Below, piece by piece: positions 1 to 54,519 of a stretch of 54,519 nucleotides of DNA. Origin of the DNA: Actinomycetaceae bacterium (lineage in GTDB: Bacteria > Actinomycetota > Actinomycetes > Actinomycetales > Actinomycetaceae); assembly GCA_017934115.1 (NCBI GenBank), contig JAGBKC010000025.1, positions 1 through 54,519 of the forward strand, read 5' to 3'. Numbering within the stretch: position 1 is the stretch's first letter; each line of letters starts with the position of its first letter. Under the pieces are notes generated by a model. That model worked only from the letters and a program-made list of their open reading frames with translations, ran no database searches and was not told the DNA's origin. The translations under genes were made by a program, and so were the position numbers.

Positions 1-363
<363 letters not shown>

Positions 364-377
364 ATTCGTGTCAGAGC

Positions 378-407
378 ATAGTGAACTAAAAGCGCCAAGT
401 TCACTAT
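378..407 (+). other. Perfect 10-bp stem / 10-nt loop hairpin in the rpoB-rpoC spacer (no T-run)
   Basis: ATAGTGAACT (378-387) and AGTTCACTAT (398-407) are exact reverse complements. No U-tract follows, so this is not a classical terminator. Confidence 0.3.
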
Positions 408-466
408 TGTCTCTGCTGTGAAGAATACTTGTTATGGCGTTTGGAAACTTGAGGAAGTAGGAAATC

Positions 467-3400
467 TTGCTCGACGTCAATCGTTTTGATAAGCTCCACA
501 TTGCTTTAGCTACAACTGAAAATATCCGTAGCTGGTCTCATGGTGAGGTAAAAAAGCCAGAAACCATTAATTACCGTACGCTAAAGCCAGAACGCGATGG
601 TTTGTTCTGTGAACGAATTTTTGGCCCTACACGTGATTGGGAATGCCAATGCGGTAAGTACAAGCGCCCTCGTTTCAAGGGAATTGTTTGTGAGCGCTGT
701 GGCGTTGAAGTTACACGTTCTAAGGTGCGCCGTGAACGCATGGGTCATATTGAATTGGCAGCACCTGTTACACATATTTGGTATTTCAAGGGCGTGCCTT
801 CTCGTTTGGGATATCTTCTTGATATCGCTCCAAAGGATTTGGAAAAGGTTATTTATTTTGCGGCTTATATGGTCACTGATGTGGACGAACAAGCTCGCCA
901 TGATGATCTTCCAACCTTGCGTGCTGATCTTGAAATCGAATTGAAAGCTCTTGAAAATGAGCGTGATGTCGCACTTGATGAGCGTCAAAAGAAACTCGAA
1001 AAAGATCTTGAAAATGCTGAACAAACTGGCGAAGATGTTGCAAAGATCAAACGTACTGCTAATAACGATTTAACGCGTATTCGCAAAGATTCTGAGCGTC
1101 ACATTGAGCGTTTGAACAACATGTGGGATCGCTTTACCAGCTTGACTGTTGGTGATTTAGAAGGCGACGAAGATCTTTACCGCGAAATGGAATTACGATA
1201 TTCCGATTATTTCTCCGCATGCCGTGGTGCAGAAGCTGTTCAAAAGCGCCTTCAAACTTTCGATTTACAAGCAGAGCATGACCGCTTGGTAGAAATCATT
1301 GAAACTGGTACTGCGCAGCGCAAAACACGCGCTTTGAAGCGCATCAAAGTCGTGAATGCTTTCTTGCAGTCTGGAACAAAGCCAGAATCAATGGTGTTAG
1401 ATGTTCTTCCTGTTATTCCACCTGATTTGCGTCCAATGGTCCAGTTGGATGGTGGACGTTTCGCAACATCTGATTTGAATGATTTGTACCGTCGTGTCAT
1501 TAACCGTAATAACCGCTTAAAGCGCATGATGGAACTCAATGCTCCAGAAATCATGGTGAACAACGAAAAGCGCATGTTACAAGAAGCCGTTGATGCTTTG
1601 TTGGATAATGGCCGCCGTGGTCGCCCAGTTCAAGGTGCTGGAAACCGTCCTTTGAAGTCCCTTTCCGATATGCTTAAGGGTAAGCAGGGACGTTTCCGTC
1701 AAAACTTGCTCGGTAAGCGTGTTGACTATTCAGGTCGTTCGGTTATCGTTGTTGGCCCTGAATTGAAACTCCATCAATGCGGTTTGCCAAAGATCATGGC
1801 GCTTGAATTGTTTAAGCCTTTTGTGCAAAAGCGTCTTGTTGATCTGGAAATTGCAAAGAATATTAAAGCTGCAAAGCGTTTGATCGATCGTCAGCGTGCA
1901 GAAGTGTGGGATGTTTTGGAAGAAGTCATTCAAGAACATCCAGTACTTTTGAACCGTGCGCCTACATTGCATCGTCTTGGTATTCAGGCCTTCGAACCTC
2001 AACTGGTTGAAGGTAAAGCTATTCGTTTGCATCCACTTGTGTGTGCTGCATTCAACGCTGATTTTGACGGTGATCAGATGGCTGTTCACTTGCCTTTGTC
2101 AGTTGAAGCGCAGGCTGAAGCGCGTATTTTGATGCTTTCTGCTAATAATATTTTGAAGCCTTCTGATGGTCGCCCTGTGACGATGCCTTCGCAGGACATG
2201 ATCATTGGCTTATATCATTTAACAAGCTTGCGCGAAGGTGAAGCAGGTGAGGGGCGCTACTTCTCTTCTATGGACGAAGCTCAGATGGCCTATGATTTGG
2301 GTGAATTACATCTGAACGCGTTGTGTAAGATCCGCTTTGAAGGCGATGTTCCACCTCCACGCCAGTGGGTAGCGCCTGAAAAGCATGAAGAAGGCGATAG
2401 CTATATTCTCGAAACAACATTAGGCCGTGCATTATTTAATGAAACGTTGCCATTGACATTCCCTTATGTCAATGAGGTTGTTGATAAGAAGAAGCTTGGC
2501 CAGATTGTCAATGAACTTGCTGAACGTCATGAAAAGGTTGAAGTTGGCGCTTCGTTGGATGCTTTGAAGCAAACAGGTTTTTACTGGGCAGGCCGCAGTG
2601 GTGTTTCCATTGCCGTTTCTGATGTTATTGTTCCAGATTCAAAGCCTGAAATCATCGCAGCTGCAGAAAAGAAGGCAGCAAAGATTGAAGAGCAGTTTAA
2701 CAAGGGTATGATTCTCGATCAAGATCGCCGTGAAGGTCTTGTGAAGCTCTGGGGCGATACGACAAATGAAATCGCTGAAGAGATGAAGAAAAATTTCGCT
2801 CCTTTGAATACTGTTAATCGAATGGTTGCATCTGGTGCTCGTGGTAACTGGGAACAGCTCCGTCAGATTGGCGGTATGCGTGGTCAGGTTGCTGATCCAA
2901 AGGGTACGATTATTCCTCGTCCAATTCAGTCGAATTACCGTGAAGGCCTTTCGGTTCTTGAATACTTCATTGCTACTCACGGTGCACGTAAGGGCTTGGC
3001 TGATACAGCTCTTCGTACAGCTGATTCGGGGTATTTGACTCGTCGTCTTGTTGATGTTTCTCAAGACGTTATCGTACGCGAACACGATTGTGGTACATCT
3101 GCTGGTTTGAAGAAACGTATTGCTTACGTAGATGAAAACAAGAATCTCGTTCCAGATGAAATGCTTGATACAGCTGTTTATGCACGTATTCTTGCTAAAG
3201 ATGTTATCGATGATAACGGCGATGTTATTGCTAAGGCCGGTATTGACCTTGGAGATGAAGCAATTGAAAAGCTTATCGATTCTGGTGTTACAGAAGTAAC
3301 TGTGCGTAGCGTGCTTACATGCCAGTCGAAATCTGGTACGTGTGCTTTGTGCTATGGACGCTCTATGGCAACAGGTAAGCTGGTTGATATTGGGGAAGCT

Positions 3401-4351
3401 GTGGGTATTGTTGCTGCACAGTCGATTGGTGAGCCTGGTACACAGTTAACAATGCGTACCTTCCACACTGGTGGTTCTGCATCGGCTGATGACATCACTC
3501 AGGGTCTTCCACGTGTTCAAGAACTTTTTGAAGCTCGCACGCCAAAGGGCGAAGCTCCTATTTCCGAGGCAGCTGGCACTTTACGTATTGAAGACGGTGA
3601 ACGCACTCGTAAGCTTATTGTTGTTCGTGACGGTGCTAGTGAAGATGAAGATTTGATTTATTCCGCATCTATGAACGCAAAGCTCCTCGTTCAAGAGGGT
3701 GAAGCTGTTCAGCCTGGTCAACAGCTTGTTGAAGGTAGTGTTGATCCAAAGAAGGTTTTGCGTATTTCAGGGCGCCGTAAGGCACAGCAACATATTGTTG
3801 ATGAAGTGCAGCAAGTTTACCGCAGCCAGGGTGTGGAAATCCATGACAAGCATATTGAAGTGATTGTGCGTCAGATGCTTCGCCGCGTTACTGTTTTGGA
3901 AGCTGGAACAACTGATCTTCTTCCAGGTGAACTTGTTGATGTGACGATCTTCGAAAATGCTAATCGCGAAGCAATTGCTCAAGGTGGCAAGCCTGCAATG
4001 GGACGCCCAGAACTCATGGGTATCACAAAGGCCTCCTTGGCGACAGATTCTTGGCTTTCTGCAGCATCCTTCCAGGAAACAACGAAGGTGCTCACAGAGG
4101 CAGCTTTGAACTCTAAGAACGATCCGCTCTTAGGTTTGAAAGAAAACGTTATTCTCGGTAAGCTCATTCCTGCTGGTACTGGTTTGGAACATCTTCGTTC
4201 TGTGAAGGTCGAACCAACAGCTGAGGCTCGAGTTGAATTCGAGAAAACAATTGGTTTCAATAATCAAGAGAATGATTACATTGATGATGGCTTTGGATAT
4301 GGCGATTATTCAGTGTTTGATTTGAACTCAGGTTATGGAACTACGTATTAA
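467..4351 (+). CDS. rpoC: DNA-directed RNA polymerase beta' subunit
   Basis: 1294-aa ORF with TTG start preceded by GAGGAAG. It carries the catalytic [12 protein letters not shown] motif and the zinc-binding CxCGK...CERCGVEV N-terminus. Confidence 0.97.
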
Positions 4352-4585
4352 ACGAGAGCTTGTTGTTTGTGAAGTGAGCTGACGTTTCGCGAACAACAAG
4401 ACATCGGCCGTTATACGCGGGTTGCTTCTCGTTTGTGGTAATGCCTACTTTTCTAACGAGTTGGCGTGATAACGGCTAATCTTGTGAGAGTTGCTAGTAA
4501 GTGCTTTCACGCTTTCTTAGTTGCATCACTAAGAGGGCTGCTTTTGCGGTTATGTTGCAAACTGCAAGGGCAAAGCGTTTGTCTA

Positions 4586-4591
4586 TATAAT
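4586..4591 (+). promoter_or_regulatory. Possible -10 hexamer (TATAAT) for the rpsL operon
   Basis: TATAAT lies about 22 nt upstream of the rpsL GTG and just before the AGGAG RBS (4601-4605). There is no convincing -35 at 17-nt spacing. Confidence 0.25.
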
Positions 4592-4612
4592 GAATTACTC
4601 AGGAGAAAAAGA

Positions 4613-4987
4613 GTGCCTACAATTCAGCAGTTGGTCCGTAAGGGCCGCTCTTCAAAGCTCCGCTCGTCAAGTACGGCAGCTTTGAAAGGAAGCCCTCAGC
4701 GTCGTGGCGTATGTACACGTGTATTCACAACGACGCCAAAGAAGCCTAATTCGGCTCTACGTAAGGTTGCCCGTGTTCGTCTTTCTTCGGGCATTGAAGT
4801 GACAGCTTATATTCCTGGTGAAGGTCATAATCTTCAGGAACACTCCATCGTTCTTGTTCGTGGTGGTCGTGTGCGTGACCTTCCTGGTGTGCGTTATAAG
4901 ATTGTTCGCGGCGCACTTGATACTCAAGGTGTTAAAGGCCGTCAACAAGCTCGTTCTCGCTATGGTGCTAAGAAGGAGAAGAAGTAA
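4613..4987 (+). CDS. rpsL: 30S ribosomal protein S12
   Basis: GTG at 4613 is 7 nt after AGGAG and gives a 124-aa product (V/M)[11 protein letters not shown]...[11 protein letters not shown]...[13 protein letters not shown]. The longer ORF starting at 4466 is a non-homologous 5' extension. Confidence 0.95.
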
Positions 4988-5457
4988 TGCCACGTAAAGG
5001 TCCTGTTCGTAAGCGTCCATTAGTTGCCGATCCTATTTACGGCTCTCCGCTTGTTACTCAGCTTGTTAATCGTGTTCTTCTTGACGGTAAGAAGTCTGTT
5101 GCGCAGCGCATTGTTTATGGTGCATTAGAAGGTGTTGCAGAAAAATCTGGTCAGGAACCTTTAACTGTTCTTAAGCGCGCTATGGATAATATTCGTCCAT
5201 CTCTCGAAGTTCGTTCACGCCGTGTTGGTGGTGCTACATATCAGGTTCCTGTTGATGTGAAGCCTGCTCGTGCAACCACTCTTGCATTGCGCTGGTTGGT
5301 TGATTATTCACGACTTCGCCGAGAAAAGACAATGACAGAGCGCTTAATGAACGAAATTCTTGATGCTTCTAACGGTCTTGGTGCTGCTGTGAAGCGTCGT
5401 GAAGATACACATCGTATGGCAGAATCCAACAAGGCATTTGCTCACTACCGCTGGTAG
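4987..5457 (+). CDS. rpsG: 30S ribosomal protein S7
   Basis: 156 aa, [10 protein letters not shown]..., with the ATG overlapping the rpsL stop (TAATG). Confidence 0.97.
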
Positions 5458-5488
5458 GGCGAACCTTTAGAAAAGGAAGAAAAGAACT

Positions 5489-7615
5489 ATGGCACATGAT
5501 GTTCTTACAGACCTGAAGAAGGTTCGTAACTTCGGTATTATGGCTCATATTGATGCCGGTAAAACTACATGTACAGAACGTATTTTGTACTACACAGGCA
5601 TCAACTATAAGATTGGTGAAACCCACGATGGTGGTTCTACTACCGACTGGATGGAACAAGAAAAAGAGCGCGGTATTACTATTACTTCCGCAGCAGTAAC
5701 AGCTTTCTGGAAGAATACTCAGTTCAATATTATTGACACCCCAGGCCACGTTGATTTCACGGTTGAAGTGGAACGTTCTTTGCGTGTTCTTGACGGCGCT
5801 GTCGCTGTTTTTGACGGTAAGGAAGGCGTGGAGCCACAGTCAGAGACTGTATGGCGTCAGGCTGACAAGTACGATGTTCCTCGTATTTGTTTCATTAACA
5901 AGATGGATAAACTTGGTGCTGATTTTGATTTCTCTGTTCAAACTTTGAAGGATCGTCTTCAAGCAACACCAGTGATCATGACTTTCCCAATTGGTGCGGA
6001 AAATGATTTCGAAGGTGTTGTTGATGTTCTTAAACAGAAGGCTATTTACTTCCCAGAGAAGGATGAAAAAGGCAACCCAACAATGGGTAATATCCTTGAA
6101 GAACGTGAAATTCCAGAAGATCTTAAAGCACGTGCAGAAGAATACTTCACTGAAGCTATGGAAAGCGCTGGTGAAGCAAATGAAGAGTTGATGGAGAAGT
6201 ATCTTGAAAATGGAGAACTCACCATCGACGAAATCAAAGAGGGCATTCGTATCCGTACACTTTCTTCGGATATTTACCCAGTTTACTGCGGTAGTGCTTA
6301 TAAGAATAAGGGTGTTCAGCCAATGCTTGATGGTGTGGTTGACTTCCTTCCTTCACCTCTTGATATCCCTGCTATTAAGGGTTTCAAGCCAGGTAAAGAA
6401 GATGAAGGTTACACTGAAGAACGCAAGGCAGATGAAAAAGAACCATTTGCAGCTCTTGCCTTCAAAGTCGCTGTTCATCCTTTCTATGGAAAACTTACCT
6501 ATGTTCGTGTTTACTCTGGTAAAGCAGAACAAGGTGCGCAAGTCCTTAATGCTACAAAGGGCAAGAAAGAACGCATCGGTAAGATGTTCCAAATGAAATC
6601 TAACGAAGAAATTCCTGTTGAAGTTGCACATGCAGGTCATATTTATGCCTTTGTTGGCTTAAAGGAAACAACGACAGGCGATACTTTGTGTGTTCAAAGT
6701 GACCCGGTTGTTTTGGAATCAATGACATTCCCAGAACCTGTTATTCATCAGGCGGTCGAGCCTAAGTCAAAGGGCGACCAAGAAAAACTTTCCATTGGCC
6801 TTCAGAAGTTGGCTGAGGAAGATCCAACATTTACTGTCCGTCAGGACGAAGAATCTGGTCAAACCGTGATTGGTGGTATGGGTGAACTTCACCTTGACAT
6901 CATCATTGACCGCCTCCGCCGTGAGTTCAAGGTGGAAGCTAATGTTGGTGCACCGATGGTGTCCTATCGTGAAACAATCCGCAAGGCTGTTGAACGAGTT
7001 GAATATACGCACAAGAAACAGACCGGTGGTTCTGGTCAGTTCGCTCGTGTTATCTGCTCTTTCGAGCCTTTGGAAGAAACAGAAGACGGTTCATTCTACG
7101 AATTCGTTGATAATGTTACTGGCGGTCGTGTTCCACGTGAATACATCCCATCGGTTGATCAAGGCATTCAAGAAGCTATGCAGGCAGGCGTGTTAGCTGG
7201 CTATCCTCTTGTTGGTGTTAAGGCAACACTTGAGGACGGTGCTTATCACGATGTCGATTCTTCGGAAATGGCATTCAAGATTGCTGGAAATCAAGTATTC
7301 AAAGAAGGTGCAAAGAGGGCAAATCCTGTTCTTCTTGAACCTATCATGGATGTGGAAGTGCGCACACCCGAAGAGTACATGGGTGATGTTATTGGTGATT
7401 TGAACTCTCGCCGTGGCATGATTAAATCCATGGAAGATGCGACGGGTGTGAAGATCGTCCGCGCAAATGTACCGCTCAGCGAGATGTTTGGTTACATCGG
7501 TGACCTTCGTTCTAAGACGCAGGGTCGCGCTGTGTATACAATGCAATTTGACTCCTATGCTGAAGTTCCAAAGGCTGTGGCAGATGAAGTCATCAGTAAA
7601 GCCCGGGGCGAGTGA
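5489..7615 (+). CDS. fusA: Elongation factor G
   Basis: 708 aa with the G1 motif AHIDAGKTT and DTPGHVDF, in str-operon position. Confidence 0.97.
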
Positions 7616-7713
7616 CGTTCCAGCGCTTAAGTTGCTAAAATGATAAAACGTAAGTAAGAACTTGAACTACAATCTTGTAGTGAAAGTCCAATAACTAGTC
7701 CCAGGAGGGCAAA

Positions 7714-8904
7714 GTGGCAAAGGCCAAGTACGATAAGTCCAAGCCGCATATGAATATCGGCACCATCGGTCACGTTGATCACGGTAAGACAACTCTTACT
7801 GCTGCAATTACAAAGGTTCTTGCAGATAAGTATCCGGATCTTAACGAATATACACCTTTCGAAAACGTTGATAACGCTCCTGAAGAGCGCGATCGTGGCA
7901 TCACTATCAACGTTTCCCACGTTGAATATCAAACAGAAAAGCGTCACTATGCACACGTTGATGCTCCAGGCCACGCTGATTATGTGAAGAACATGATTAC
8001 AGGTGCTGCTCAGATGGACGGCGCAATCCTTGTTGTTGCTGCAACTGACGGCCCAATGGCTCAGACACGTGAGCACATCCTTCTTGCTCGCCAGGTTGGC
8101 GTGCCAAACATTCTTGTTGCTCTTAACAAGTCTGATATGGTCGACGACGAAGAACTCATCGAGCTCGTTGAAATGGAAATCCGTGAGGCTCTTTCCAACA
8201 ACGATTACGATGGCGACAACCTCCCAGTTGTGAAGGTTTCCGCATTGAAGGCTCTCGAAGGCGATGCGCAGTGGGTCGCAGCTGTTGAAGAGCTCATGAA
8301 CCAGGTTGATACATACTTCCCAGATCCAGTTCGCGATCTCGATAAGCCATTCCTCATGCCTATCGAAGACGTCTTCACTATTACTGGCCGTGGTACAGTT
8401 GTTACTGGTCGTGTTGAGCGCGGTCAGCTCAACATCAACGAAGAAGTCGAGATCATTGGTCTTCGTGAAACACAAACAACAACTGTTACAGGTATCGAAA
8501 TGTTCCACAAGCAAATGGACGTTGCTGATGCCGGTGAAAACTGCGGTCTTCTTCTCCGTGGTACAAAGCGTGAGGAAGTTGAACGTGGTCAGGTTGTTGC
8601 ACGCCCAGGTACTGTTACACCTCACACAGACTTCGAAGCACAGGTTTATGTGTTGAAGAAGGAAGAAGGTGGACGTCACAACCCATTCTTCTCGAACTAT
8701 CGCCCACAGTTCTACTTCCGTACAACAGACGTTACAGGCGTTATCACTCTTCCAGAAGGTACCGAAATGGTTATGCCTGGCGATAACACTGAAATGCATA
8801 TTGAGCTTATTCAGCCAATTGCTATGGAAGAAGGTCTCGGCTTCGCTATTCGTGAAGGTGGCCGTACTGTTGGTTCTGGTCGTGTTATCAAGATCAACAA
8901 GTAG
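7714..8904 (+). CDS. tuf: Elongation factor Tu
   Basis: 396 aa with GTG start after AGGAGG, plus [17 protein letters not shown] and NKSD motifs. Confidence 0.98.
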
Positions 8905-8935
8905 TTTCCTAGCGAATCGCTAAAAAAACTTTTAA

Positions 8936-8961
8936 GGCTTGCAGATATGCAGGCCTTTTTT
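8936..8961 (+). terminator. Rho-independent terminator of tuf
   Basis: GGCTTGCA (8936-8943), loop GATA, TGCAGGCC (8948-8955) with one G.U pair, then T6 (8956-8961). Confidence 0.8.
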
Positions 8962-9303
8962 GTTGGATATGTAGTATTTTGGGGAGATAAAACAGGACTG
9001 TGACGTGAAAGAAAGGATGTCCCGTTATGTCAGGCAAGTGTCGTCTAAGAAAGTTTTTAGGAGTTTAAGCATCAGGTGTGTTGTTGTGTGATTCTGAGAA
9101 ATCAGTTGTCGACCTTTCAGTGATTGTGATATTGATGTGTTGAGTGTTCATCGCAGGATTATCTCTGTAAAAAAAGATTGCGAATTTATTTTGCAACTGA
9201 TTTAGCAATGAAACTTTCACGGAAATATGTTCGCAGTATCTATTTTGACTGACGCGAGATATAGTGATAATGCAAAAGTATATCTTTTTTATGGTATTTT
9301 GCT

Positions 9304-9309
9304 ATAATT
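9304..9309 (+). promoter_or_regulatory. Possible -10 (TATAAT) of the dinJ-yafQ promoter, followed by the TACTAGTA/AGTACT palindromes
   Basis: TATAAT lies 43 nt upstream of ATG 9352. The overlapping palindromes TACTAGTA (9311-9318) and AGTACT (9315-9320) sit between it and the RBS. The 9-mer ATGCAAAAG occurs on both sides (9270-9278 and 9332-9340). Confidence 0.3.
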
Positions 9310-9351
9310 TTACTAGTACTAATATATTGTTATGCAAAAGGAGTGGAAGAA

Positions 9352-9624
9352 ATGACTACGGTAGGTATCAGTTTTAAGACTGACGCAGAAATAAAACGTG
9401 AAGCGGAAATTGTTTTAGGTGAGCTTGGCATATCCATGTCGGCGGCGCTCAACATTTTTTTGCGTGCCGTTGTGCGAGAAAATGGTATGCCCATCAATTT
9501 GCACCTCATACAGTTCAACCAAAGGACACGTGATGCTATAGAAGAGGGAGAACGCATCGCTTATGATGAAACAGTTCCTGCATATTCGTCCATGGAAGAA
9601 TTGAAGAAAGCACTTCTTTCATGA
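9352..9624 (+). CDS. Type II antitoxin, RelB/DinJ family (ribbon-helix-helix)
   Basis: MTTVGISFKTDAEIKREAEIVLGELGISMSAALNIFLRAVVRENGMPI is typical of DinJ/RelB. The ATG is 8 nt after AAAGGAG; the track ORF starts 9 nt earlier at GTG 9343. A 4-nt ATGA overlap links it to the toxin gene. Confidence 0.85.
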   Translation: MTTVGISFKTDAEIKREAEIVLGELGISMSAALNIFLRAVVRENGMPINLHLIQFNQRTRDAIEEGERIAYDETVPAYSSMEELKKALLS

Positions 9625-9902
9625 AATACAGTATCAAATTTACAAAGAGTTTCAAAAAAGACCTCAAGAAAGCACAAAAACAAGGAAAAGATCTTGACCT
9701 TTTATGGGGTGTGGTAGAAAAACTGGCAAACGCAGAACCATTAGAAGAAAAATACCGTGACCATCACCTTACTGGAAATAAGAAAAGATTGCGCGAATGT
9801 CACATAGAGTCAGACTGGCTACTGATTTACGCAGTTTATGATGATGTTCTAGTGCTAGCGCTCAACAGGGTAGGTTCACATTCTGAACTGTTCAAAAAAT
9901 GA
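9621..9902 (+). CDS. Type II toxin, YafQ/RelE-family mRNA interferase
   Basis: 93 aa. The ...YRDHHLTGNKKRLRECHIESDWLLIYAVYDDVLVLALNRVGSHSELF pattern matches YafQ-family toxins (DH.L.G...R.CHI..DWLLIY...R.GSHS.LF). Confidence 0.85.
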   Translation: MKYSIKFTKSFKKDLKKAQKQGKDLDLLWGVVEKLANAEPLEEKYRDHHLTGNKKRLRECHIESDWLLIYAVYDDVLVLALNRVGSHSELFKK

Positions 9903-10112
9903 CGCAAACTTTAAAACGAAAATGCAGAGTTTATGCGGAATGACAGTATTTTGAAAAAGCGATTTCAGTGAATTTGGAGGAAAATCAGGCTCTTGAAATG
10001 AAGAAAACAGTGAAATTTTGCTGTTTTGACTGGATATGTATCTGCCGGAATAGTACTACATTATTTTTCCTTTGTATCTTCACTTATGTTCTGATTCACT
10101 AGATTGAAAATA

Positions 10113-10139
10113 CTTGCAGATATTCTGCAAGCCTTTTTT
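10113..10139 (+). terminator. Rho-independent terminator, a near copy of the tuf terminator
   Basis: CTTGCAG (10113-10119), loop ATATT, CTGCAAG (10125-10131), CC, then T6 (10134-10139). Confidence 0.65.
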
Positions 10140-10447
10140 GTATATAAATGACTTGTTTTGTGAAAACTATGCAATTAGAGTTTATTATTTTTGTGTATTG
10201 TTGAATGTGTTTTTAGATGTAGATACTTATTTAGGGGTACTGCTCTCTTGCAGTTATGTAAAACTGCACATGTACTAATAAACTGAGGGTGATTTATGTC
10301 TGGTATATCGAGGCGTGTTTGTTTACTACTTTCCTTAAAATATATGCGATACGTAGTGGTAAGTGATAAAAAAGGAATTGACGACTAAGTGTTGATATGA
10401 GCAAATAATGAACACTGGTCAATAAAACTTGCTAAAAAATTGTCTTT

Positions 10448-10453
10448 TATAAT
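10448..10453 (+). promoter_or_regulatory. Possible -10 (TATAAT) upstream of the R-M operon
   Basis: TATAAT lies 57 nt upstream of ATG 10510. TTGCTA at 10429-10434 is only 13 nt away, which is sub-optimal spacing. The 10-mer AGTGATAAAA flanks the region (10362-10371 and 10461-10470). Confidence 0.25.
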
Positions 10454-10509
10454 AGTGTAGAGTGATAAAAGAGCAGATCATAGATATTAAGTGGATGATA
10501 GGTGTATGT

Positions 10510-11443
10510 ATGGAAAAAAGTGTGAGAAAATTACATCCTGTGGTGAAGTGGGCTGGCGGAAAAACTCAGCTTATTACTCAGATATCGAAGCGATATCCGC
10601 TCGAATTAGGTAAGAGTATCACCAAGTACGCTGAACCATTTGTTGGGGGGGGCAATCCTCTTTGATGTTTTAAGTTTATATGATCTTGATGAGGTCTATA
10701 TCAGTGATATTAACGGTGAACTCATTAATCTGTATTGTTGTATACGAGATAATGTAGATGAAATTATAAAAATTCTTAAAGAATATCAAGATGAATATAT
10801 ATACGCTGACACTGATGTTAGGGAAGAAATATTTTATGAAAAAAGAAATCACTACAATGAGCTTATAAAAAAAGGTTTCTCACATAATTCGATTGAATCA
10901 GCTGCCCTTTTTATTTTTCTTAATAGAACATGTTTTAACGGTTTATACCGAGTCAATAAAAAAGGTTTTTTTAATGTTCCTTGTGGTAAATACAAAAACC
11001 CTAAAATTTGCGATGAAAAAAATATAAGAGCCGTTTCGCATGCTTTGCAGCGTGTAACGATTGCATGTGGAGATTACCGTCAGTCTCTTGAGTTTATAGA
11101 TAAGAACACTTTTGTGTATATTGATCCTCCCTACCGGCCGTTGACTTTGACGTCGAACTTTACATCGTATGCAAAAAATGATTTTAATGACGATTCTCAA
11201 AAGGAATTGGCAGAATATGTCCACATTTTAAGGTCTAAAGGTGCAAAGGTCTTATTAAGTAATTCTGACCCGAAAAACGTTGATCCAAACGATGATTTCT
11301 TTGATTCATTGTATGCAGATTATCGAATCGAGCGTGTTGAAGCTAGCAGAATGATCAATTCTCGCGCAGATAAAAGAGGGCCGGTAAAAGAACTTCTTAT
11401 CTCTAATTATGAAGATGTAGCTGAAAGAGTTGAAGGTTGCTGA
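10510..11443 (+). pseudogene. Dam-class (D12, alpha) N6-adenine DNA methyltransferase, DpnM/M.MboIA-like, interrupted by a frameshift in a poly-G tract (possible phase-OFF state)
   Basis: The N-terminal piece (ATG 10510 after AGGTG) reads MEKSVRKLHPVVKWAGGKTQL...YAEPFVGGG and stops at 10663-10665. The remainder continues in another frame from the G-run to 11443: GGAILFDVL...FLNRTCFNGLYRVN...FVYIDPPYRPL. Together they make one full-length Dam-family enzyme. Confidence 0.85.
10645..10652 (+). repeat. Homopolymeric G8 tract inside motif I of the methyltransferase gene
   Basis: Counted directly: gtt GGGGGGGG caatcc. Either 7 or 10 G would restore a single reading frame. Confidence 0.95.
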
Positions 11444-11448
11444 GTGTC

Positions 11449-12309
11449 ATGAAGAGAGATTTTGATACATGGTTTGCATCTTTTAAAGGAAATATAGCAG
11501 ATTATAGTTATTACGTAGATTTTGATAAAGTGTATAAAAATGTTGATGATATGAAAATCGAGCTTCATATACTTAATTCTCTTATTGGTTCTGGAAATAT
11601 TGAAAAAGATTTTATAGATATTCTTCATCGCTACCCTGAAGTGCTGAGATGTATTCCTATTCTCTTAGCTGTGAGAAAGAAGGAAATACCCGTGACAGAT
11701 GAAAAAGGAGATCACGTATTTTCATTTCAAAAGTCAAAAAATACTGTCGATGAATATGTGCTTTTTATGAAACAAACAGGCTTGTTTGATCTTTTTGAAA
11801 AGCGAATCATTACTAATGTTGTCGATTATGTAACTGGAGTTGAAACAGGTTTAGATTCTAATGGTAGGAAGAATCGTGGCGGGCATTTAATGGAAAATCT
11901 TGTGGAAAGATACATCGTTTCTGCTGGTTTCATAAAATACAAAACCTACTTCAAAGAGATGTATATCCACGATATTGAAGAAAAATGGGCAGTTGATTTA
12001 TCTGCAATATCAAATGAAGGAAAAATGGAAAAGAGATTCGATTATGTGGTGAAAACTGACTCACAGATATATGTTGTTGAAACGAATTTCTATTCGAGTG
12101 GCGGTTCTAAATTGAATGAGACGGCGCGAAGCTATAAAACACTTGCTCAAGAAATTGCCACGATTAATGACCTTACTTTTGTGTGGTTTACGGATGGTAA
12201 GGGATGGAAACGAGCGAAGAATAATTTAGAAGAAACTTTTGATGTTATGGAGCATGTGTATAACATTCATGATTTGGCTTCTGGTGTTCTTAAAAAAGTA
12301 TGTGTGTGA
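11449..12309 (+). CDS. Type II restriction endonuclease, DpnII/MboI family (predicted GATC-specific)
   Basis: MKRDFDTWFASFKGNIADYSYYVDFDKVYKNV...LNSLIGS...DYVTGVETGLDSNGRKNRGGHLMENLVE resembles DpnII (DpnB)/R.MboI as I recall them, and the length is full. The track ORF begins at TTG 11437, overlapping the M1 stop. Confidence 0.82.
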   Translation: MKRDFDTWFASFKGNIADYSYYVDFDKVYKNVDDMKIELHILNSLIGSGNIEKDFIDILHRYPEVLRCIPILLAVRKKEIPVTDEKGDHVFSFQKSKNTVDEYVLFMKQTGLFDLFEKRIITNVVDYVTGVETGLDSNGRKNRGGHLMENLVERYIVSAGFIKYKTYFKEMYIHDIEEKWAVDLSAISNEGKMEKRFDYVVKTDSQIYVVETNFYSSGGSKLNETARSYKTLAQEIATINDLTFVWFTDGKGWKRAKNNLEETFDVMEHVYNIHDLASGVLKKVCV

Positions 12310-12334
12310 TGGATAGGTGTGAGGAGCTGAAAAG

Positions 12335-13084
12335 ATGAAGAGTAAAAAAATAGCACAATGGGAACCTGAAAATTTTGAACTTGAAATGACGACACATTGG
12401 TCTTTTCCACAGCGGGGAAGTTGGGCTACCCATGACGCAAAGTGGAGGGGGAATTGGTCTCCTTATATACCTCGTAATATTATTCTTCGATATTCTTCTG
12501 AAGGTGATCTTGTTTTAGATCAATTCGCAGGAGGCGGTACGACACTCGTTGAAGCGAAGCTGCTCAATAGGAATATTATCGGTGTAGATGTAAATGACGT
12601 GGCGCTAGATAGATGTAGAGAAAAAACTGATTTTGAGTATGAGAACGCTGACGGTAAAGTTTTTATTCGTAAGGGAGATGCGCGTCATCTAGATTTCATA
12701 GAAGATGAAAAAATTGACTTGATATGCACTCATCCGCCTTATGCTAATATCATCAAGTATAGTGATGGGTTGGAAGATGATTTATCTCAGTTGAAAGTTG
12801 ATGATTTTCTTAAAGAAATGAAAAAGGTTGCTTCTGAATCTTACCGTGTACTTAAAAGTGGAAAATATTGTGCCGTTCTTATGGGGGATACGAGAAAACA
12901 AGGGTACATGATCCCCATGTCATTTAGTGTTATGGACATTTTTCGTGATGCTGGTTTTACATTGAAAGAGCTTATTATCAAAGAGCAACACAATTGCAGG
13001 GCAACGGGATATTGGAAAACGAATAGTATCAAGTATAATTTTTTGCTTATTGCTCACGAATATTTGTTTGTTTTCAAAAAATAG
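12335..13084 (+). CDS. Second SAM-dependent (amino) methyltransferase of the R-M cluster; motif I precedes an HPPY catalytic motif
   Basis: 249 aa with LVLDQFAGGGTTLVEAKLLNRNIIGVDVN (motif I, aa 59-87) and DLICTHPPYANII (motif IV, aa 128-140; HPPY at nt 12731-12742). RBS GAGGAG lies upstream. Confidence 0.75.
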   Translation: MKSKKIAQWEPENFELEMTTHWSFPQRGSWATHDAKWRGNWSPYIPRNIILRYSSEGDLVLDQFAGGGTTLVEAKLLNRNIIGVDVNDVALDRCREKTDFEYENADGKVFIRKGDARHLDFIEDEKIDLICTHPPYANIIKYSDGLEDDLSQLKVDDFLKEMKKVASESYRVLKSGKYCAVLMGDTRKQGYMIPMSFSVMDIFRDAGFTLKELIIKEQHNCRATGYWKTNSIKYNFLLIAHEYLFVFKK

Positions 13085-13094
13085 AAGAGAATAT

Positions 13095-13132
13095 AAAGAT
13101 GGAGCGAAGAGTGTTGCTTCGCTCCATCTTTT
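13095..13132. terminator. Bidirectional terminator between the convergent methylase and adh genes
   Basis: AAAGATGGAGCGAAG (13095-13109) pairs with CTTCGCTCCATCTTT (13117-13131), giving a 12-bp GC-containing core, flanked by an A-run and a T-run. Confidence 0.75.
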
Positions 13133-13162
13133 AAGGAAAAGAATAAATTTCTACCCGTGAAA

Positions 13163-14215
13163 TTACTTAGTGAAATCTGTAATAACAGTTGTTCCCTTGA
13201 TGTCGTTACGTGTGAACTTGTCGTAAACATCAATGATGCCGCCGAGACTTGTTGTTTCTGTAACGAGCTGACCAGGTGTGAGCTTACCGGTTGCTACCTG
13301 GTTAAGGAGTAATGGGAATTCGCTACGTGGCATACCGAAAGAACCGCGATAGGAAATTTCGTTAGCGATAATGTCGTTAACATTGATCGGAATCTGACCG
13401 TCGTCGCCCATAGGTGTCATGCCGATCTGTACAGCGCGGCCTGTTGCCTTCACAGATGCAAGTGAGTTGTGAATCGTTTGGTTAAGGCCCAAAGCATCAA
13501 CTGACACATCTGCGCCGCCACCAGTAATATCCTTGATGAATTCTACTGGGTTGTCTTTAGCTGAATTGACAGTATGTACTGCGCCTTGGTTCTTTGCGAA
13601 CTCGAGAGCAGCATCGTTGACATCAACAGCAATAACATTTGCGCCTGCAGCTGTAGCGATTTGGATAGCAGAAAGGCCGACACCGCCCGAGCCGTAAACG
13701 GAGAGCCATTCACCAGGCTTTAATTCACCTACAGAAAGAACACCGTGATATGCAGTCATGAAACGGCAGCCCATGCCAGATGCTTGCTCGAATGGAATTT
13801 CATCTGGAAGCGGGATAAGGTTGAAATCTGCAGTTGGAATATGTGCATATTCTGCGAAACCGCCGTGATAGGTGAAACCAGGCATTTCTTGGTTAATGCA
13901 TTCGTTTGATTTGCCTTCTTGGCAGTATTGGCATGTGCCATCGCCGCATGTGAATGGAACGATAACGCGGTCGCCTGGCTTAACGTGCTTGACGTTTGCG
14001 CCAACTTCCTGAACGGTACCACTCATTTCGTGGCCACCAACCATTGGGAGAGGAGCGAGGAACCCAGTCCATTCTCCACGCCAGCCGTGCCAATCAGAAC
14101 GGCAGATACCGCAAGCTTCAACTTTGACGATTGCGCCATCTGGTGTGAGCTCTGGGTCTGGTACGTCGGTAACGTTAAGTGGTTTATTGAATTCTTCGAG
14201 GACAGCTGCCTTCAT
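13163..14215 (-). CDS. Zinc-dependent alcohol dehydrogenase (MDR family)
   Basis: 350 aa with GICRSDWH, GGHEMSG, the structural-zinc cysteines CGDGTCQYC and the NAD-binding GSGGVGL. Confidence 0.9.
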   Translation of the reverse strand: MKAAVLEEFNKPLNVTDVPDPELTPDGAIVKVEACGICRSDWHGWRGEWTGFLAPLPMVGGHEMSGTVQEVGANVKHVKPGDRVIVPFTCGDGTCQYCQEGKSNECINQEMPGFTYHGGFAEYAHIPTADFNLIPLPDEIPFEQASGMGCRFMTAYHGVLSVGELKPGEWLSVYGSGGVGLSAIQIATAAGANVIAVDVNDAALEFAKNQGAVHTVNSAKDNPVEFIKDITGGGADVSVDALGLNQTIHNSLASVKATGRAVQIGMTPMGDDGQIPINVNDIIANEISYRGSFGMPRSEFPLLLNQVATGKLTPGQLVTETTSLGGIIDVYDKFTRNDIKGTTVITDFTK

Positions 14216-14240
14216 AATTCATCCTATCTTTCACATGGGT

Positions 14241-14299
14241 AGTTCATCTGTGAACTGCCTTTTTATCGGACGCTTGTTATCATAACATCGAGATTATAA
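14241..14299 (-). promoter_or_regulatory. Putative adh promoter/operator region
   Basis: Read on the minus strand, the order is: palindromic ATTATAAT (contains TATAAT, about 14293-14300), the 13-bp palindrome TGTTATCATAACA (14275-14287), the inverted repeat AGTTCA-N4-TGAACT (14241-14256), then the RBS and ATG at 14215. Confidence 0.3.
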
Positions 14300-14514
14300 T
14301 GAAAGTGATTTTCGTTATAATGTTTACCTAAACATTACTTTATTGTTTTTTTACAGTAAAGAAATAATAGAGAAATAAGGTGATACTTAATGTAGATTTA
14401 AGAAAAACTTTACGGTAATAAAGTGAACTCGTGAGAAAATATAAAATATATGAAATGCGTTACAAAAAATAGTAAAAAAATCGTAAGATATCTACATAAA
14501 TAATGGAGTGCAGC

Positions 14515-14546
14515 AAAAAAGGCGAGAAATCATTCGATTTCCCGCC
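14515..14546 (-). terminator. Rho-independent terminator of the SDR gene
   Basis: On the minus strand, GGCGGGAAATC / loop GAAT / GATTTCTCGCC forms an 11-bp stem with one G.U pair (it would be an A.C mismatch on the plus strand). It is followed by T6 (the complement of A6 at 14515-14520). Confidence 0.6.
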
Positions 14547-14570
14547 TATGAATAAAGAATATTTTTTTTT

Positions 14571-15305
14571 TTACACAGCTGTATAGCCGCCATCAATGGA
14601 GATGGCTGCTCCTGTAATGAATTGTGCATCATCAGATGCTAAGAAAGTAATAAGCTTAGCAACTTCATCTGGCTCACCAAGGCGCTGTGCTGGGTGGAGA
14701 GGTGCGTAAATGCGTCGTGATTCCTCGTCAATGAGAGGAGTCTTAATGACGCCTGGGCACACGGCATTCACGCGAATATTTTCAGCAGCATACTTTGTTC
14801 CTGCAGCACGAGTTAAGTTGACGACGCCACCTTTAGAAGCAGAGTACACCACGTTATCAGGCACAGCACACAAACCGAACATAGATGCAAGGTTAATAAC
14901 ACTGCCGCCTTTACCTTGCTTGCGCATCTGCTCAATAACGTAACGATCAGTAAGCATGACACCCGTTAAGTCAACATCAAGAACTTTTTGCCAATTCTCA
15001 ATTGTTTCTTGGTCGATAGCATAGTTAGCGCCGCCAATTCCAGCGCAAGCAACAGCAATGTTGATTTCACCAAAAAGCTCCACAGCTTTTTCAACCATTG
15101 CTTTTACGTCGGTGTCGTTAGACACATTAACTTTATATGCCTGAGCGCCAATGGAGGCGGCAACGTCCTCAACAGAATCAGAATAATCAGCTATAAGAAC
15201 TTCAGCGCCATTTTCAATAAAAAGCTTCGCAGTAGCAAGTCCTAATCCTGAAGCACCGCCAGTAATGATAGCTTTTTTGCCTGTAAGGTTACCGATAGTG
15301 TACAT
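14571..15305 (-). CDS. Short-chain dehydrogenase/reductase (SDR family oxidoreductase)
   Basis: 244 aa with TGGASGLGLA (TGxxxGxG) and YSASKGG (YxxxK). Confidence 0.9.
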   Translation of the reverse strand: MYTIGNLTGKKAIITGGASGLGLATAKLFIENGAEVLIADYSDSVEDVAASIGAQAYKVNVSNDTDVKAMVEKAVELFGEINIAVACAGIGGANYAIDQETIENWQKVLDVDLTGVMLTDRYVIEQMRKQGKGGSVINLASMFGLCAVPDNVVYSASKGGVVNLTRAAGTKYAAENIRVNAVCPGVIKTPLIDEESRRIYAPLHPAQRLGEPDEVAKLITFLASDDAQFITGAAISIDGGYTAV

Positions 15306-15366
15306 ATGTGTTCCTAACGTTGATCAATGAAATAGATAGTGGTTTTCACCAGCATGTCCAATGATA

Positions 15367-15401
15367 TAAAAATGCTAAGTAAGCTACAGCTTACTTAGCA
15401 T
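15367..15401 (-). terminator. Rho-independent terminator of the acyl-CoA synthetase gene
   Basis: The 30-nt palindrome ATGCTAAGTAAGCT-AC-AGCTTACTTAGCAT (15372-15401) is followed on the minus strand by T5 (the complement of 15367-15371). Confidence 0.7.
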
Positions 15402-15438
15402 GTGAAGATGAAAAGGTATGTAAAAAGTAAAGAGCCAA

Positions 15439-17562
15439 TTATTCTTTTTCTTCTGCTGTGTCGTGCAAAGAAGTATCATCGTCAGATAGGGGCTCTTGTT
15501 GTTTATCGGTATTTTCGTTGTTTTTTGATAAAGCATGCAGATTTGTTTTGATTTTTTCACCAATGGGAGTATTCATCAAGTTTTCCGCACCTTCTTGCAA
15601 GGAAGATACTGTATTTTTTCTCCATGCATCGAAATCTTCAGTAGTTATATGGAATTTCTGCAGAAAATCTGAAATATTTTCTGTGTCGATGTTATGGTTT
15701 TTGCGCCACTCATCGATTTTTTCAGGGGTATATCCTTTATCTTGAATCCACTTATTGATCTGATCGTATGTAGCACCTGTTTGTTCAAGAAGAGAATTCT
15801 TGATTTTATTGATTTGTTCTGCAACATCGAGCGGAAGAATAGCATCTTTGCGCTGCCAAACATTATTCTTCAATTCATAATCGTAAATGAGAAGTTCCTT
15901 GACAGAACGACGAAGGACTTTACCAACTTGTGAACGAGGGAAATCGCCTTCAAGGTACATAATGGATGTTGGCATTGCATAATGAGGAAGTCGATCTTCA
16001 AGATAGGTGCGAATATCACCTAAAGTGACATGAGTATTTTCTTCGCAAATAACACTTGCAACAACAGATTCTCCATTGATTCCAGCTGTAATACCAATAA
16101 CGCATACATCTTTGATTCCATCCATAGGCCGAATTGCTTCTTCTACTTGTGTAGGGTAAATGTTAAAACCGCCGTTAATAATCATTTCTTTAGCGCGGTC
16201 TGCCATAACAAGGAAGTTATCATCCCAATAGCCCAGATCTCCTGTTCGTAACCAGCCGTTGTGGAAAGCTGCTTTTGTTTCTTCTTCGTTGTTGTAGTAA
16301 CCAGAAAAAACCTGTGGGCCTTTTACGAGGATTTCGCCTATTCCGTCTGTTTCTTCATCAAGATTATCGGGATTGGCAATCATAACTTGTGTTGATGACA
16401 CAGGGATGCCTAGGGTAGAAATACGTCGTTCAGTAGACATGGGGTTACCGGCAATGAGAGGCGAACATTCGCTCATACCGAAACCTTCTTGAAGGATACC
16501 TTGTGTTTCTTCTTCCCACATGTGGGCGATGTGTGGGTCAACAGCCATTGCCCCAATGAAAGAATATTTAATGCTGGTTAAATCGATGTTTTTGCCGCGT
16601 TTGCGCCCTTCTTGCGCTGCTTGGCTGATTCGTTGGCACATCGGTGGAACGCCTGGAAAAGCCGTCATATTGTGGCGTTTGTGTGCCGCTAAAAGATTGG
16701 CAACATCAAAGTTGGGTTGCAAAAGAATCGTTGCTGCAGTTTCAATGGCAATGCCGAAAGTTGCTGTTAAGCCAAAGGCGTGGAAGAGAGGCAGGACACC
16801 AGGAAATACTTCTTTACCTTTTTGAAGGCTGGGAAGCCATGCGATGCACTGACGGATGTTTGAGCCGATATTACGGTGTGAAAGCATGACCGCTTTTGGT
16901 GTTCCTGTTGTGCCGCCTGTGTGGATAAGAAGTGCGATGTCATCTAATTGTGGAGCATTGTCATGGAAAGAATGATCGAGTGGAACAACATCTTGTAGGG
17001 CATCATCAAAAGAAAGTGTTCCTGTAGGAACGGTTCCGCGCAACTTTTCTTTTTGTTTGCGTGCAGCATTGACAGGCAGCTTTAAAAGAAAACGTGTTTT
17101 TGTGGGCAGCTCGCGCGATAAATCAACAGACATGTAGGTGCGGTTATTCATGCCGTCTGTTGTTAATTTTTCAATCGTTTGTTCCCATGCGATAACAACA
17201 TGCGCACCGTGGGCCTGTAATTGTGCTTCAAGTTGTAATTTTGGTGCTAAAGGGTTGTGCTCGGCAACAGTAGCACCTAAAGAAAGTGCAGCATAGAAGG
17301 CGATAAGGTGTTGAGGGCAGTTTGGTAAAATAAGGGCAACCACATCACCGCGGCGTACACCGCAGTTGTAGAGAACAGTTTGTGCACGTCGAATGCGTTT
17401 GACAAGATTCTCATAGGTTTCAGTTTTTCCCAAAAAATCATAGGCAAGATTATGCGGGAAATTTTTTGCTGATGTAAAAATCGCTTTATCGATAGTTTGA
17501 GTTACTGGCTCAATTTCGCGTGGAACACCAGCTGGATAATATTGAAAATAGTCAGTATTCAT
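15439..17562 (-). CDS. Long-chain acyl-CoA synthetase (AMP-binding, FadD-like) with a repeat-containing C-terminal extension
   Basis: AMP-binding motif IHTGGTTGTPKAVMLSHRN. The start is chosen at MNTDYFQYYPAGVPREI (ATG 17562-17560, RBS AAGG), because the longer ORF to 17751 would overlap the 3' end of serA. Confidence 0.85.
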   Translation of the reverse strand: MNTDYFQYYPAGVPREIEPVTQTIDKAIFTSAKNFPHNLAYDFLGKTETYENLVKRIRRAQTVLYNCGVRRGDVVALILPNCPQHLIAFYAALSLGATVAEHNPLAPKLQLEAQLQAHGAHVVIAWEQTIEKLTTDGMNNRTYMSVDLSRELPTKTRFLLKLPVNAARKQKEKLRGTVPTGTLSFDDALQDVVPLDHSFHDNAPQLDDIALLIHTGGTTGTPKAVMLSHRNIGSNIRQCIAWLPSLQKGKEVFPGVLPLFHAFGLTATFGIAIETAATILLQPNFDVANLLAAHKRHNMTAFPGVPPMCQRISQAAQEGRKRGKNIDLTSIKYSFIGAMAVDPHIAHMWEEETQGILQEGFGMSECSPLIAGNPMSTERRISTLGIPVSSTQVMIANPDNLDEETDGIGEILVKGPQVFSGYYNNEEETKAAFHNGWLRTGDLGYWDDNFLVMADRAKEMIINGGFNIYPTQVEEAIRPMDGIKDVCVIGITAGINGESVVASVICEENTHVTLGDIRTYLEDRLPHYAMPTSIMYLEGDFPRSQVGKVLRRSVKELLIYDYELKNNVWQRKDAILPLDVAEQINKIKNSLLEQTGATYDQINKWIQDKGYTPEKIDEWRKNHNIDTENISDFLQKFHITTEDFDAWRKNTVSSLQEGAENLMNTPIGEKIKTNLHALSKNNENTDKQQEPLSDDDTSLHDTAEEKE

Positions 17563-17587
17563 AACCTTGCCTTGATTGTATGGAATG

Positions 17588-18799
17588 TTAGTTGTCTTTT
17601 TTAAGTACACGAACGCGAATGTTTTGCTCGCTTGATTCGAGAGTTGCAACAGCATCTTCGGGAAGTGACGAAGAAATATCGGTGACCATGTAACCAATTT
17701 CTCCTTCTGTTGCAAGGCTCTGGGTGTTGATATTTGCACCAGCATCAGCAAAAATGCGATTAACCTTTGCCAATGCGCCAGGAGTATTGCGATGTATCCA
17801 TGCGATGCGATATAAAGAATTTTTCGATGGAGCAGATTCGATATGTGGAATATTCACTGAAAGTTCAGTAGAACCTTTGCGCCAGTAAGCGAGCATCTTG
17901 CTTGCAACGAAATAGCCAATAGATTCTTGAGCTTCCAAAGTAGAACCACCGATATGTGGAGTCAGGATAACGTTATTTAACTCTGTTAATGGAGATTCGA
18001 AAGGCTCGCCATTAGCGTTCGGTTCTGATGGAAATACGTCAAATCCTGCGCCCGAAAGGCTGCCGTCTTTAAGTCGTTCGACAACTGCGTCTACATCAAC
18101 TAAAAAGCCGCGCGCTAAATTTAACAAAATGGCGCCTTTTTTCATTTTCATGACTTCGTCGCGCCCAAAGAATCCGTGATTAGATGGGCGTCCGTCGATG
18201 TGGATGGAAACGATATCAGCTTGTGGAAGTAATTCATCGAGGCTACGAACACGCTTAGCATTACCAATAGCCAATTTTTCGGCCACATCGTAGAAAATGA
18301 CGTGCATACCTAAAGCTTCAGCAATAACAGAAAGCTGAGTTCCAATAGAGCCATAACCAATGATGCCAAGAGTTTTACCGCGAACTTCGTGTGCACCTGA
18401 GGCAGATTTAAGCCATTTGTTGCTGTGCATATCGTGGTTGCGCTCTGGAAGATGGCGCGTTAAAGAAATCATTTCGCACACTGCTAATTCAACCACAGAA
18501 CGTGTATTGGAATAAGGTGCGTTAAAAACGGCGATACCGTGCTGTGCTGCAGCGTCTAAATCAACTTGATTTGTTCCAATGCAGTAACATCCGATAGCTC
18601 GCAATTGTGGGCATTGTTCGATAACTTCTTTGGTGATGTTAGTTTTCGATCGGATACCAACCATATCGAAACCTTGAAGAGCGTCAATAAGGTCTTTGCC
18701 TTGAAGTGCGCCTTTGATACGTACGACTTCAACACCTGCAGGTTCGAAAACTTTATTTGCACTTTCGTGCGGATTTTCAAGTAAAAGAATACGTGCCAT
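17588..18799 (-). CDS. serA: D-3-phosphoglycerate dehydrogenase
   Basis: 403 aa with the 2-hydroxyacid dehydrogenase fold (GIIGYGSIGTQ, ...TPHIGGST) and a C-terminal ACT-like segment. Confidence 0.88.
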   Translation of the reverse strand: MARILLLENPHESANKVFEPAGVEVVRIKGALQGKDLIDALQGFDMVGIRSKTNITKEVIEQCPQLRAIGCYCIGTNQVDLDAAAQHGIAVFNAPYSNTRSVVELAVCEMISLTRHLPERNHDMHSNKWLKSASGAHEVRGKTLGIIGYGSIGTQLSVIAEALGMHVIFYDVAEKLAIGNAKRVRSLDELLPQADIVSIHIDGRPSNHGFFGRDEVMKMKKGAILLNLARGFLVDVDAVVERLKDGSLSGAGFDVFPSEPNANGEPFESPLTELNNVILTPHIGGSTLEAQESIGYFVASKMLAYWRKGSTELSVNIPHIESAPSKNSLYRIAWIHRNTPGALAKVNRIFADAGANINTQSLATEGEIGYMVTDISSSLPEDAVATLESSEQNIRVRVLKKDN

Positions 18800-18869
18800 T
18801 CACATAACTATAATGTCTTTAAGCTGTAATATCCCAAAGAAAACTAAAAGTAGGTTAAATGTCAAACTT

Positions 18870-21104
18870 TTATTCCAAGCCTTGGGGCAATATATCGCTA
18901 TAGATAACGGTGATGTGATGTGTGGGGCGTGTTAGTGCAACATAAAGATGGCCTGGCCCTTCGCGTAGGAGTTGGGCGGGTTCAATGAGGATTACGTCAT
19001 CAAATTCAAGGCCCTTACTTTCTTCAGAAGTCAAAAGGCTGATGGAAATCGGCCCAGTGTTTGCATTGATGCGCTCGCGAACCTCCTGGTTGAGAGGGAA
19101 ATTATGTGGAGTGATAACGCCGATAGTGCCGATATCTTCTCCGTGAATGGAGCGAAGGCGCTGATGGGCCTGGTGGAGTTCGCGCTCAATTGTATGAGGA
19201 ATGTTGTTGGATGTGCTGTGTATGGTGGTATAGCAGTCTTCTTCATTGCGGGCAGCGTGTAAAGATTCAGGTGTGTGACCTGCATGATGAAGTGCTCTAT
19301 AGGCGTGTTCAAGGATAGTTTGCGGAGTGCGATAGGAAGTGTGTAACGTGTAAATGGTGGTGTTGTGGGCAAGACGTCCGATAATGGATGCCCACCCGCC
19401 TTGTGGAGCGCCTTGTGGTTTCTGATCTACATCACCAACAATAGTCATTGACCTGCTGGGGCAGCGGCGAATAAGCATTTCCCATTCCATATATGTCAGT
19501 TCCTGGGCTTCGTCGACGACAATGTGTCCGTATGTCCATGAACGATCGCGCTGCGCTTGTTGACTGAGAGAATTGCCAGAAGAAACAGATAATCGCTCAT
19601 ACAACATATCTGCATTGACAATTCCTCCACCAACATTCATAGAATGCAATGTCTGATTGATATAGGAATGCAGTTCTTTTTTTTCCTTTTGTTTGTGTGC
19701 TTTTTTGATTTTCTCTTCTTGTGATTCGAAGGGACCTAAAAGCTCGGCAAATTCATCCAATATGGCAATATCGCCACGGGTCAATGGGCTGCCCTTAGGG
19801 CGATAAAGTGCCCTGCGTTCGTCCTCCGTTAAATCAGGAGCAACTTTTTTTAAGAGATGAGGATGTGCGTACAGGCGTTCTAAAATATGTAAAGGGGAAG
19901 AGGGGAGCCATCGTATATTGATTTCACGACGTGCATCGATATCGCTGGTGATGTCCTGAATGATCCAGGGGCTATCTTCAATGGTGGTTTTTTGTTCTTC
20001 GGCGATAATGTGAGCAATATGGTTCACAAGGAACTGTGCGTACACTACATATGCCTGATTGTGTTTTTTGTTGCTGGCATGCGCTTTTTCTTGTGCTTGG
20101 CGAATAAGTTGAGGAGTCAGCTGAACGTCAATGCCGTTAATGGTAAGAGTAACTGTTTTTTCTAATGGTTTTTTAAGGATATGTCCAACGGTTTCACGGC
20201 AGATGGAACGCCATATTTTTCTCCCTTTGATTTCTTTGAGTTCATCAGTGTCGCTAGTGCTTGCGCTGTAGCCTGGCACAAGGTTGTCGAGCGTGGTAGA
20301 GACAACATTATTTTCACCAAGAGACGGCAAGACATTATTGATATAACGAATAAAAGATTGACTTGGGCCAATAATAAGGACTCCCGAGCGCGCAAGTCGT
20401 TCTTTTTGTTCATACATCAAATATGCGGCGCGGTGCAGTGCGACAGCTGTTTTTCCTGTTCCTGGGCCTCCTTGCACAACAATACATCCGCCCATGGGTG
20501 CACGAATAATGGTGTCTTGTTCTTTTTGGATGGTGGCAACGATATCGCTCATCTGGCCAGTGCGCGCCTGCTTGAGTGAGGAAAGTAAGGCGCCTTCGCC
20601 AGTAAGATGGAGGTTCGTTACCTCTGCACTTGTGTCAAGCAGCTCATCATCAATGTGTGTAACTTTTCTGCGTAATGTTCCAATGTGTCTTCGTGATATA
20701 AGTCCGCAATTATTATTCGGTGTTGCTTGATAAAAAGGCCGCGCTTGAGCAGCACGCCAATCAAGTAATGCTACATCATGATTATCGTCAACAAGGCCAA
20801 TGCGACCTACATGGTGGGTTGTATTGTCGGCAAATGTCATGCTTCCTAAGACCATGCGGTTTTCTGTGTTTTTGAGGCGAAGAAGCGCATCTTCATAGTG
20901 CGTGGCAAAAGAATCACGCTCGCTCATTTCTCCTGGGCTATCCTGTCCGCTTTGCTTGCGGATATGTGTTAAGCGTTCGCCGTAGGTGCGTTCTTGGGTG
21001 TCGCGGATGGAGTAGAGGTGGTCAACGATTTTTTGTTCGTAAGTATATATGGCTTTTTCGTTATCGTTGCTGTGTGCTGATGTTCCATCCTTGATCTGTG
21101 GCAT
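18870..21104 (-). CDS. UvrD/Rep superfamily-1 helicase, HelD-like (RNA-polymerase-associated ATPase)
   Basis: 744 aa with Walker A VVQGGPGTGKTAVALHRAAYL, motif II HIVVDEAQELT and the C-terminal GLEFDDVILIEP...LYVALTRPTHHI. The N-terminal part (RIGLVDDNHDVALLDWRAAQARPFY) resembles actinobacterial HelD. Confidence 0.78.
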   Translation of the reverse strand: MPQIKDGTSAHSNDNEKAIYTYEQKIVDHLYSIRDTQERTYGERLTHIRKQSGQDSPGEMSERDSFATHYEDALLRLKNTENRMVLGSMTFADNTTHHVGRIGLVDDNHDVALLDWRAAQARPFYQATPNNNCGLISRRHIGTLRRKVTHIDDELLDTSAEVTNLHLTGEGALLSSLKQARTGQMSDIVATIQKEQDTIIRAPMGGCIVVQGGPGTGKTAVALHRAAYLMYEQKERLARSGVLIIGPSQSFIRYINNVLPSLGENNVVSTTLDNLVPGYSASTSDTDELKEIKGRKIWRSICRETVGHILKKPLEKTVTLTINGIDVQLTPQLIRQAQEKAHASNKKHNQAYVVYAQFLVNHIAHIIAEEQKTTIEDSPWIIQDITSDIDARREINIRWLPSSPLHILERLYAHPHLLKKVAPDLTEDERRALYRPKGSPLTRGDIAILDEFAELLGPFESQEEKIKKAHKQKEKKELHSYINQTLHSMNVGGGIVNADMLYERLSVSSGNSLSQQAQRDRSWTYGHIVVDEAQELTYMEWEMLIRRCPSRSMTIVGDVDQKPQGAPQGGWASIIGRLAHNTTIYTLHTSYRTPQTILEHAYRALHHAGHTPESLHAARNEEDCYTTIHSTSNNIPHTIERELHQAHQRLRSIHGEDIGTIGVITPHNFPLNQEVRERINANTGPISISLLTSEESKGLEFDDVILIEPAQLLREGPGHLYVALTRPTHHITVIYSDILPQGLE

Positions 21105-21230
21105 AAATATGTATTATTCCTTAATTTGGAACCTCTATGCATTTTTTGGGTGTGGAAAGGTAAACAGAAAGATAGGTAGTGAGGTGGTATACTTGGTGAA
21201 AATAAGAAGATACAAGTATAGGGAGATCGT

Positions 21231-22721
21231 GTGGGGCAGCATATTTCTTTTGCTACAGATGCACCTGATGTTGTTGATACTTTGGTTATTAACTTAGTTG
21301 ATCCTGCTCTTGATGCAGGAAAAATAGGTCGCCTGATCGATAGTGTGCTCTCTTTGCAAGATGTTGGTGTTGTTGCTCGTTTTGATGTTGATTCTTTGAT
21401 TGATTACCGTTCTCAGCGCCCTATGCTTAATGTTCGCAATGGCCGTATTGTTGCGATGAACCGCGAGGATATGTCCATTTCTTTAGCTAAAGATGTTGAA
21501 GGGCGCAGTTTTTTGCGCATGTATGGTGCTGATCCTGATTATCAGTGGGATTCTCTTGTTTCGAGTATGTTTGATGTGATTGAACGTTTTCATGTGAAAC
21601 ATGTTTATTCTTTTTCTGCAGTTGGTGCTATGATTCCTCATACGCGCCCTGTTGATATGTTTATGCGTACCTCAGGAGCAAGTGATACTCCTGTTTTGGA
21701 TGCGGATTTTTGGATGCCTGCTTCGTTTAGTTCTTATTTTGAATACCATGCTCGTAATATCGGTATTGATGTTGTGAATATTACGGCTCGCATTCCTGCG
21801 TATGTGGTAGGCAATCAGTATCCTGCTGCTGCTGCTGGTGTTTTGGGTATGGCCAGTGAAATGTCGGGAATCAGTTTTCCTGTAGGTGATCTTGAACAAA
21901 GTGCGCAAGCTCAGGAAGAAGAACTGAATGAGTTAGTCAAAGATCGAGCTGAATTTGCTGCTGTAGTGGAATCTTTTGAGCGTGAATATGATTCATCTGA
22001 AAATATAGAAGGTTTTATTCAAGGTCCTCAACATAATTTTTCTGTTCCTTCTGTTGAAGAAATTGGCAGGGCTGCCGAGCTTTTCTTGGGGCAGGTAACT
22101 GAATCAGAACAAAAATATACTTTGGCTAACGATGAAACTGATGGGATGTTTGACCCCCAAGGTTTACTTGAACGTGTTGCTCGCCTGCGCGATCAATATC
22201 CGCGCCGCGCAGAAACGTCTATGCCGCCGCGCCTTTCTTTTGAACATGAAGAAAGTGAAAATTCTGTGCATACTGCTGATGAAGCGGAAGATATCTATGA
22301 AGAACGCACGGTTTTTTCTGCTGAAGAAGTCTTTGCTGACCGTTCGGTTCCTTTGTCTCCTCGTGATAATTCTTTTGATGATGATGCCTTTGAGGAAGAT
22401 ACCTATATTCACCCAGTTGTTGAATTAGATGGTTTTTCTGATGTTTCTGTAAAAAAAGATACTCTTGAAGTGGATGGCTTGAAATATGGAGATGCTGATG
22501 GTGTAGAAACTTCTGGTGTTTCTAAATTCTCAGCTGCTCCTGATGAGCAATCCATTAGTGAGCAGCAAGAAGAAAACGGTACGGAAACATCGGGTTTGAG
22601 CCGTCTTTTGCATAAAGGATTTTCTTCGTGGGTCAATGGTTTTCATCCTCGTGACGATGATCGAGATGATACTGATGACGAAGAGAATGATAGTTCGCAG
22701 AAGGGGCGCCACTCTTTTTGA
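21231..22721 (+). CDS. PAC2 (proteasome assembly chaperone 2-like) family protein with a long acidic C-terminal tail
   Basis: GTG start 5 nt after GGGAG. The N-terminal ~290 aa (DPALDAGKIG...FDVDSLIDYRSQRP...YGADPDYQW...IPHTRP) match the actinobacterial PAC2 family. The remaining ~200 aa are D/E/S-rich. Confidence 0.78.
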   Translation: MGQHISFATDAPDVVDTLVINLVDPALDAGKIGRLIDSVLSLQDVGVVARFDVDSLIDYRSQRPMLNVRNGRIVAMNREDMSISLAKDVEGRSFLRMYGADPDYQWDSLVSSMFDVIERFHVKHVYSFSAVGAMIPHTRPVDMFMRTSGASDTPVLDADFWMPASFSSYFEYHARNIGIDVVNITARIPAYVVGNQYPAAAAGVLGMASEMSGISFPVGDLEQSAQAQEEELNELVKDRAEFAAVVESFEREYDSSENIEGFIQGPQHNFSVPSVEEIGRAAELFLGQVTESEQKYTLANDETDGMFDPQGLLERVARLRDQYPRRAETSMPPRLSFEHEESENSVHTADEAEDIYEERTVFSAEEVFADRSVPLSPRDNSFDDDAFEEDTYIHPVVELDGFSDVSVKKDTLEVDGLKYGDADGVETSGVSKFSAAPDEQSISEQQEENGTETSGLSRLLHKGFSSWVNGFHPRDDDRDDTDDEENDSSQKGRHSF

Positions 22722-22875
22722 GGTGTTCTACTATTGTGCCTTTGAATTTTCATAATTTTGTCTTTTTTTTCTTCATGCCCCTAGGGTATATGTAAATGAA
22801 TAGTAAAACTATTTACTAAAAGAGTAAAAACTTTCTTTTCCTTGGAGTCTGTGCGCTTTCTCGCTTGTTTTTGAA

Positions 22876-22891
22876 ATACCTCTGTGGGTAT
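22876..22891 (+). promoter_or_regulatory. Inverted repeat ATACC-N6-GGTAT upstream of sqr (CsoR/CstR-type operator-like)
   Basis: ATACCTCTGTGGGTAT lies 58 nt upstream of the sqr ATG. A related GC-core element CCCCTAGGGTATAT sits at 22778-22791, and both share GGGTATAT. Confidence 0.3.
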
Positions 22892-22948
22892 ATTTTCTTT
22901 TGTTGGATAAATGCACGTATGTGCATGTGTCACATATAAGGAGAAAAC

Positions 22949-24415
22949 ATGGCTCAAGTAGTCGTTTTAGGTGCAGGAATTGCAGGACACACTGCCGCAT
23001 TGTACCTCTCGAAGTTATTGAAGAAAAAAGATGGACATAAAGTTATTGTTGTGAGTCCACGTCCTACATACAACTGGATTCCTTCCAATATTTGGGTGGG
23101 TACAGGAAAAATGGATCGCAAGAAGGTAGTGTACAAACTTGCTCCTATTTATAAGAAAGTAGGGGTTGATTTTCGTCAAGCATTTGCGCGCAATATTTTC
23201 CCAGAAGGTAGTGCAGATTCTGTGCGTCCATACGTAGAAATCGAATCAACTCTTCCAGGTCATGAAGGTGAAATAGAAAAGGTGGAATATGATTTTCTCG
23301 TTAATGCTACTGGCCCTAAGTTGAATTTCGCAGCAACCCCAGGTCTTGGACCTTCGGAAGGAAATACCACATCGGTGTGTTCTGATCTTCATGCTGTTGA
23401 TGCATGGGAAAAACTGCAAAAAATCATTGAGCGTGCAAAGAAAGGCGAAAAGCTTCGCGTTATTTCTGGTACGGGACACGGTACATGCACATGTGAAGGT
23501 GCTGCATTTGAATATACCTTTAACATGGATCACGAACTTCGTGAAGCGGGCGTACGTGATAATGTTGAGGTTGTCTATATGACAAACGAGGCAGAACTTG
23601 GCGATCTTGGTGTTGGCGGTATGGTCTTCAAGCAAGACGGATATGAAACCACATCTCGCGTATGGACAGAATCTTTGTTCCGTGAGCGTGATATTCATGC
23701 ACTTACCGGTTGTGCACCTACAAAGGTTGAAGAAGGCAAGGTAACATATGAAGATCTCGAAGGTGACACACATGAACTTTCCTTCGATTTTGCTATGTTG
23801 CTTCCGCCTTTTAAGGGCCAAGATTTGAAGGCTTTTGATAAGAATGGTGAAGATATCACATCAAAGGTATTTAATCCTGCAGGATTTATGAAGGTTGATG
23901 CTGATTATTCAGGCAAGCCATATGAAGAATGGGCCCCAGAAGATTGGCCACGTACATACCAGAATCAAGATTATAAGAATATGTTTGCTGCTGGCATTGC
24001 TTTTGCGCCACCTCATCAAATTTCGCGTCCACGTAAAAACAAGAATGGAACTGTTATTGCTCCTGCTCCGCCACGTACGGGTATGCCATCAGGTGTTATT
24101 GCACGTAGTGTTGCCATGTCGATTGCAGATTTAGTGAAGAATCCTAATGCTAAGCTTCACACTGCTGCAATGACGGAAATCAGTGCAACATGTGTCGCAT
24201 CAACAGGAAATAGTCTTTTTGATGGAACAGCTGCAGCTATGGTGATGGATCCAATTATTCCAAATCCTTCGTTACATAAGAATAAGGGGCATCGTCACCC
24301 AACACGTACGCGTGGTGAAATTGGCTTGTTTGGCCACTGGGAGAAACTCCTTATTCATTATGCCTTTGTTTATAAAGCAAAGGCATTGCCTGGCTGGTCA
24401 TTGATTCCTGAATAA
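22949..24415 (+). CDS. sqr: Sulfide:quinone oxidoreductase (FAD-dependent pyridine nucleotide-disulfide oxidoreductase family)
   Basis: 488 aa with the FAD motif VVVLGAGIAGH, NATGPKLNF, and cysteines at 144, 180/182 and 415 in contexts resembling the three conserved SQR cysteines. The C-terminus is amphipathic. The RBS is AAGGAG. Confidence 0.82.
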   Translation: MAQVVVLGAGIAGHTAALYLSKLLKKKDGHKVIVVSPRPTYNWIPSNIWVGTGKMDRKKVVYKLAPIYKKVGVDFRQAFARNIFPEGSADSVRPYVEIESTLPGHEGEIEKVEYDFLVNATGPKLNFAATPGLGPSEGNTTSVCSDLHAVDAWEKLQKIIERAKKGEKLRVISGTGHGTCTCEGAAFEYTFNMDHELREAGVRDNVEVVYMTNEAELGDLGVGGMVFKQDGYETTSRVWTESLFRERDIHALTGCAPTKVEEGKVTYEDLEGDTHELSFDFAMLLPPFKGQDLKAFDKNGEDITSKVFNPAGFMKVDADYSGKPYEEWAPEDWPRTYQNQDYKNMFAAGIAFAPPHQISRPRKNKNGTVIAPAPPRTGMPSGVIARSVAMSIADLVKNPNAKLHTAAMTEISATCVASTGNSLFDGTAAAMVMDPIIPNPSLHKNKGHRHPTRTRGEIGLFGHWEKLLIHYAFVYKAKALPGWSLIPE

Positions 24416-24435
24416 GTTGGTAGAGAAAAGAGAGC

Positions 24436-24657
24436 ATGATGGAAAATGTAACAACTGATGTTCCTTGGAACGAAGCTGCAAAGAAGAATGTTGCTCAGGC
24501 AAAGCGCACTGCTGATGCTCCACTTCCAAGTACAAAAACACTTAAGCGTCGCAAGCGCGTTATTTCTCAATTGGGTAAGTTCATTGCTTTTAATATGCGT
24601 TTCATGATGGCATTCTTTGAAGAAGAAAGTCGAAGGAAAAAAGAACTACGCAAGTAA
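24436..24657 (+). CDS. Small basic hypothetical protein co-transcribed with sqr
   Basis: This 73-aa ORF starts 20 nt after the sqr stop behind a purine-rich stretch and ends 8 nt before a strong terminator. It has a basic N-terminal half (KRRKR) and an amphipathic segment (VISQLGKFIAFNMRFMMAFF). I did not recognise a family. Confidence 0.45.
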   Translation: MMENVTTDVPWNEAAKKNVAQAKRTADAPLPSTKTLKRRKRVISQLGKFIAFNMRFMMAFFEEESRRKKELRK

Positions 24658-24664
24658 TTTATGC

Positions 24665-24697
24665 ATAAAAAAAGGAGGCTGTACCTCCTTTTTTTAT
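24665..24697. terminator. Bidirectional terminator between the sqr operon and pncB
   Basis: An A-run, GGAGG (24674-24678), loop CTGTA, CCTCC (24684-24688), then a T-run. Confidence 0.7.
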
Positions 24698-24746
24698 GTG
24701 CTCTATTGTTTGTTATATGTGTATACCTACCGTTAGAAAAGACATG

Positions 24747-26114
24747 TTAGTTCATGTCATTGATATCGATAATGTCAAGCATTTTTGTTGGTACGGCAGG
24801 ATCGCCTGGGGATAAGCGCCAGCCATCATCGGGAAGTTCATTGCGTGAGAGATTCAAACGTTCTTGAGCTTCTTTGATGGCGTCGATTCCGGTGGTAATG
24901 CCGTTAAGTAAATGCCCTTCTTTTATGTATAGTTTTTGCAAGGGGCGCGCTCCGTTTTTGCGCAAAAATTCCTGGCCTTCTTCCCATGAGCGGCATGCAA
25001 CAACAAGCTCTTGCGATGCCCTGCCTTGGTTGGTAGTAAGGCGTCCTGCAACTTTGAAACCACCTGCTGTGTGCTTAGATTCTGAGAGTTTTTCTACTTT
25101 TTGCATTACGCCTTCGTCATCTTCTCGTGAAACAAGTTTGAAGACTAATTCTGCTGTTGGATAGCCAGAACCGGTCACGAGTTTTGTTCCTACGCCGTAG
25201 GAATCTGCAGGTGCTGCATTGAGGGATGCGATCGCATCTTCATCAAGATCGTTGGTAATAACGATCTTTGTAGAATGAGCGCCAAGATCATCTAATTTCT
25301 TTCGAATGAAGAATGCGCCAGCAACAAGATCTCCAGAATCGACACGTACGGAACCGAGTTCGCCGCCTGCATTGCGTGCAGCTTCTACGGCGTTTTTAAG
25401 CCCTTGATCAACATCGTAGGTGTCAATAAGAAGTGTGGTATTTGTGCCCATAGTGTTGATTTGTGCTTGGAATGCTTCTTTTTCATTTTCGTGTAAGAGA
25501 GTAAAAGCATGGGCGCTCGTACCACTGACTTTTAGTCCGTAACGTCTGCCTGCTTCTAAGTTGCTTGTTCCTGCAAATCCGGCAATAACAGCTGCACGAG
25601 CTGCGTGAACAGCAGATTCTTCATGAGTGCGCCTTGATCCGAAATCGACACAGGGGCGCCCGTGTGCTGCGGTGATCATACGTGATGCAGCGGTAGCGAT
25701 CGAACTGTCATGGTTAAGGATAGAAAGAATGAGTGTTTCTAGGATGACGCATTCAGCGAAGGTGCCCTCTAGTTGCAGAATAGGAGAATTGGGGAAGTAA
25801 CATTCGCCTTCAGGATACGCGTATAGGTTACCTTGAAAAGAAAAATCATTGAGATATTTTAATGTTTCTTCGCTTAAAATATTTAAGGAGCGTAAATACG
25901 ATAATTCATCGTCAGTAAAGCGAAAATTATTGATAGCTTCGAGGATGCGGTCAGTTCCACATACAACGCCATAGCGGCGCCCTCCAGGCAGTCGTCTGCC
26001 GAAAACTTCAAAGACACTTGAGCGCCATGCTTTGCCAGATGCAATGGCGGAATCCAGCATGGTGAGTTCATACATATCGGTGAGGAGAGCTGTGCTCGCT
26101 GATGTAGATGCCAT
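24747..26114 (-). CDS. pncB: Nicotinate phosphoribosyltransferase
   Basis: 455 aa with the N-terminal LLTDMYELTM signature and typical NAPRTase length. Confidence 0.92.
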   Translation of the reverse strand: MASTSASTALLTDMYELTMLDSAIASGKAWRSSVFEVFGRRLPGGRRYGVVCGTDRILEAINNFRFTDDELSYLRSLNILSEETLKYLNDFSFQGNLYAYPEGECYFPNSPILQLEGTFAECVILETLILSILNHDSSIATAASRMITAAHGRPCVDFGSRRTHEESAVHAARAAVIAGFAGTSNLEAGRRYGLKVSGTSAHAFTLLHENEKEAFQAQINTMGTNTTLLIDTYDVDQGLKNAVEAARNAGGELGSVRVDSGDLVAGAFFIRKKLDDLGAHSTKIVITNDLDEDAIASLNAAPADSYGVGTKLVTGSGYPTAELVFKLVSREDDEGVMQKVEKLSESKHTAGGFKVAGRLTTNQGRASQELVVACRSWEEGQEFLRKNGARPLQKLYIKEGHLLNGITTGIDAIKEAQERLNLSRNELPDDGWRLSPGDPAVPTKMLDIIDINDMN

Positions 26115-26334
26115 ATGAGCAACTCTAGTAGGTGGGTATCTCTGGGTGAAGCCTAAGTAAACTTCTTTTGTGTATGGTTTATCTCAAAACACACTTTTTT
26201 TAACCTTTTGAAACCCTTTCTTTAATGAAAAAGGAATTTTTTTTGGATGATGTATAGTTTGTTTTTTGTGTGCGTTAGAGATACCACTAAAGCCTTAGTA
26301 GGGTCAATGGGGCGTAGGGACGTACAATAAAAAT

Positions 26335-26646
26335 GTGGTAGGTAATCAAATGATGGGTGATGTCCATATTGCTCCTTATGAACAAACGCATGTTGATGTT
26401 ATGCATGCGCATGGTGAACAAGCAGCATTACTCATTCTTAATGACCCTATTAATACGATGAACTATGTGGCATGGGTGTTTATGCGACATTTTGGATTTT
26501 CTAAAGCTCGTGCCCATGAACTTATGATGCGTGTTCACACTCAAGGGCAAGCTCGCATTACGCAGGGTTCTGTGGAAAAAATAGAGCAAGATGCAAAGGC
26601 GATGACAACCTATGGTTTGCGTTCGCGTGTGGTGGTGGAGCAATGA
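26335..26646 (+). CDS. clpS: ATP-dependent Clp protease adaptor ClpS
   Basis: LILNDPINTMNYVAWVFMRHFGFSKARAHELMMRVHTQGQA is the ClpS core. The start is uncertain: GTG 26335 or ATG 26350/26353. Confidence 0.9.
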   Translation: MVGNQMMGDVHIAPYEQTHVDVMHAHGEQAALLILNDPINTMNYVAWVFMRHFGFSKARAHELMMRVHTQGQARITQGSVEKIEQDAKAMTTYGLRSRVVVEQ

Positions 26647-27356
26647 TAGCTGCTTTCACATTGAGAAAAGGTGTTTATAAAGCTCTGGCAGATACGGCAG
26701 AACGTCATGCTATGCGCCAGTGTGCCGCGCAGTTGCTTGATATTTTTGGTGTTTCACCTGAAGAAGCCAGAGATATTCGTGATGTAGATATGCATGAAAA
26801 TAATAAAGTTGAAATGTTTACTGCTAGTGAATATGATGTTCTTTCTGCTTATGAAAATGAGTTAAAAGAAGAGCATCTTGATGTGGCTTTTGATGATTTT
26901 AATATTCGTCATCGTGAGTATGTTTTTTCTGGGGATGAGAACTTAAAAGAATTACTATTGCCTTCGGTATATCAAGATAATGAGGAATCGAAGAAATATA
27001 GGCAAATGTATGATGCGGATATCGTGCATCTCAAAGTAGCAAATATGAGTGTTTTTTACGAGAGTTTGTCAGATAGAAATGTGATTCTTCGTCCGAGTGA
27101 TGTGCCTATGTGGCTGATGGCAGTGGCGGATATGCGTAAAATGCTTGCCTATTCTTTGGGTGTTCGAGATGAAGAAACAGCACAAGAACTTGATGAACGC
27201 TTAGTTTCTTTTGTTCGCGAACATGTTCATAATGTTAATAATTTTGGTGAAAATTCTGCACCTGAGGAAGATGGTGACGAAGAAAATTTTATTTTTATGC
27301 TTGTGTATTACATGTTGGGGTGGTGGCAAGAAACATTGCTTGAGGTAGTGAGGTAA
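26643..27356 (+). CDS. DUF2017-family protein (the conserved ClpS neighbour in actinobacteria)
   Basis: 237 aa with an ATGA overlap with clpS. It is acidic. The position and the MWLMAVADMRKMLAYSLGV segment resemble DUF2017 proteins. Confidence 0.7.
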   Translation: MIAAFTLRKGVYKALADTAERHAMRQCAAQLLDIFGVSPEEARDIRDVDMHENNKVEMFTASEYDVLSAYENELKEEHLDVAFDDFNIRHREYVFSGDENLKELLLPSVYQDNEESKKYRQMYDADIVHLKVANMSVFYESLSDRNVILRPSDVPMWLMAVADMRKMLAYSLGVRDEETAQELDERLVSFVREHVHNVNNFGENSAPEEDGDEENFIFMLVYYMLGWWQETLLEVVR

Positions 27357-27358
27357 TA

Positions 27359-28174
27359 ATGGATAACAGGCCAATAGGAATTTTTGATTCTGGTGTAGGT
27401 GGCTTAACTGTGATGCGTGCTATTATGGATCAGCTGCCAAATGAATCGATTGTTTATATTGCTGATACTCTTAATAATCCATATGGTGAAAAAACTATTG
27501 ATTTTGTGCGTGAACAGGCTTTGAAACATCTTGACCGCTTAGCACATAGTGGTGTGAAGATGATTGTTATTGCGTGCAATACGGCATCTGCTGCTGTTCT
27601 TGATGAGGCACGGGACCGCTATGAAAAAGCTATGAATATTCCTGTGGTGGAAGTGATCGATCCTGCTGCTCTACGTGCTGTGAATGTGACTCGTAGTGGC
27701 AAGCTTGGTGTTATTGCTACGCAAGCAACAGTTTCTTCGGGTTCGTATGAACAGTCATTTTTACGTTATGGTACAGATAATGTTGTGATGCAGGCATGCC
27801 CTCGTTTTGTGCATTTTGTTGAAAAGGGAATTACTTCGGGCGATGAGCTGCTGCAGGTTGCTCATGAGTATTTAACACCCGTGAAACAAGCTGGTGTTGA
27901 TACATTAGTTCTTGGGTGTACACACTATCCTTTTTTGGCTGCCGCTATTGGTTATGTTATGGGAGAGGATGTTGCCCTTGTTTCTTCGTCTCAAGAAGCA
28001 GCTCGCGCAGCATATGCTACTTTAGCTGAACATGATTCTTTTGCTGATGGTGCTTCATCTGCTTCGCGTTTGTTCTATACAACCGGAGATAGCGAAGAAT
28101 TTACGGATCTTGCGTCACGCATGATGGGGTTTTCTATTGGGAAGGCTCGCTTTTTAGGGGAGGATATGATATGA
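27359..28174 (+). CDS. murI: Glutamate racemase
   Basis: 271 aa with FDSGVGGLTV, IACNTAS and LGCTHYP. Confidence 0.94.
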   Translation: MDNRPIGIFDSGVGGLTVMRAIMDQLPNESIVYIADTLNNPYGEKTIDFVREQALKHLDRLAHSGVKMIVIACNTASAAVLDEARDRYEKAMNIPVVEVIDPAALRAVNVTRSGKLGVIATQATVSSGSYEQSFLRYGTDNVVMQACPRFVHFVEKGITSGDELLQVAHEYLTPVKQAGVDTLVLGCTHYPFLAAAIGYVMGEDVALVSSSQEAARAAYATLAEHDSFADGASSASRLFYTTGDSEEFTDLASRMMGFSIGKARFLGEDMI

Positions 28175-28959
28175 GGTTGCGTATTATAGGTTGCACGGGG
28201 TCGATGTCGGGCACAACTTCTCCTTCATCATCGTATCTTGTTGAGGCTGATGTGGTAGAAAACGGAGTAAAGAGAACCTATTCTTTAGTGATGGATCTGG
28301 GTTCGGGCGCTATGGGTTCATTGATGAAGTACATCGATCCGCGCAATATTGACGCTATTGCTTTTTCGCATCTTCATGCTGATCATTGTGTTGATATTGT
28401 TGGTATGCATGTGTATAGAAAATGGCACCCAGATGGTGAATTGCCGCAAATTCCTGTTTATTCTCCCGAAGATGGTAAGGCGCGTGTGCGTGGCATTGAT
28501 GGTGGAAATGTTGAAGATGAATATGATACTTTTCGATTTGAGCATGTAGAACATGGTTCTGTTTTCCATGTTGGGCCAATGACGGTTGAATGTTTTGATG
28601 CGTGGCACACTATTCCGGCGCTTGCTTTTCGCATTACCGGTCCTAGTGAAAATGGTGATGAGGAAGTTGTTCTCGTGTATACGGGAGATACTGACCTGTG
28701 TGATAGCGAGATTGATGCTGCGCGCGGTGCTGATTTGCTGCTTTGTGAGGCAGCTTTTGAAGATGGGCGTGATGAGTATCGCGGTGTTCATATGAATGGT
28801 GAGCGTGCTGGTATTTTAGCTCGTGAGGCTGATGTGAAACGTGTTGTACTGACTCATATACAACCTTGGACGAATTCTTCAGTAGTGGTAGAACATGCGA
28901 AAAAACAGTACGCTGGACCTCTTGAGTGTGCTGTTGTTGATAATCTCTATAGTCTGTGA
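28171..28959 (+). CDS. MBL-fold metallo-hydrolase (Rv1339-like, possible cyclic-nucleotide phosphodiesterase)
   Basis: 262 aa with FSHLHADHCVD and an ATGA overlap with murI. It occupies the same position as the MBL protein after murI in mycobacteria. Confidence 0.82.
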   Translation: MRLRIIGCTGSMSGTTSPSSSYLVEADVVENGVKRTYSLVMDLGSGAMGSLMKYIDPRNIDAIAFSHLHADHCVDIVGMHVYRKWHPDGELPQIPVYSPEDGKARVRGIDGGNVEDEYDTFRFEHVEHGSVFHVGPMTVECFDAWHTIPALAFRITGPSENGDEEVVLVYTGDTDLCDSEIDAARGADLLLCEAAFEDGRDEYRGVHMNGERAGILAREADVKRVVLTHIQPWTNSSVVVEHAKKQYAGPLECAVVDNLYSL

Positions 28960-29275
28960 ATATTGTCTTTGTGCTGTTCATGGTGGATATATATTTATTT
29001 TCTTCGTCCATCATGCCGATAATTTGCAAGAGAATAGGGAGATTGTTTCTGCTTTTATATTTCCATTCTATTGTTTGTTGTTGTGCTTAATACTGTGAGT
29101 TTCTTTCCGCTATCTGAAACAATGGTGGTTCTTGTGCGATTATGCGCAATAGTGCTTGCACTTGTCGGTTTTATAGGCATTATTGTTTTTTCATAGAAGT
29201 AATGGTGCATGAAAAAGAGGATATATTACTTAGGTAAAGATGCTTTCTAGAGTGGTTAAAAGCGGGAGTAGTTGA

Positions 29276-29290
29276 TTTTTTTTTTTTTTT
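29276..29290. repeat. T15 homopolymer (A15 on the minus strand) just downstream of the menE stop
   Basis: Counted directly: ...gttga TTTTTTTTTTTTTTT gatacatg. Confidence 0.95.
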
Positions 29291-29311
29291 GATACATGAA
29301 TGTGTAATAGG

Positions 29312-30478
29312 TTATGGTGCACTAAAATGCGCAGCTACAAGTGAATGTAACTGTTTTCTATCTATTTTGCCAGAATCAAGCATAGGAAAATCTTTTATGG
29401 CTAACTCGGCTAATGAGACTATGTGTTTAGGAAACCATCCTTTTTCGAGAATGTTTTTTGCTTTCGTGGAAGCATTCTCGTTGTGTGAATCTACAATGGC
29501 AATAACTTCTTCGCCCCATTGTGTACTTTTCATGCCAATAACATATACGCGTGTGTATCCGCATGTCATAAAGATATTCTCAACATGTTCAGGAATAACA
29601 GTGACTCCGCCAGTAGTGATAGCATTATCTGCACGTCCACGAATATGAAGTTTTTTGTTTTCGTCCATATAGCCAATGTCGCTAGTGGTGAAACTACCAT
29701 CAAAGATCTGTTTGTCGATATAGCCATATGCTACACACGAACCCTTGATATGTACGCGTTCATCTTTGGTGAAAGAAATTTTTGTATCTCCAATGGGTGT
29801 GCCATCGTACACGCATCCACCGGAGGTCTCGGTTGATCCGTATGTGGTGACAATGTGAATATTGAGAGATTGTGCTTGCTCAAGAAGTGTATTATCGATG
29901 GCGCTTCCACCTACGAGAACTCCATCAAGATGTTGTAAAATTGCGAGCGATTTTTTGTTGCTGATAAGGCGTTTTAACTGAATAGGAACAAGCGATATGT
30001 AAACGCGCCCGTTATGAGGAAAAAACTGTGTCGCTTCAATGAGTTCTTCTGGTTTTCCGTTACCTGCATAAATTGGTTTTTTCCCAGAGAGGAGAGAACG
30101 AAAAATCGTTTGAAAGCCAGCAATATGACTGCTTGGTAGGCATGATATCCATGTGCCGCTGCCACCTAAAAAATCATGTGTCGCGTGAGCGCTAGCTACA
30201 AGAGATGCAGTTGTATGGCCAACGAGCTTTCCACTTCCGCTAGTAGAACCTGAGGTGCGCATGGCGTAAGCAATGTCAGGAGGAAAAGCTATATGAGATA
30301 ATTCTTTTTCTAGCTCTTTTACTTGCTCTATTCTGTCTTCTGAAGGGGAATATAAAAACAAAGGACGCCGCTCAATGGCGCGCATACGTGCATCGATGGA
30401 ACGAACGGCGCGTGTAAAATCTTTATGTTGTGTTGAGCCAGGAACAAGAAGAGGGTGGTAGTTAGGTTGAATGTCCAT
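29312..30478 (-). CDS. menE: o-Succinylbenzoate-CoA ligase
   Basis: The AMP-binding motif is MRTSGSTSGSGKLV. The protein is short (388 aa) and directly downstream of menB. The start is chosen at MDIQPNY (ATG 30478); the ORF to 30541 would overlap menB. Confidence 0.8.
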   Translation of the reverse strand: MDIQPNYHPLLVPGSTQHKDFTRAVRSIDARMRAIERRPLFLYSPSEDRIEQVKELEKELSHIAFPPDIAYAMRTSGSTSGSGKLVGHTTASLVASAHATHDFLGGSGTWISCLPSSHIAGFQTIFRSLLSGKKPIYAGNGKPEELIEATQFFPHNGRVYISLVPIQLKRLISNKKSLAILQHLDGVLVGGSAIDNTLLEQAQSLNIHIVTTYGSTETSGGCVYDGTPIGDTKISFTKDERVHIKGSCVAYGYIDKQIFDGSFTTSDIGYMDENKKLHIRGRADNAITTGGVTVIPEHVENIFMTCGYTRVYVIGMKSTQWGEEVIAIVDSHNENASTKAKNILEKGWFPKHIVSLAELAIKDFPMLDSGKIDRKQLHSLVAAHFSAP

Positions 30479-30513
30479 GAATTTTCTTCCAAATGTATGT
30501 AGTTGTGAAAATT

Positions 30514-31449
30514 TTAGGCATAGTAAGGAAAATCGTTCCAATCGGGAGAACGTTTTTCAAGAAAAGCATTTCTTCCTTCACGTGCTTCGTCGGTCATATA
30601 GGCTAATCGTGTTGCCTCGCCGGCGAAAGCTTGCATCCCGGCAATGCCGTCATCAGTAGCATTAAAAGCAAGTTTAAGCATGCGAATCGCCTGAGGTGAT
30701 TTTGTGGAAATTATCTGCGCATATTCGAGTGCTTTATTTTCGAGTTCTTTATGGTCAACCGCTTCGTTAATGGCGCCCCATGCTTCAGCTTGCTGAGCAG
30801 AATATTCGCGCGCTAAAAAGAATATTTCTCGTGCGCGGCGATCTCCTACTTGGCGTGCAAGAAGCTGAGAACCGTATCCTGCATCAAAAGAGCCAACGTT
30901 GGCATCCACCTGCATGAATTTTGCATGTTCACGCGAGGCAACAGCTAAATCGCAGACAACGCCCAAGGAATGCCCGCCACCTGTTGCCCATCCAGGAATA
31001 GCGGCAATAACAACTTTTGGCATGTAGCGAATAAGTTTTTGTACTTCTAGAATGTGAAGACGACCGTTTCCGCCGCTTTTGTATTCATATCCTTCTTTGC
31101 CACGTACGCGTTGATCGCCGCCAGAACAAAAACTCCATACTCCATCTTTTGGTGAAGGGCCATTAGCGGTAAGAATAACGCTTCCTACAGTTGAGTCGAG
31201 GCGTGCGTGGTCAAGTGCAGTGTAGAGCTCATCAACGGTTTCAGGGCGAAAAGCGTTGCGTACTTCTGGGCGGTTAAAAGCAATGCGTACAACAGGGCGA
31301 TCAGTGCATGTGGGATTTTCGCCTTCGCCTGAGCGTGTTACTCCTCGGTGATAGGTGATATCAGAAAAAGAAAACTCGGGAATATCTCGCCATAACTGTG
31401 GATCAAAAATTTCTGATACTTGTGTAGGTAAAGGTGGTAAAGAACTCAT
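30514..31449 (-). CDS. menB: 1,4-dihydroxy-2-naphthoyl-CoA synthase
   Basis: 311 aa with the crotonase fold and MenB-typical segments (FCSGGDQRVRG, WATGGGHSLGVVCDL, KRSPDW). Confidence 0.94.
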   Translation of the reverse strand: MSSLPPLPTQVSEIFDPQLWRDIPEFSFSDITYHRGVTRSGEGENPTCTDRPVVRIAFNRPEVRNAFRPETVDELYTALDHARLDSTVGSVILTANGPSPKDGVWSFCSGGDQRVRGKEGYEYKSGGNGRLHILEVQKLIRYMPKVVIAAIPGWATGGGHSLGVVCDLAVASREHAKFMQVDANVGSFDAGYGSQLLARQVGDRRAREIFFLAREYSAQQAEAWGAINEAVDHKELENKALEYAQIISTKSPQAIRMLKLAFNATDDGIAGMQAFAGEATRLAYMTDEAREGRNAFLEKRSPDWNDFPYYA

Positions 31450-31529
31450 GGTGTATATTGTAGAGAGTAAAAGTTATTGGTGTGCATTTGGTGAGATATT
31501 CCGATGTGTCTTCGAGAAGAAGGGGATAG

Positions 31530-32786
31530 ATGGAAGACCTATCACGTTCTCATGACGATGAAAAGAATATACGCGAGTATCTCAATGAAAAAGATAATTC
31601 TACTTTTGACAATCATGTAGATGAAGTTGTTGATTCTTTTACTGAACTGGAATATTTTGGCAAAAGAGAATTATCGGCCGATAATGAGAATTTTTCTTCT
31701 AAATCTGAGAAAAAAACATATATGCCAGGAATTTTTACTCTTTTTATTTCGGCATTTTTAAGTGCCACCATTGCTTTGAGTGGTGCATATGTGCTGATAG
31801 ATCATAATATTATCACTTTGGGGCCTCGTCATTCTTCTCCTACTGTTGGCGAGACTGGTGAAGCGATCGTTCATGAATATATGGCTTCACCTCATTGGGT
31901 TCAGGTTGCTCAAGCTGTGCGCCCTTCTACGGTATCTGTAAGGGCGTTAACTGATGGTGAAGGTTCGCAGGGTGCTGGTTTTATTGTTAGTGATCAGGGA
32001 GTTGTTGTAACGAATGCACACGTTATCAATGGTCAACAGAGTATTTCTGTTCAACTTGATTCTGGTGTTATTTATGAAGCTAAAGTTGTAGGTAGTGATT
32101 CTTTTTTTGATGTTGCAGTTGTGCGTATGGTCAATCCTCCCAGTGATATCGTGCCTGTGTCTTTAGGAGATTCTTCTGTGCTTGTTGCTGGTCAGGCTGT
32201 TGCTACTATGGGAAATCCTTTAGGTTTATCTCAGTCGATGACAACGGGAGTCATTTCGGCTCTTGATCGCCCGGTATCAATGGGCGACGCTGATACTTCC
32301 ACTATTGTGAATGCCATACAAACTGATGCTCCGACTAATTCGGGAAATTCTGGTGGAGCATTGATTGATGGTCAAGGCCGCGTCATAGGGATGATGAGCG
32401 CTAAAGCAACCAGTTCCGATTCTGCTAATGGGCAAACGGCAACAGGTATTGGGTTTGCTCTGCCTATTAATTTAGTCAAGAGTGTTGCTCGTCAGCTTCT
32501 TGATGGCAAGAAAGCTACGCATGCTTCTTTGGATGTTTCTTCGAGTTCTGTATGGATCAAAGCTGGGAATATTTCACAATTAGGGGCGCGCATTACTCGC
32601 ACTGGTCAGAAAGCAAAAAATGCCGGCTTGCGTGTTGATGATACTGTTATTGCTTTGAATAAAAAGGCAATCGTTGGCGAAAATTCTCTCATTGGATCTG
32701 TTTCGTTATACCAGCCAGGTGATGTTGTTACATTGACGATCGTGCGAGGTATGGAAACTCTTGACGTAGACATACAATTGCAATGA
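31530..32786 (+). CDS. Membrane-anchored trypsin-like serine protease with C-terminal PDZ domain (HtrA/DegP family)
   Basis: It has an N-terminal TM helix (IFTLFISAFLSATIALSGAYVLI), the catalytic VVTNAHV...D...TNSGNSGGAL, and a PDZ-like C-terminus. Confidence 0.85.
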   Translation: MEDLSRSHDDEKNIREYLNEKDNSTFDNHVDEVVDSFTELEYFGKRELSADNENFSSKSEKKTYMPGIFTLFISAFLSATIALSGAYVLIDHNIITLGPRHSSPTVGETGEAIVHEYMASPHWVQVAQAVRPSTVSVRALTDGEGSQGAGFIVSDQGVVVTNAHVINGQQSISVQLDSGVIYEAKVVGSDSFFDVAVVRMVNPPSDIVPVSLGDSSVLVAGQAVATMGNPLGLSQSMTTGVISALDRPVSMGDADTSTIVNAIQTDAPTNSGNSGGALIDGQGRVIGMMSAKATSSDSANGQTATGIGFALPINLVKSVARQLLDGKKATHASLDVSSSSVWIKAGNISQLGARITRTGQKAKNAGLRVDDTVIALNKKAIVGENSLIGSVSLYQPGDVVTLTIVRGMETLDVDIQLQ

Positions 32787-32984
32787 AATTTTATTACCCA
32801 TGCGGGTATAAAACGTTGTTTTATGTATGTTTTTGTGAAAAAGCGGTGCGCTTAATTAAAAAACAAAAATGTTTTGAAAAACCTATTTTATATACCGATT
32901 TTTCTTTTATTATCTGTCTACACTAAGGACTGTATGTGTCGATCGGAAAACATCCGTAAGACATGTATTGTGGAAGGAAAAAAT

Positions 32985-34253
32985 ATGTCACACATATCTG
33001 AAGTTCTGGTTGTTGGTGCTGGTCCGGCTGGTTCTTCAGTAGCATATTATCTTTCGTGTTTGGGTGTGCGTGTGCATGTTATTGAAAAGGCTAAGTTTCC
33101 TCGCGATAAAATTTGTGGTGATGGTTTAACTCCCCGCGCTGTTACTGAGCTTGTGCGTATGGGGATCGATATTTCTGATCACAAACAATGGCCACGTAAC
33201 TATGGAATTCGAGCTTATGGTGCTGGCCATACTATTGAGGTCCCATGGCCAGAACTATCGTCAATGCCTAATTATGGTCTTGCAAAAAGACGCAAAGAAC
33301 TTGATCATCTACTTATTCAACGTGCAGTTTCGGCAGGTGCAACTTTGGATGAAGAAACTGTTGTTACTGCACCTATTCTTCATGAGCGCACTGGTTGCGT
33401 TATCGGTGTGAAAGCACGAAAAAAAACAACTAAAGAAGAAGTGTCGTATTATGCGCGTCTTATTGTGGATGCAGGCGGTGTTGCCGCTCGTTTGGCTACT
33501 TCTTTAGGGCGCGTGCAAAATCAATCTCGCCCTATGGGTGTGGCACATCGAACGTATATAAAGAGCCCTCTTGCTGCAACCGATATGATGGAAAGTCAGT
33601 TAGAGCTGTGGGAAGGAAAGGCTGGTCAATCTGCCATTGCTCCTGGTTATGGGTGGGCGTGGCCTGTGTCAGATTCTGTTGTCAATGTGGGTCTTGGATC
33701 TTTAAGTTCTCATGGCGCTCCTAAGGGTATGGATTATCGTTCCATGTTCGCCACATGGATGGAGAACGCGCCAAAAGAATGGGAATTTACTGAAGAAAAT
33801 CAGCTTGAACCTTTGCGTGGCGCTGCCTTGCCTATGGGGTTTAATCGCAAACCTTTGTATGAGCGCGGCCTTCTTCTTGTCGGTGATGCTGGTGGCATGG
33901 TTTCTCCTTTTAATGGTGAAGGAATTGCCTATGCTTTGCAATCTGGGCGTGTAGCTGCTGATATTATTGCGCAGGCACTTTCACGTACTTCAACTGTCGC
34001 ATTTCAAAAAACGTTAGAAGAATACCCTAAGTTCATGAAGAATGAACTTGGGGGTTATTACACTATGGGGCGTATTTTTGCCTATCTCATTGAAAAACCT
34101 GTTGTTATGCAAGCGTGTGTGAAATATGGGCTTCCCCGCCCAATGTTGATGCGTCTAGTGATGAAGTTGCTTTCAGATGCATACGACAAAAATGGCGGTG
34201 ATTGGATGGATAGACTTATTGCTACTCTCGCAAAGGTGGTGCCTGGGGCGTGA
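32985..34253 (+). CDS. Geranylgeranyl reductase family flavoprotein (MenJ-like menaquinone side-chain reductase)
   Basis: ATG 32985 follows GGAAGGA. It carries VLVVGAGPAGSS (FAD) and GDAGGMVSPFNGEGI, and sits directly upstream of nuoA as in many actinobacteria. Confidence 0.82.
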   Translation: MSHISEVLVVGAGPAGSSVAYYLSCLGVRVHVIEKAKFPRDKICGDGLTPRAVTELVRMGIDISDHKQWPRNYGIRAYGAGHTIEVPWPELSSMPNYGLAKRRKELDHLLIQRAVSAGATLDEETVVTAPILHERTGCVIGVKARKKTTKEEVSYYARLIVDAGGVAARLATSLGRVQNQSRPMGVAHRTYIKSPLAATDMMESQLELWEGKAGQSAIAPGYGWAWPVSDSVVNVGLGSLSSHGAPKGMDYRSMFATWMENAPKEWEFTEENQLEPLRGAALPMGFNRKPLYERGLLLVGDAGGMVSPFNGEGIAYALQSGRVAADIIAQALSRTSTVAFQKTLEEYPKFMKNELGGYYTMGRIFAYLIEKPVVMQACVKYGLPRPMLMRLVMKLLSDAYDKNGGDWMDRLIATLAKVVPGA

Positions 34254-34347
34254 TATGCAATGAAAACGGAAAATCAAAGTATGAAAGCGAAAATGTTTGT
34301 TTTCATTTTTGTACTTTTTTGACATTAGGAGAGCAGGTGCTAAGAAA

Positions 34348-34716
34348 GTGAATCCGTATGTACCTCTGTTGGTGATGATTCTTGTTGCCATTGGAATGGC
34401 AATTGCTGGAATCGTTACGTCTGAACTTCTTGGAAAGCTAACTGCAAATCGTTTCAATAAAGTGAAGAACTTAAGCTACGAATGCGGTGTTGAGCCAACA
34501 CCAGCAGCTGAGGGTGCAGGGCGTTTTCCGGTGAAGTACTACATAACAGCCATGATTTTTATCATTTTCGATATTGACGTTATGTTCCTTTATCCGTGGT
34601 CAGTCACCTTTGAACAATTAGGGTTATGGGGATTGATCGATATGCTCGTATTCCTTGTTCTGATGACTCTTCCTTTCGTTTTTGTCTGGCGCCGTGGCGG
34701 CCTCGAATGGGATTAG
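34348..34716 (+). CDS. nuoA: NADH-quinone oxidoreductase subunit A
   Basis: The GTG start gives 122 aa: NPYVPLLVMILVA...YECG.EP...FDIDVMFLYPW. Confidence 0.88.
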   Translation: MNPYVPLLVMILVAIGMAIAGIVTSELLGKLTANRFNKVKNLSYECGVEPTPAAEGAGRFPVKYYITAMIFIIFDIDVMFLYPWSVTFEQLGLWGLIDMLVFLVLMTLPFVFVWRRGGLEWD

Positions 34717-34731
34717 AAAGAAGGATGATAA

Positions 34732-35301
34732 ATGAAATCTCCTAACAATTTAAGTAGTGACCAGGGGTTTATCCTCACAACAGTTGAGGATCTTGTTAAC
34801 TGGTCTTTTACACGTTCTACATGGCCTGTAACCATGGGTTTGGCGTGCTGTTCGATTGAGATGATGGCCTTCGGTGGTGCTCCTCGATTTGATTCAGCTC
34901 GTTTTGGTATGGAAGTTTTCCGTGCATCTCCGCGTCAGGCAGATTTGATGCTTGTCAACGGCCGTATCAATCAAAAGATGGCCCCAGTCGTACGCGACAT
35001 TTACGACCAGATGGCTGATCCAAAATGGGTGATTTCCATGGGCGCATGTGCATGTTCGGGTGGTTTGTTCAATAATTACGCTGTTGTTCAGGGCTCTGAC
35101 CACGTTGTTCCTGTTGATATTTATTTGCCTGGATGTCCGCCACGTCCAGATGCTCTTATCTATGCTGTTTTAGAATTGCGTAAGCGCATTCAGGCTGATC
35201 ATCACTTGACAAAGGCAGGACGTGAAGCTGCTATTCGCGCAGCAGAAGAAGCTGCTTTGAAAGCAACGCCGACATTCGAGATGAAAGGGTTGCTCGCATG
35301 A
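34732..35301 (+). CDS. nuoB: NADH-quinone oxidoreductase subunit B
   Basis: GLACCSIEM...GACACSGG...LPGCPPRP (N2 cluster ligands). Confidence 0.96.
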
Positions 35302-36023
35302 GTGAAGTAGAAGAAGTCCAAGAGGCTCCAGAAGTGCAGACGCCTGCTATTTTTGGCAGTTACCCTCAGCCAGAACTGATTCGTGAAGTTCGTGGAATGT
35401 GGGGAGCTAAAGGATCGGGCGATACCTCTGGTTTTACGGGCTTAGAGAAAACTGAAGAATTTGCGCGCCCAGCTGTTGCTCCTTATGGTGGCTGGTTTGA
35501 TGATGTTGTCGCTGCATTGCGTGAAGATCTCGAATCAGATGGCATAACAGACGCAATCGAAAAGATCGTTGTTGAAAACGGTCAGCTTGTTATTTTTGTT
35601 AAGCGTGAACATTTGCGTACAGTCATGCAGAATTTACGTGATGATCAAGATCTTCGTTTTGAAATGTGTCTTGGTGTTTCAGCTGTTCATTACCCAAACA
35701 GCAAGGGGCGTGAATTACACGGATACTATCCTTTGCTTTCTATTACCCATAATCGTTTTATTGCTGTCGAAACAACATGTCCTGAAGAAGACCCACATCT
35801 TCCGTCTGTTGTGTCTATTTATCCAGGTAACGATTGGTTTGAATGTGAAGCATGGGATTTGATGGGCATTATTTTTGATGAACACCCAGGTCTTGTGCGT
35901 ATGGCAATGCCTGATGATTGGGTGGGGCATCCGCAGCGTAAAGATTATCCACTTGGTGGCGTTCCTGTTGATTATAAAGGTGCTGTAACACCACCATCAG
36001 ATACACGGAGGGAGTATAACTAA
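35298..36023 (+). CDS. nuoC: NADH-quinone oxidoreductase subunit C
   Basis: 241 aa with an ATGA overlap with nuoB and the ...[18 protein letters not shown] motif. Confidence 0.93.
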
Positions 36024-37372
36024 TGACTACTCCAGAATTTCATGCGACTCGTGGTGTAACAGATGCAGAAATAGAAGGTTTACCTGCTTTTACATCGATG
36101 GGTGGCGATTGGTCGAATATTTCTGAAGAAGTTGTCCAGCTTGCCCAAGATCGTATTGTGATGAACCTCGGTCCTGTTCATCCGTCAACACACGGTGTTT
36201 TACGTCTTGTATGTGAACTTGATGGTGAATATGTGCGTCAAGTGGAAGCACAAACAGGTTTCTTGCATACGGGCATTGAAAAATCAATGGAATACCGTAC
36301 ATGGACTCAGGGCGTTGCCTATGCAACTCGTATGGATTACGTTGCATCGATTTTCCAAGAAGTGGGCTACTGCTTAGCAGTTGAAAAACTCCTTGGAATT
36401 GAAGACCGTATTCCGAAACGCGCCAATGTTATTCGCGTTATGCTGATGGAATTGCAACGTCTAGCATCGCATTACATCGCTATTGGTTCGTCTTTCAATG
36501 AACTTGGCGCAACGACAATGATGACTCTCGCTCTTCGTGGCCGCGAAGACGTTTTCCGTATTCTTGAACGTATCACTGGTCAGCGCATGAATAATTCTTT
36601 CATGCGCCCAGGCGGTGTTTTGGAAGACGTTGATCCAGGATGCACTGATTATATTCGCGAACTTCTTCCAAAGATTCGTCTTGCATGTGATGAAATGTTT
36701 GGAATTGTGGGTGCTAACCCTATTGTTGTTTCGCGCTGTAAAGATGTGGCAGTCTTGTCGCTTCCAGCTTTGGTGGCTTTGGGTCAAACGGGTCCTGGCA
36801 TCCGCGCAGCTGGTGTGCCGCTCGATTTGCGTAAGACAATGCCATACTGCGATTACGAAACATATGAATTTGACGTTCCTGTTTACGATAAATCTGATGC
36901 TTTGAACCGTACATATGTTCGTTTTGATGAAATGTTCCAGTCGATTCGCATTATTTACCAGTGTGTTGAGCGACTTGAAAAGACTGTTGGCGATCCTGTC
37001 ATGATTGATGATAAGAAGATCGCATGGCCAGCAAAATTGGCTCTCGGCGAAGATGGTCAAGGAACTGATCCAGAGCATGTCAAGCGCATTATGGGTACAA
37101 ACATGGAAGAACTCATTCATCACTTCAAGATGGCGACCGAAGGTTTCCGTGTTCCTGCGGGCCAGGGTTTCGCAATGATTGAACATGCAAAAGGTATTTG
37201 GGGATGTCACGCTGTTTCTGATGGTGGTAATCGCCCATACCGAATCCATGTTGATGATCCTAGCTATCGTAATCTTCAAGGTATGTCGATGATGGCTGAA
37301 GGTGGCTTGATCGCTGACGCTATTGTTGCACTTGCTGTTATTGACCCAGTTATGGGAGGTGTTGATCGCTAA
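36023..37372 (+). CDS. nuoD: NADH-quinone oxidoreductase subunit D
   Basis: 449 aa with LNLGPVHPSTHGVLRL and a TAATG junction. Confidence 0.96.
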   Translation: MTTPEFHATRGVTDAEIEGLPAFTSMGGDWSNISEEVVQLAQDRIVMNLGPVHPSTHGVLRLVCELDGEYVRQVEAQTGFLHTGIEKSMEYRTWTQGVAYATRMDYVASIFQEVGYCLAVEKLLGIEDRIPKRANVIRVMLMELQRLASHYIAIGSSFNELGATTMMTLALRGREDVFRILERITGQRMNNSFMRPGGVLEDVDPGCTDYIRELLPKIRLACDEMFGIVGANPIVVSRCKDVAVLSLPALVALGQTGPGIRAAGVPLDLRKTMPYCDYETYEFDVPVYDKSDALNRTYVRFDEMFQSIRIIYQCVERLEKTVGDPVMIDDKKIAWPAKLALGEDGQGTDPEHVKRIMGTNMEELIHHFKMATEGFRVPAGQGFAMIEHAKGIWGCHAVSDGGNRPYRIHVDDPSYRNLQGMSMMAEGGLIADAIVALAVIDPVMGGVDR

Positions 37373-38049
37373 TGGCAACCAGTTATTCTCCAGAAGTAGA
37401 AGCGCAGTTACGTGCCGACTGTGAAGAGATTAAATCTCGTTATCCTGTTGCGCGTTCTGCTTTGATGCCGATTTTGCATCTTATACAGTCTGTTGATGGT
37501 TTTGTGAGCCCTCGCGGTATTGTGCTCGCCGCTGAAGTTCTTGATTTGACTCGTGCAGAAGTATCTGCTGTTGCAACTTTCTATAGCCAGTACCGCCGTC
37601 ATCCAAATGGTGAATATAATGTTGGCGTTTGTACAAATGCTCTTTGCGCTGTTATGGGTGGCGATGTCATCTGGGATACCTTAACGGAGTATCTCGGTGT
37701 TGGTATGGATGAAACAACCGAAGACGGCAAAATTACTTTGGAAGCGCTTGAATGTAACGCAGGATGCGATTATGCCCCTGTCATTATGGTCAACTGGGAG
37801 TTTTTCGATAACCAAACTCCTGAGAGTGCAAAACAACTTGTTGACGACATTCGTGCTGGAAAAGATATTCACCCAACACGTGGCCCTCAAATTGCTCATA
37901 CCTTCAAAGAAAATGAACGCGTGCTTGCAGGTTTTGAAGACGGACACGTTGATGAAGGTCCATCTGCTGGTCCGGCATCCTTGCGTGGTTTGAAGATCGC
38001 CCGTGAAAACGGGTGGACAGCACCTCAAAAGAAAGGAGGGGAGCAGTGA
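37372..38049 (+). CDS. nuoE: NADH-quinone oxidoreductase subunit E
   Basis: 2Fe-2S ligands CTNALCAV...CNAGCDYAP. Confidence 0.94.
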   Translation: MATSYSPEVEAQLRADCEEIKSRYPVARSALMPILHLIQSVDGFVSPRGIVLAAEVLDLTRAEVSAVATFYSQYRRHPNGEYNVGVCTNALCAVMGGDVIWDTLTEYLGVGMDETTEDGKITLEALECNAGCDYAPVIMVNWEFFDNQTPESAKQLVDDIRAGKDIHPTRGPQIAHTFKENERVLAGFEDGHVDEGPSAGPASLRGLKIARENGWTAPQKKGGEQ

Positions 38050-39398
38050 GTGACGTTGCAGAAGAAACACCTGTAAATCCTTATGGAGCTCCTGGAAAAC
38101 TTGCCCCTGTTCTTTCTGACATGTGGGATAAAGACAAATCATGGAAGCTTGAAACTTACCGCAATAATGGTGGGTATGAAGCTTTAGAAAAAGCATGGAG
38201 CTACGAAGGTGACGAAATCATCAACATAATGAAAGATGCTGGTTTGGTTGGTCGTGGCGGTGCAGGCTTCCCAACAGGTTTGAAGTGGTCATTCTTGCCA
38301 CCTCATGACGGTGGACCACGCTATCTTGTGGTCAACGCCGATGAATCAGAACCTGGCACGTGTAAAGACATTCCGCATTTGATGGCGAATCCGCATGTGT
38401 TGATCGAAGGAATGGCAATCTGTTTGAAAGCTGTTGGCGGTCATCATGGCTTTATTTACTTGCGTGGCGAGGTCGTCCATGTCTATCGACGTCTTTTAGC
38501 TGCTGTTCGTGAAGCATATGAAGCTGGCCTTATTGGTAAAGGTCGTGGCCCACAAGGTGATTACGATATTGATATTACGGTTCACGCTGGTGCTGGTGCC
38601 TACATCTGTGGTGAGGAAACTGCATTGCTTTCCGCGTTGGAAGGTTATCGTGGTCAGCCACGTTTGAAGCCTCCATTCCCAGCAGCCGAAGGTTTGTATG
38701 CACGCCCAACCGTTATTAATAATGTTGAAACCATTTCTTCTGTTCCAGGTGTTATTAAGAATGGTGCAGATTGGTTTAAGGCAATGGGTACAGAGAGTGC
38801 TAACGGTCATGTTATTTACTCTCTTTCAGGTCACGTAAAGAACCCAGGGCAATACGAAGCACCTATTGGCATTACAGCACGCGAATTATTTGATCTTGCT
38901 GGCGGAATTCGTCCGGGGCATAAGTTAAAGTTCTGGACACCAGGTGGTTCATCGACTCCTATCTTCACTGAAGATGAACTTGATGTTGTTATGGACTACA
39001 ACTCAGTCAAAGAAGCTGGCTCAATGTTGGCAACCCGTGCTATTCAAGTTTTTGATGAAACTGTTTCGGTTGTTCGTGTTGTAACGCGCTGGGCTGATTT
39101 CTATCAACATGAATCGTGCGGTAAATGTAGTCCCTGTCGTGAAGGTACATATTGGTTGCGTCAAATTCTTCACCGCCTTGAAGCTGGTAAAGGCCAGCCT
39201 GGCGATGTTGATATGTTGTTGAACATTACAAAGAATATCGGCGCAAATACCTTCTGTGCTTTGGGAGCTGCTGCAGCAACGCCTGTTAACGCTGGTATTG
39301 CTCGTTTCCGTGATGAATTCGAAGCAGGATACACAACTCCTGCGTGGGAGTTATTCCCATACGAAAAGACTCCTCGTTTTGCTGAGGAAGGTGAATAA
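38046..39398 (+). CDS. nuoF: NADH-quinone oxidoreductase subunit F
   Basis: GTG 38046 overlaps the nuoE stop (GTGA) after AAAGGAGGGG. It carries GRGGAGFPTGLKW and ESCGKCSPCREG. Confidence 0.95.
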   Translation: MSDVAEETPVNPYGAPGKLAPVLSDMWDKDKSWKLETYRNNGGYEALEKAWSYEGDEIINIMKDAGLVGRGGAGFPTGLKWSFLPPHDGGPRYLVVNADESEPGTCKDIPHLMANPHVLIEGMAICLKAVGGHHGFIYLRGEVVHVYRRLLAAVREAYEAGLIGKGRGPQGDYDIDITVHAGAGAYICGEETALLSALEGYRGQPRLKPPFPAAEGLYARPTVINNVETISSVPGVIKNGADWFKAMGTESANGHVIYSLSGHVKNPGQYEAPIGITARELFDLAGGIRPGHKLKFWTPGGSSTPIFTEDELDVVMDYNSVKEAGSMLATRAIQVFDETVSVVRVVTRWADFYQHESCGKCSPCREGTYWLRQILHRLEAGKGQPGDVDMLLNITKNIGANTFCALGAAAATPVNAGIARFRDEFEAGYTTPAWELFPYEKTPRFAEEGE

Positions 39399-41962
39399 TG
39401 TCTGAGCTTATTGATGTAAAAATTGATGGCAAAGTAGTTTCAGTAGAGCCTGGCACATTAGTGATTCGCGCTGCTGAAAAAGCTGGTGTGATCATTCCTC
39501 GTTTTTGTGATCACCCATTATTGAAACCAGCTGCTGCATGTCGCCAATGTTTGGTGGAAATCGCAGCACCTGGCCGTGATGGTACAGTTGCAAAAATGCC
39601 GCGCCCAATGCCTGCATGTGCTGAGCGAGTGCGTCCGCAAATGGAAGTGTATACACAACACACATCTGAAAAGGCAAAAGAAGCACAATTTGGTGTGATG
39701 GAATTCCTTTTGATCAACCATCCTCTTGATTGCCCGATCTGTGATAAGGGCGGTGAATGCCCATTGCAAAATCAGGCAATGACGGAAGGTCGAACAGATA
39801 CTCGTTTTGTTGATGTTAAGCGCACCTATCCAAAGCCTTTGAAAATCGCTTCAAATGTCTTGCTTGATCGCGACCGTTGCGTATTGTGTCAGCGTTGTGT
39901 GCGTTTCCAAAAGGAAATTGCCGGCGATCCATTCATTCAGCTTCAAGGTCGCGGTGGTGGAACACCAGGATATGACATTCATGCTTTGCACGGCTCACAA
40001 ATTGGCCAGTTCGATGCTTCTGCATTGGATTTCTGTGATTCTGACGGTGCACATCCACATAAAGTATCGAATGGGCTTTCTGATCCATATGGTCAGCCTG
40101 GTTTGGCAGAAGGCTTTTCTGCTGGCCCTGTTGCTGTGGAAGAAAAGGATATTGAAGGGCGTCCATTTACATCTTACTTCACCGGCAACATCATTCAGAT
40201 CTGCCCAGTTGGTGCATTAACAAGTGAATCGTATCGATTCCGTGCTCGTCCATTTGATTTGATGAGCGTTCCAGGTGTCACAGAGCATGATGCTTCGGGG
40301 AGCGCTTTGCGTGTGGATATGCGTCGCGGCGTCATTGTGAGGCGTCATGCGGGCGAAGATCCAGAAGTCAATGAAGAATGGATTACTGATAAAGATCGGT
40401 GGGCATTCCAGTGGCAGAATGGCGAAGATCGCTTGAGTAGTGCTTTTGTGAAAGAAAATGGTGAACGTGTTGCTGTTTCTTTGCCTGAAAGCTATAGCAT
40501 TGCAGCACGCAAACTTTCTGCTGTTAAAGGTAAAGGTATAGCTGTTCTTATTGGCGGTCGCCTTCCTATGGAAGATGCCTATGCGTATGCTAAGTTTGCA
40601 CGTATTGCTTTGAATACTAATGATATTGACTTCCGCACGCGCACTGTATCAGAAGAAGAAAATGCTTTCCTTGCTTCTACTGTTGCAGGAAGTGGCCTTG
40701 GTGTGACATATAAAGACCTAGAAACAGCAGGTCATGTTCTCACAGTTGGCTTTGAAGCTGAAGAAGAATGTGGCTCTGTTTTCTTGCGTTTGCGTAAAGG
40801 TGTTTTCAATAAGAAAACATCGGTTTCTGTTCTTGCACCTTATGCAACTGCTGGAACGAAGAAACTTAGCGCGCGCCTTATCCCAGTTGTTCCTAGCCAA
40901 GAAGCAACTGCTCTTGATTATTTGCGTGAAGGCGATGAAACCTTCGATGCTTTGAAGAATAATGGCATTATTCTTGTGGGTGAGCGTTTGGGCGCATGCG
41001 AAGGCGGTCTTTCTGCTGCACTTCGCTTAGCTGAACGCACTGGAGCACGTCTTGCATGGATTCCGCGTCGCGCAGGCGATCGCGGTGCTCTTGAAGTGGG
41101 TGCTGTTGGTCATCTTTTGCCTGGTGGCCGCCCTGTGGAAAATGCTCAGGCTCGTGCAGATATTCAAGCTGTATGGGGTGTTGAATCGCTGCCAACACAA
41201 GCAGGAAAGAGTGTTGATGGCATTATTGAAGCAGCTCTGAACGGATCAATTGCTGGTCTTGTATGTGCTGGTGTTGATCTTAGTGACCTTCCATCTTCAG
41301 CTCGTAAGGCATTAGAAAAGCTTGAATGTGTTATTTCTCTTGAAGTTCGCGATACTGAACTGGCATCATATGCTGATGTTGTTATTCCAGTTGCACCACC
41401 AAGTGAAAAGGGTGGTTCTTTCGTGAACTGGGAGGGACGTATCCGCCCATTTGGTCAAGCTCTCACGTCTGTTACCATGCCGGATCGCACAGTGTTGCAT
41501 GAGATTGCTTCCCGTATGGGAGTCAATATCGGCACTGCTAAATTGGCTGATTGTGTTGATGAAATCATTGAAATCGGTTCGTGGAATGGTCCGCGCCTTG
41601 CAGTTCCGGGGTTAGGTTCACCAATGCCTGAACTTCCTCAGGACGGCTACGCTGTTCTTGCGTCATGGAACTTGATGCTTGGTGCTGGTTGCTTGCAAGA
41701 TTTTGAACCTCATCTGGCTTCTGGTGCACGCGCTCCATATGCAATTTTGTCTGGTCCAACTGCACATAAGTTTGGTTTGAATACGTCAATGGTGGAAGTT
41801 TCTGGCCCAGAGGGCTCAGTTGTTTTGCCTTACGTTACAAATTCTGATATTCCTGATTCTGTTGTATGGCTGCCGCAGAATTCTCGTGGATGTTCCCTTG
41901 CTACACTTGGCGTTCAAGCTGGTAGCTTGGTGCAACTCAAAGCAGCTGGGGAGGTGGCATAG
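39398..41962 (+). CDS. nuoG: NADH-quinone oxidoreductase subunit G
   Basis: 854 aa with the N-terminal 2Fe-2S/4Fe-4S motifs (CDHPLL...CRQCLVE, HPLDCPICDKGGECPLQ). Confidence 0.95.
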   Translation: MSELIDVKIDGKVVSVEPGTLVIRAAEKAGVIIPRFCDHPLLKPAAACRQCLVEIAAPGRDGTVAKMPRPMPACAERVRPQMEVYTQHTSEKAKEAQFGVMEFLLINHPLDCPICDKGGECPLQNQAMTEGRTDTRFVDVKRTYPKPLKIASNVLLDRDRCVLCQRCVRFQKEIAGDPFIQLQGRGGGTPGYDIHALHGSQIGQFDASALDFCDSDGAHPHKVSNGLSDPYGQPGLAEGFSAGPVAVEEKDIEGRPFTSYFTGNIIQICPVGALTSESYRFRARPFDLMSVPGVTEHDASGSALRVDMRRGVIVRRHAGEDPEVNEEWITDKDRWAFQWQNGEDRLSSAFVKENGERVAVSLPESYSIAARKLSAVKGKGIAVLIGGRLPMEDAYAYAKFARIALNTNDIDFRTRTVSEEENAFLASTVAGSGLGVTYKDLETAGHVLTVGFEAEEECGSVFLRLRKGVFNKKTSVSVLAPYATAGTKKLSARLIPVVPSQEATALDYLREGDETFDALKNNGIILVGERLGACEGGLSAALRLAERTGARLAWIPRRAGDRGALEVGAVGHLLPGGRPVENAQARADIQAVWGVESLPTQAGKSVDGIIEAALNGSIAGLVCAGVDLSDLPSSARKALEKLECVISLEVRDTELASYADVVIPVAPPSEKGGSFVNWEGRIRPFGQALTSVTMPDRTVLHEIASRMGVNIGTAKLADCVDEIIEIGSWNGPRLAVPGLGSPMPELPQDGYAVLASWNLMLGAGCLQDFEPHLASGARAPYAILSGPTAHKFGLNTSMVEVSGPEGSVVLPYVTNSDIPDSVVWLPQNSRGCSLATLGVQAGSLVQLKAAGEVA

Positions 41963-43365
41963 TGAACTTTTTAGCTGAAGTTTCACAGCAGGTGCCTGCT
42001 AACTTTCAGGAAGATAACATTTGGATTTGGCTCATTAAAGCAGTTCTTATCCTTGTCTACTTGTTGACATCTGTCATTTTCGTTCTTGTTTTTGAACGTA
42101 AGGTGCTGGGGCGTATGCAGAACCGCCGTGGTCCAAATCGTGTTGGTCCAGCAGGTATTTTTCAGTCTTTTGCTGATGCGCCAAAACTTTTGTTGAAAGA
42201 GCACATCTGGCCAAATGATGTTGATAAACTCATCTTCTTCTTCGCTCCAACTGTTTCAGCTGCTGCATCCTTCATTGTGATGGCTGTTATTCCAGTTGGG
42301 CCACAAGTTTCTGTTTTTGGTATTCATACACCATTGCAATTAGCTGATTCACCAGTGTCAATGCTTTTCATTGTTGCTGTAGCTGCTTTAGGCGAATATG
42401 GTCTTGTGTTTGGTGGATGGTCTTCTCACGCGCCACTTCCATTGATTGGTTCGGTGCGAAGTGCAACTCAGATGATTTCTTATGAATTGGGGCTTTCTAT
42501 CGCCCTCGTTACCGTCTTCTTGTATAACGGAACGATGTCGACATCTGGCCTTGTTGCTGCTCAAACAGATATGTGGAACGTATTGCCAATGTTCCCTGCA
42601 TTCATCGTGTATCTCATTTCTATGTTTGGTGAAACAAATCGTTTGCCATTCGATCTTCCAGAAGCTGAAGGTGAAATCGTTGCTGGTGCACACACTGAAT
42701 ATTCATCCATGAAGTTCGGATGGTACTACCTTTCCGAATACCTCAACATGTTTAATGTTTCCATGATTGGTACAACGGTCTTCTTCGGTGGATGGCGTGC
42801 TGGTCCAATTGTGACATGGCTCTTTGATCTTATGGGTGTCGATGCCAACGCAAATTGGTGGCCAGTCTTGTGGTTCACATTGAAGATCTGGTGCTTCATC
42901 TTCTTTATTGTCTGGGTGCGTGCAACGCTTGTTCGTATGCGTTATGACACCTTTATGAAGTTGGGATGGAAAGTGCTTATCCCTGTTGCTTTGGCGTGGT
43001 TAACACTCGTCATGATCGGTAAGGGTCTTGATGCTTTTGTTGACTTTACAAAGATTTCATGGATTAACTCTATCTTGTTGTTCGTTCAAAATAATCGCCC
43101 AGTGATGATGATTGTTTTCGTTGTTCTTATTTTGGCTGTCTTGCTCTTAATGATGGCCCCTGAAAAGAAGAATGAAGCTATTGAAATTGAAGATGCGCGT
43201 TTTGTTTCTCAAGATGAAGAGTTTGATGCTTTTGCTGGTGGCTTCCCAGTTCCACCTTTGAATGGTCAAAAACTTCCACCATCACCACGTGCGCAACGCG
43301 TGGAAGTTGCTCAAGCAGCTCCAGCTCAAGTAACTCAAAAGGAGGAAAGCAATGACGGAGAATAA
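41962..43365 (+). CDS. nuoH: NADH-quinone oxidoreductase subunit H
   Basis: A polytopic membrane protein with [15 protein letters not shown] and the actinobacterial C-terminal extension ([13 protein letters not shown]). Confidence 0.94.
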
Positions 43366-44023
43366 TGCTTCCCAGTGGGATACTCTTGATGAGAAATTGT
43401 GGGCACCTCGTAAACGTACAGGTTTAAGAAAAGCTCTTGCTCCTGTTGAAGGTTTTGGTGTTACTTTTTCGACTCTTTTTAGAAAACCTACAACAGAGGA
43501 ATACCCAGAAAAGCCTGTGCCTCCTGCGCCGCGTTATCACGGGCGTCATCAATTAAATCGTTATGATGATGGGCTTGAACGTTGTGTTGGTTGTGAATTA
43601 TGTGCGTGGGCATGTCCTTCTGATGCAATTTTCGTTGAGGCTGGCGCAAATACCCCTGATGCTCAATATTCGCCGGGCGAACGTTTCGGTAAGGTCTATC
43701 AAATCAATTATTTGCGATGCATTTTCTGCGGTTTCTGTATTCAAGCATGCCCAACGCGTGCGTTGACAATGACAACGAATTTTGAAGTTGCAGGCCCCAC
43801 ACGTTCGTCAATGATTTATGAAAAGAAAGACCTTCTTGCTCCATTGAAGGAGGGGACACTTGCTGCTCCACACCCAATGGTGGAAGGTATGACTGACGAC
43901 GACTACTACAACGGTAAAATTACAGGACCTACGCAAGAACAGGTTGATTGGGTGAAAGAACATCGTCCTGATGAACCAACACTTGCAACGGTGAAGGTGC
44001 AACAGGAGGCTGCTCGTGCTTAG
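43352..44023 (+). CDS. nuoI: NADH-quinone oxidoreductase subunit I
   Basis: Two 4Fe-4S motifs, [12 protein letters not shown] and [12 protein letters not shown]. Confidence 0.95.
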
Positions 44024-44921
44024 TGCAACTCTTACGATTTACACGGGCGAAGTAATCCTTTTTGCCATCCTTGCAATTGCGATGATTGGTATGGCTGTTT
44101 ATGGATTGCTCATTGCTCGTAAAGCTGCCCACTCAACAGCAGCAATGATTGTTGTGATGGTTGGTTTTGCCTTTTTATACGTCATGCTTGAAGCTCCATT
44201 TATGGGTGTTGTTCAGGTGGCTGTGTATACAGGTGCAATTTTGATGATGTTCCTCTTTGTGTTGATGATGATTGGTGTTGATCTTTCAGAAGACAAGCGT
44301 GATTCGTTGATCGGCCAACGTGTTATTGCAGCGATCGGTAGCTTAGGGGTCATTATTATTAGCGCAGGTGTGGTGATGGCAGTACGTCATCCAGAAGCTG
44401 AAGGTTTAAAAGCTGCTAATGGTGATTCCAATCCTTCAAGTGTGGCAAAGCAAATTTTTGGTTCTCATCTTTTGACGATGGAGCTTGTGGGAGCTGTTCT
44501 GATTGTTGCAGCTCTTGGCGCTATGGCTCTTACTCATCATGAGCCATTGCGTAAGAAGATCACGCAAGAAGAGCTCGTGGATGCAAAAATGCGTGCCTAT
44601 GCTGAAAATGGCCGTCATATTGGTCAAAAGCCGCGCACTGGTGTTTATGCAGAATCAAATAGTGCAGCTAATCCGGCGCTTGATCCCTATGGTCAACCTA
44701 TTGAAGAATCTGTTCCACGTATGCTTCGTGTGCGTGGTCAACAGAATACATTGGAGGAGATTTCACCTATTACAGTTGCGCGCCGCACTGAAGGTGTGCT
44801 CGATTCGCCAGTCGGTAAATCTACGATGGTAGGCATGCATGGCGAGTCTGCTCCTGTTTATCCATCGCAAGATGTTCAAACTTCTGAAGATTCTTCTACG
44901 AATAAGGAGGAAACGAAGTGA
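44016..44921 (+). CDS. nuoJ: NADH-quinone oxidoreductase subunit J
   Basis: GTG start 7 nt after AGGAGG. It has a membrane N-terminal half and a hydrophilic C-terminal extension, in operon position. Confidence 0.9.
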
Positions 44922-45217
44922 ACCTTATGATGTATGTTGTTCTCGCTATTATCTTGTTCGCTATTGGTGGTGCAACAGTCTTGATAAGGCGAAATACTAT
45001 TATTGCCTTACTTGGCATTGAGCTTATGCTTAATTCATGTAATCTCGTTTTCCTTACTTTTTCTCGTATGTGGGGAAATCTTGAAGGTCAAGCATTTGCC
45101 TTCTTTGTTATGGTTGTTGCTGCTGCAGAAGTAGTAGTAGGTTTGGCCATTGTCGTGTCCTTGTTTAATACACATCGTTCTGCCTCTATTGATGGCGTGA
45201 ACCAGTTGAAGAATTAA
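44918..45217 (+). CDS. nuoK: NADH-quinone oxidoreductase subunit K
   Basis: 99 aa with three TM helices and the [11 protein letters not shown] motif. Confidence 0.93.
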
Positions 45218-45239
45218 CGGAAGGGAGGGTGTAAAAACA

Positions 45240-47213
45240 GTGAATACAATAACTTCCGTACACATTGCTGCTCAAGGAATAAGCGGGCAAGCTTACGCGT
45301 TACCAGCTGAGGGTATGGCATCGTATATTTGGTTATGTGTTGCTATTCCGCTTATCAGTTCAGGACTTCTTCTTGTTTTGGGTAAACGATCCAATACATG
45401 GGGTCACTGGTTGAGTATTTCTGCTTCTGCAGCATCTTTTGTTGTTGCTTTTATTACTTTGTTGCAAGTACTTGGGCGCCCAAGTGCAGAACGCGTCATG
45501 GACGCATCGCTTTATAAGTGGATTGCAACAAGCGAATTCAGTGTCGATCTTGCAATGCGTGTTGATCCTTTGTCATTGAGCTTCCTTATGCTTGTGACAT
45601 TCGTAGGCACGCTCATTCATATTTACTCTGTTGCTTATATGGAGCATGATCCAGATCGTCGTCGTTTCTTTGCTTATTTGAATTTCTTCGTTGCTTCCAT
45701 GCTTTTGCTGGTTCTTGGAAATTCGTATCTCGTCTTATTCTTCGGATGGGAAGGCGTTGGTTTGGCTTCCTTCCTTCTTATCTCTTTCTGGGATCAAAAG
45801 CCAGAAAATGCAACTGCTGGTAAGAAGGCATTTGTTATGAACCGTGTGGGCGATATGGGCATGATCATTGCAATGGTCATTATGTTTGCAGAATTTAAGT
45901 CCGTTGATTTTATGGATGTTTCACAAGGTGTCGCTCATGTTTCACAAGGAACATCAACGGCAATTGGCATCTTCTTGCTTGTGGCTGCCTGCGGTAAATC
46001 TGCGCAATTCCCATTGCAAGCATGGCTGGGTGACGCTATGGCCGGTCCAACCCCTGTTTCGGCTTTGATTCACGCCGCAACCATGGTTACTGCTGGTGTT
46101 TACTTGATGGTTCGCTCGGGTGCTATTTATGCACAAAGTGAAACAGCGCAGCTTCTTGTCGCTGTCATCGGGCTTATTACATTGATCTTCGGCGCTATTG
46201 TTGGTGCTGCAAAAGACGATATGAAGAAAGTTCTTGCTGCCTCAACCATGTCTCAGATTGGTTATATGATGCTTGCTGCAGGTCTTGGGCCAGTTGGTGC
46301 AGCTTTTGGTATCTTCCATCTTGTTACGCACGGTGCCTTCAAAGCAAATATGTTCTTGGGTGCAGGTAGTGTCATGCACGCTATGAATGACGAAGTTGAT
46401 ATTCGTGGCTTTGGTGGATTGCGTAAATACATGCCAAAGACCTTCTATACCTTTGGTGCTGGCTATCTTGCAATTATCGGTTTAGTATTCTTGTCTGGTT
46501 ACTGGTCAAAAGATAAGATTATTGAAGCTGCGTTTACCACTGATGCCGGCCATCCATGGATTTTCGGTACAGCAACATTGATTGTTGCTGGAGTAACAGC
46601 TTTCTACATGAGCCGTCTTTTCTTTGCAATCTTCTTCGGAAAAGAACGTTTCGATCATGAAACTCATCATCCTCATGAAGCTCCTGCCTTGATGTGGGTA
46701 CCTCAAGCTATCCTTGCTTTTGGTTCTCTCTTCTTGGGTGGTTTCTTATCGTATATTGATTTCCCAGGCTGGTTGGCTCCAGCTATTGGTGAATCAACAT
46801 TGCATCATGCAGTTGATAGTGGGCATCTTGTTCTTCCATCCATCGTTATTACGATATCTGTTCAAGTTGTGATGGTTATTGGTGTTCTTCTTGCCTGGGT
46901 CAACTATGGCAAAGATATGCCAAAGGTTGCTCCAGAAGGCAATGCTCTTACACGTGCTGCACGCCGTGATCTTTTCCAAGATGACATCAACGAAAATCTC
47001 TTTATGAAGCCAGGTATTGGCTTAACAACTGCACTAAGTGTTGTTGATGAGAAAATCGTTGATGGAGCTGTTGAAGGAACAGGTAAGCTCACTCCTGCAT
47101 TAGGGCGTTGGTTTGCTAAGTTCCAAAATGGCTATGCTCGTTCGTATGCTTCGCTTATGTTAGCAGGCATCGTTATTGTCCTCCTCATTGCTCTCGCAGG
47201 CAGAATGTTCTAA
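45240..47213 (+). CDS. nuoL: NADH-quinone oxidoreductase subunit L
   Basis: 657-aa antiporter-like subunit (WEGVGLASFLLISFW) with GTG start after GGAGGG. Confidence 0.94.
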   Translation: MNTITSVHIAAQGISGQAYALPAEGMASYIWLCVAIPLISSGLLLVLGKRSNTWGHWLSISASAASFVVAFITLLQVLGRPSAERVMDASLYKWIATSEFSVDLAMRVDPLSLSFLMLVTFVGTLIHIYSVAYMEHDPDRRRFFAYLNFFVASMLLLVLGNSYLVLFFGWEGVGLASFLLISFWDQKPENATAGKKAFVMNRVGDMGMIIAMVIMFAEFKSVDFMDVSQGVAHVSQGTSTAIGIFLLVAACGKSAQFPLQAWLGDAMAGPTPVSALIHAATMVTAGVYLMVRSGAIYAQSETAQLLVAVIGLITLIFGAIVGAAKDDMKKVLAASTMSQIGYMMLAAGLGPVGAAFGIFHLVTHGAFKANMFLGAGSVMHAMNDEVDIRGFGGLRKYMPKTFYTFGAGYLAIIGLVFLSGYWSKDKIIEAAFTTDAGHPWIFGTATLIVAGVTAFYMSRLFFAIFFGKERFDHETHHPHEAPALMWVPQAILAFGSLFLGGFLSYIDFPGWLAPAIGESTLHHAVDSGHLVLPSIVITISVQVVMVIGVLLAWVNYGKDMPKVAPEGNALTRAARRDLFQDDINENLFMKPGIGLTTALSVVDEKIVDGAVEGTGKLTPALGRWFAKFQNGYARSYASLMLAGIVIVLLIALAGRMF

Positions 47214-47228
47214 GGGGGAAGGTGAGAA

Positions 47229-48740
47229 ATGTATATAACTATTTTAATTTCGTTAGCTGTTTTTGCAGCTGTGCTTTTACCTCTTGTAAAGCCTTTGCAA
47301 AGTATTGCTTATCTGTATGGTTTGGCAGTTTCTGCAATTATTTTCCTTATCTTTGTGTTGATGGCTTTCTCATGGGATATGGATTCTACTGCTCCATACC
47401 AATTCGCTGAAACTTATTCTTGGATTCCTCAACTTGGCATTTCCTATGCTGTTGGTTTGAACGGAATGAGCCTTGTCATGGTGGGCTTGTCGACATTTCT
47501 TGTGCCCATTGTATTCTTAGCTGCACGAGATGAGTTAGCTGAAGAATCAACACATCGTGCTGCAGGCTATGTTGCATGGGTCTTGTTTCTCGAAGCGATC
47601 ATGATCGGCATTTTCGCCGCTCGTGATGTCTTCCTTTTCTATGTTCTCTTCGAATTGATGATTATCCCTGTCTTCTTCCTTATAGGGAGATACGGTGGAG
47701 AAAATAAACGACATGCATCGATCAAGTTCTTGTTGTATTCACTTCTCGGTGGGCTTGTGATGCTAGTTGGTGTTGTCGCTATCTTTGCTTATAACGGTAA
47801 TGGTGGCGATAGTCCGTCGTATTTGATAGAAAACTTAAGTGTTCCAGGTGTGATTCCTGGAAATGCGCAAATGTGGATGTTCATTACGTTCTTTATAGCT
47901 TTTGCTATTAAAGCTCCGATGTTCCCAGTTCATACATGGTTGCCAGATACAACTGCTCAAGCCCGTCCTGGCACATCGACACTTCTTGTTGGTGTTCTCG
48001 ATAAAATCGGTGCTTATGGCATGATTGCTTTCTGCTTGCCGCTTTTCCCAGATGCTTCCCGAGATGCACGCTTGGTCATTATGGTTCTTGCGGTCATTTC
48101 GATTATCTGGGGTGGATTCATGGCTATTGGTTCTCAGAACTTAATGCGTCTTATTGCATATACATCTGTGAGCCACTTTGGTTTCATGATTCTCGGTATA
48201 TTCTCAGGTTCTGAAACTGCTATGAAGGGCGCAATTTTGTATATGGTTGCTCATGGTGTGGCAACTGGTGCTTTGTTCTTAACTGTTGGATTCTTAGGGC
48301 GTCGTGGCGGAAACTATGAGATTTCTACCTATGGTGGCTATAAGAGGGTTACGCCGCTTATAGCAGGTGTATTCCTTGTTTCGGGCTTAGCAACAATCGC
48401 TATGCCTGGTCTTTCTGGTTTCGTTCCTGAAGTTATGGTCCTGATGGGTACATTCTCTGTACATCATGGCCTTGGTATTGCTGCAGTGTTCGGTATGCTT
48501 CTTGCTGCGTTGTACTTACTGTGGCCGTATCAAAAGGTCTTTACTGGTGAAAAGCCAGAGATTGAAAAACCAGATATGAATACATCTGAACGTGTTGTTT
48601 CTGCTATTTTGATCGCAGCTATGCTTTACCTTGGTTTTGCTCCAAGCGGGGCATTGAGCGTGATTGAACCTGTTGCGAAACAATCGGCACAATATCTTGT
48701 TGTTGACGATTCACTGAACGTGGAAGGAAGTGCAAAGTAA
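47229..48740 (+). CDS. nuoM: NADH-quinone oxidoreductase subunit M
   Basis: 503-aa antiporter-like subunit (FAIKAPMFPVHTWLPD). Confidence 0.94.
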   Translation: MYITILISLAVFAAVLLPLVKPLQSIAYLYGLAVSAIIFLIFVLMAFSWDMDSTAPYQFAETYSWIPQLGISYAVGLNGMSLVMVGLSTFLVPIVFLAARDELAEESTHRAAGYVAWVLFLEAIMIGIFAARDVFLFYVLFELMIIPVFFLIGRYGGENKRHASIKFLLYSLLGGLVMLVGVVAIFAYNGNGGDSPSYLIENLSVPGVIPGNAQMWMFITFFIAFAIKAPMFPVHTWLPDTTAQARPGTSTLLVGVLDKIGAYGMIAFCLPLFPDASRDARLVIMVLAVISIIWGGFMAIGSQNLMRLIAYTSVSHFGFMILGIFSGSETAMKGAILYMVAHGVATGALFLTVGFLGRRGGNYEISTYGGYKRVTPLIAGVFLVSGLATIAMPGLSGFVPEVMVLMGTFSVHHGLGIAAVFGMLLAALYLLWPYQKVFTGEKPEIEKPDMNTSERVVSAILIAAMLYLGFAPSGALSVIEPVAKQSAQYLVVDDSLNVEGSAK

Positions 48741-48741
48741 G

Positions 48742-50331
48742 ATGAGTGCACCATTTATTGTGTGGTCAGCATTAGTGCCGCTTTTGATTGTCCTTGGTGG
48801 CGGTGTTGTTGGCCTTTTGCTTGAATCTTTTGTGTCACGCCGTTTGCGTCGCCAGGTTCAGTTGATTTTCACTCTTTTGGTTCTTGCAGGAGCTATTGCT
48901 GCTTTGGCATGGAGAATTATTGAAGCGCGTGCTGGGCATGCTGCAGGAAATGTTATTTCTAGTGCTGATAGTGTTACAGGGGCAACCGCATTTGTTGAAG
49001 ATATGCCGGCCTTGCTTTTCCAGCTTGTGATTTTAGTATGTTCTTTCTTTGCAGTTCTTGTGATTGCTGATCGTACTGCTGCTCGCGATGGTTCTTTGGT
49101 AGCTGCTGCGGCCGCTGTTCCTTTTAGTGCAGAAGAGCGTGAAACAACAAAGGCAGGATATTCCTTGACTGAAGCATATCCGCTTGTATTGTTCTCAGTT
49201 GGTGGCATGATGTCTTTTGCAAGTGCAAACGATACATTGACCTTGTTTGTTGCCCTTGAACTTCTTTCGTTACCGCTGTATGTTCTTACAGCTGTTGCGC
49301 GTCGTCGTCGTGCATTGAGTCAAGAAGCTGCTATTAAGTATTTCTTGCTTGGTTCTTTCTCTTCGGCGTTCTTCCTTCTTGGTGCGGCGTTTTTGTATGG
49401 GTACAGCGGAAGTACAGCTTTCGCAGTTCTTTCATATGCTCCTATCGCTAACATTACTCAAGGTCAGGATGCGCTCCTCATTCTCGGTTTTGTTCTTGTA
49501 ATGGTTGGTTTGCTCTTCAAAGTCGGTGCAGCTCCCTTCCATTCATGGACGCCTGATGTTTATCAAGGTGCGCCAACACCAATTACTGGTTTTATGGCTG
49601 CTGGCACAAAGATTGCCGCTTACGCCGCTTTGATACGCATTACCTTTGCAGTTGGCCATAATATTAAGGCGGATATCCAACCATTTATGTGGGTCGTTAT
49701 TATTGTGACTATGCTGGTTGGTACCGTTATGGGGATTGTCCAAACTGATGTGAAGCGTATGTTGGCATACTCTTCAATTGCACATACAGGCTTTATGTTG
49801 ATAGCTGTTATTTCTTTCCAAGTATCCTCTATTCCTGCTTTGATCGTTTATTTAGCAGGTTACGGCTTGGCATCAGTTGGTGCTTTTGCTGTGGTAACAC
49901 TTGTTCGTAAACGCGGCGAGAATGGTGAAATACTTGGTGAAGCAACGGATCTTAATAGTTGGAAGGGATTGGGTAAGCAATATCCAGCACTGGCAATTTC
50001 GATGCTGATTTTCTTGCTTTCCTTCGCAGGTATTCCGTTGACTGCAGGATTTATTGGTAAATTCATGGTCTTTACTGCTGGTATTCAAGATGGTATGACG
50101 TGGCTTGTTGTTTTGGCCATTATTTCTTCGGCTGCAACAGCATTCTTCTATTTCCGTCTTGTGAAGTACATGTTCTTTGAAGAACCTGATACTGAAAATA
50201 CAGTGATTGTGAAATCGGAAGGTTTCACTTTCGTAGCCATTGCCTTTACTGCTTTTGTGACTATTTTGTTAGGAGTCTTACCTAAAGCAATTATCACTTT
50301 ACTTGAAGGTGTGGCAGAATTTGCACTGTGA
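48742..50331 (+). CDS. nuoN: NADH-quinone oxidoreductase subunit N
   Basis: Antiporter-like subunit (KVGAAPFHSWTPDVYQGAP). ATG 48742 is preferred because of its spacing from GGAAGGA; the track ORF starts at GTG 48730. Confidence 0.92.
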   Translation: MSAPFIVWSALVPLLIVLGGGVVGLLLESFVSRRLRRQVQLIFTLLVLAGAIAALAWRIIEARAGHAAGNVISSADSVTGATAFVEDMPALLFQLVILVCSFFAVLVIADRTAARDGSLVAAAAAVPFSAEERETTKAGYSLTEAYPLVLFSVGGMMSFASANDTLTLFVALELLSLPLYVLTAVARRRRALSQEAAIKYFLLGSFSSAFFLLGAAFLYGYSGSTAFAVLSYAPIANITQGQDALLILGFVLVMVGLLFKVGAAPFHSWTPDVYQGAPTPITGFMAAGTKIAAYAALIRITFAVGHNIKADIQPFMWVVIIVTMLVGTVMGIVQTDVKRMLAYSSIAHTGFMLIAVISFQVSSIPALIVYLAGYGLASVGAFAVVTLVRKRGENGEILGEATDLNSWKGLGKQYPALAISMLIFLLSFAGIPLTAGFIGKFMVFTAGIQDGMTWLVVLAIISSAATAFFYFRLVKYMFFEEPDTENTVIVKSEGFTFVAIAFTAFVTILLGVLPKAIITLLEGVAEFAL

Positions 50332-51326
50332 GTATTTCTTTCGGTGATGGTCCTTTAGTTGAACGCTTAAAGAGGCGTATGGATAAAGTAGAGTCGCTTC
50401 TGCTTGATAATGTCGTTCTCGACGATCTGCAGATCGACTCTACTTTATTGCATTTAGCTAAAGCAGGGGGGAAGCGTATCCGTCCACTTTTGGTGTTATT
50501 AACAAGTGAATTAGGAGCAACTCCTGAATCGCAAGATGTCTATGATGCCGCTGTTCTTGTAGAGCTGACACATTTGGCTTCCCTTTATCATGATGATGTG
50601 ATGGACGATGCTCCATCTCGTCGTGGTGTCCCATCAGTGCATAAAGAATACTCAAATATTGTGGCTATTTTAGCTGGTGATATCATTTTTGCACGCGCTT
50701 CTCATATTGGTGCATCTCTAGGTGAAGAAATGGTTCTTCTTCATGCGGATACTTTTACGCGTTTGTGTCAGGGACAATTACATGAAACAATGGGGCGTAC
50801 AGCTGGTCAGTCCTCTTTTGAACACTATATCTCTGTATTGAGTGATAAAACCGGATCCCTTATTTCTGCTGCTGCACGCTCTGGTGTTATTTGTTCAGGT
50901 GGAACACCCGAACATGCTGAAGCTGTGGGGCAATGGGCAGAACGTATTGGTGTTGCTTTCCAACTTTCCGATGATGTCATTGATATTTTTGCGTCAGCTG
51001 AAACAAGTGGAAAAACACCGGGAACGGATTTGCGCGAAGGTGTCGATACTATGCCGATTATTTTTTTGCGTCAACAAGCAGAAAAAGGCACTATTGATGA
51101 GCAGGGGCAAGAAATTCTTGATCTCCTTGCAGGTGGTTTGAATACTGACGCCGATGTAGAAAAAGTCATCGCTCTTTTACGTCAACATGCAGTTGTGCAA
51201 CAAACTTTAGATTTAGCTCACCAATGGGTCGATGAAGCCGAAAGTTTCTTAAATGCACTGCCAGATGGGGATGTGAAAGAAACGATGAAAAATTTAGGGC
51301 GTGAGTTAGTAGATAGAAGTTGTTAA
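50328..51326 (+). CDS. Polyprenyl diphosphate synthase (trans-isoprenyl, menaquinone tail; GrcC1/HepT-like)
   Basis: 332 aa with DDxxD motifs LYHDDVMDD and QLSDDVID. The GTG start overlaps the nuoN stop (GTGA). Confidence 0.88.
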   Translation: MSISFGDGPLVERLKRRMDKVESLLLDNVVLDDLQIDSTLLHLAKAGGKRIRPLLVLLTSELGATPESQDVYDAAVLVELTHLASLYHDDVMDDAPSRRGVPSVHKEYSNIVAILAGDIIFARASHIGASLGEEMVLLHADTFTRLCQGQLHETMGRTAGQSSFEHYISVLSDKTGSLISAAARSGVICSGGTPEHAEAVGQWAERIGVAFQLSDDVIDIFASAETSGKTPGTDLREGVDTMPIIFLRQQAEKGTIDEQGQEILDLLAGGLNTDADVEKVIALLRQHAVVQQTLDLAHQWVDEAESFLNALPDGDVKETMKNLGRELVDRSC

Positions 51327-51385
51327 AACTAAATAAGGTAGAATTTACAAACATAATGGAATAGAAGGCATAGAGGGGTTTTATC

Positions 51386-54196
51386 ATGAAGATTATCGAC
51401 AAGATTTTGCGAGCCGGTGAAGGTCGCACTTTAAAAAAACTTAAGAAAATTACGGAACAGGTCAATGCTCTTGAATCAATTATGGAAGAGATGAGCGATG
51501 AAGAGCTCAAAGATCAAACTCGTTTATTCAAAGAACGCCTTGCTGATGGTGAAACCCTTGATGACATCTTGCCTGAAGCATTTGCAACAGTGCGAGAGGC
51601 ATCAAAGCGTGTGCTTGGCCAGCGTCATTATGATGTACAGATTATGGGGGGCGCAGCGCTCCACTTTGGAAATATTTCCGAGATGAAAACAGGTGAAGGT
51701 AAAACTCTTGTTGCTACTTTGCCATCGTATTTGAATGCTTTGACAGGTGAAGGCGTGCACGTTGTTACGGTTAATGATTATCTTGCTTCGTATCAGAGTG
51801 AAATTATTGGGCGCGTTTTTGAATTTCTTGGCATGAAAGTAGGTTGTATTCTTACTTCGCAAACACCTCAAGAGCGCCGCAAGGAATATGAAGCTGATGT
51901 TACTTATGGTACTAATAACGAATTTGGCTTTGATTATTTGCGCGATAACATGGCAATGGATGTGGAGTCATGTGTGCAGCGTGGTCATAATTTTGCCATC
52001 GTTGATGAGGTTGATTCTATTCTTATTGATGAAGCGCGGACGCCTTTGATTATTTCCGGCCCTGCTGAGGGTAATGCTGAAGAATACTATCGCCAATTTG
52101 CCGATTTAGCCTTGCGTATGAAGCGTGATACCGATTATGAAGTAGATGAAAAGAAACGTACTGTCGGTATTCTCGAACCAGGTATCGATATCGTAGAAGA
52201 TCATTTTGGTATTGATTCTCTTTATGAGGCTACGAATAACCCAATGATTTCTTATCTTAATAATGCTATCAAGGCAAAAGAGTTGTTTGAGCGCGATAAG
52301 GATTATATCGTGCAAAATGGAGAAGTTCTGATCGTTGATGAGCATACGGGACGTGTTTTGCCGGGCAGGCGCTATAACGAAGGCTTACATCAGGCCATTG
52401 AAGCAAAAGAGCATGTTGAGGTGAAGGCTGAAAATCAGACTCTTGCCTCCGTTACTCTTCAGAACTATTTCCGTTTATATAAGAAACTTTCTGGCATGAC
52501 GGGTACTGCCGAAACAGAAGCAGGAGAATTTGCCTCAACCTACGATTTAGGTGTTGTTCCTATTCCTACACATCGACCTGTGCAACGTAAAGATTTGACT
52601 GATCTTGTTTATGCAACACATGCAGCTAAATTGAAGGCTATCGTTGCAGATGTCAAAGAAACGCATGAAAAAGGCCAGCCTGTTTTGATTGGTACGACAT
52701 CAGTGGAAAAATCTGAAGAGCTTTCTTTGATGCTTCGCCGCGCAGGTGTTCCTCATAATGTTCTTAATGCGAAAGAGCATGAGCGTGAAGCTAATATCGT
52801 TGCAGAAGCAGGTCGTTTAGGGGCTGTTACAGTAGCAACGAATATGGCAGGTCGTGGTACAGACATCATGCTTGGTGGTAATACAGAATACCGCGCTAAG
52901 CAAGCTGTTGAAGCTCTTGGTATCAATTCTGATGAAAACCCCGATGAATACAATGCTGCCTGGCAGGCTGCTTTGGCTCAGGCGAAGGAAGATGTGAAAC
53001 AAGAACATGAAGATGTTATTGCTTTAGGTGGTTTGTATGTCTTGGGCTCTGAACGCCATGAGTCACGCCGTATTGACAATCAGTTAAAAGGTCGTAGTGG
53101 GCGTCAGGGGGATCCTGGGAAATCTCGTTTCTATATTTCCTTAGAAGACGATTTGATGCGTTTGTTTGCTTCTGTGGCAGTTTCTGGTTTGCGTGCTGCT
53201 GCTGAAGCTGAAGACGCACCTATTGATATTAAATTGATGTCGAAAGCAATTGAGCGCGCTCAAACTCAACGAGAGGCTGCTCATGCGGAAATCCGCAAGA
53301 ATGTCTTGAAGTATGACGATGTCATGGATGAACAGCGAAAGATTGTTTATGGTGAGCGTCGTGAAATTCTTCAAGGTAAAGACTTAGAATCAACCATGCG
53401 TTCTTTCCGACATTTTGTGGTTGAAGATGTCGTTATGAGTCACACTGAAGATGGTCATTCAGATGATTGGAATCTCGAATCTTTATGGATCGATTTGCAT
53501 TCGTATTACAAGCCAAGTATGACGGCTGCGGAACTTGTGGAAGATAAGGGCGGTATTGGTCGCCTTGAACGTGATGATCTTATCGATGAATTAACCCGCG
53601 ATATGGATTATGTTTATGAAGATCGCGAAGAATTGTTCGGTTCAGAAACGATGCGTGAAATCGAACGAGTTGTTGTGTTGAATGCTTTAGACCGTAAATG
53701 GCGTGATCATCTTTATGAAATGGATTATTTGAAAGAAGGAATCAATTTGCGTGCTATGGCTCAGCGTGATCCTTTGATCGAATATAAGCATGAAGGTTAT
53801 GACATGTTCCAAGCGATGAATGACAGTATTAAATCTGAGGCTGTTCAGATTATTTTCCGTGCTGAAACTCCGCAAGAACGTGAAGAACGACTGCAAAAAG
53901 AAATGGAAGCTGCCCAAGCGCAGGCACAGCAGCAGAAGCAAAAACGTAAAGTTGCAACAACGATGGCGATGGGTGGTCCCGTTCCTAACCTTCCTACGAA
54001 TGAACAAATTTTAGGTATTTCGCGTCCTGTGAATGCTGCAATGACGTATACATCTGCAGCTAAGAATTCATCTGAAGGTACTCAGGCAACTGATGCGAAT
54101 GGACGTGCTGTGCGTCAAGCTAATAGCCCTGCGCGAGATGGAATGAATCGCCAGCAACGCCGTGCGATGCGCAAACAACAACGCAAAAATTCATAA
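51386..54196 (+). CDS. secA: Preprotein translocase ATPase SecA
   Basis: 936 aa with [33 protein letters not shown] and [10 protein letters not shown]. The basic C-terminal tail has no zinc-finger cysteines. Confidence 0.97.
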
Positions 54197-54204
54197 AATT
54201 AAGT

Positions 54205-54237
54205 AAAAAAACGGGAGTCGCGACTCCCGTTTTTTTA
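54205..54237. terminator. Bidirectional rho-independent terminator after secA
   Basis: A7, the palindrome ACGGGAGTCGCGACTCCCGT (54211-54230), then T7. Confidence 0.85.
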
Positions 54238-54241
54238 CTTT

Positions 54242-54519
54242 TTATCCAATATCTAAAGCAGTTACCTTCCATGTGCTGCGGGAAAATTCCATGCGTAATG
54301 CGATTGCTCGCAGGCGAAGTCCGTCGTGAACAATGGCGGTAATTTCAGCAATGCGAGGGCGTATATAGGAAATATGGATGTTCTTGAATCTGGTTTTTAA
54401 GCGGATGTCTCTTTTTCCCTGTGTACGCATAGCCAGAGCCGCGCGCCGTTGCAGAACACCGTATACATCTGCTGTAAACCAGTGACGTAATTGCATAGGG
54501 GAGCGGTGTCCTGAAAGTA
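54242..54519 (-). CDS. Rv3235-family hypothetical protein, C-terminal part (the reading frame stays open to the window edge)
   Basis: ...QLRHWFTADVYGVLQRRAA...IAEITAIVHDGLRLRAIALRMEFSRSTWKVTALDIG resembles the conserved actinobacterial protein encoded convergently next to secA. The frame has no stop between 54497 and 54519, so the true start is probably outside the window. Confidence 0.55.
   Translation of the reverse strand, partial: LSGHRSPMQLRHWFTADVYGVLQRRAALAMRTQGKRDIRLKTRFKNIHISYIRPRIAEITAIVHDGLRLRAIALRMEFSRSTWKVTALDIG

Follow-up and report, generated by a model that had tools for sequence, protein, structure and literature searches.

The stretch of DNA analyzed here (the window, 54,519 nucleotides in full) derives from an uncultured member of the Actinomycetaceae that is represented in a ruminant gut metagenome. 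Relatives of this host have a few small genes after tuf and then the rpsJ operon. In the window, the DNA downstream of tuf is occupied by a low-GC island with a toxin-antitoxin pair and a horizontally acquired, three-gene operon for a GATC restriction-modification system (Table 1). The operon encodes a DpnM-like (D12/Dam-class) methylase (M1), a DpnII-family endonuclease (R), and a second methylase (M2), in the order M1-R-M2. Avoidance of GATC in the host is unremarkable, with an observed/expected ratio of 0.82 that is like those of other 4-nt palindromes. No match to Rfam was found in the whole window.

Table 1. Features of the island, with positions numbered from the first nucleotide of the window.
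Feature	Position	Strand	Remarks
Low-GC island	8964..13150		GC 31-40% (flanks 42-50%); lies between tuf and the gene for a Zn alcohol dehydrogenase
RelB/DinJ antitoxin and YafQ/RelE toxin genes	9343..9902	+	antitoxin 9343-9624, toxin 9621-9902; same island, upstream of the restriction-modification operon
M1, N-terminal frame	10510..10665	+	motif X (KWAGGK) and motif I (FVGGG); PF02086 positions 1-32
G8 homopolymer	10645..10652	+	reads GGGGGGGG; covers the Gly-Gly-Gly codons in motif I (FxGxG) of the methylase; frameshift site
M1, remainder in the +1 frame	10652..11443	+	first canonical codon GCA 10652-10654; has NRTCFNGLYRVN and the catalytic IDPPY
CTT TGA	10660..10665	+	stop of the shifted frame; a +1 slip here enters the downstream frame; judged incidental
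Endonuclease R, DpnII family	11449..12309	+	intact, 286 aa; PF04556 positions 1-278 of 278, E 5e-108
Second methylase M2	12335..13084	+	intact, 249 aa, N6_N4_Mtase; motif I (DQFAGGGTT), then motif IV (THPPY)
Terminator	13095..13131		bidirectional; perfect hairpin of 15 bp flanked by T/A runs; closes the M1-R-M2 operon

The M1 gene is interrupted by a run of eight G residues, which occupies codons 46-48 of 311 and splits the methylase exactly after its FVGGG SAM-binding motif. The frame that opens at ATG 10510 encodes MEKSVRKLHPVVKWAGGKTQL...YAEPFVGGGNPL and closes after 51 codons at TGA 10663-10665, and what remains of the enzyme, (G)GAILFDVL...NRTCFNGLYRVN...FVYIDPPYRPL, is read in the +1 frame to TGA 11441-11443. 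M1 thereby shares one feature with repeat-controlled methyltransferase genes, a simple sequence repeat inside the ORF that is long enough to slip and whose length sets the frame. When the tract was varied in silico, G7 gave EPFVGGAILF and G10 gave EPFVGGGAILF, both in frame, and both G8 and G9 were out of frame. Because the tract has eight G residues in the sequenced population, translation should stop four codons later and full-length M1 should be absent. The sequence and its ORFs thus confirm much of the preliminary description, which had run the M1 frame from its ATG through the G8 tract to this early stop, had placed the remaining methylase in a different frame to 11443, and had located the break exactly in motif I, with 7 or 10 G as the in-frame lengths. 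A tract of eight lies near the lower limit of those counted as phase-variable, which has been set at 7 or more (PMC10334774) or at more than 8 (PMC3936762).

Apart from this interruption, M1 has the features of a complete gene. A Shine-Dalgarno-like AGGTG lies 5 nt before its ATG, and this start agrees with the N-termini of the closest homologues (MKNREIHPVIKWAGGK...). The two fragments together match the D12 class over its full length (PF02086 positions 1-32 and 31-253), with the second match coming from a mechanically defined ORF of 267 aa that begins at TTG 10640 and extends to 11443 (E 4e-52). Independent translation of this ORF was considered and rejected, since there is no upstream Shine-Dalgarno sequence and the product would be without motif X. 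Motifs X (K-W-x-G-G-K), I (F-x-G-x-G), and IV (D-P-P-Y) are all encoded. As sequenced, X and I reside on the 51-aa peptide and IV in the other frame, and a single polypeptide with all three is obtained only after repair of the tract. Against TIGR00571 (cut-off 115), the repaired protein reaches 292 bits; it matches the DpnM structure 2DPM with an E value of 9e-53 and keeps 104 of the 105 columns without variation among 10 homologues, on a par with the intact genes. No further stop or frameshift was found in M1 beyond the tract. Decay elsewhere in the gene, which together with a fixed tract length had been named at the outset as the sign of a plain pseudogene, is absent, and the tract frameshift is the only defect of M1. 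Given its similarity to DpnM and its adjacency to a DpnII-family endonuclease gene, M1 presumably methylates GATC.

The pairing of a Dam-class methylase with an intact DpnII-type endonuclease, also proposed earlier, is borne out by the PF02086 and PF04556 profile matches, and it places the cassette among the DpnII/MboI-type systems. The endonuclease deviates at 4 of 105 otherwise-invariant columns, compared with a range of 0-7 in the 12 homologues examined for this purpose; its PDB matches to pentatricopeptide proteins include no aligned stretch and are spurious. The R start codon lies 5 nt past the M1 stop, and the only Shine-Dalgarno-like element of R is a GAAGG located 12 nt upstream. This stop/start and ribosome-binding-site geometry suggests that R may be translationally coupled to M1. 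The M2 gene has a strong Shine-Dalgarno sequence of its own (GAGGAG, 8 nt before the ATG). In the M2 protein, residues 47-107 hold motif I and residues 111-187 hold motif IV, an order permuted with respect to that of the beta-class structure 2ZIE, and M2 is only weakly similar to chains named DpnA (E ~3e-4); it therefore does not classify as an orthologue of DpnA or M.MboIC, which are of the beta class and have motif IV before motif I. A promoter and terminator scan revealed no convincing strong promoter inside the operon and a single terminator, located after M2. Terminator-like matches on the G run itself rely on G-U pairs and were disregarded.

The same organization recurs in relatives. The M1-R-M2 order was found in 16 loci anchored on M1, with a 17th carrying M2 upstream of M1, and in all 18 loci anchored on M2. 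In the relatives examined, M2 is always accompanied by both M1 and R, and no locus with R and M2 that lacks M1 was found among the 18 M2-anchored contexts or the M1-anchored loci. Moreover, M1 is intact in all of the other cassettes examined, ~36 in number (17 loci, the additional locus L108, and 18 loci), and so the broken state is exceptional and recent. In one relative, L273, the endonuclease gene is split.

All four assemblies from the one sample available, namely a scaffolded ENA assembly, a k141 assembly, a Logan k-mer assembly (run SRR12529159, BioSample SAMN15830140), and the window, show exactly G8. These represent three pipelines besides that of the window, and the read sets behind the four contigs are probably identical or closely related. 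The Logan contig crosses the tract unbroken. The G8 allele is common to assemblies that differ elsewhere by one SNP and one indel, and in assembly L082 an A3/A4 indel elsewhere splits another gene. A search of metagenome contigs for tract variants, which allowed a free tract of 5-14 nt between exact flanks, yielded none. Exact-protein matches of the M1 C-terminal ORF, R, M2, and EF-Tu came solely from contigs of the same sample, and in a protein search with repaired M1, all relatives were at 68% identity or lower and a full-length allele was not among the matches. The locus is therefore represented by the G8 allele from a single sample, without an ON allele or length heterogeneity.

Within the 54.5-kb window, the tract is the sole G or C run longer than 6. 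By chance, 0.22 G8 runs would be expected anywhere in the window, and at least one was present in 19 of 100 dinucleotide shuffles. The mere presence of one such run is not rare, and its location is the unusual aspect. The tract covers the invariant Gly triplet of motif I, and the GGG codons of which it is composed are scarce in the genome (0 of 33 Gly codons in tuf and 1 of 42 in the alcohol dehydrogenase gene) as well as in the remainder of M1 (1 of 9). Some 100 homologous genes (79 + 6 + 18 loci) are all intact at motif I, and none carries a G run longer than 7 there; the homologues from the scan of genome contigs are distant, at 60% identity or less, and served as a control for motif I codons, not for the length of the tract. 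By this comparison, the tract is specific to the lineage of this organism. The sequence GGGA is present in 116 of the 120 best homologues, and the Gly that a G7 tract would delete is invariant in the M1 subfamily.

Tracts of this kind are found elsewhere in the enzyme class. A degenerate scan revealed poly-G at motif I in many further D12 methylase genes, and 29 of the 75 tract-bearing genes (~14-16 of 56 lineages) are out of frame, versus none of 85 genes that have no long tract. Even near-identical genomes differ in the length of these homologous tracts, some alleles being in frame and others out of frame, and lengths move in both directions between close relatives. One phage family has G6, G7, G8, G9, and G11 alleles, among which only G7 is in frame, and near-identical cultured phages carry either an intact G7 gene or a split G8 gene. 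In Enterocloster phages CB473P1/P2 and in IMG/VR contigs, the local sequence, GAACCATTTGT(A/T) + G7-8 + CAA, is nearly the same as that of M1, as are the motif affected and the +1 frame outcome at G8. Unlike M1, however, the phage genes belong to a distinct D12 subfamily that has exactly EPF[VI]GGA, for which G7 (GGA) is the in-frame state, and that matches the M1-family profile weakly or not at all. This subfamily may be T4-Dam-like. Neither a DpnII endonuclease nor an M2 homologue was detected beside the phage methylases, which consequently appear to be orphan enzymes. No literature that describes these poly-G phage genes as switches was found.

The cassette has well-studied counterparts in the DpnII systems of S. 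pneumoniae and S. mutans (dpnM-dpnA-dpnB) and in MboI, which likewise combine a D12 methylase, a DpnII-family endonuclease, and a second adenine methylase in one operon. The MboI genes are arranged M-R-M. The M1-R-M2 order differs from that of the streptococcal DpnII operons, no competence promoter is evident here, and M2, whose motif order is permuted relative to PDB beta-class chains including "DpnA", is an analogue and not a demonstrated orthologue. Moreover, a poly-G tract with a frameshifted first methylase has been reported for none of the characterized DpnII/MboI systems. In S. mutans, deletion of dpnM leaves cells viable, with GATC still methylated via the second methylase (PMC11904264). 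The preliminary description had anticipated a self-restriction problem in the OFF state, a concern that overlooks the intact M2 gene in the same conserved cassette.

As in the phasevarions built on Type III mod and Type I hsd genes of Haemophilus, Neisseria, Helicobacter, and S. suis (PMC5909438, PMC7383803), the repeat sets the frame in the 5' part of a methylase ORF, and the OFF state is a short truncated peptide. Unlike those systems, the one described here is orthodox Type II, with an endonuclease that acts independently of the methylase; it also includes a second methylase, and its tract is a short G8 placed on a catalytic motif. Homopolymer ON/OFF control of Type II methylase or endonuclease genes has been described for NlaIV of N. 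gonorrhoeae, in which both genes have homopolymers and the functionally studied switch sits in the endonuclease (bioRxiv 10.64898/2026.01.10.698759), for an M. agalactiae CpG methylase that undergoes poly(G)/poly(GA) phase variation (PMC9465063), and for frameshifted methylases of H. pylori (PMC3936762), but these represent other enzyme families and specificities in proteobacteria or mollicutes. Among actinobacteria, intragenic G/C runs cause reversible frameshifts by replication slippage in the G10/G11 pilus tracts of Bifidobacterium breve (PMC9187656) and in glpK and other homopolymer tracts of at least 7 nt in M. tuberculosis (PMC10334774). In contrast to M1, the targets there are pili or metabolic genes, and tract heterogeneity was measured directly; the G10 tract of B. 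breve is ~93% stable, with strong heterogeneity only at G11 (PMC9187656). The preliminary description was unaware of homopolymer switching either in DpnII/MboI-type systems or in actinobacteria. The first part of this stands, as no such description was found in the literature, but the second does not (PMC9187656, PMC10334774).

The reading we favor, to which we would give about an even chance, is that M1 is a slippage-prone and in principle reversible toggle that has been caught OFF, and that this state is tolerated through M2 and probably through reduced translation of the endonuclease. Synonymous changes to GGG codons would have created the run, and replication slippage would then have altered its length, by +1 from G7 or by -2 from G10. 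If the run keeps slipping, the lesion would be reversible in principle and the gene would behave as a stochastic ON/OFF toggle. In OFF cells, M2 would be translated from its own strong ribosome-binding site and would keep GATC methylated. At the same time, ribosomes on M1 would terminate ~780 nt upstream of the R start, and R, whose start is so close to the M1 stop and whose ribosome-binding site is poorly placed, would probably lose most of its translation. Survival of OFF cells might be explained by these two effects together. Under such a scheme, M2 would protect the chromosome alone, and in relatives examined M2 with R is always seen alongside M1. If M2 fully methylates GATC, M1 switching is without obvious phenotype. 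A broader proposal, which we advance tentatively and consider doubtful as it stands, is that poly-G on the motif I glycine loop is an ON/OFF device that recurs among D12-class adenine methylases and has so far escaped description. In phages, orphan Dam-like enzymes would use it to hedge their bets, since some hosts cut GATC when it is unmethylated and others when it is methylated. In the operon described here, M1 would be switched and, via translational coupling, so would the endonuclease, with M2, whose translation is separate, maintaining methylation of the chromosome. This would amount to a "safe" phase-variable orthodox Type II restriction barrier.

Some of the evidence does not sit easily with a toggle. 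The canonical ON length of G10 is two steps from G8, the one-step G7 removes a Gly that is invariant in the subfamily, and G8 is short relative to the B. breve tracts. It is possible, if rather unlikely, that M1 is instead a dead-end pseudogene in an early phase of decay, in which one slippage at the most mutable site inactivated a gene that is dispensable because M2 protects, with no role in switching. G8 is the only allele in public data, is shared by assemblies that are distinguishable elsewhere, and is not adjacent to G10, as might be expected for such a relic. The island is foreign low-GC DNA, acquired restriction-modification systems often decay (the endonuclease gene of L273 is split), a chance G8 is not very rare, and the first methylase is dispensable in S. 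mutans (PMC11904264). Yet M1 has no other lesion and no surplus of substitutions at invariant sites, its integrity in every other cassette examined argues against redundancy, and analogous tracts clearly shift both ways between close relatives. Furthermore, decay normally strikes the endonuclease first, and R is intact here.

Two other explanations would leave the cell with full-length M1. A sequencing or assembly artefact, with a true tract of G7 or G10 and a constitutively intact gene, is improbable. Homopolymers are classic sites for miscalled indels, the contigs probably share read sets, the A3/A4 indel of L082 splits a gene, and an intact M1 would match the rule in all other cassettes; against this, three different pipelines and the window all give exactly G8, a true G10 would need the loss of two bases, and the Logan contig is continuous through the tract. 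Short-read consensus errors at 8-nt runs are uncommon. Recoding, in which full-length M1 is made from G8 via a +1 shift at CTT TGA or a -2/+1 slip on the G run, is hardly credible. The CTT TGA directly after the tract has the sequence of the +1 frameshift site in prfB, a +1 shift at this position reaches the downstream frame, and the upstream G run is Shine-Dalgarno-like. However, the G run ends 7 nt before CTT, compared with 3 nt in prfB, and the product (FVGGG-NPL-DVL) would be missing A49, which is invariant, and F52, which is nearly so (11 of 12 sequences). In addition, CTTTGA is an out-of-frame reading of the conserved Leu-Phe-Asp codons CTC TTT GAT, no Rfam element is present, and the arrangement occurs in no homologue examined. 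A prfB-type programmed +1 frameshift was therefore rejected as unlikely on the grounds of both spacing and product.

If the tract does not switch, then M1 is a redundant gene that has recently acquired an ordinary frameshift. If it does switch, then homopolymer control would be shown for the first time for a DpnII/MboI-type GATC system, and likewise for a restriction-modification system in the Actinomycetaceae. Such a toggle, with its endonuclease translationally coupled to the switched gene and with an independently translated second methylase as a safety net, would suggest a way for orthodox Type II systems to phase-vary without killing the cell. Split genes of this type are also relevant to annotation, because they are now called as two "hypothetical proteins". 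More generally, motif I poly-G recurs in many phage and metagenomic D12 genes, which suggests that this very common enzyme family has a general site of hypermutability; such a site is relevant to the methylation arms races between phages and their hosts.

The methylase gene that opens the compact operon M1-R-M2 is split by a run of eight G residues. From its ATG, which has a Shine-Dalgarno-like AGGTG 5 nt upstream, the M1 frame reads MEKSVRKLHPVVKWAGGKTQL...KYAEPFVGGGNPL before reaching a stop, and the remainder of this D12-class methylase lies in the +1 frame. The two pieces match the Pfam profile PF02086 end to end (positions 1-32 and 31-253), and these frames and positions bear out the preliminary description, which had placed the break in motif I. 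Its arithmetic also holds. When M1 was rebuilt in silico with 7, 8, 9 or 10 G, the G7 allele read EPFVGGAILF and the G10 allele EPFVGGGAILF, and G8 and G9 were out of frame. The repaired (G10) protein scores 292 bits against TIGR00571 (Dam family) and aligns over its full length with the DpnM crystal structure 2DPM (E 9e-53).

Features of the restriction-modification operon and its surroundings (window coordinates)
Feature	Position	Details
16-nt direct repeat (TGCAGGCCTTTTTTGT / TGCAAGCCTTTTTTGT)	8948-8963 and 10126-10141	brackets the RelB/YafQ module
Terminator hairpin	10113-10131	tail is the second repeat copy
GATC site	10476-10479	~30 nt upstream of M1 start codon
M1, initial frame	10510-10665	ATG 10510; TGA stop 10663-10665
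M1, G8 tract	10645-10652	eight G
CTT TGA	10660-10665	
M1, remainder	to 11443	TGA 11441-11443
R, DpnII-family endonuclease	from ATG 11449	full length; PF04556 1-278 of 278, E 5e-108
M2, N6_N4_Mtase	12335-13084	E 1e-24
Hairpin closing the operon	13095-13131	perfect, 15 bp
T11	14562-14572	at 3' end of short-chain dehydrogenase gene
T15	29276-29290	just 3' of ORF 29312-30541 (minus strand)

A G8 tract somewhere within 54.5 kb is by itself no improbable event (0.22 expected; at least one in 19 of 100 shuffles). It is the sole G or C run longer than 6 in the window, where T15 and T11 are the longest homopolymers, and it consists of GGG codons, which are avoided in this genome. Outside the tract, M1 matches 104 of the 105 columns invariant in ten homologues, and no decay was seen in that comparison; intact homologues deviate from each other at 0-11 such columns, and repaired M1 is equally good. 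Deviations in R (4 of 105 invariant columns) and M2 (1 of 75) are within the range of their respective homologues. Since none of the three genes shows decay elsewhere, either the frameshift is recent or M1 is intermittently functional.

An active endonuclease would kill a cell that lacked methylation, and there is no special avoidance of GATC in host DNA as judged from the 187 sites in the window (observed/expected 0.82). The preliminary description was right that the endonuclease ORF is intact, but the self-restriction problem that it foresaw for OFF (frameshifted) cells left the second methylase, M2, out of account. The M2 gene begins 25 nt past the R stop behind its own well-placed, strong ribosome-binding site, GAGGAG. 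The Streptococcus mutans DpnII operon likewise encodes two methylases; deletion of dpnM leaves the cells viable, with DNA that is still DpnI-sensitive and thus GATC-methylated, and methylation is gone only when both methylases are lost (PMC11904264). By analogy, M2 would cover the chromosome in OFF cells. The ATG of R, 5 nt past the M1 stop, has only GAAGG 12 nt upstream of it, a geometry typical of termination-reinitiation coupling; if ribosomes stop at 10665, R translation should drop. Among the cassette contexts examined, no locus with R and M2 only was found. M1 and M2 always occur together, which counts against simple redundancy of M1. The GATC site upstream of M1, presumably within the operon's promoter or 5' leader, might permit methylation-dependent autoregulation.

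The nearest M1 homologues among 5.8 billion proteins searched are 67-68% identical. They stem, as do other close cassettes, from Clostridia MAGs, Peptoniphilus and Fusobacterium vincentii, and all have the common order M1-(optional nuclease-like gene)-R-M2. Conservation is highest in M2, ahead of both M1 and R: its identity across Clostridia, Peptoniphilus, Fusobacterium and the present actinobacterium is 72-85%, versus 54-68% for M1. In 18 of 18 M2-anchored contexts, M2 homologues (named 'TRM11 family methyltransferase' by NCBI) have a D12 methylase and a DpnII endonuclease as neighbours. Because motif I of M2 (DQFAGGGTT) precedes motif IV (THPPY), a permutation of the order in beta-class enzymes such as 2ZIE and in chains annotated DpnA, M2 is an analogue of the pneumococcal second methylase rather than a demonstrated orthologue. 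M2 might act on single-stranded or hemimethylated DNA. M1 is intact in all close cassettes, where its motif I codons are mixed GGT/GGC/GGA. No frameshift at this motif occurs among the homologous loci examined (79 + 6 + 18), and their longest G run there is 7; the poly-G tract and frameshift are thus peculiar to the window's lineage. A Firmicutes cassette of the same type (L273, 2319-3264) has intact M1 and M2 but a DpnII endonuclease gene in two pieces (217 + 107 aa). Decay more usually takes this order, which is reversed in the window.

The operon belongs to a block of 31-40% GC, set between tuf and a dehydrogenase gene in flanks of 42-50%, with a RelB/YafQ toxin-antitoxin pair upstream. In the host's relatives, a few small genes stand between tuf and the rpsJ operon downstream. 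To judge from the direct repeat, the toxin-antitoxin module may either have landed in the tuf terminator or have carried a copy of it along. The contigs derive from a gut metagenome (XIEF21-1 / SAMN15830140 / SRR12529159), and the host EF-Tu is 87-91% identical to that of Arcanobacterium, Actinotignum, Ancrocorticia and Trueperella, which identifies the host as an uncultured member of the Actinomycetaceae.

The M1 C-terminal ORF, R, M2 and EF-Tu were matched only on the window contig and three others (two ENA assemblies and one Logan assembly, SRR12529159), which share 99.98-100% identity with the window and without exception carry G8. Both ENA assemblies have C rather than A at 14254, and one alternative assembly (L082) reads A3 where the window has A4 at 16691, splitting a 707-aa AMP-binding enzyme gene; such differences within one sample reflect either population polymorphism or assembly noise. 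A pattern scan of JGI metagenomes for any 5-14 nt tract between exact flanks yielded no M1 tract variants, and the protein collection searched contained no full-length M1 allele. The phase-variable switch originally proposed is partly supported: the tract and the frameshift are confirmed, with no other M1 decay, but G8 is the only allele found. We consider the chances evenly balanced that M1 is a slippage-prone toggle, reversible in principle and caught OFF, a state that M2, and probably also reduced R translation, would make tolerable.

The SAM-binding glycine loop bears on how far G8 is from function. It is invariably G-[G/S]-G-A in the DpnM-like subfamily (85 of 85 loci, 18 of 18 in a second set, 116 of 120 proteins), which makes G10 the canonical ON (in-frame) length, two steps from G8. 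With G7 the loop would lack one glycine, which is unprecedented in this subfamily, whereas EPF[V/I]GGA is the natural in-frame state in a phage D12 subfamily. This two-step distance and the single allele fit a dead-end pseudogene, a possibility that we regard as less likely; it is less compatible with an otherwise clean M1 and with universal M1 retention. An assembly artefact at the tract is improbable: it would need every pipeline to make the identical miscall and, should the true tract be G10, to drop two bases. The agreement of several assemblers on G8 argues against it, as same-sample evidence and not as independent biological replication. Recoding is highly improbable. A +1 slip at the stop CTT TGA, the prfB-type shift hexamer, would enter the downstream M1 frame, but the G run lies 7 nt upstream rather than 3 nt, the product would lack the invariant A49 and nearly invariant F52, and there is no Rfam match. 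Moreover, CTTTGA arises trivially when conserved Leu-Phe-Asp codons are read out of frame, and the hexamer is probably their by-product.

Tracts at the same position recur in other D12 methylases. A scan for E-P-F-[V/I/M] followed by at least 8 G matched at least 120 metagenomic and 25 viral stretches, representatives of which are D12 methylases by Pfam. The long downstream ORF was out of frame in 29 of the 75 with recognisable gene structure, among which the ORF-length rule misclassifies one or two GC-rich cases, and in ~14-16 of 56 lineages once near-identical contigs were collapsed, versus 0 of 85 control homologues without a long tract (Fisher p ~1e-11 by contig, ~1e-7 by lineage). Tracts range from 8 to ~11 nt, and up to 19 in unclassified stretches, among metagenome and IMG/VR contigs (L097-L241, e.g., L120, L164, L212, L218, L222, L240, L230 and L190).

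Groups with flanks at least 85% identical differ in the tract, with G8 in frame versus G9 shifted, total G runs of 10 and 11, or G8, G9 and G11. Near-identical contigs are likewise unequal (L103/L142/L233 versus L107/L236; L219 versus L238). In one phage family, an unbiased rescan recovered G6 (1), G7 (6), G8 (3), G9 (1) and one interrupted tract, all six G7 being in frame and reading EPFIGGANVI; a G11 allele was also noted beside G6, G8 and G9 in one family whose in-frame state is G7. Among ~100-kb phages cultured on Enterocloster bolteae in one study (CB457P2, CB473P1, CB473P2 and CB473P3; GenBank OP172754-OP172757, L252-L255), CB473P1 has G7 and a single 238-aa CDS. Over the aligned region CB473P2 and CB457P2 differ from it only by an eighth G (G8), and in both the gene has been annotated as two hypothetical proteins; in CB473P3 the tract is interrupted (GGAGGGG). 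The local phage sequence, GAACCATTTGTA-G7/8-CAA, is almost the same as that of the window, GAACCATTTGTT-G8-CAA. These differences among near-identical genomes mark poly-G on motif I as a recurrent hot spot that toggles over short evolutionary time. One might speculate that a toggling phage Dam-like methylase hedges between hosts with DpnII-like and DpnI-like restriction.

To our knowledge, actinobacteria lack MutS and MutL, which should favour indels in homopolymer runs. Homopolymer switching is a familiar mechanism, for which the M1 sequence is a candidate. Type III and Type I systems offer well-known examples of methylases under repeat control (PMC5909438, PMC7383803), and Type II contexts include a Mycoplasma agalactiae CpG methylase with poly(G)/poly(GA) (PMC9465063), frameshifted methylases of Helicobacter pylori (PMC3936762) and NlaIV of Neisseria gonorrhoeae, with homopolymers in the methylase and endonuclease genes (bioRxiv 10.64898/2026.01.10.698759). 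The suggestion that such switching was undescribed fails for actinobacteria, in which Bifidobacterium breve pilus tracts G10/G11 carry ~6.5% and ~63% non-reference alleles (PMC9187656) and Mycobacterium tuberculosis shows homopolymer switching in tracts of at least 7 nt (PMC10334774). It stands for DpnII/MboI-type GATC systems, for which we found no repeat switch in the literature, nor any description of poly-G at D12 methylase motif I. The interest of this locus lies in the pairing of a putative safety methylase with a probably coupled endonuclease, and in the same tract recurring across phage and bacterial D12 methylases.

Follow-up and report, generated by a model that had tools for sequence, protein, structure and literature searches.

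How does a cell that carries a full-length restriction endonuclease survive when the methylase gene beside it is frameshifted? This question is raised by a restriction-modification (R-M) locus in a 54,519-nt stretch of DNA (the window) from an Actinomycetaceae bacterium, in which a Dam-class methylase gene (M1), a DpnII/MboI-family endonuclease gene (R) and a second methylase gene (M2) follow one another. A sequence-only reading of this stretch had described M1 as frameshifted, R as full length and M2 as a 249-aa protein with FAGGGTT followed by THPPY; all the features described for the three genes were confirmed in place.

The cassette and its setting

The R-M operon lies in a low-GC islet (32-38% GC between 9 and 13 kb of the window, whereas the flanks have 44-48%), which also contains a RelB/DinJ and YafQ toxin-antitoxin (TA) pair upstream of the operon (Table 1). 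We take M1-R-M2 to be the gene order of MboI as well. The locus resembles DpnII of Streptococcus pneumoniae (dpnM-dpnA-dpnB) and MboI in having a Dam-class M1, a DpnII-family R and a small N6_N4 methylase, with GATC as the presumed target here. The source genome is a 113-contig draft, apparently metagenome-derived, with a completeness of 94.6%. A second assembly record (L083) was identical to a stretch of the window at 8749 of 8750 positions and contained the same G8 tract in M1; with this identity it probably comes from the same sample and hence does not count as independent support. Genomes of the same genus were too divergent (tuf 77-83% identical in DNA) and too fragmented for empty-site synteny.

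Table 1. Coordinates of the R-M operon and neighbouring features in the window.
Feature	Position	Strand	Basis
RelB/DinJ-type antitoxin	9343-9624	+	Pfam PF04221, E 1e-12
YafQ-type toxin	9621-9902	+	Pfam PF15738, E 1.4e-33
Terminator-like hairpin between TA pair and R-M operon	10113-10131	+	Consensus scan
M1 N-terminal fragment, Dam-class (alpha) N6-adenine methylase	10510-10665	+	PF02086 positions 1-32
G8 homopolymer within M1 motif I	10645-10652	+	Sequence
M1 C-terminal part, 262 codons, +1 frame	10655-11443	+	PF02086 31-253, E 4e-52
R, DpnII/MboI-family type II endonuclease, full length	11449-12309	+	PF04556 1-278/278, E 5e-108
GAGGAG Shine-Dalgarno, 8 nt before M2 start	12321-12326	+	Sequence
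M2, HPPY-type circularly permuted N6_N4-family DNA methyltransferase, 249 aa	12335-13084	+	PF01555, PADLOC
Operon-ending hairpin, 15-bp stem, faces convergent adh gene	13095-13131		Terminator scan

A poly-G tract in motif I of M1

M1 matched TIGR00571 with 241 bits (cut-off 115), and PF02086 matched both of its fragments, the gene being frameshifted between them at the G8 tract. The frame that starts at ATG 10510 meets the tract and stops at TGA 10663-10665; the N-terminal fragment contains KWAGGK and, with EPFVGGG, the beginning of motif I, and the frames on the two sides of the tract differ (10510 mod 3 = 1; 10640 mod 3 = 2). A run of eight is out of frame; the frame would be open with G10, which gives the ancestral FVGGGA, or with G7.

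The relatives of M1 read EPFVGGGAVLFD without interruption across this site. None of the 68 relatives, nor the nearest relative (69 in all), had a G run longer than 5 there, the nearest one having GGT GGT GGA. Outside the tract, GGG accounts for only 6 of the 44 glycine codons of the cassette. Among 5.8 billion proteins the closest M1 relative was only 67% identical and no ON allele was found; two scans of metagenome contigs with a pattern that allowed for a variable G run likewise returned nothing. As judged by these comparisons, the poly-G tract in motif I is lineage-specific and new relative to known cassettes.

The genome contains 13 G/C runs of at least 8. One G8 run splits a second methylase gene, of the Eco57I family, and further runs lie just upstream of surface-protein genes. 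M1 thus has the sequence attributes of a simple-repeat contingency locus, namely a lineage-specific homopolymer of at least 8 within an ORF, in a genome with other such tracts.

M2 and its family

Motif I of M2 (F64-A-G-G-G-T-T70, aa 64-70) is preceded by THWSFPQRGSWATHDAKWRGNWSPY, and motif IV (T132-H-P-P-Y136, aa 132-136) has His133 as its first motif residue; a large insert is absent from the protein. In DpnA and M.MboIC, DPPY stands before FxGxG and Asp, Asn or Ser opens motif IV, whereas in M2 motif I precedes motif IV and His133 takes the opening position. PF01555 matched M2 with 88 bits in two stretches of swapped order, and the match included the DNA-methylase-specific segment that precedes motif I. 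The alignment to PDB 2zie was swapped in the same way, with aa 47-107 of M2 corresponding to residues 226-291 and aa 111-187 to residues 24-101. A relative of the same taxonomic family (genome G022, locus L002) has the canonical dpnM-dpnA(beta)-dpnB layout; M2 showed only local matches to its DpnA-like protein, again in swapped order. These profile, PDB and alignment matches indicated that M2 is a circular permutant of the beta-class N6_N4 (PF01555) fold with His-Pro-Pro-Tyr as motif IV, in agreement with the earlier claim that it is not DpnA-like.

M2 also matched the REBASE-derived PADLOC profile MTase_II PDLC03376 over its entire length (1-249/249, E 1e-145, 482 bits), and it was 80-86% identical to hundreds of clusters. 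All family-invariant residues are kept, and the family blocks WSFPxRGxWATH..RGNW, GGGT, HPPY, GD.R, QHNC and HE(Y/H) are all present. HPPY itself was conserved in 59 of 60 diverse members of the family, the remaining one having QPPY.

An AF2 model of M2 built from a diverse 60-sequence alignment had a pLDDT of 90; a model from a shallow alignment of 80-85% identity (pLDDT 52) was set aside. Foldseek ranked archaeal Trm11 first with this model (TM 0.57), so the gamma- or Trm11-like layout that had been proposed for M2 held. Foldseek aligns in sequence order only, and for this reason Trm11 and generic class I enzymes come first and a permuted likeness to beta-class enzymes is invisible to it. 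UPF0020 gave 31.8 bits, TIGR01177 gave 44 bits against a cut-off of 316.55, and a profile search found no THUMP domain in M2. Annotation pipelines misname the family of M2 as 'TRM11 family SAM-dependent methyltransferase'. The single-strand plasmid methylases of the M.EcoGIX type were considered as its family and ruled out, being beta class with DPPY. The search with M2 also returned long multidomain proteins with SHPPY, for example P0304 (2246 aa).

Distribution of the cassette

The sequence-only reading had taken the arrangement with M2 to be unusual, and this part did not hold. More than 7800 clusters matched M2, and 521 matches were confirmed in species genomes. The complete M1, R and M2 cassette was present in 66 of 80 fetched species loci. 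Among 300 sampled Clostridia genomes, M2 was found in 45 (15%) and the DpnII family in 27; 24 of these 27 also had M2, which adjoined R wherever both coordinates were given. The HPPY enzyme is the usual second methylase in DpnII-family and related GATC cassettes of Clostridia, Fusobacteria and others, so that in substance M2 is an ordinary member of the second methylases of such systems, an outcome that the reading had named in advance as speaking against it. The same three families recur in the same order in dozens of unrelated genomes, which argues against a chance arrangement. The cassette itself is thus ordinary and very widespread, and the G8-frameshifted M1 is particular to this copy.

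Where the DpnII family was missing, the nuclease slot was filled by other nucleases, one of them MutH-like, and the last position in a Dam and nuclease cassette was also kept by distant members of the M2 family. Dam was present in 36 of the 39 genomes with strong M2 matches among the 300 Clostridia, and these 300 genomes yielded no clean case of R and M2 without M1. M1 and M2 are therefore nearly always kept together, which speaks against M2 being a plain substitute for M1. The M2 family is very abundant and regularly carries the wrong label of a tRNA (TRM11) enzyme, and an assay in dam- E. coli would annotate thousands of genes. The specificity of M2 would also tell engineers of gut Clostridia, Fusobacteria and Sneathia which DNA methylation is needed.

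Protection of the host

A search of the genome for PF02086 and PF01555 genes found no methylase besides M1 and M2; at 94.6% completeness, another one could be unassembled. M2 is the only other candidate GATC methylase found, and it is reasonable to suppose that it protects the chromosome while M1 is OFF. A mixed phase-variable population, reduced expression of R or a weakened R are possible alternatives. From its family and from R.SvaSI (PMC12675970), R is expected to cleave unmethylated GATC and to be blocked by G6mATC.

On balance, we lean towards the reading that an ordinary GATC cassette was acquired horizontally, that M1 was turned OFF by a slipping G8 tract, and that M2 protects the chromosome while translation of R is weakened. 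Such a cassette has a Dam-class M1 first, a slot for a nuclease next (here the DpnII-family R) and M2 as the constant last gene. In this lineage the three glycine codons of M1 motif I would all have turned into GGG, giving a slippage-prone G tract. With the tract at 8 and out of frame, M1 would be OFF in the sequenced consensus and probably switching; a G10 tract (FVGGGA) or a single -1 slip to G7 would restore it.

M2 would methylate GATC, most likely at adenine N6, and would be a functional counterpart of DpnA and M.MboIC, not their homologue in sequence order. It would keep GATC at least hemimethylated and thereby block DpnII-type cleavage; hemimethylated GATC is resistant to both DpnII and DpnI (PMC3812788). 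The GAGGAG sequence provides M2 with its own translation start. R is placed differently. Its ORF spans 11437-12309, and the gene call in L083 corresponds to ATG 11449, which lies 5 nt past the M1 stop codon (11441-11443) with a weak Shine-Dalgarno ahead of it. Given this spacing and the weak Shine-Dalgarno, R probably loses translational coupling when M1 translation ends about 780 nt upstream, a presumed polar effect. The OFF state of M1 would then be survivable because M2 has a strong ribosome-binding site of its own and keeps GATC at least hemimethylated, and because translation of R is uncoupled.

A bolder version, which we put forward only tentatively and would not expect to hold, is that a Dam-class type II methylase works here as a slipped-strand ON/OFF switch that is buffered by a constitutively translated HPPY M2. 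Only this second enzyme would make the switch possible, by keeping GATC methylated, perhaps on one strand only, to a degree that restrains the DpnII-type nuclease. If so, the locus would amount to a 'buffered' phasevarion of type II: GATC methylation would toggle without killing the cell, and restriction strength possibly too, via polarity on R. Taken with the other methylase gene that a G8 run splits, the locus would suggest that poly-G tracts drive epigenetic switching in a low-GC, apparently actinobacterial lineage. The locus resembles the phasevarions built on simple repeats in type III mod or type I hsd genes in that a homopolymer lies in a methylase ORF and puts it out of frame. It would differ in that an orthodox type II methylase is paired with a separate, active endonuclease, where an OFF state is normally lethal and a second methylase would have to buffer it; switching here is predicted from the sequence. 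If the tract does vary, it would show how a two-methylase architecture lets a type II system phase-vary safely.

Alternative explanations

The system may instead be decaying, with G8 as a fixed inactivating mutation, R weakened or dead, and M2 a leftover, so that no protection is needed; we regard this as unlikely. The sequence-only reading had called for an alignment of R with its family, and the outcome was divided. R matched PADLOC REase_II (E 1.5e-102). Its conserved cores TGVETGLDSNGRKNRGGH and ETNFY..GSKLNETARSYK were intact, which speaks against decay. It deviated, however, at five of 141 conserved columns (N44H, H123R, L128V, G245D and E281A), and three of these changes (N44H, G245D and E281A) are non-conservative and affect positions at which 65 relatives show little or no variation, as decay would predict. 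A search for a solved structure of the DpnII family, against which catalytic residues could be checked, found none. Decay is also suggested by other loci that have lost R and kept the methylases (in G161 the DpnII frame contains stops, and several loci have no R), and by the position of the present cassette as the most divergent lineage of the compared set. On the other hand, all three ORFs are full length except for the single tract, and M1 (outside the tract) and M2 have changed at only 4 of 95 and 4 of 169 conserved columns, respectively, in each case conservatively. In addition, the break falls exactly at a lineage-specific homopolymer and not at a random site, and a second methylase gene of the genome is broken likewise.

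It is quite unlikely that the frameshift arose in sequencing or assembly, in which case the tract would truly be in frame, M1 intact and the paradox absent. A 113-contig draft that apparently derives from a metagenome leaves room for such an error, several platforms make errors in long G runs, and two methylase genes each read exactly 8. Nevertheless, a true G10 would take a 2-base error, G/C runs of 8 to 11 were assembled elsewhere in the genome, three of them in frame, and the other assembly record, which probably goes back to the same data, also has G8. We also counted A/T runs of at least 7 inside ORFs: 538 were in frame, against at most 10 possible splits. The assembly therefore has no general tendency to homopolymer errors, and this general explanation was rejected.

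M2 might also not be an N6-adenine methylase of duplex GATC. It could act on single strands only, which would leave DNA hemimethylated, or on another atom or sequence, and survival of the M1-OFF state would then depend mainly on silencing of R by polarity. We consider this improbable, although several observations fit it. His replaces Asp, Asn or Ser in motif IV throughout the family, and the joint retention of M1 and M2 in 36 of 39 genomes suggests non-redundant roles. A subgroup of the M2 family is paired, in divergent orientation and without Dam, with DpnI-like methyl-directed nucleases or with an NmeDI_C nuclease; members that adjoin DpnI-like methyl-directed nucleases are hard to square with full methylation of duplex GATC. 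No strong ribosome-binding site precedes R, and DpnA shows that a methylase of such systems can act on single strands (PMC3812788). Against this, the best profile matches of M2 are DNA N6/N4 methylases, and a cell with no protection would still be killed by residual R. The methylome of Sneathia vaginalis, whose locus shares this gene order, had G6mATC as its sole consistent motif (PMC12675970), and 6mA alone was detected when Fusobacterium nucleatum ATCC 10953, a strain that may carry the cassette, was profiled by SMRT sequencing.

That M2 is a Trm11-type tRNA/rRNA methyltransferase lying beside the R-M genes by chance is suggested by the Foldseek ranking, the UPF0020 and TIGR01177 scores and the NCBI name, and is highly improbable: the TIGR01177 score is far below its cut-off, THUMP is absent, PF01555 matched with its DNA-methylase-specific segment, dozens of unrelated genomes keep the gene in the last position of Dam and nuclease cassettes, and its patchy distribution (15% of Clostridia) and location in low-GC islets are not those expected of a housekeeping RNA enzyme. 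We therefore rejected an RNA methylase, an identity that the sequence-only reading had listed among the outcomes that would count against it.

Relation to known systems

DpnA-type enzymes belong to the beta class, in which DPPY comes before FxGxG, as seen in the gene at L002; M2 has the opposite order together with HPPY. The single-strand activity of DpnA has been demonstrated experimentally, whereas M2 is known here from its sequence.

Iyer et al. (2016) described a 'clade 4' of unpermuted Group-1 N6A methylases; its prokaryotic members occur in DpnII R-M systems, and those of eukaryotes (basal fungi) are fused to chromatin domains (PMC4738411). Iyer, Zhang and Aravind equated this clade with DpnA (PMC4738411). 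An unpermuted catalytic domain and an occurrence in DpnII systems are shared with M2, and multidomain SHPPY proteins appeared in the M2 search. The DpnA-like protein examined here is, however, beta class and a different enzyme from M2. We infer that the family of M2 corresponds to 'clade 4'.

The closest parallel is the SvaSI locus of Sneathia vaginalis SN35, where VC03_04590 (Dam), VC03_04585 (R.SvaSI) and VC03_04580 ('TRM11 family') stand side by side (PMC12675970). Experiments there established GATC methylation by M1 and GATC cleavage by R, only G6mATC appeared in the methylome, and the third gene was left unassayed, its function being called unknown by the authors (PMC12675970). We found no published activity assay of the M2 family in the searchable literature, where the SvaSI study was the sole experimental work on a locus of this kind. 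Like the present locus, SvaSI has a Dam-class M1, a DpnII-like R and a third gene that bears the same NCBI name as the close relatives of M2; name and position, not a sequence comparison, suggest that this gene belongs to the M2 family. M1 is intact in SvaSI, with no poly-G tract reported, whereas here it is split at G8. The present copy offers a naturally occurring genotype in which M1 is OFF and the R and M2 genes are intact.

Gene layout and state of the cassette

The cassette occupies an islet of low GC content (32-38%, compared with 44-48% in the flanking parts of the window) just 3' of tuf. It consists of genes for a Dam-class methylase (M1), a DpnII-family endonuclease (R) and an HPPY-type methylase (M2). 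By their sequences, none of the three looks like an old pseudogene: M2 had 4 deviations at 169 conserved columns, M1 outside its G tract had 4 at 95, all conservative, and R had 5 at 141. Three of those in R were non-conservative (N44H, G245D and E281A), at positions with little or no variation among 65 relatives; no solved structure of the DpnII endonuclease family was found. A GATC site follows a TATAAT-like box in the leader, and it is possible that operon control is sensitive to methylation through this site.

Features of the islet, the cassette and related loci. Plain positions refer to the window; C, contigs of the window's own genome, G000; L, loci of relatives; H, plasmid matches of M2
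Feature	Position	Strand	Remarks
RelB/YafQ toxin-antitoxin pair	in low-GC islet		profile match
Terminator-like hairpin	in islet, between toxin-antitoxin pair and the three cassette genes		
TATAAT-like box	10448-10453		
Leader GATC site	10476-10479		shortly after the TATAAT-like box, ~30 nt upstream of M1 start
M1-R-M2		+	three tightly packed genes; 15-bp-stem hairpin closes operon
M1	10510-11443	+	PF02086 in two frames (from ATG 10510; +1 frame ending 11443)
G tract	10645-10652		eight G, within M1 motif I (EPFVGGG)
R	ATG 11449 to 12309	+	DpnII endonuclease family, full-profile match, E 5e-108
M2	12335-13084	+	249 aa
HPPY-type methylases beside nucleases	L092:717-2458; L096:2504-4247; L093:2571-4259		
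Modular nuclease slot between M1 and M2	L009, L017, L022, L008, L039, L052, L080, L019/L015		
Orphan 'DNA adenine modification methylase' of MOBH-type plasmids	H2-H25, e.g. L089:3992-4882		
Run splitting Eco57I-family methylase	C104:1481-1488		8 G/C, shortly after NPPY motif
Surface-gene G/C runs of 8 to 11	C9:1041-1049; C68:7109-7116, 6472-6479; C71:4392-4401; C30:4494-4501; C31:37520-37530		

M2 is a permuted beta-class methylase

In M2, residues 64-70 read FAGGGTT and residues 132-136 THPPY, in agreement with the sequence-only reading. The Pfam N6_N4 DNA-methylase model matched it with 88 bits in two stretches of swapped order, the N-terminal 90 residues aligning to the profile's C-terminal portion and the sequence from residue ~106 on to its start. 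The same swap appeared against the solved beta-class enzyme 2zie and against the DpnA-like protein of a relative from the same taxonomic family, in which FADPPYF comes first and DPFVGSGTT last; the locus of that relative has the canonical order dpnM-dpnA-dpnB. By these swapped matches, M2 has the beta-class fold in circularly permuted form, with a gamma/Trm11-like linear order, and the earlier view that it is not DpnA-like was right. The AF2 model of M2 was confident (pLDDT 90). Its top match in a sequence-order-dependent fold search was archaeal Trm11, with a TM score of only 0.57; M2 lacks a THUMP domain and scored 44 bits against the Trm11 family, far under the cut-off of 316. A REBASE-derived PADLOC model, 'Type II methyltransferase', covered M2 end to end (E 1e-145). 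Of 60 diverse members of the M2 family, 59 had histidine as the opening residue of motif IV, which by alignment marks it as a family hallmark.

The cassette is of a widespread type

Far from being exceptional, the three-gene arrangement proved to be the norm for cassettes of this kind. More than 7800 clusters are related to M2, and 521 matches were confirmed in species-representative genomes. A Dam-class M1 and a DpnII-family R preceded M2 in 66 of 80 fetched loci. Among 300 evenly sampled Clostridia genomes, 45 had M2 and 27 the DpnII family, with both present in 24; the two genes adjoined wherever coordinates of both were available, and a Dam-class gene was present in 36 of the 39 genomes with a strong M2 match. 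In a Fusobacterium vincentii chromosome, a 76%-identical M2 closes a series of ORFs that lie close together on one strand. M1 and M2 are the fixed members of the cassette, and the slot between them is modular: it has a DpnII-family gene alone, or this is replaced or occasionally accompanied by a 178-aa PDDEXK_11 protein, Mrr-type nucleases, a MutH-like plus an HNH protein, or a HARE-HTH protein. The L019/L015 slot holds an uncharacterised ORF of ~310 aa, nuclease-like by eye. Other nucleases likewise fill the slot in members from other phyla that are only 45-55% identical.

An identical gene order is found in the SvaSI locus of Sneathia vaginalis, where activity on GATC was demonstrated for M1 and R; the third gene ('TRM11 family' in its annotation) was not assayed there and was described as being of unknown function (PMC12675970). 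Iyer, Zhang and Aravind (PMC4738411) described an 'unpermuted' clade with prokaryotic members in DpnII systems and equated it with DpnA. M2 is not novel as a second methylase. The cassette is an ordinary member of a known, very widespread type and was acquired horizontally: of 41 genomes surrounding that of the window, only 2 had the DpnII family, and the best matches of M2 were gut Clostridia.

Orphan methylases that are collinear with M2 and ~30% identical to it occur on conjugative MOBH-type plasmids of Vibrio, Shewanella, enterobacteria and others; 779 of the 856 plasmid records matching M2 were conjugative. Three proteins from the M2 search (P0304, P0309 and P0312; 1186-2246 aa) have low-complexity and zinc-finger-like regions and a C-terminal M2-type methylase domain with SHPPY, in keeping with the fungal 'Clade 4' proteins that Iyer et al. 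described in 2016.

M1 is interrupted at a G tract

That M1 is frameshifted beside a full-length R was borne out. PF02086 positions 1-32 matched the first M1 frame and positions 31-253 the +1 frame, and the two join at the eight-G run. No G run longer than five occurred at M1 motif I in any of 68 relatives or in the nearest one (M1 67% identical). The relatives encode these glycines by mixed GGN codons; the window M1 uses GGG at all three, a codon that accounts for 6 of 44 glycine codons in the rest of the cassette. Ten G would give FVGGGAILFD, in agreement with the family consensus, and seven would restore the frame too, at the cost of one glycine; eight are out of frame. Protein and metagenome searches found no near relative for comparison at the tract.

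The genome (1.46 Mb, 41.7% GC) contains 13 G/C runs of at least 8, several-fold above the frequency predicted from the decay of shorter runs. One splits an Eco57I-family methylase into frames of 407 and 350 aa, with PF07669 positions 13-93 in one and 110-171 in the other. Other runs lie shortly upstream of, or within, large surface-protein genes (signal peptides, Ig-like domains) and are candidate contingency loci. Among A/T runs of at least 7 within ORFs, 538 were in frame and at most 10 were splits, so homopolymer errors are not a general problem of the assembly. Together, the M1 tract and the G/C-run pattern are consistent with slipped-strand contingency loci. A phase switch, in which a lineage-specific poly-G break in M1 is buffered by M2, is plausible but unproven.

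Protection with M1 out of frame

A search of the assembly (94.6% complete) gave no further PF02086 or PF01555 gene. With an active R and with M1 off, M2 would be left as the sole candidate protector. A GAGGAG ribosome-binding site serves M2 separately, which would help to make the out-of-frame state tolerable. The R start codon lies 5 nt past the stop codon of M1 and is preceded by a weak Shine-Dalgarno sequence, so premature termination of M1 translation ~780 nt upstream would be expected to lower R synthesis and add to this tolerance. Partial M2 activity could suffice, because hemimethylated GATC already resists DpnII (PMC3812788).

Cytosine-N4 methylation by M2 is weakly argued against by two methylomes: G6mATC was the only consistent motif reported for Sneathia (PMC12675970), and the SMRT methylome of Fusobacterium nucleatum ATCC 10953, a strain that may not carry the cassette, contained 6mA only. 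Evidence also argued against M2 simply replacing M1, since the two methylases almost always occurred together and no clean R+M2-only genome was among the 300 Clostridia, and since a subgroup of the M2 family lies in divergent orientation beside DpnI-like methyl-directed nucleases or an NmeDI_C-domain nuclease with no Dam gene near. The methylases of this subgroup have intact motifs; the two copies of the DpnI-like nuclease are 79% identical, and the copy in L096 matched PADLOC mREase_II (E 7.5e-65). Such pairing is difficult to reconcile with complete G6mATC methylation of duplex DNA by this subgroup, and hints at single-strand action, hemimethylation or a subgroup-specific specificity.

GATC was under-represented in the whole genome (observed/expected 0.73, second-order Markov estimate); CTAG (0.65) was the sole 4-bp palindrome below it.
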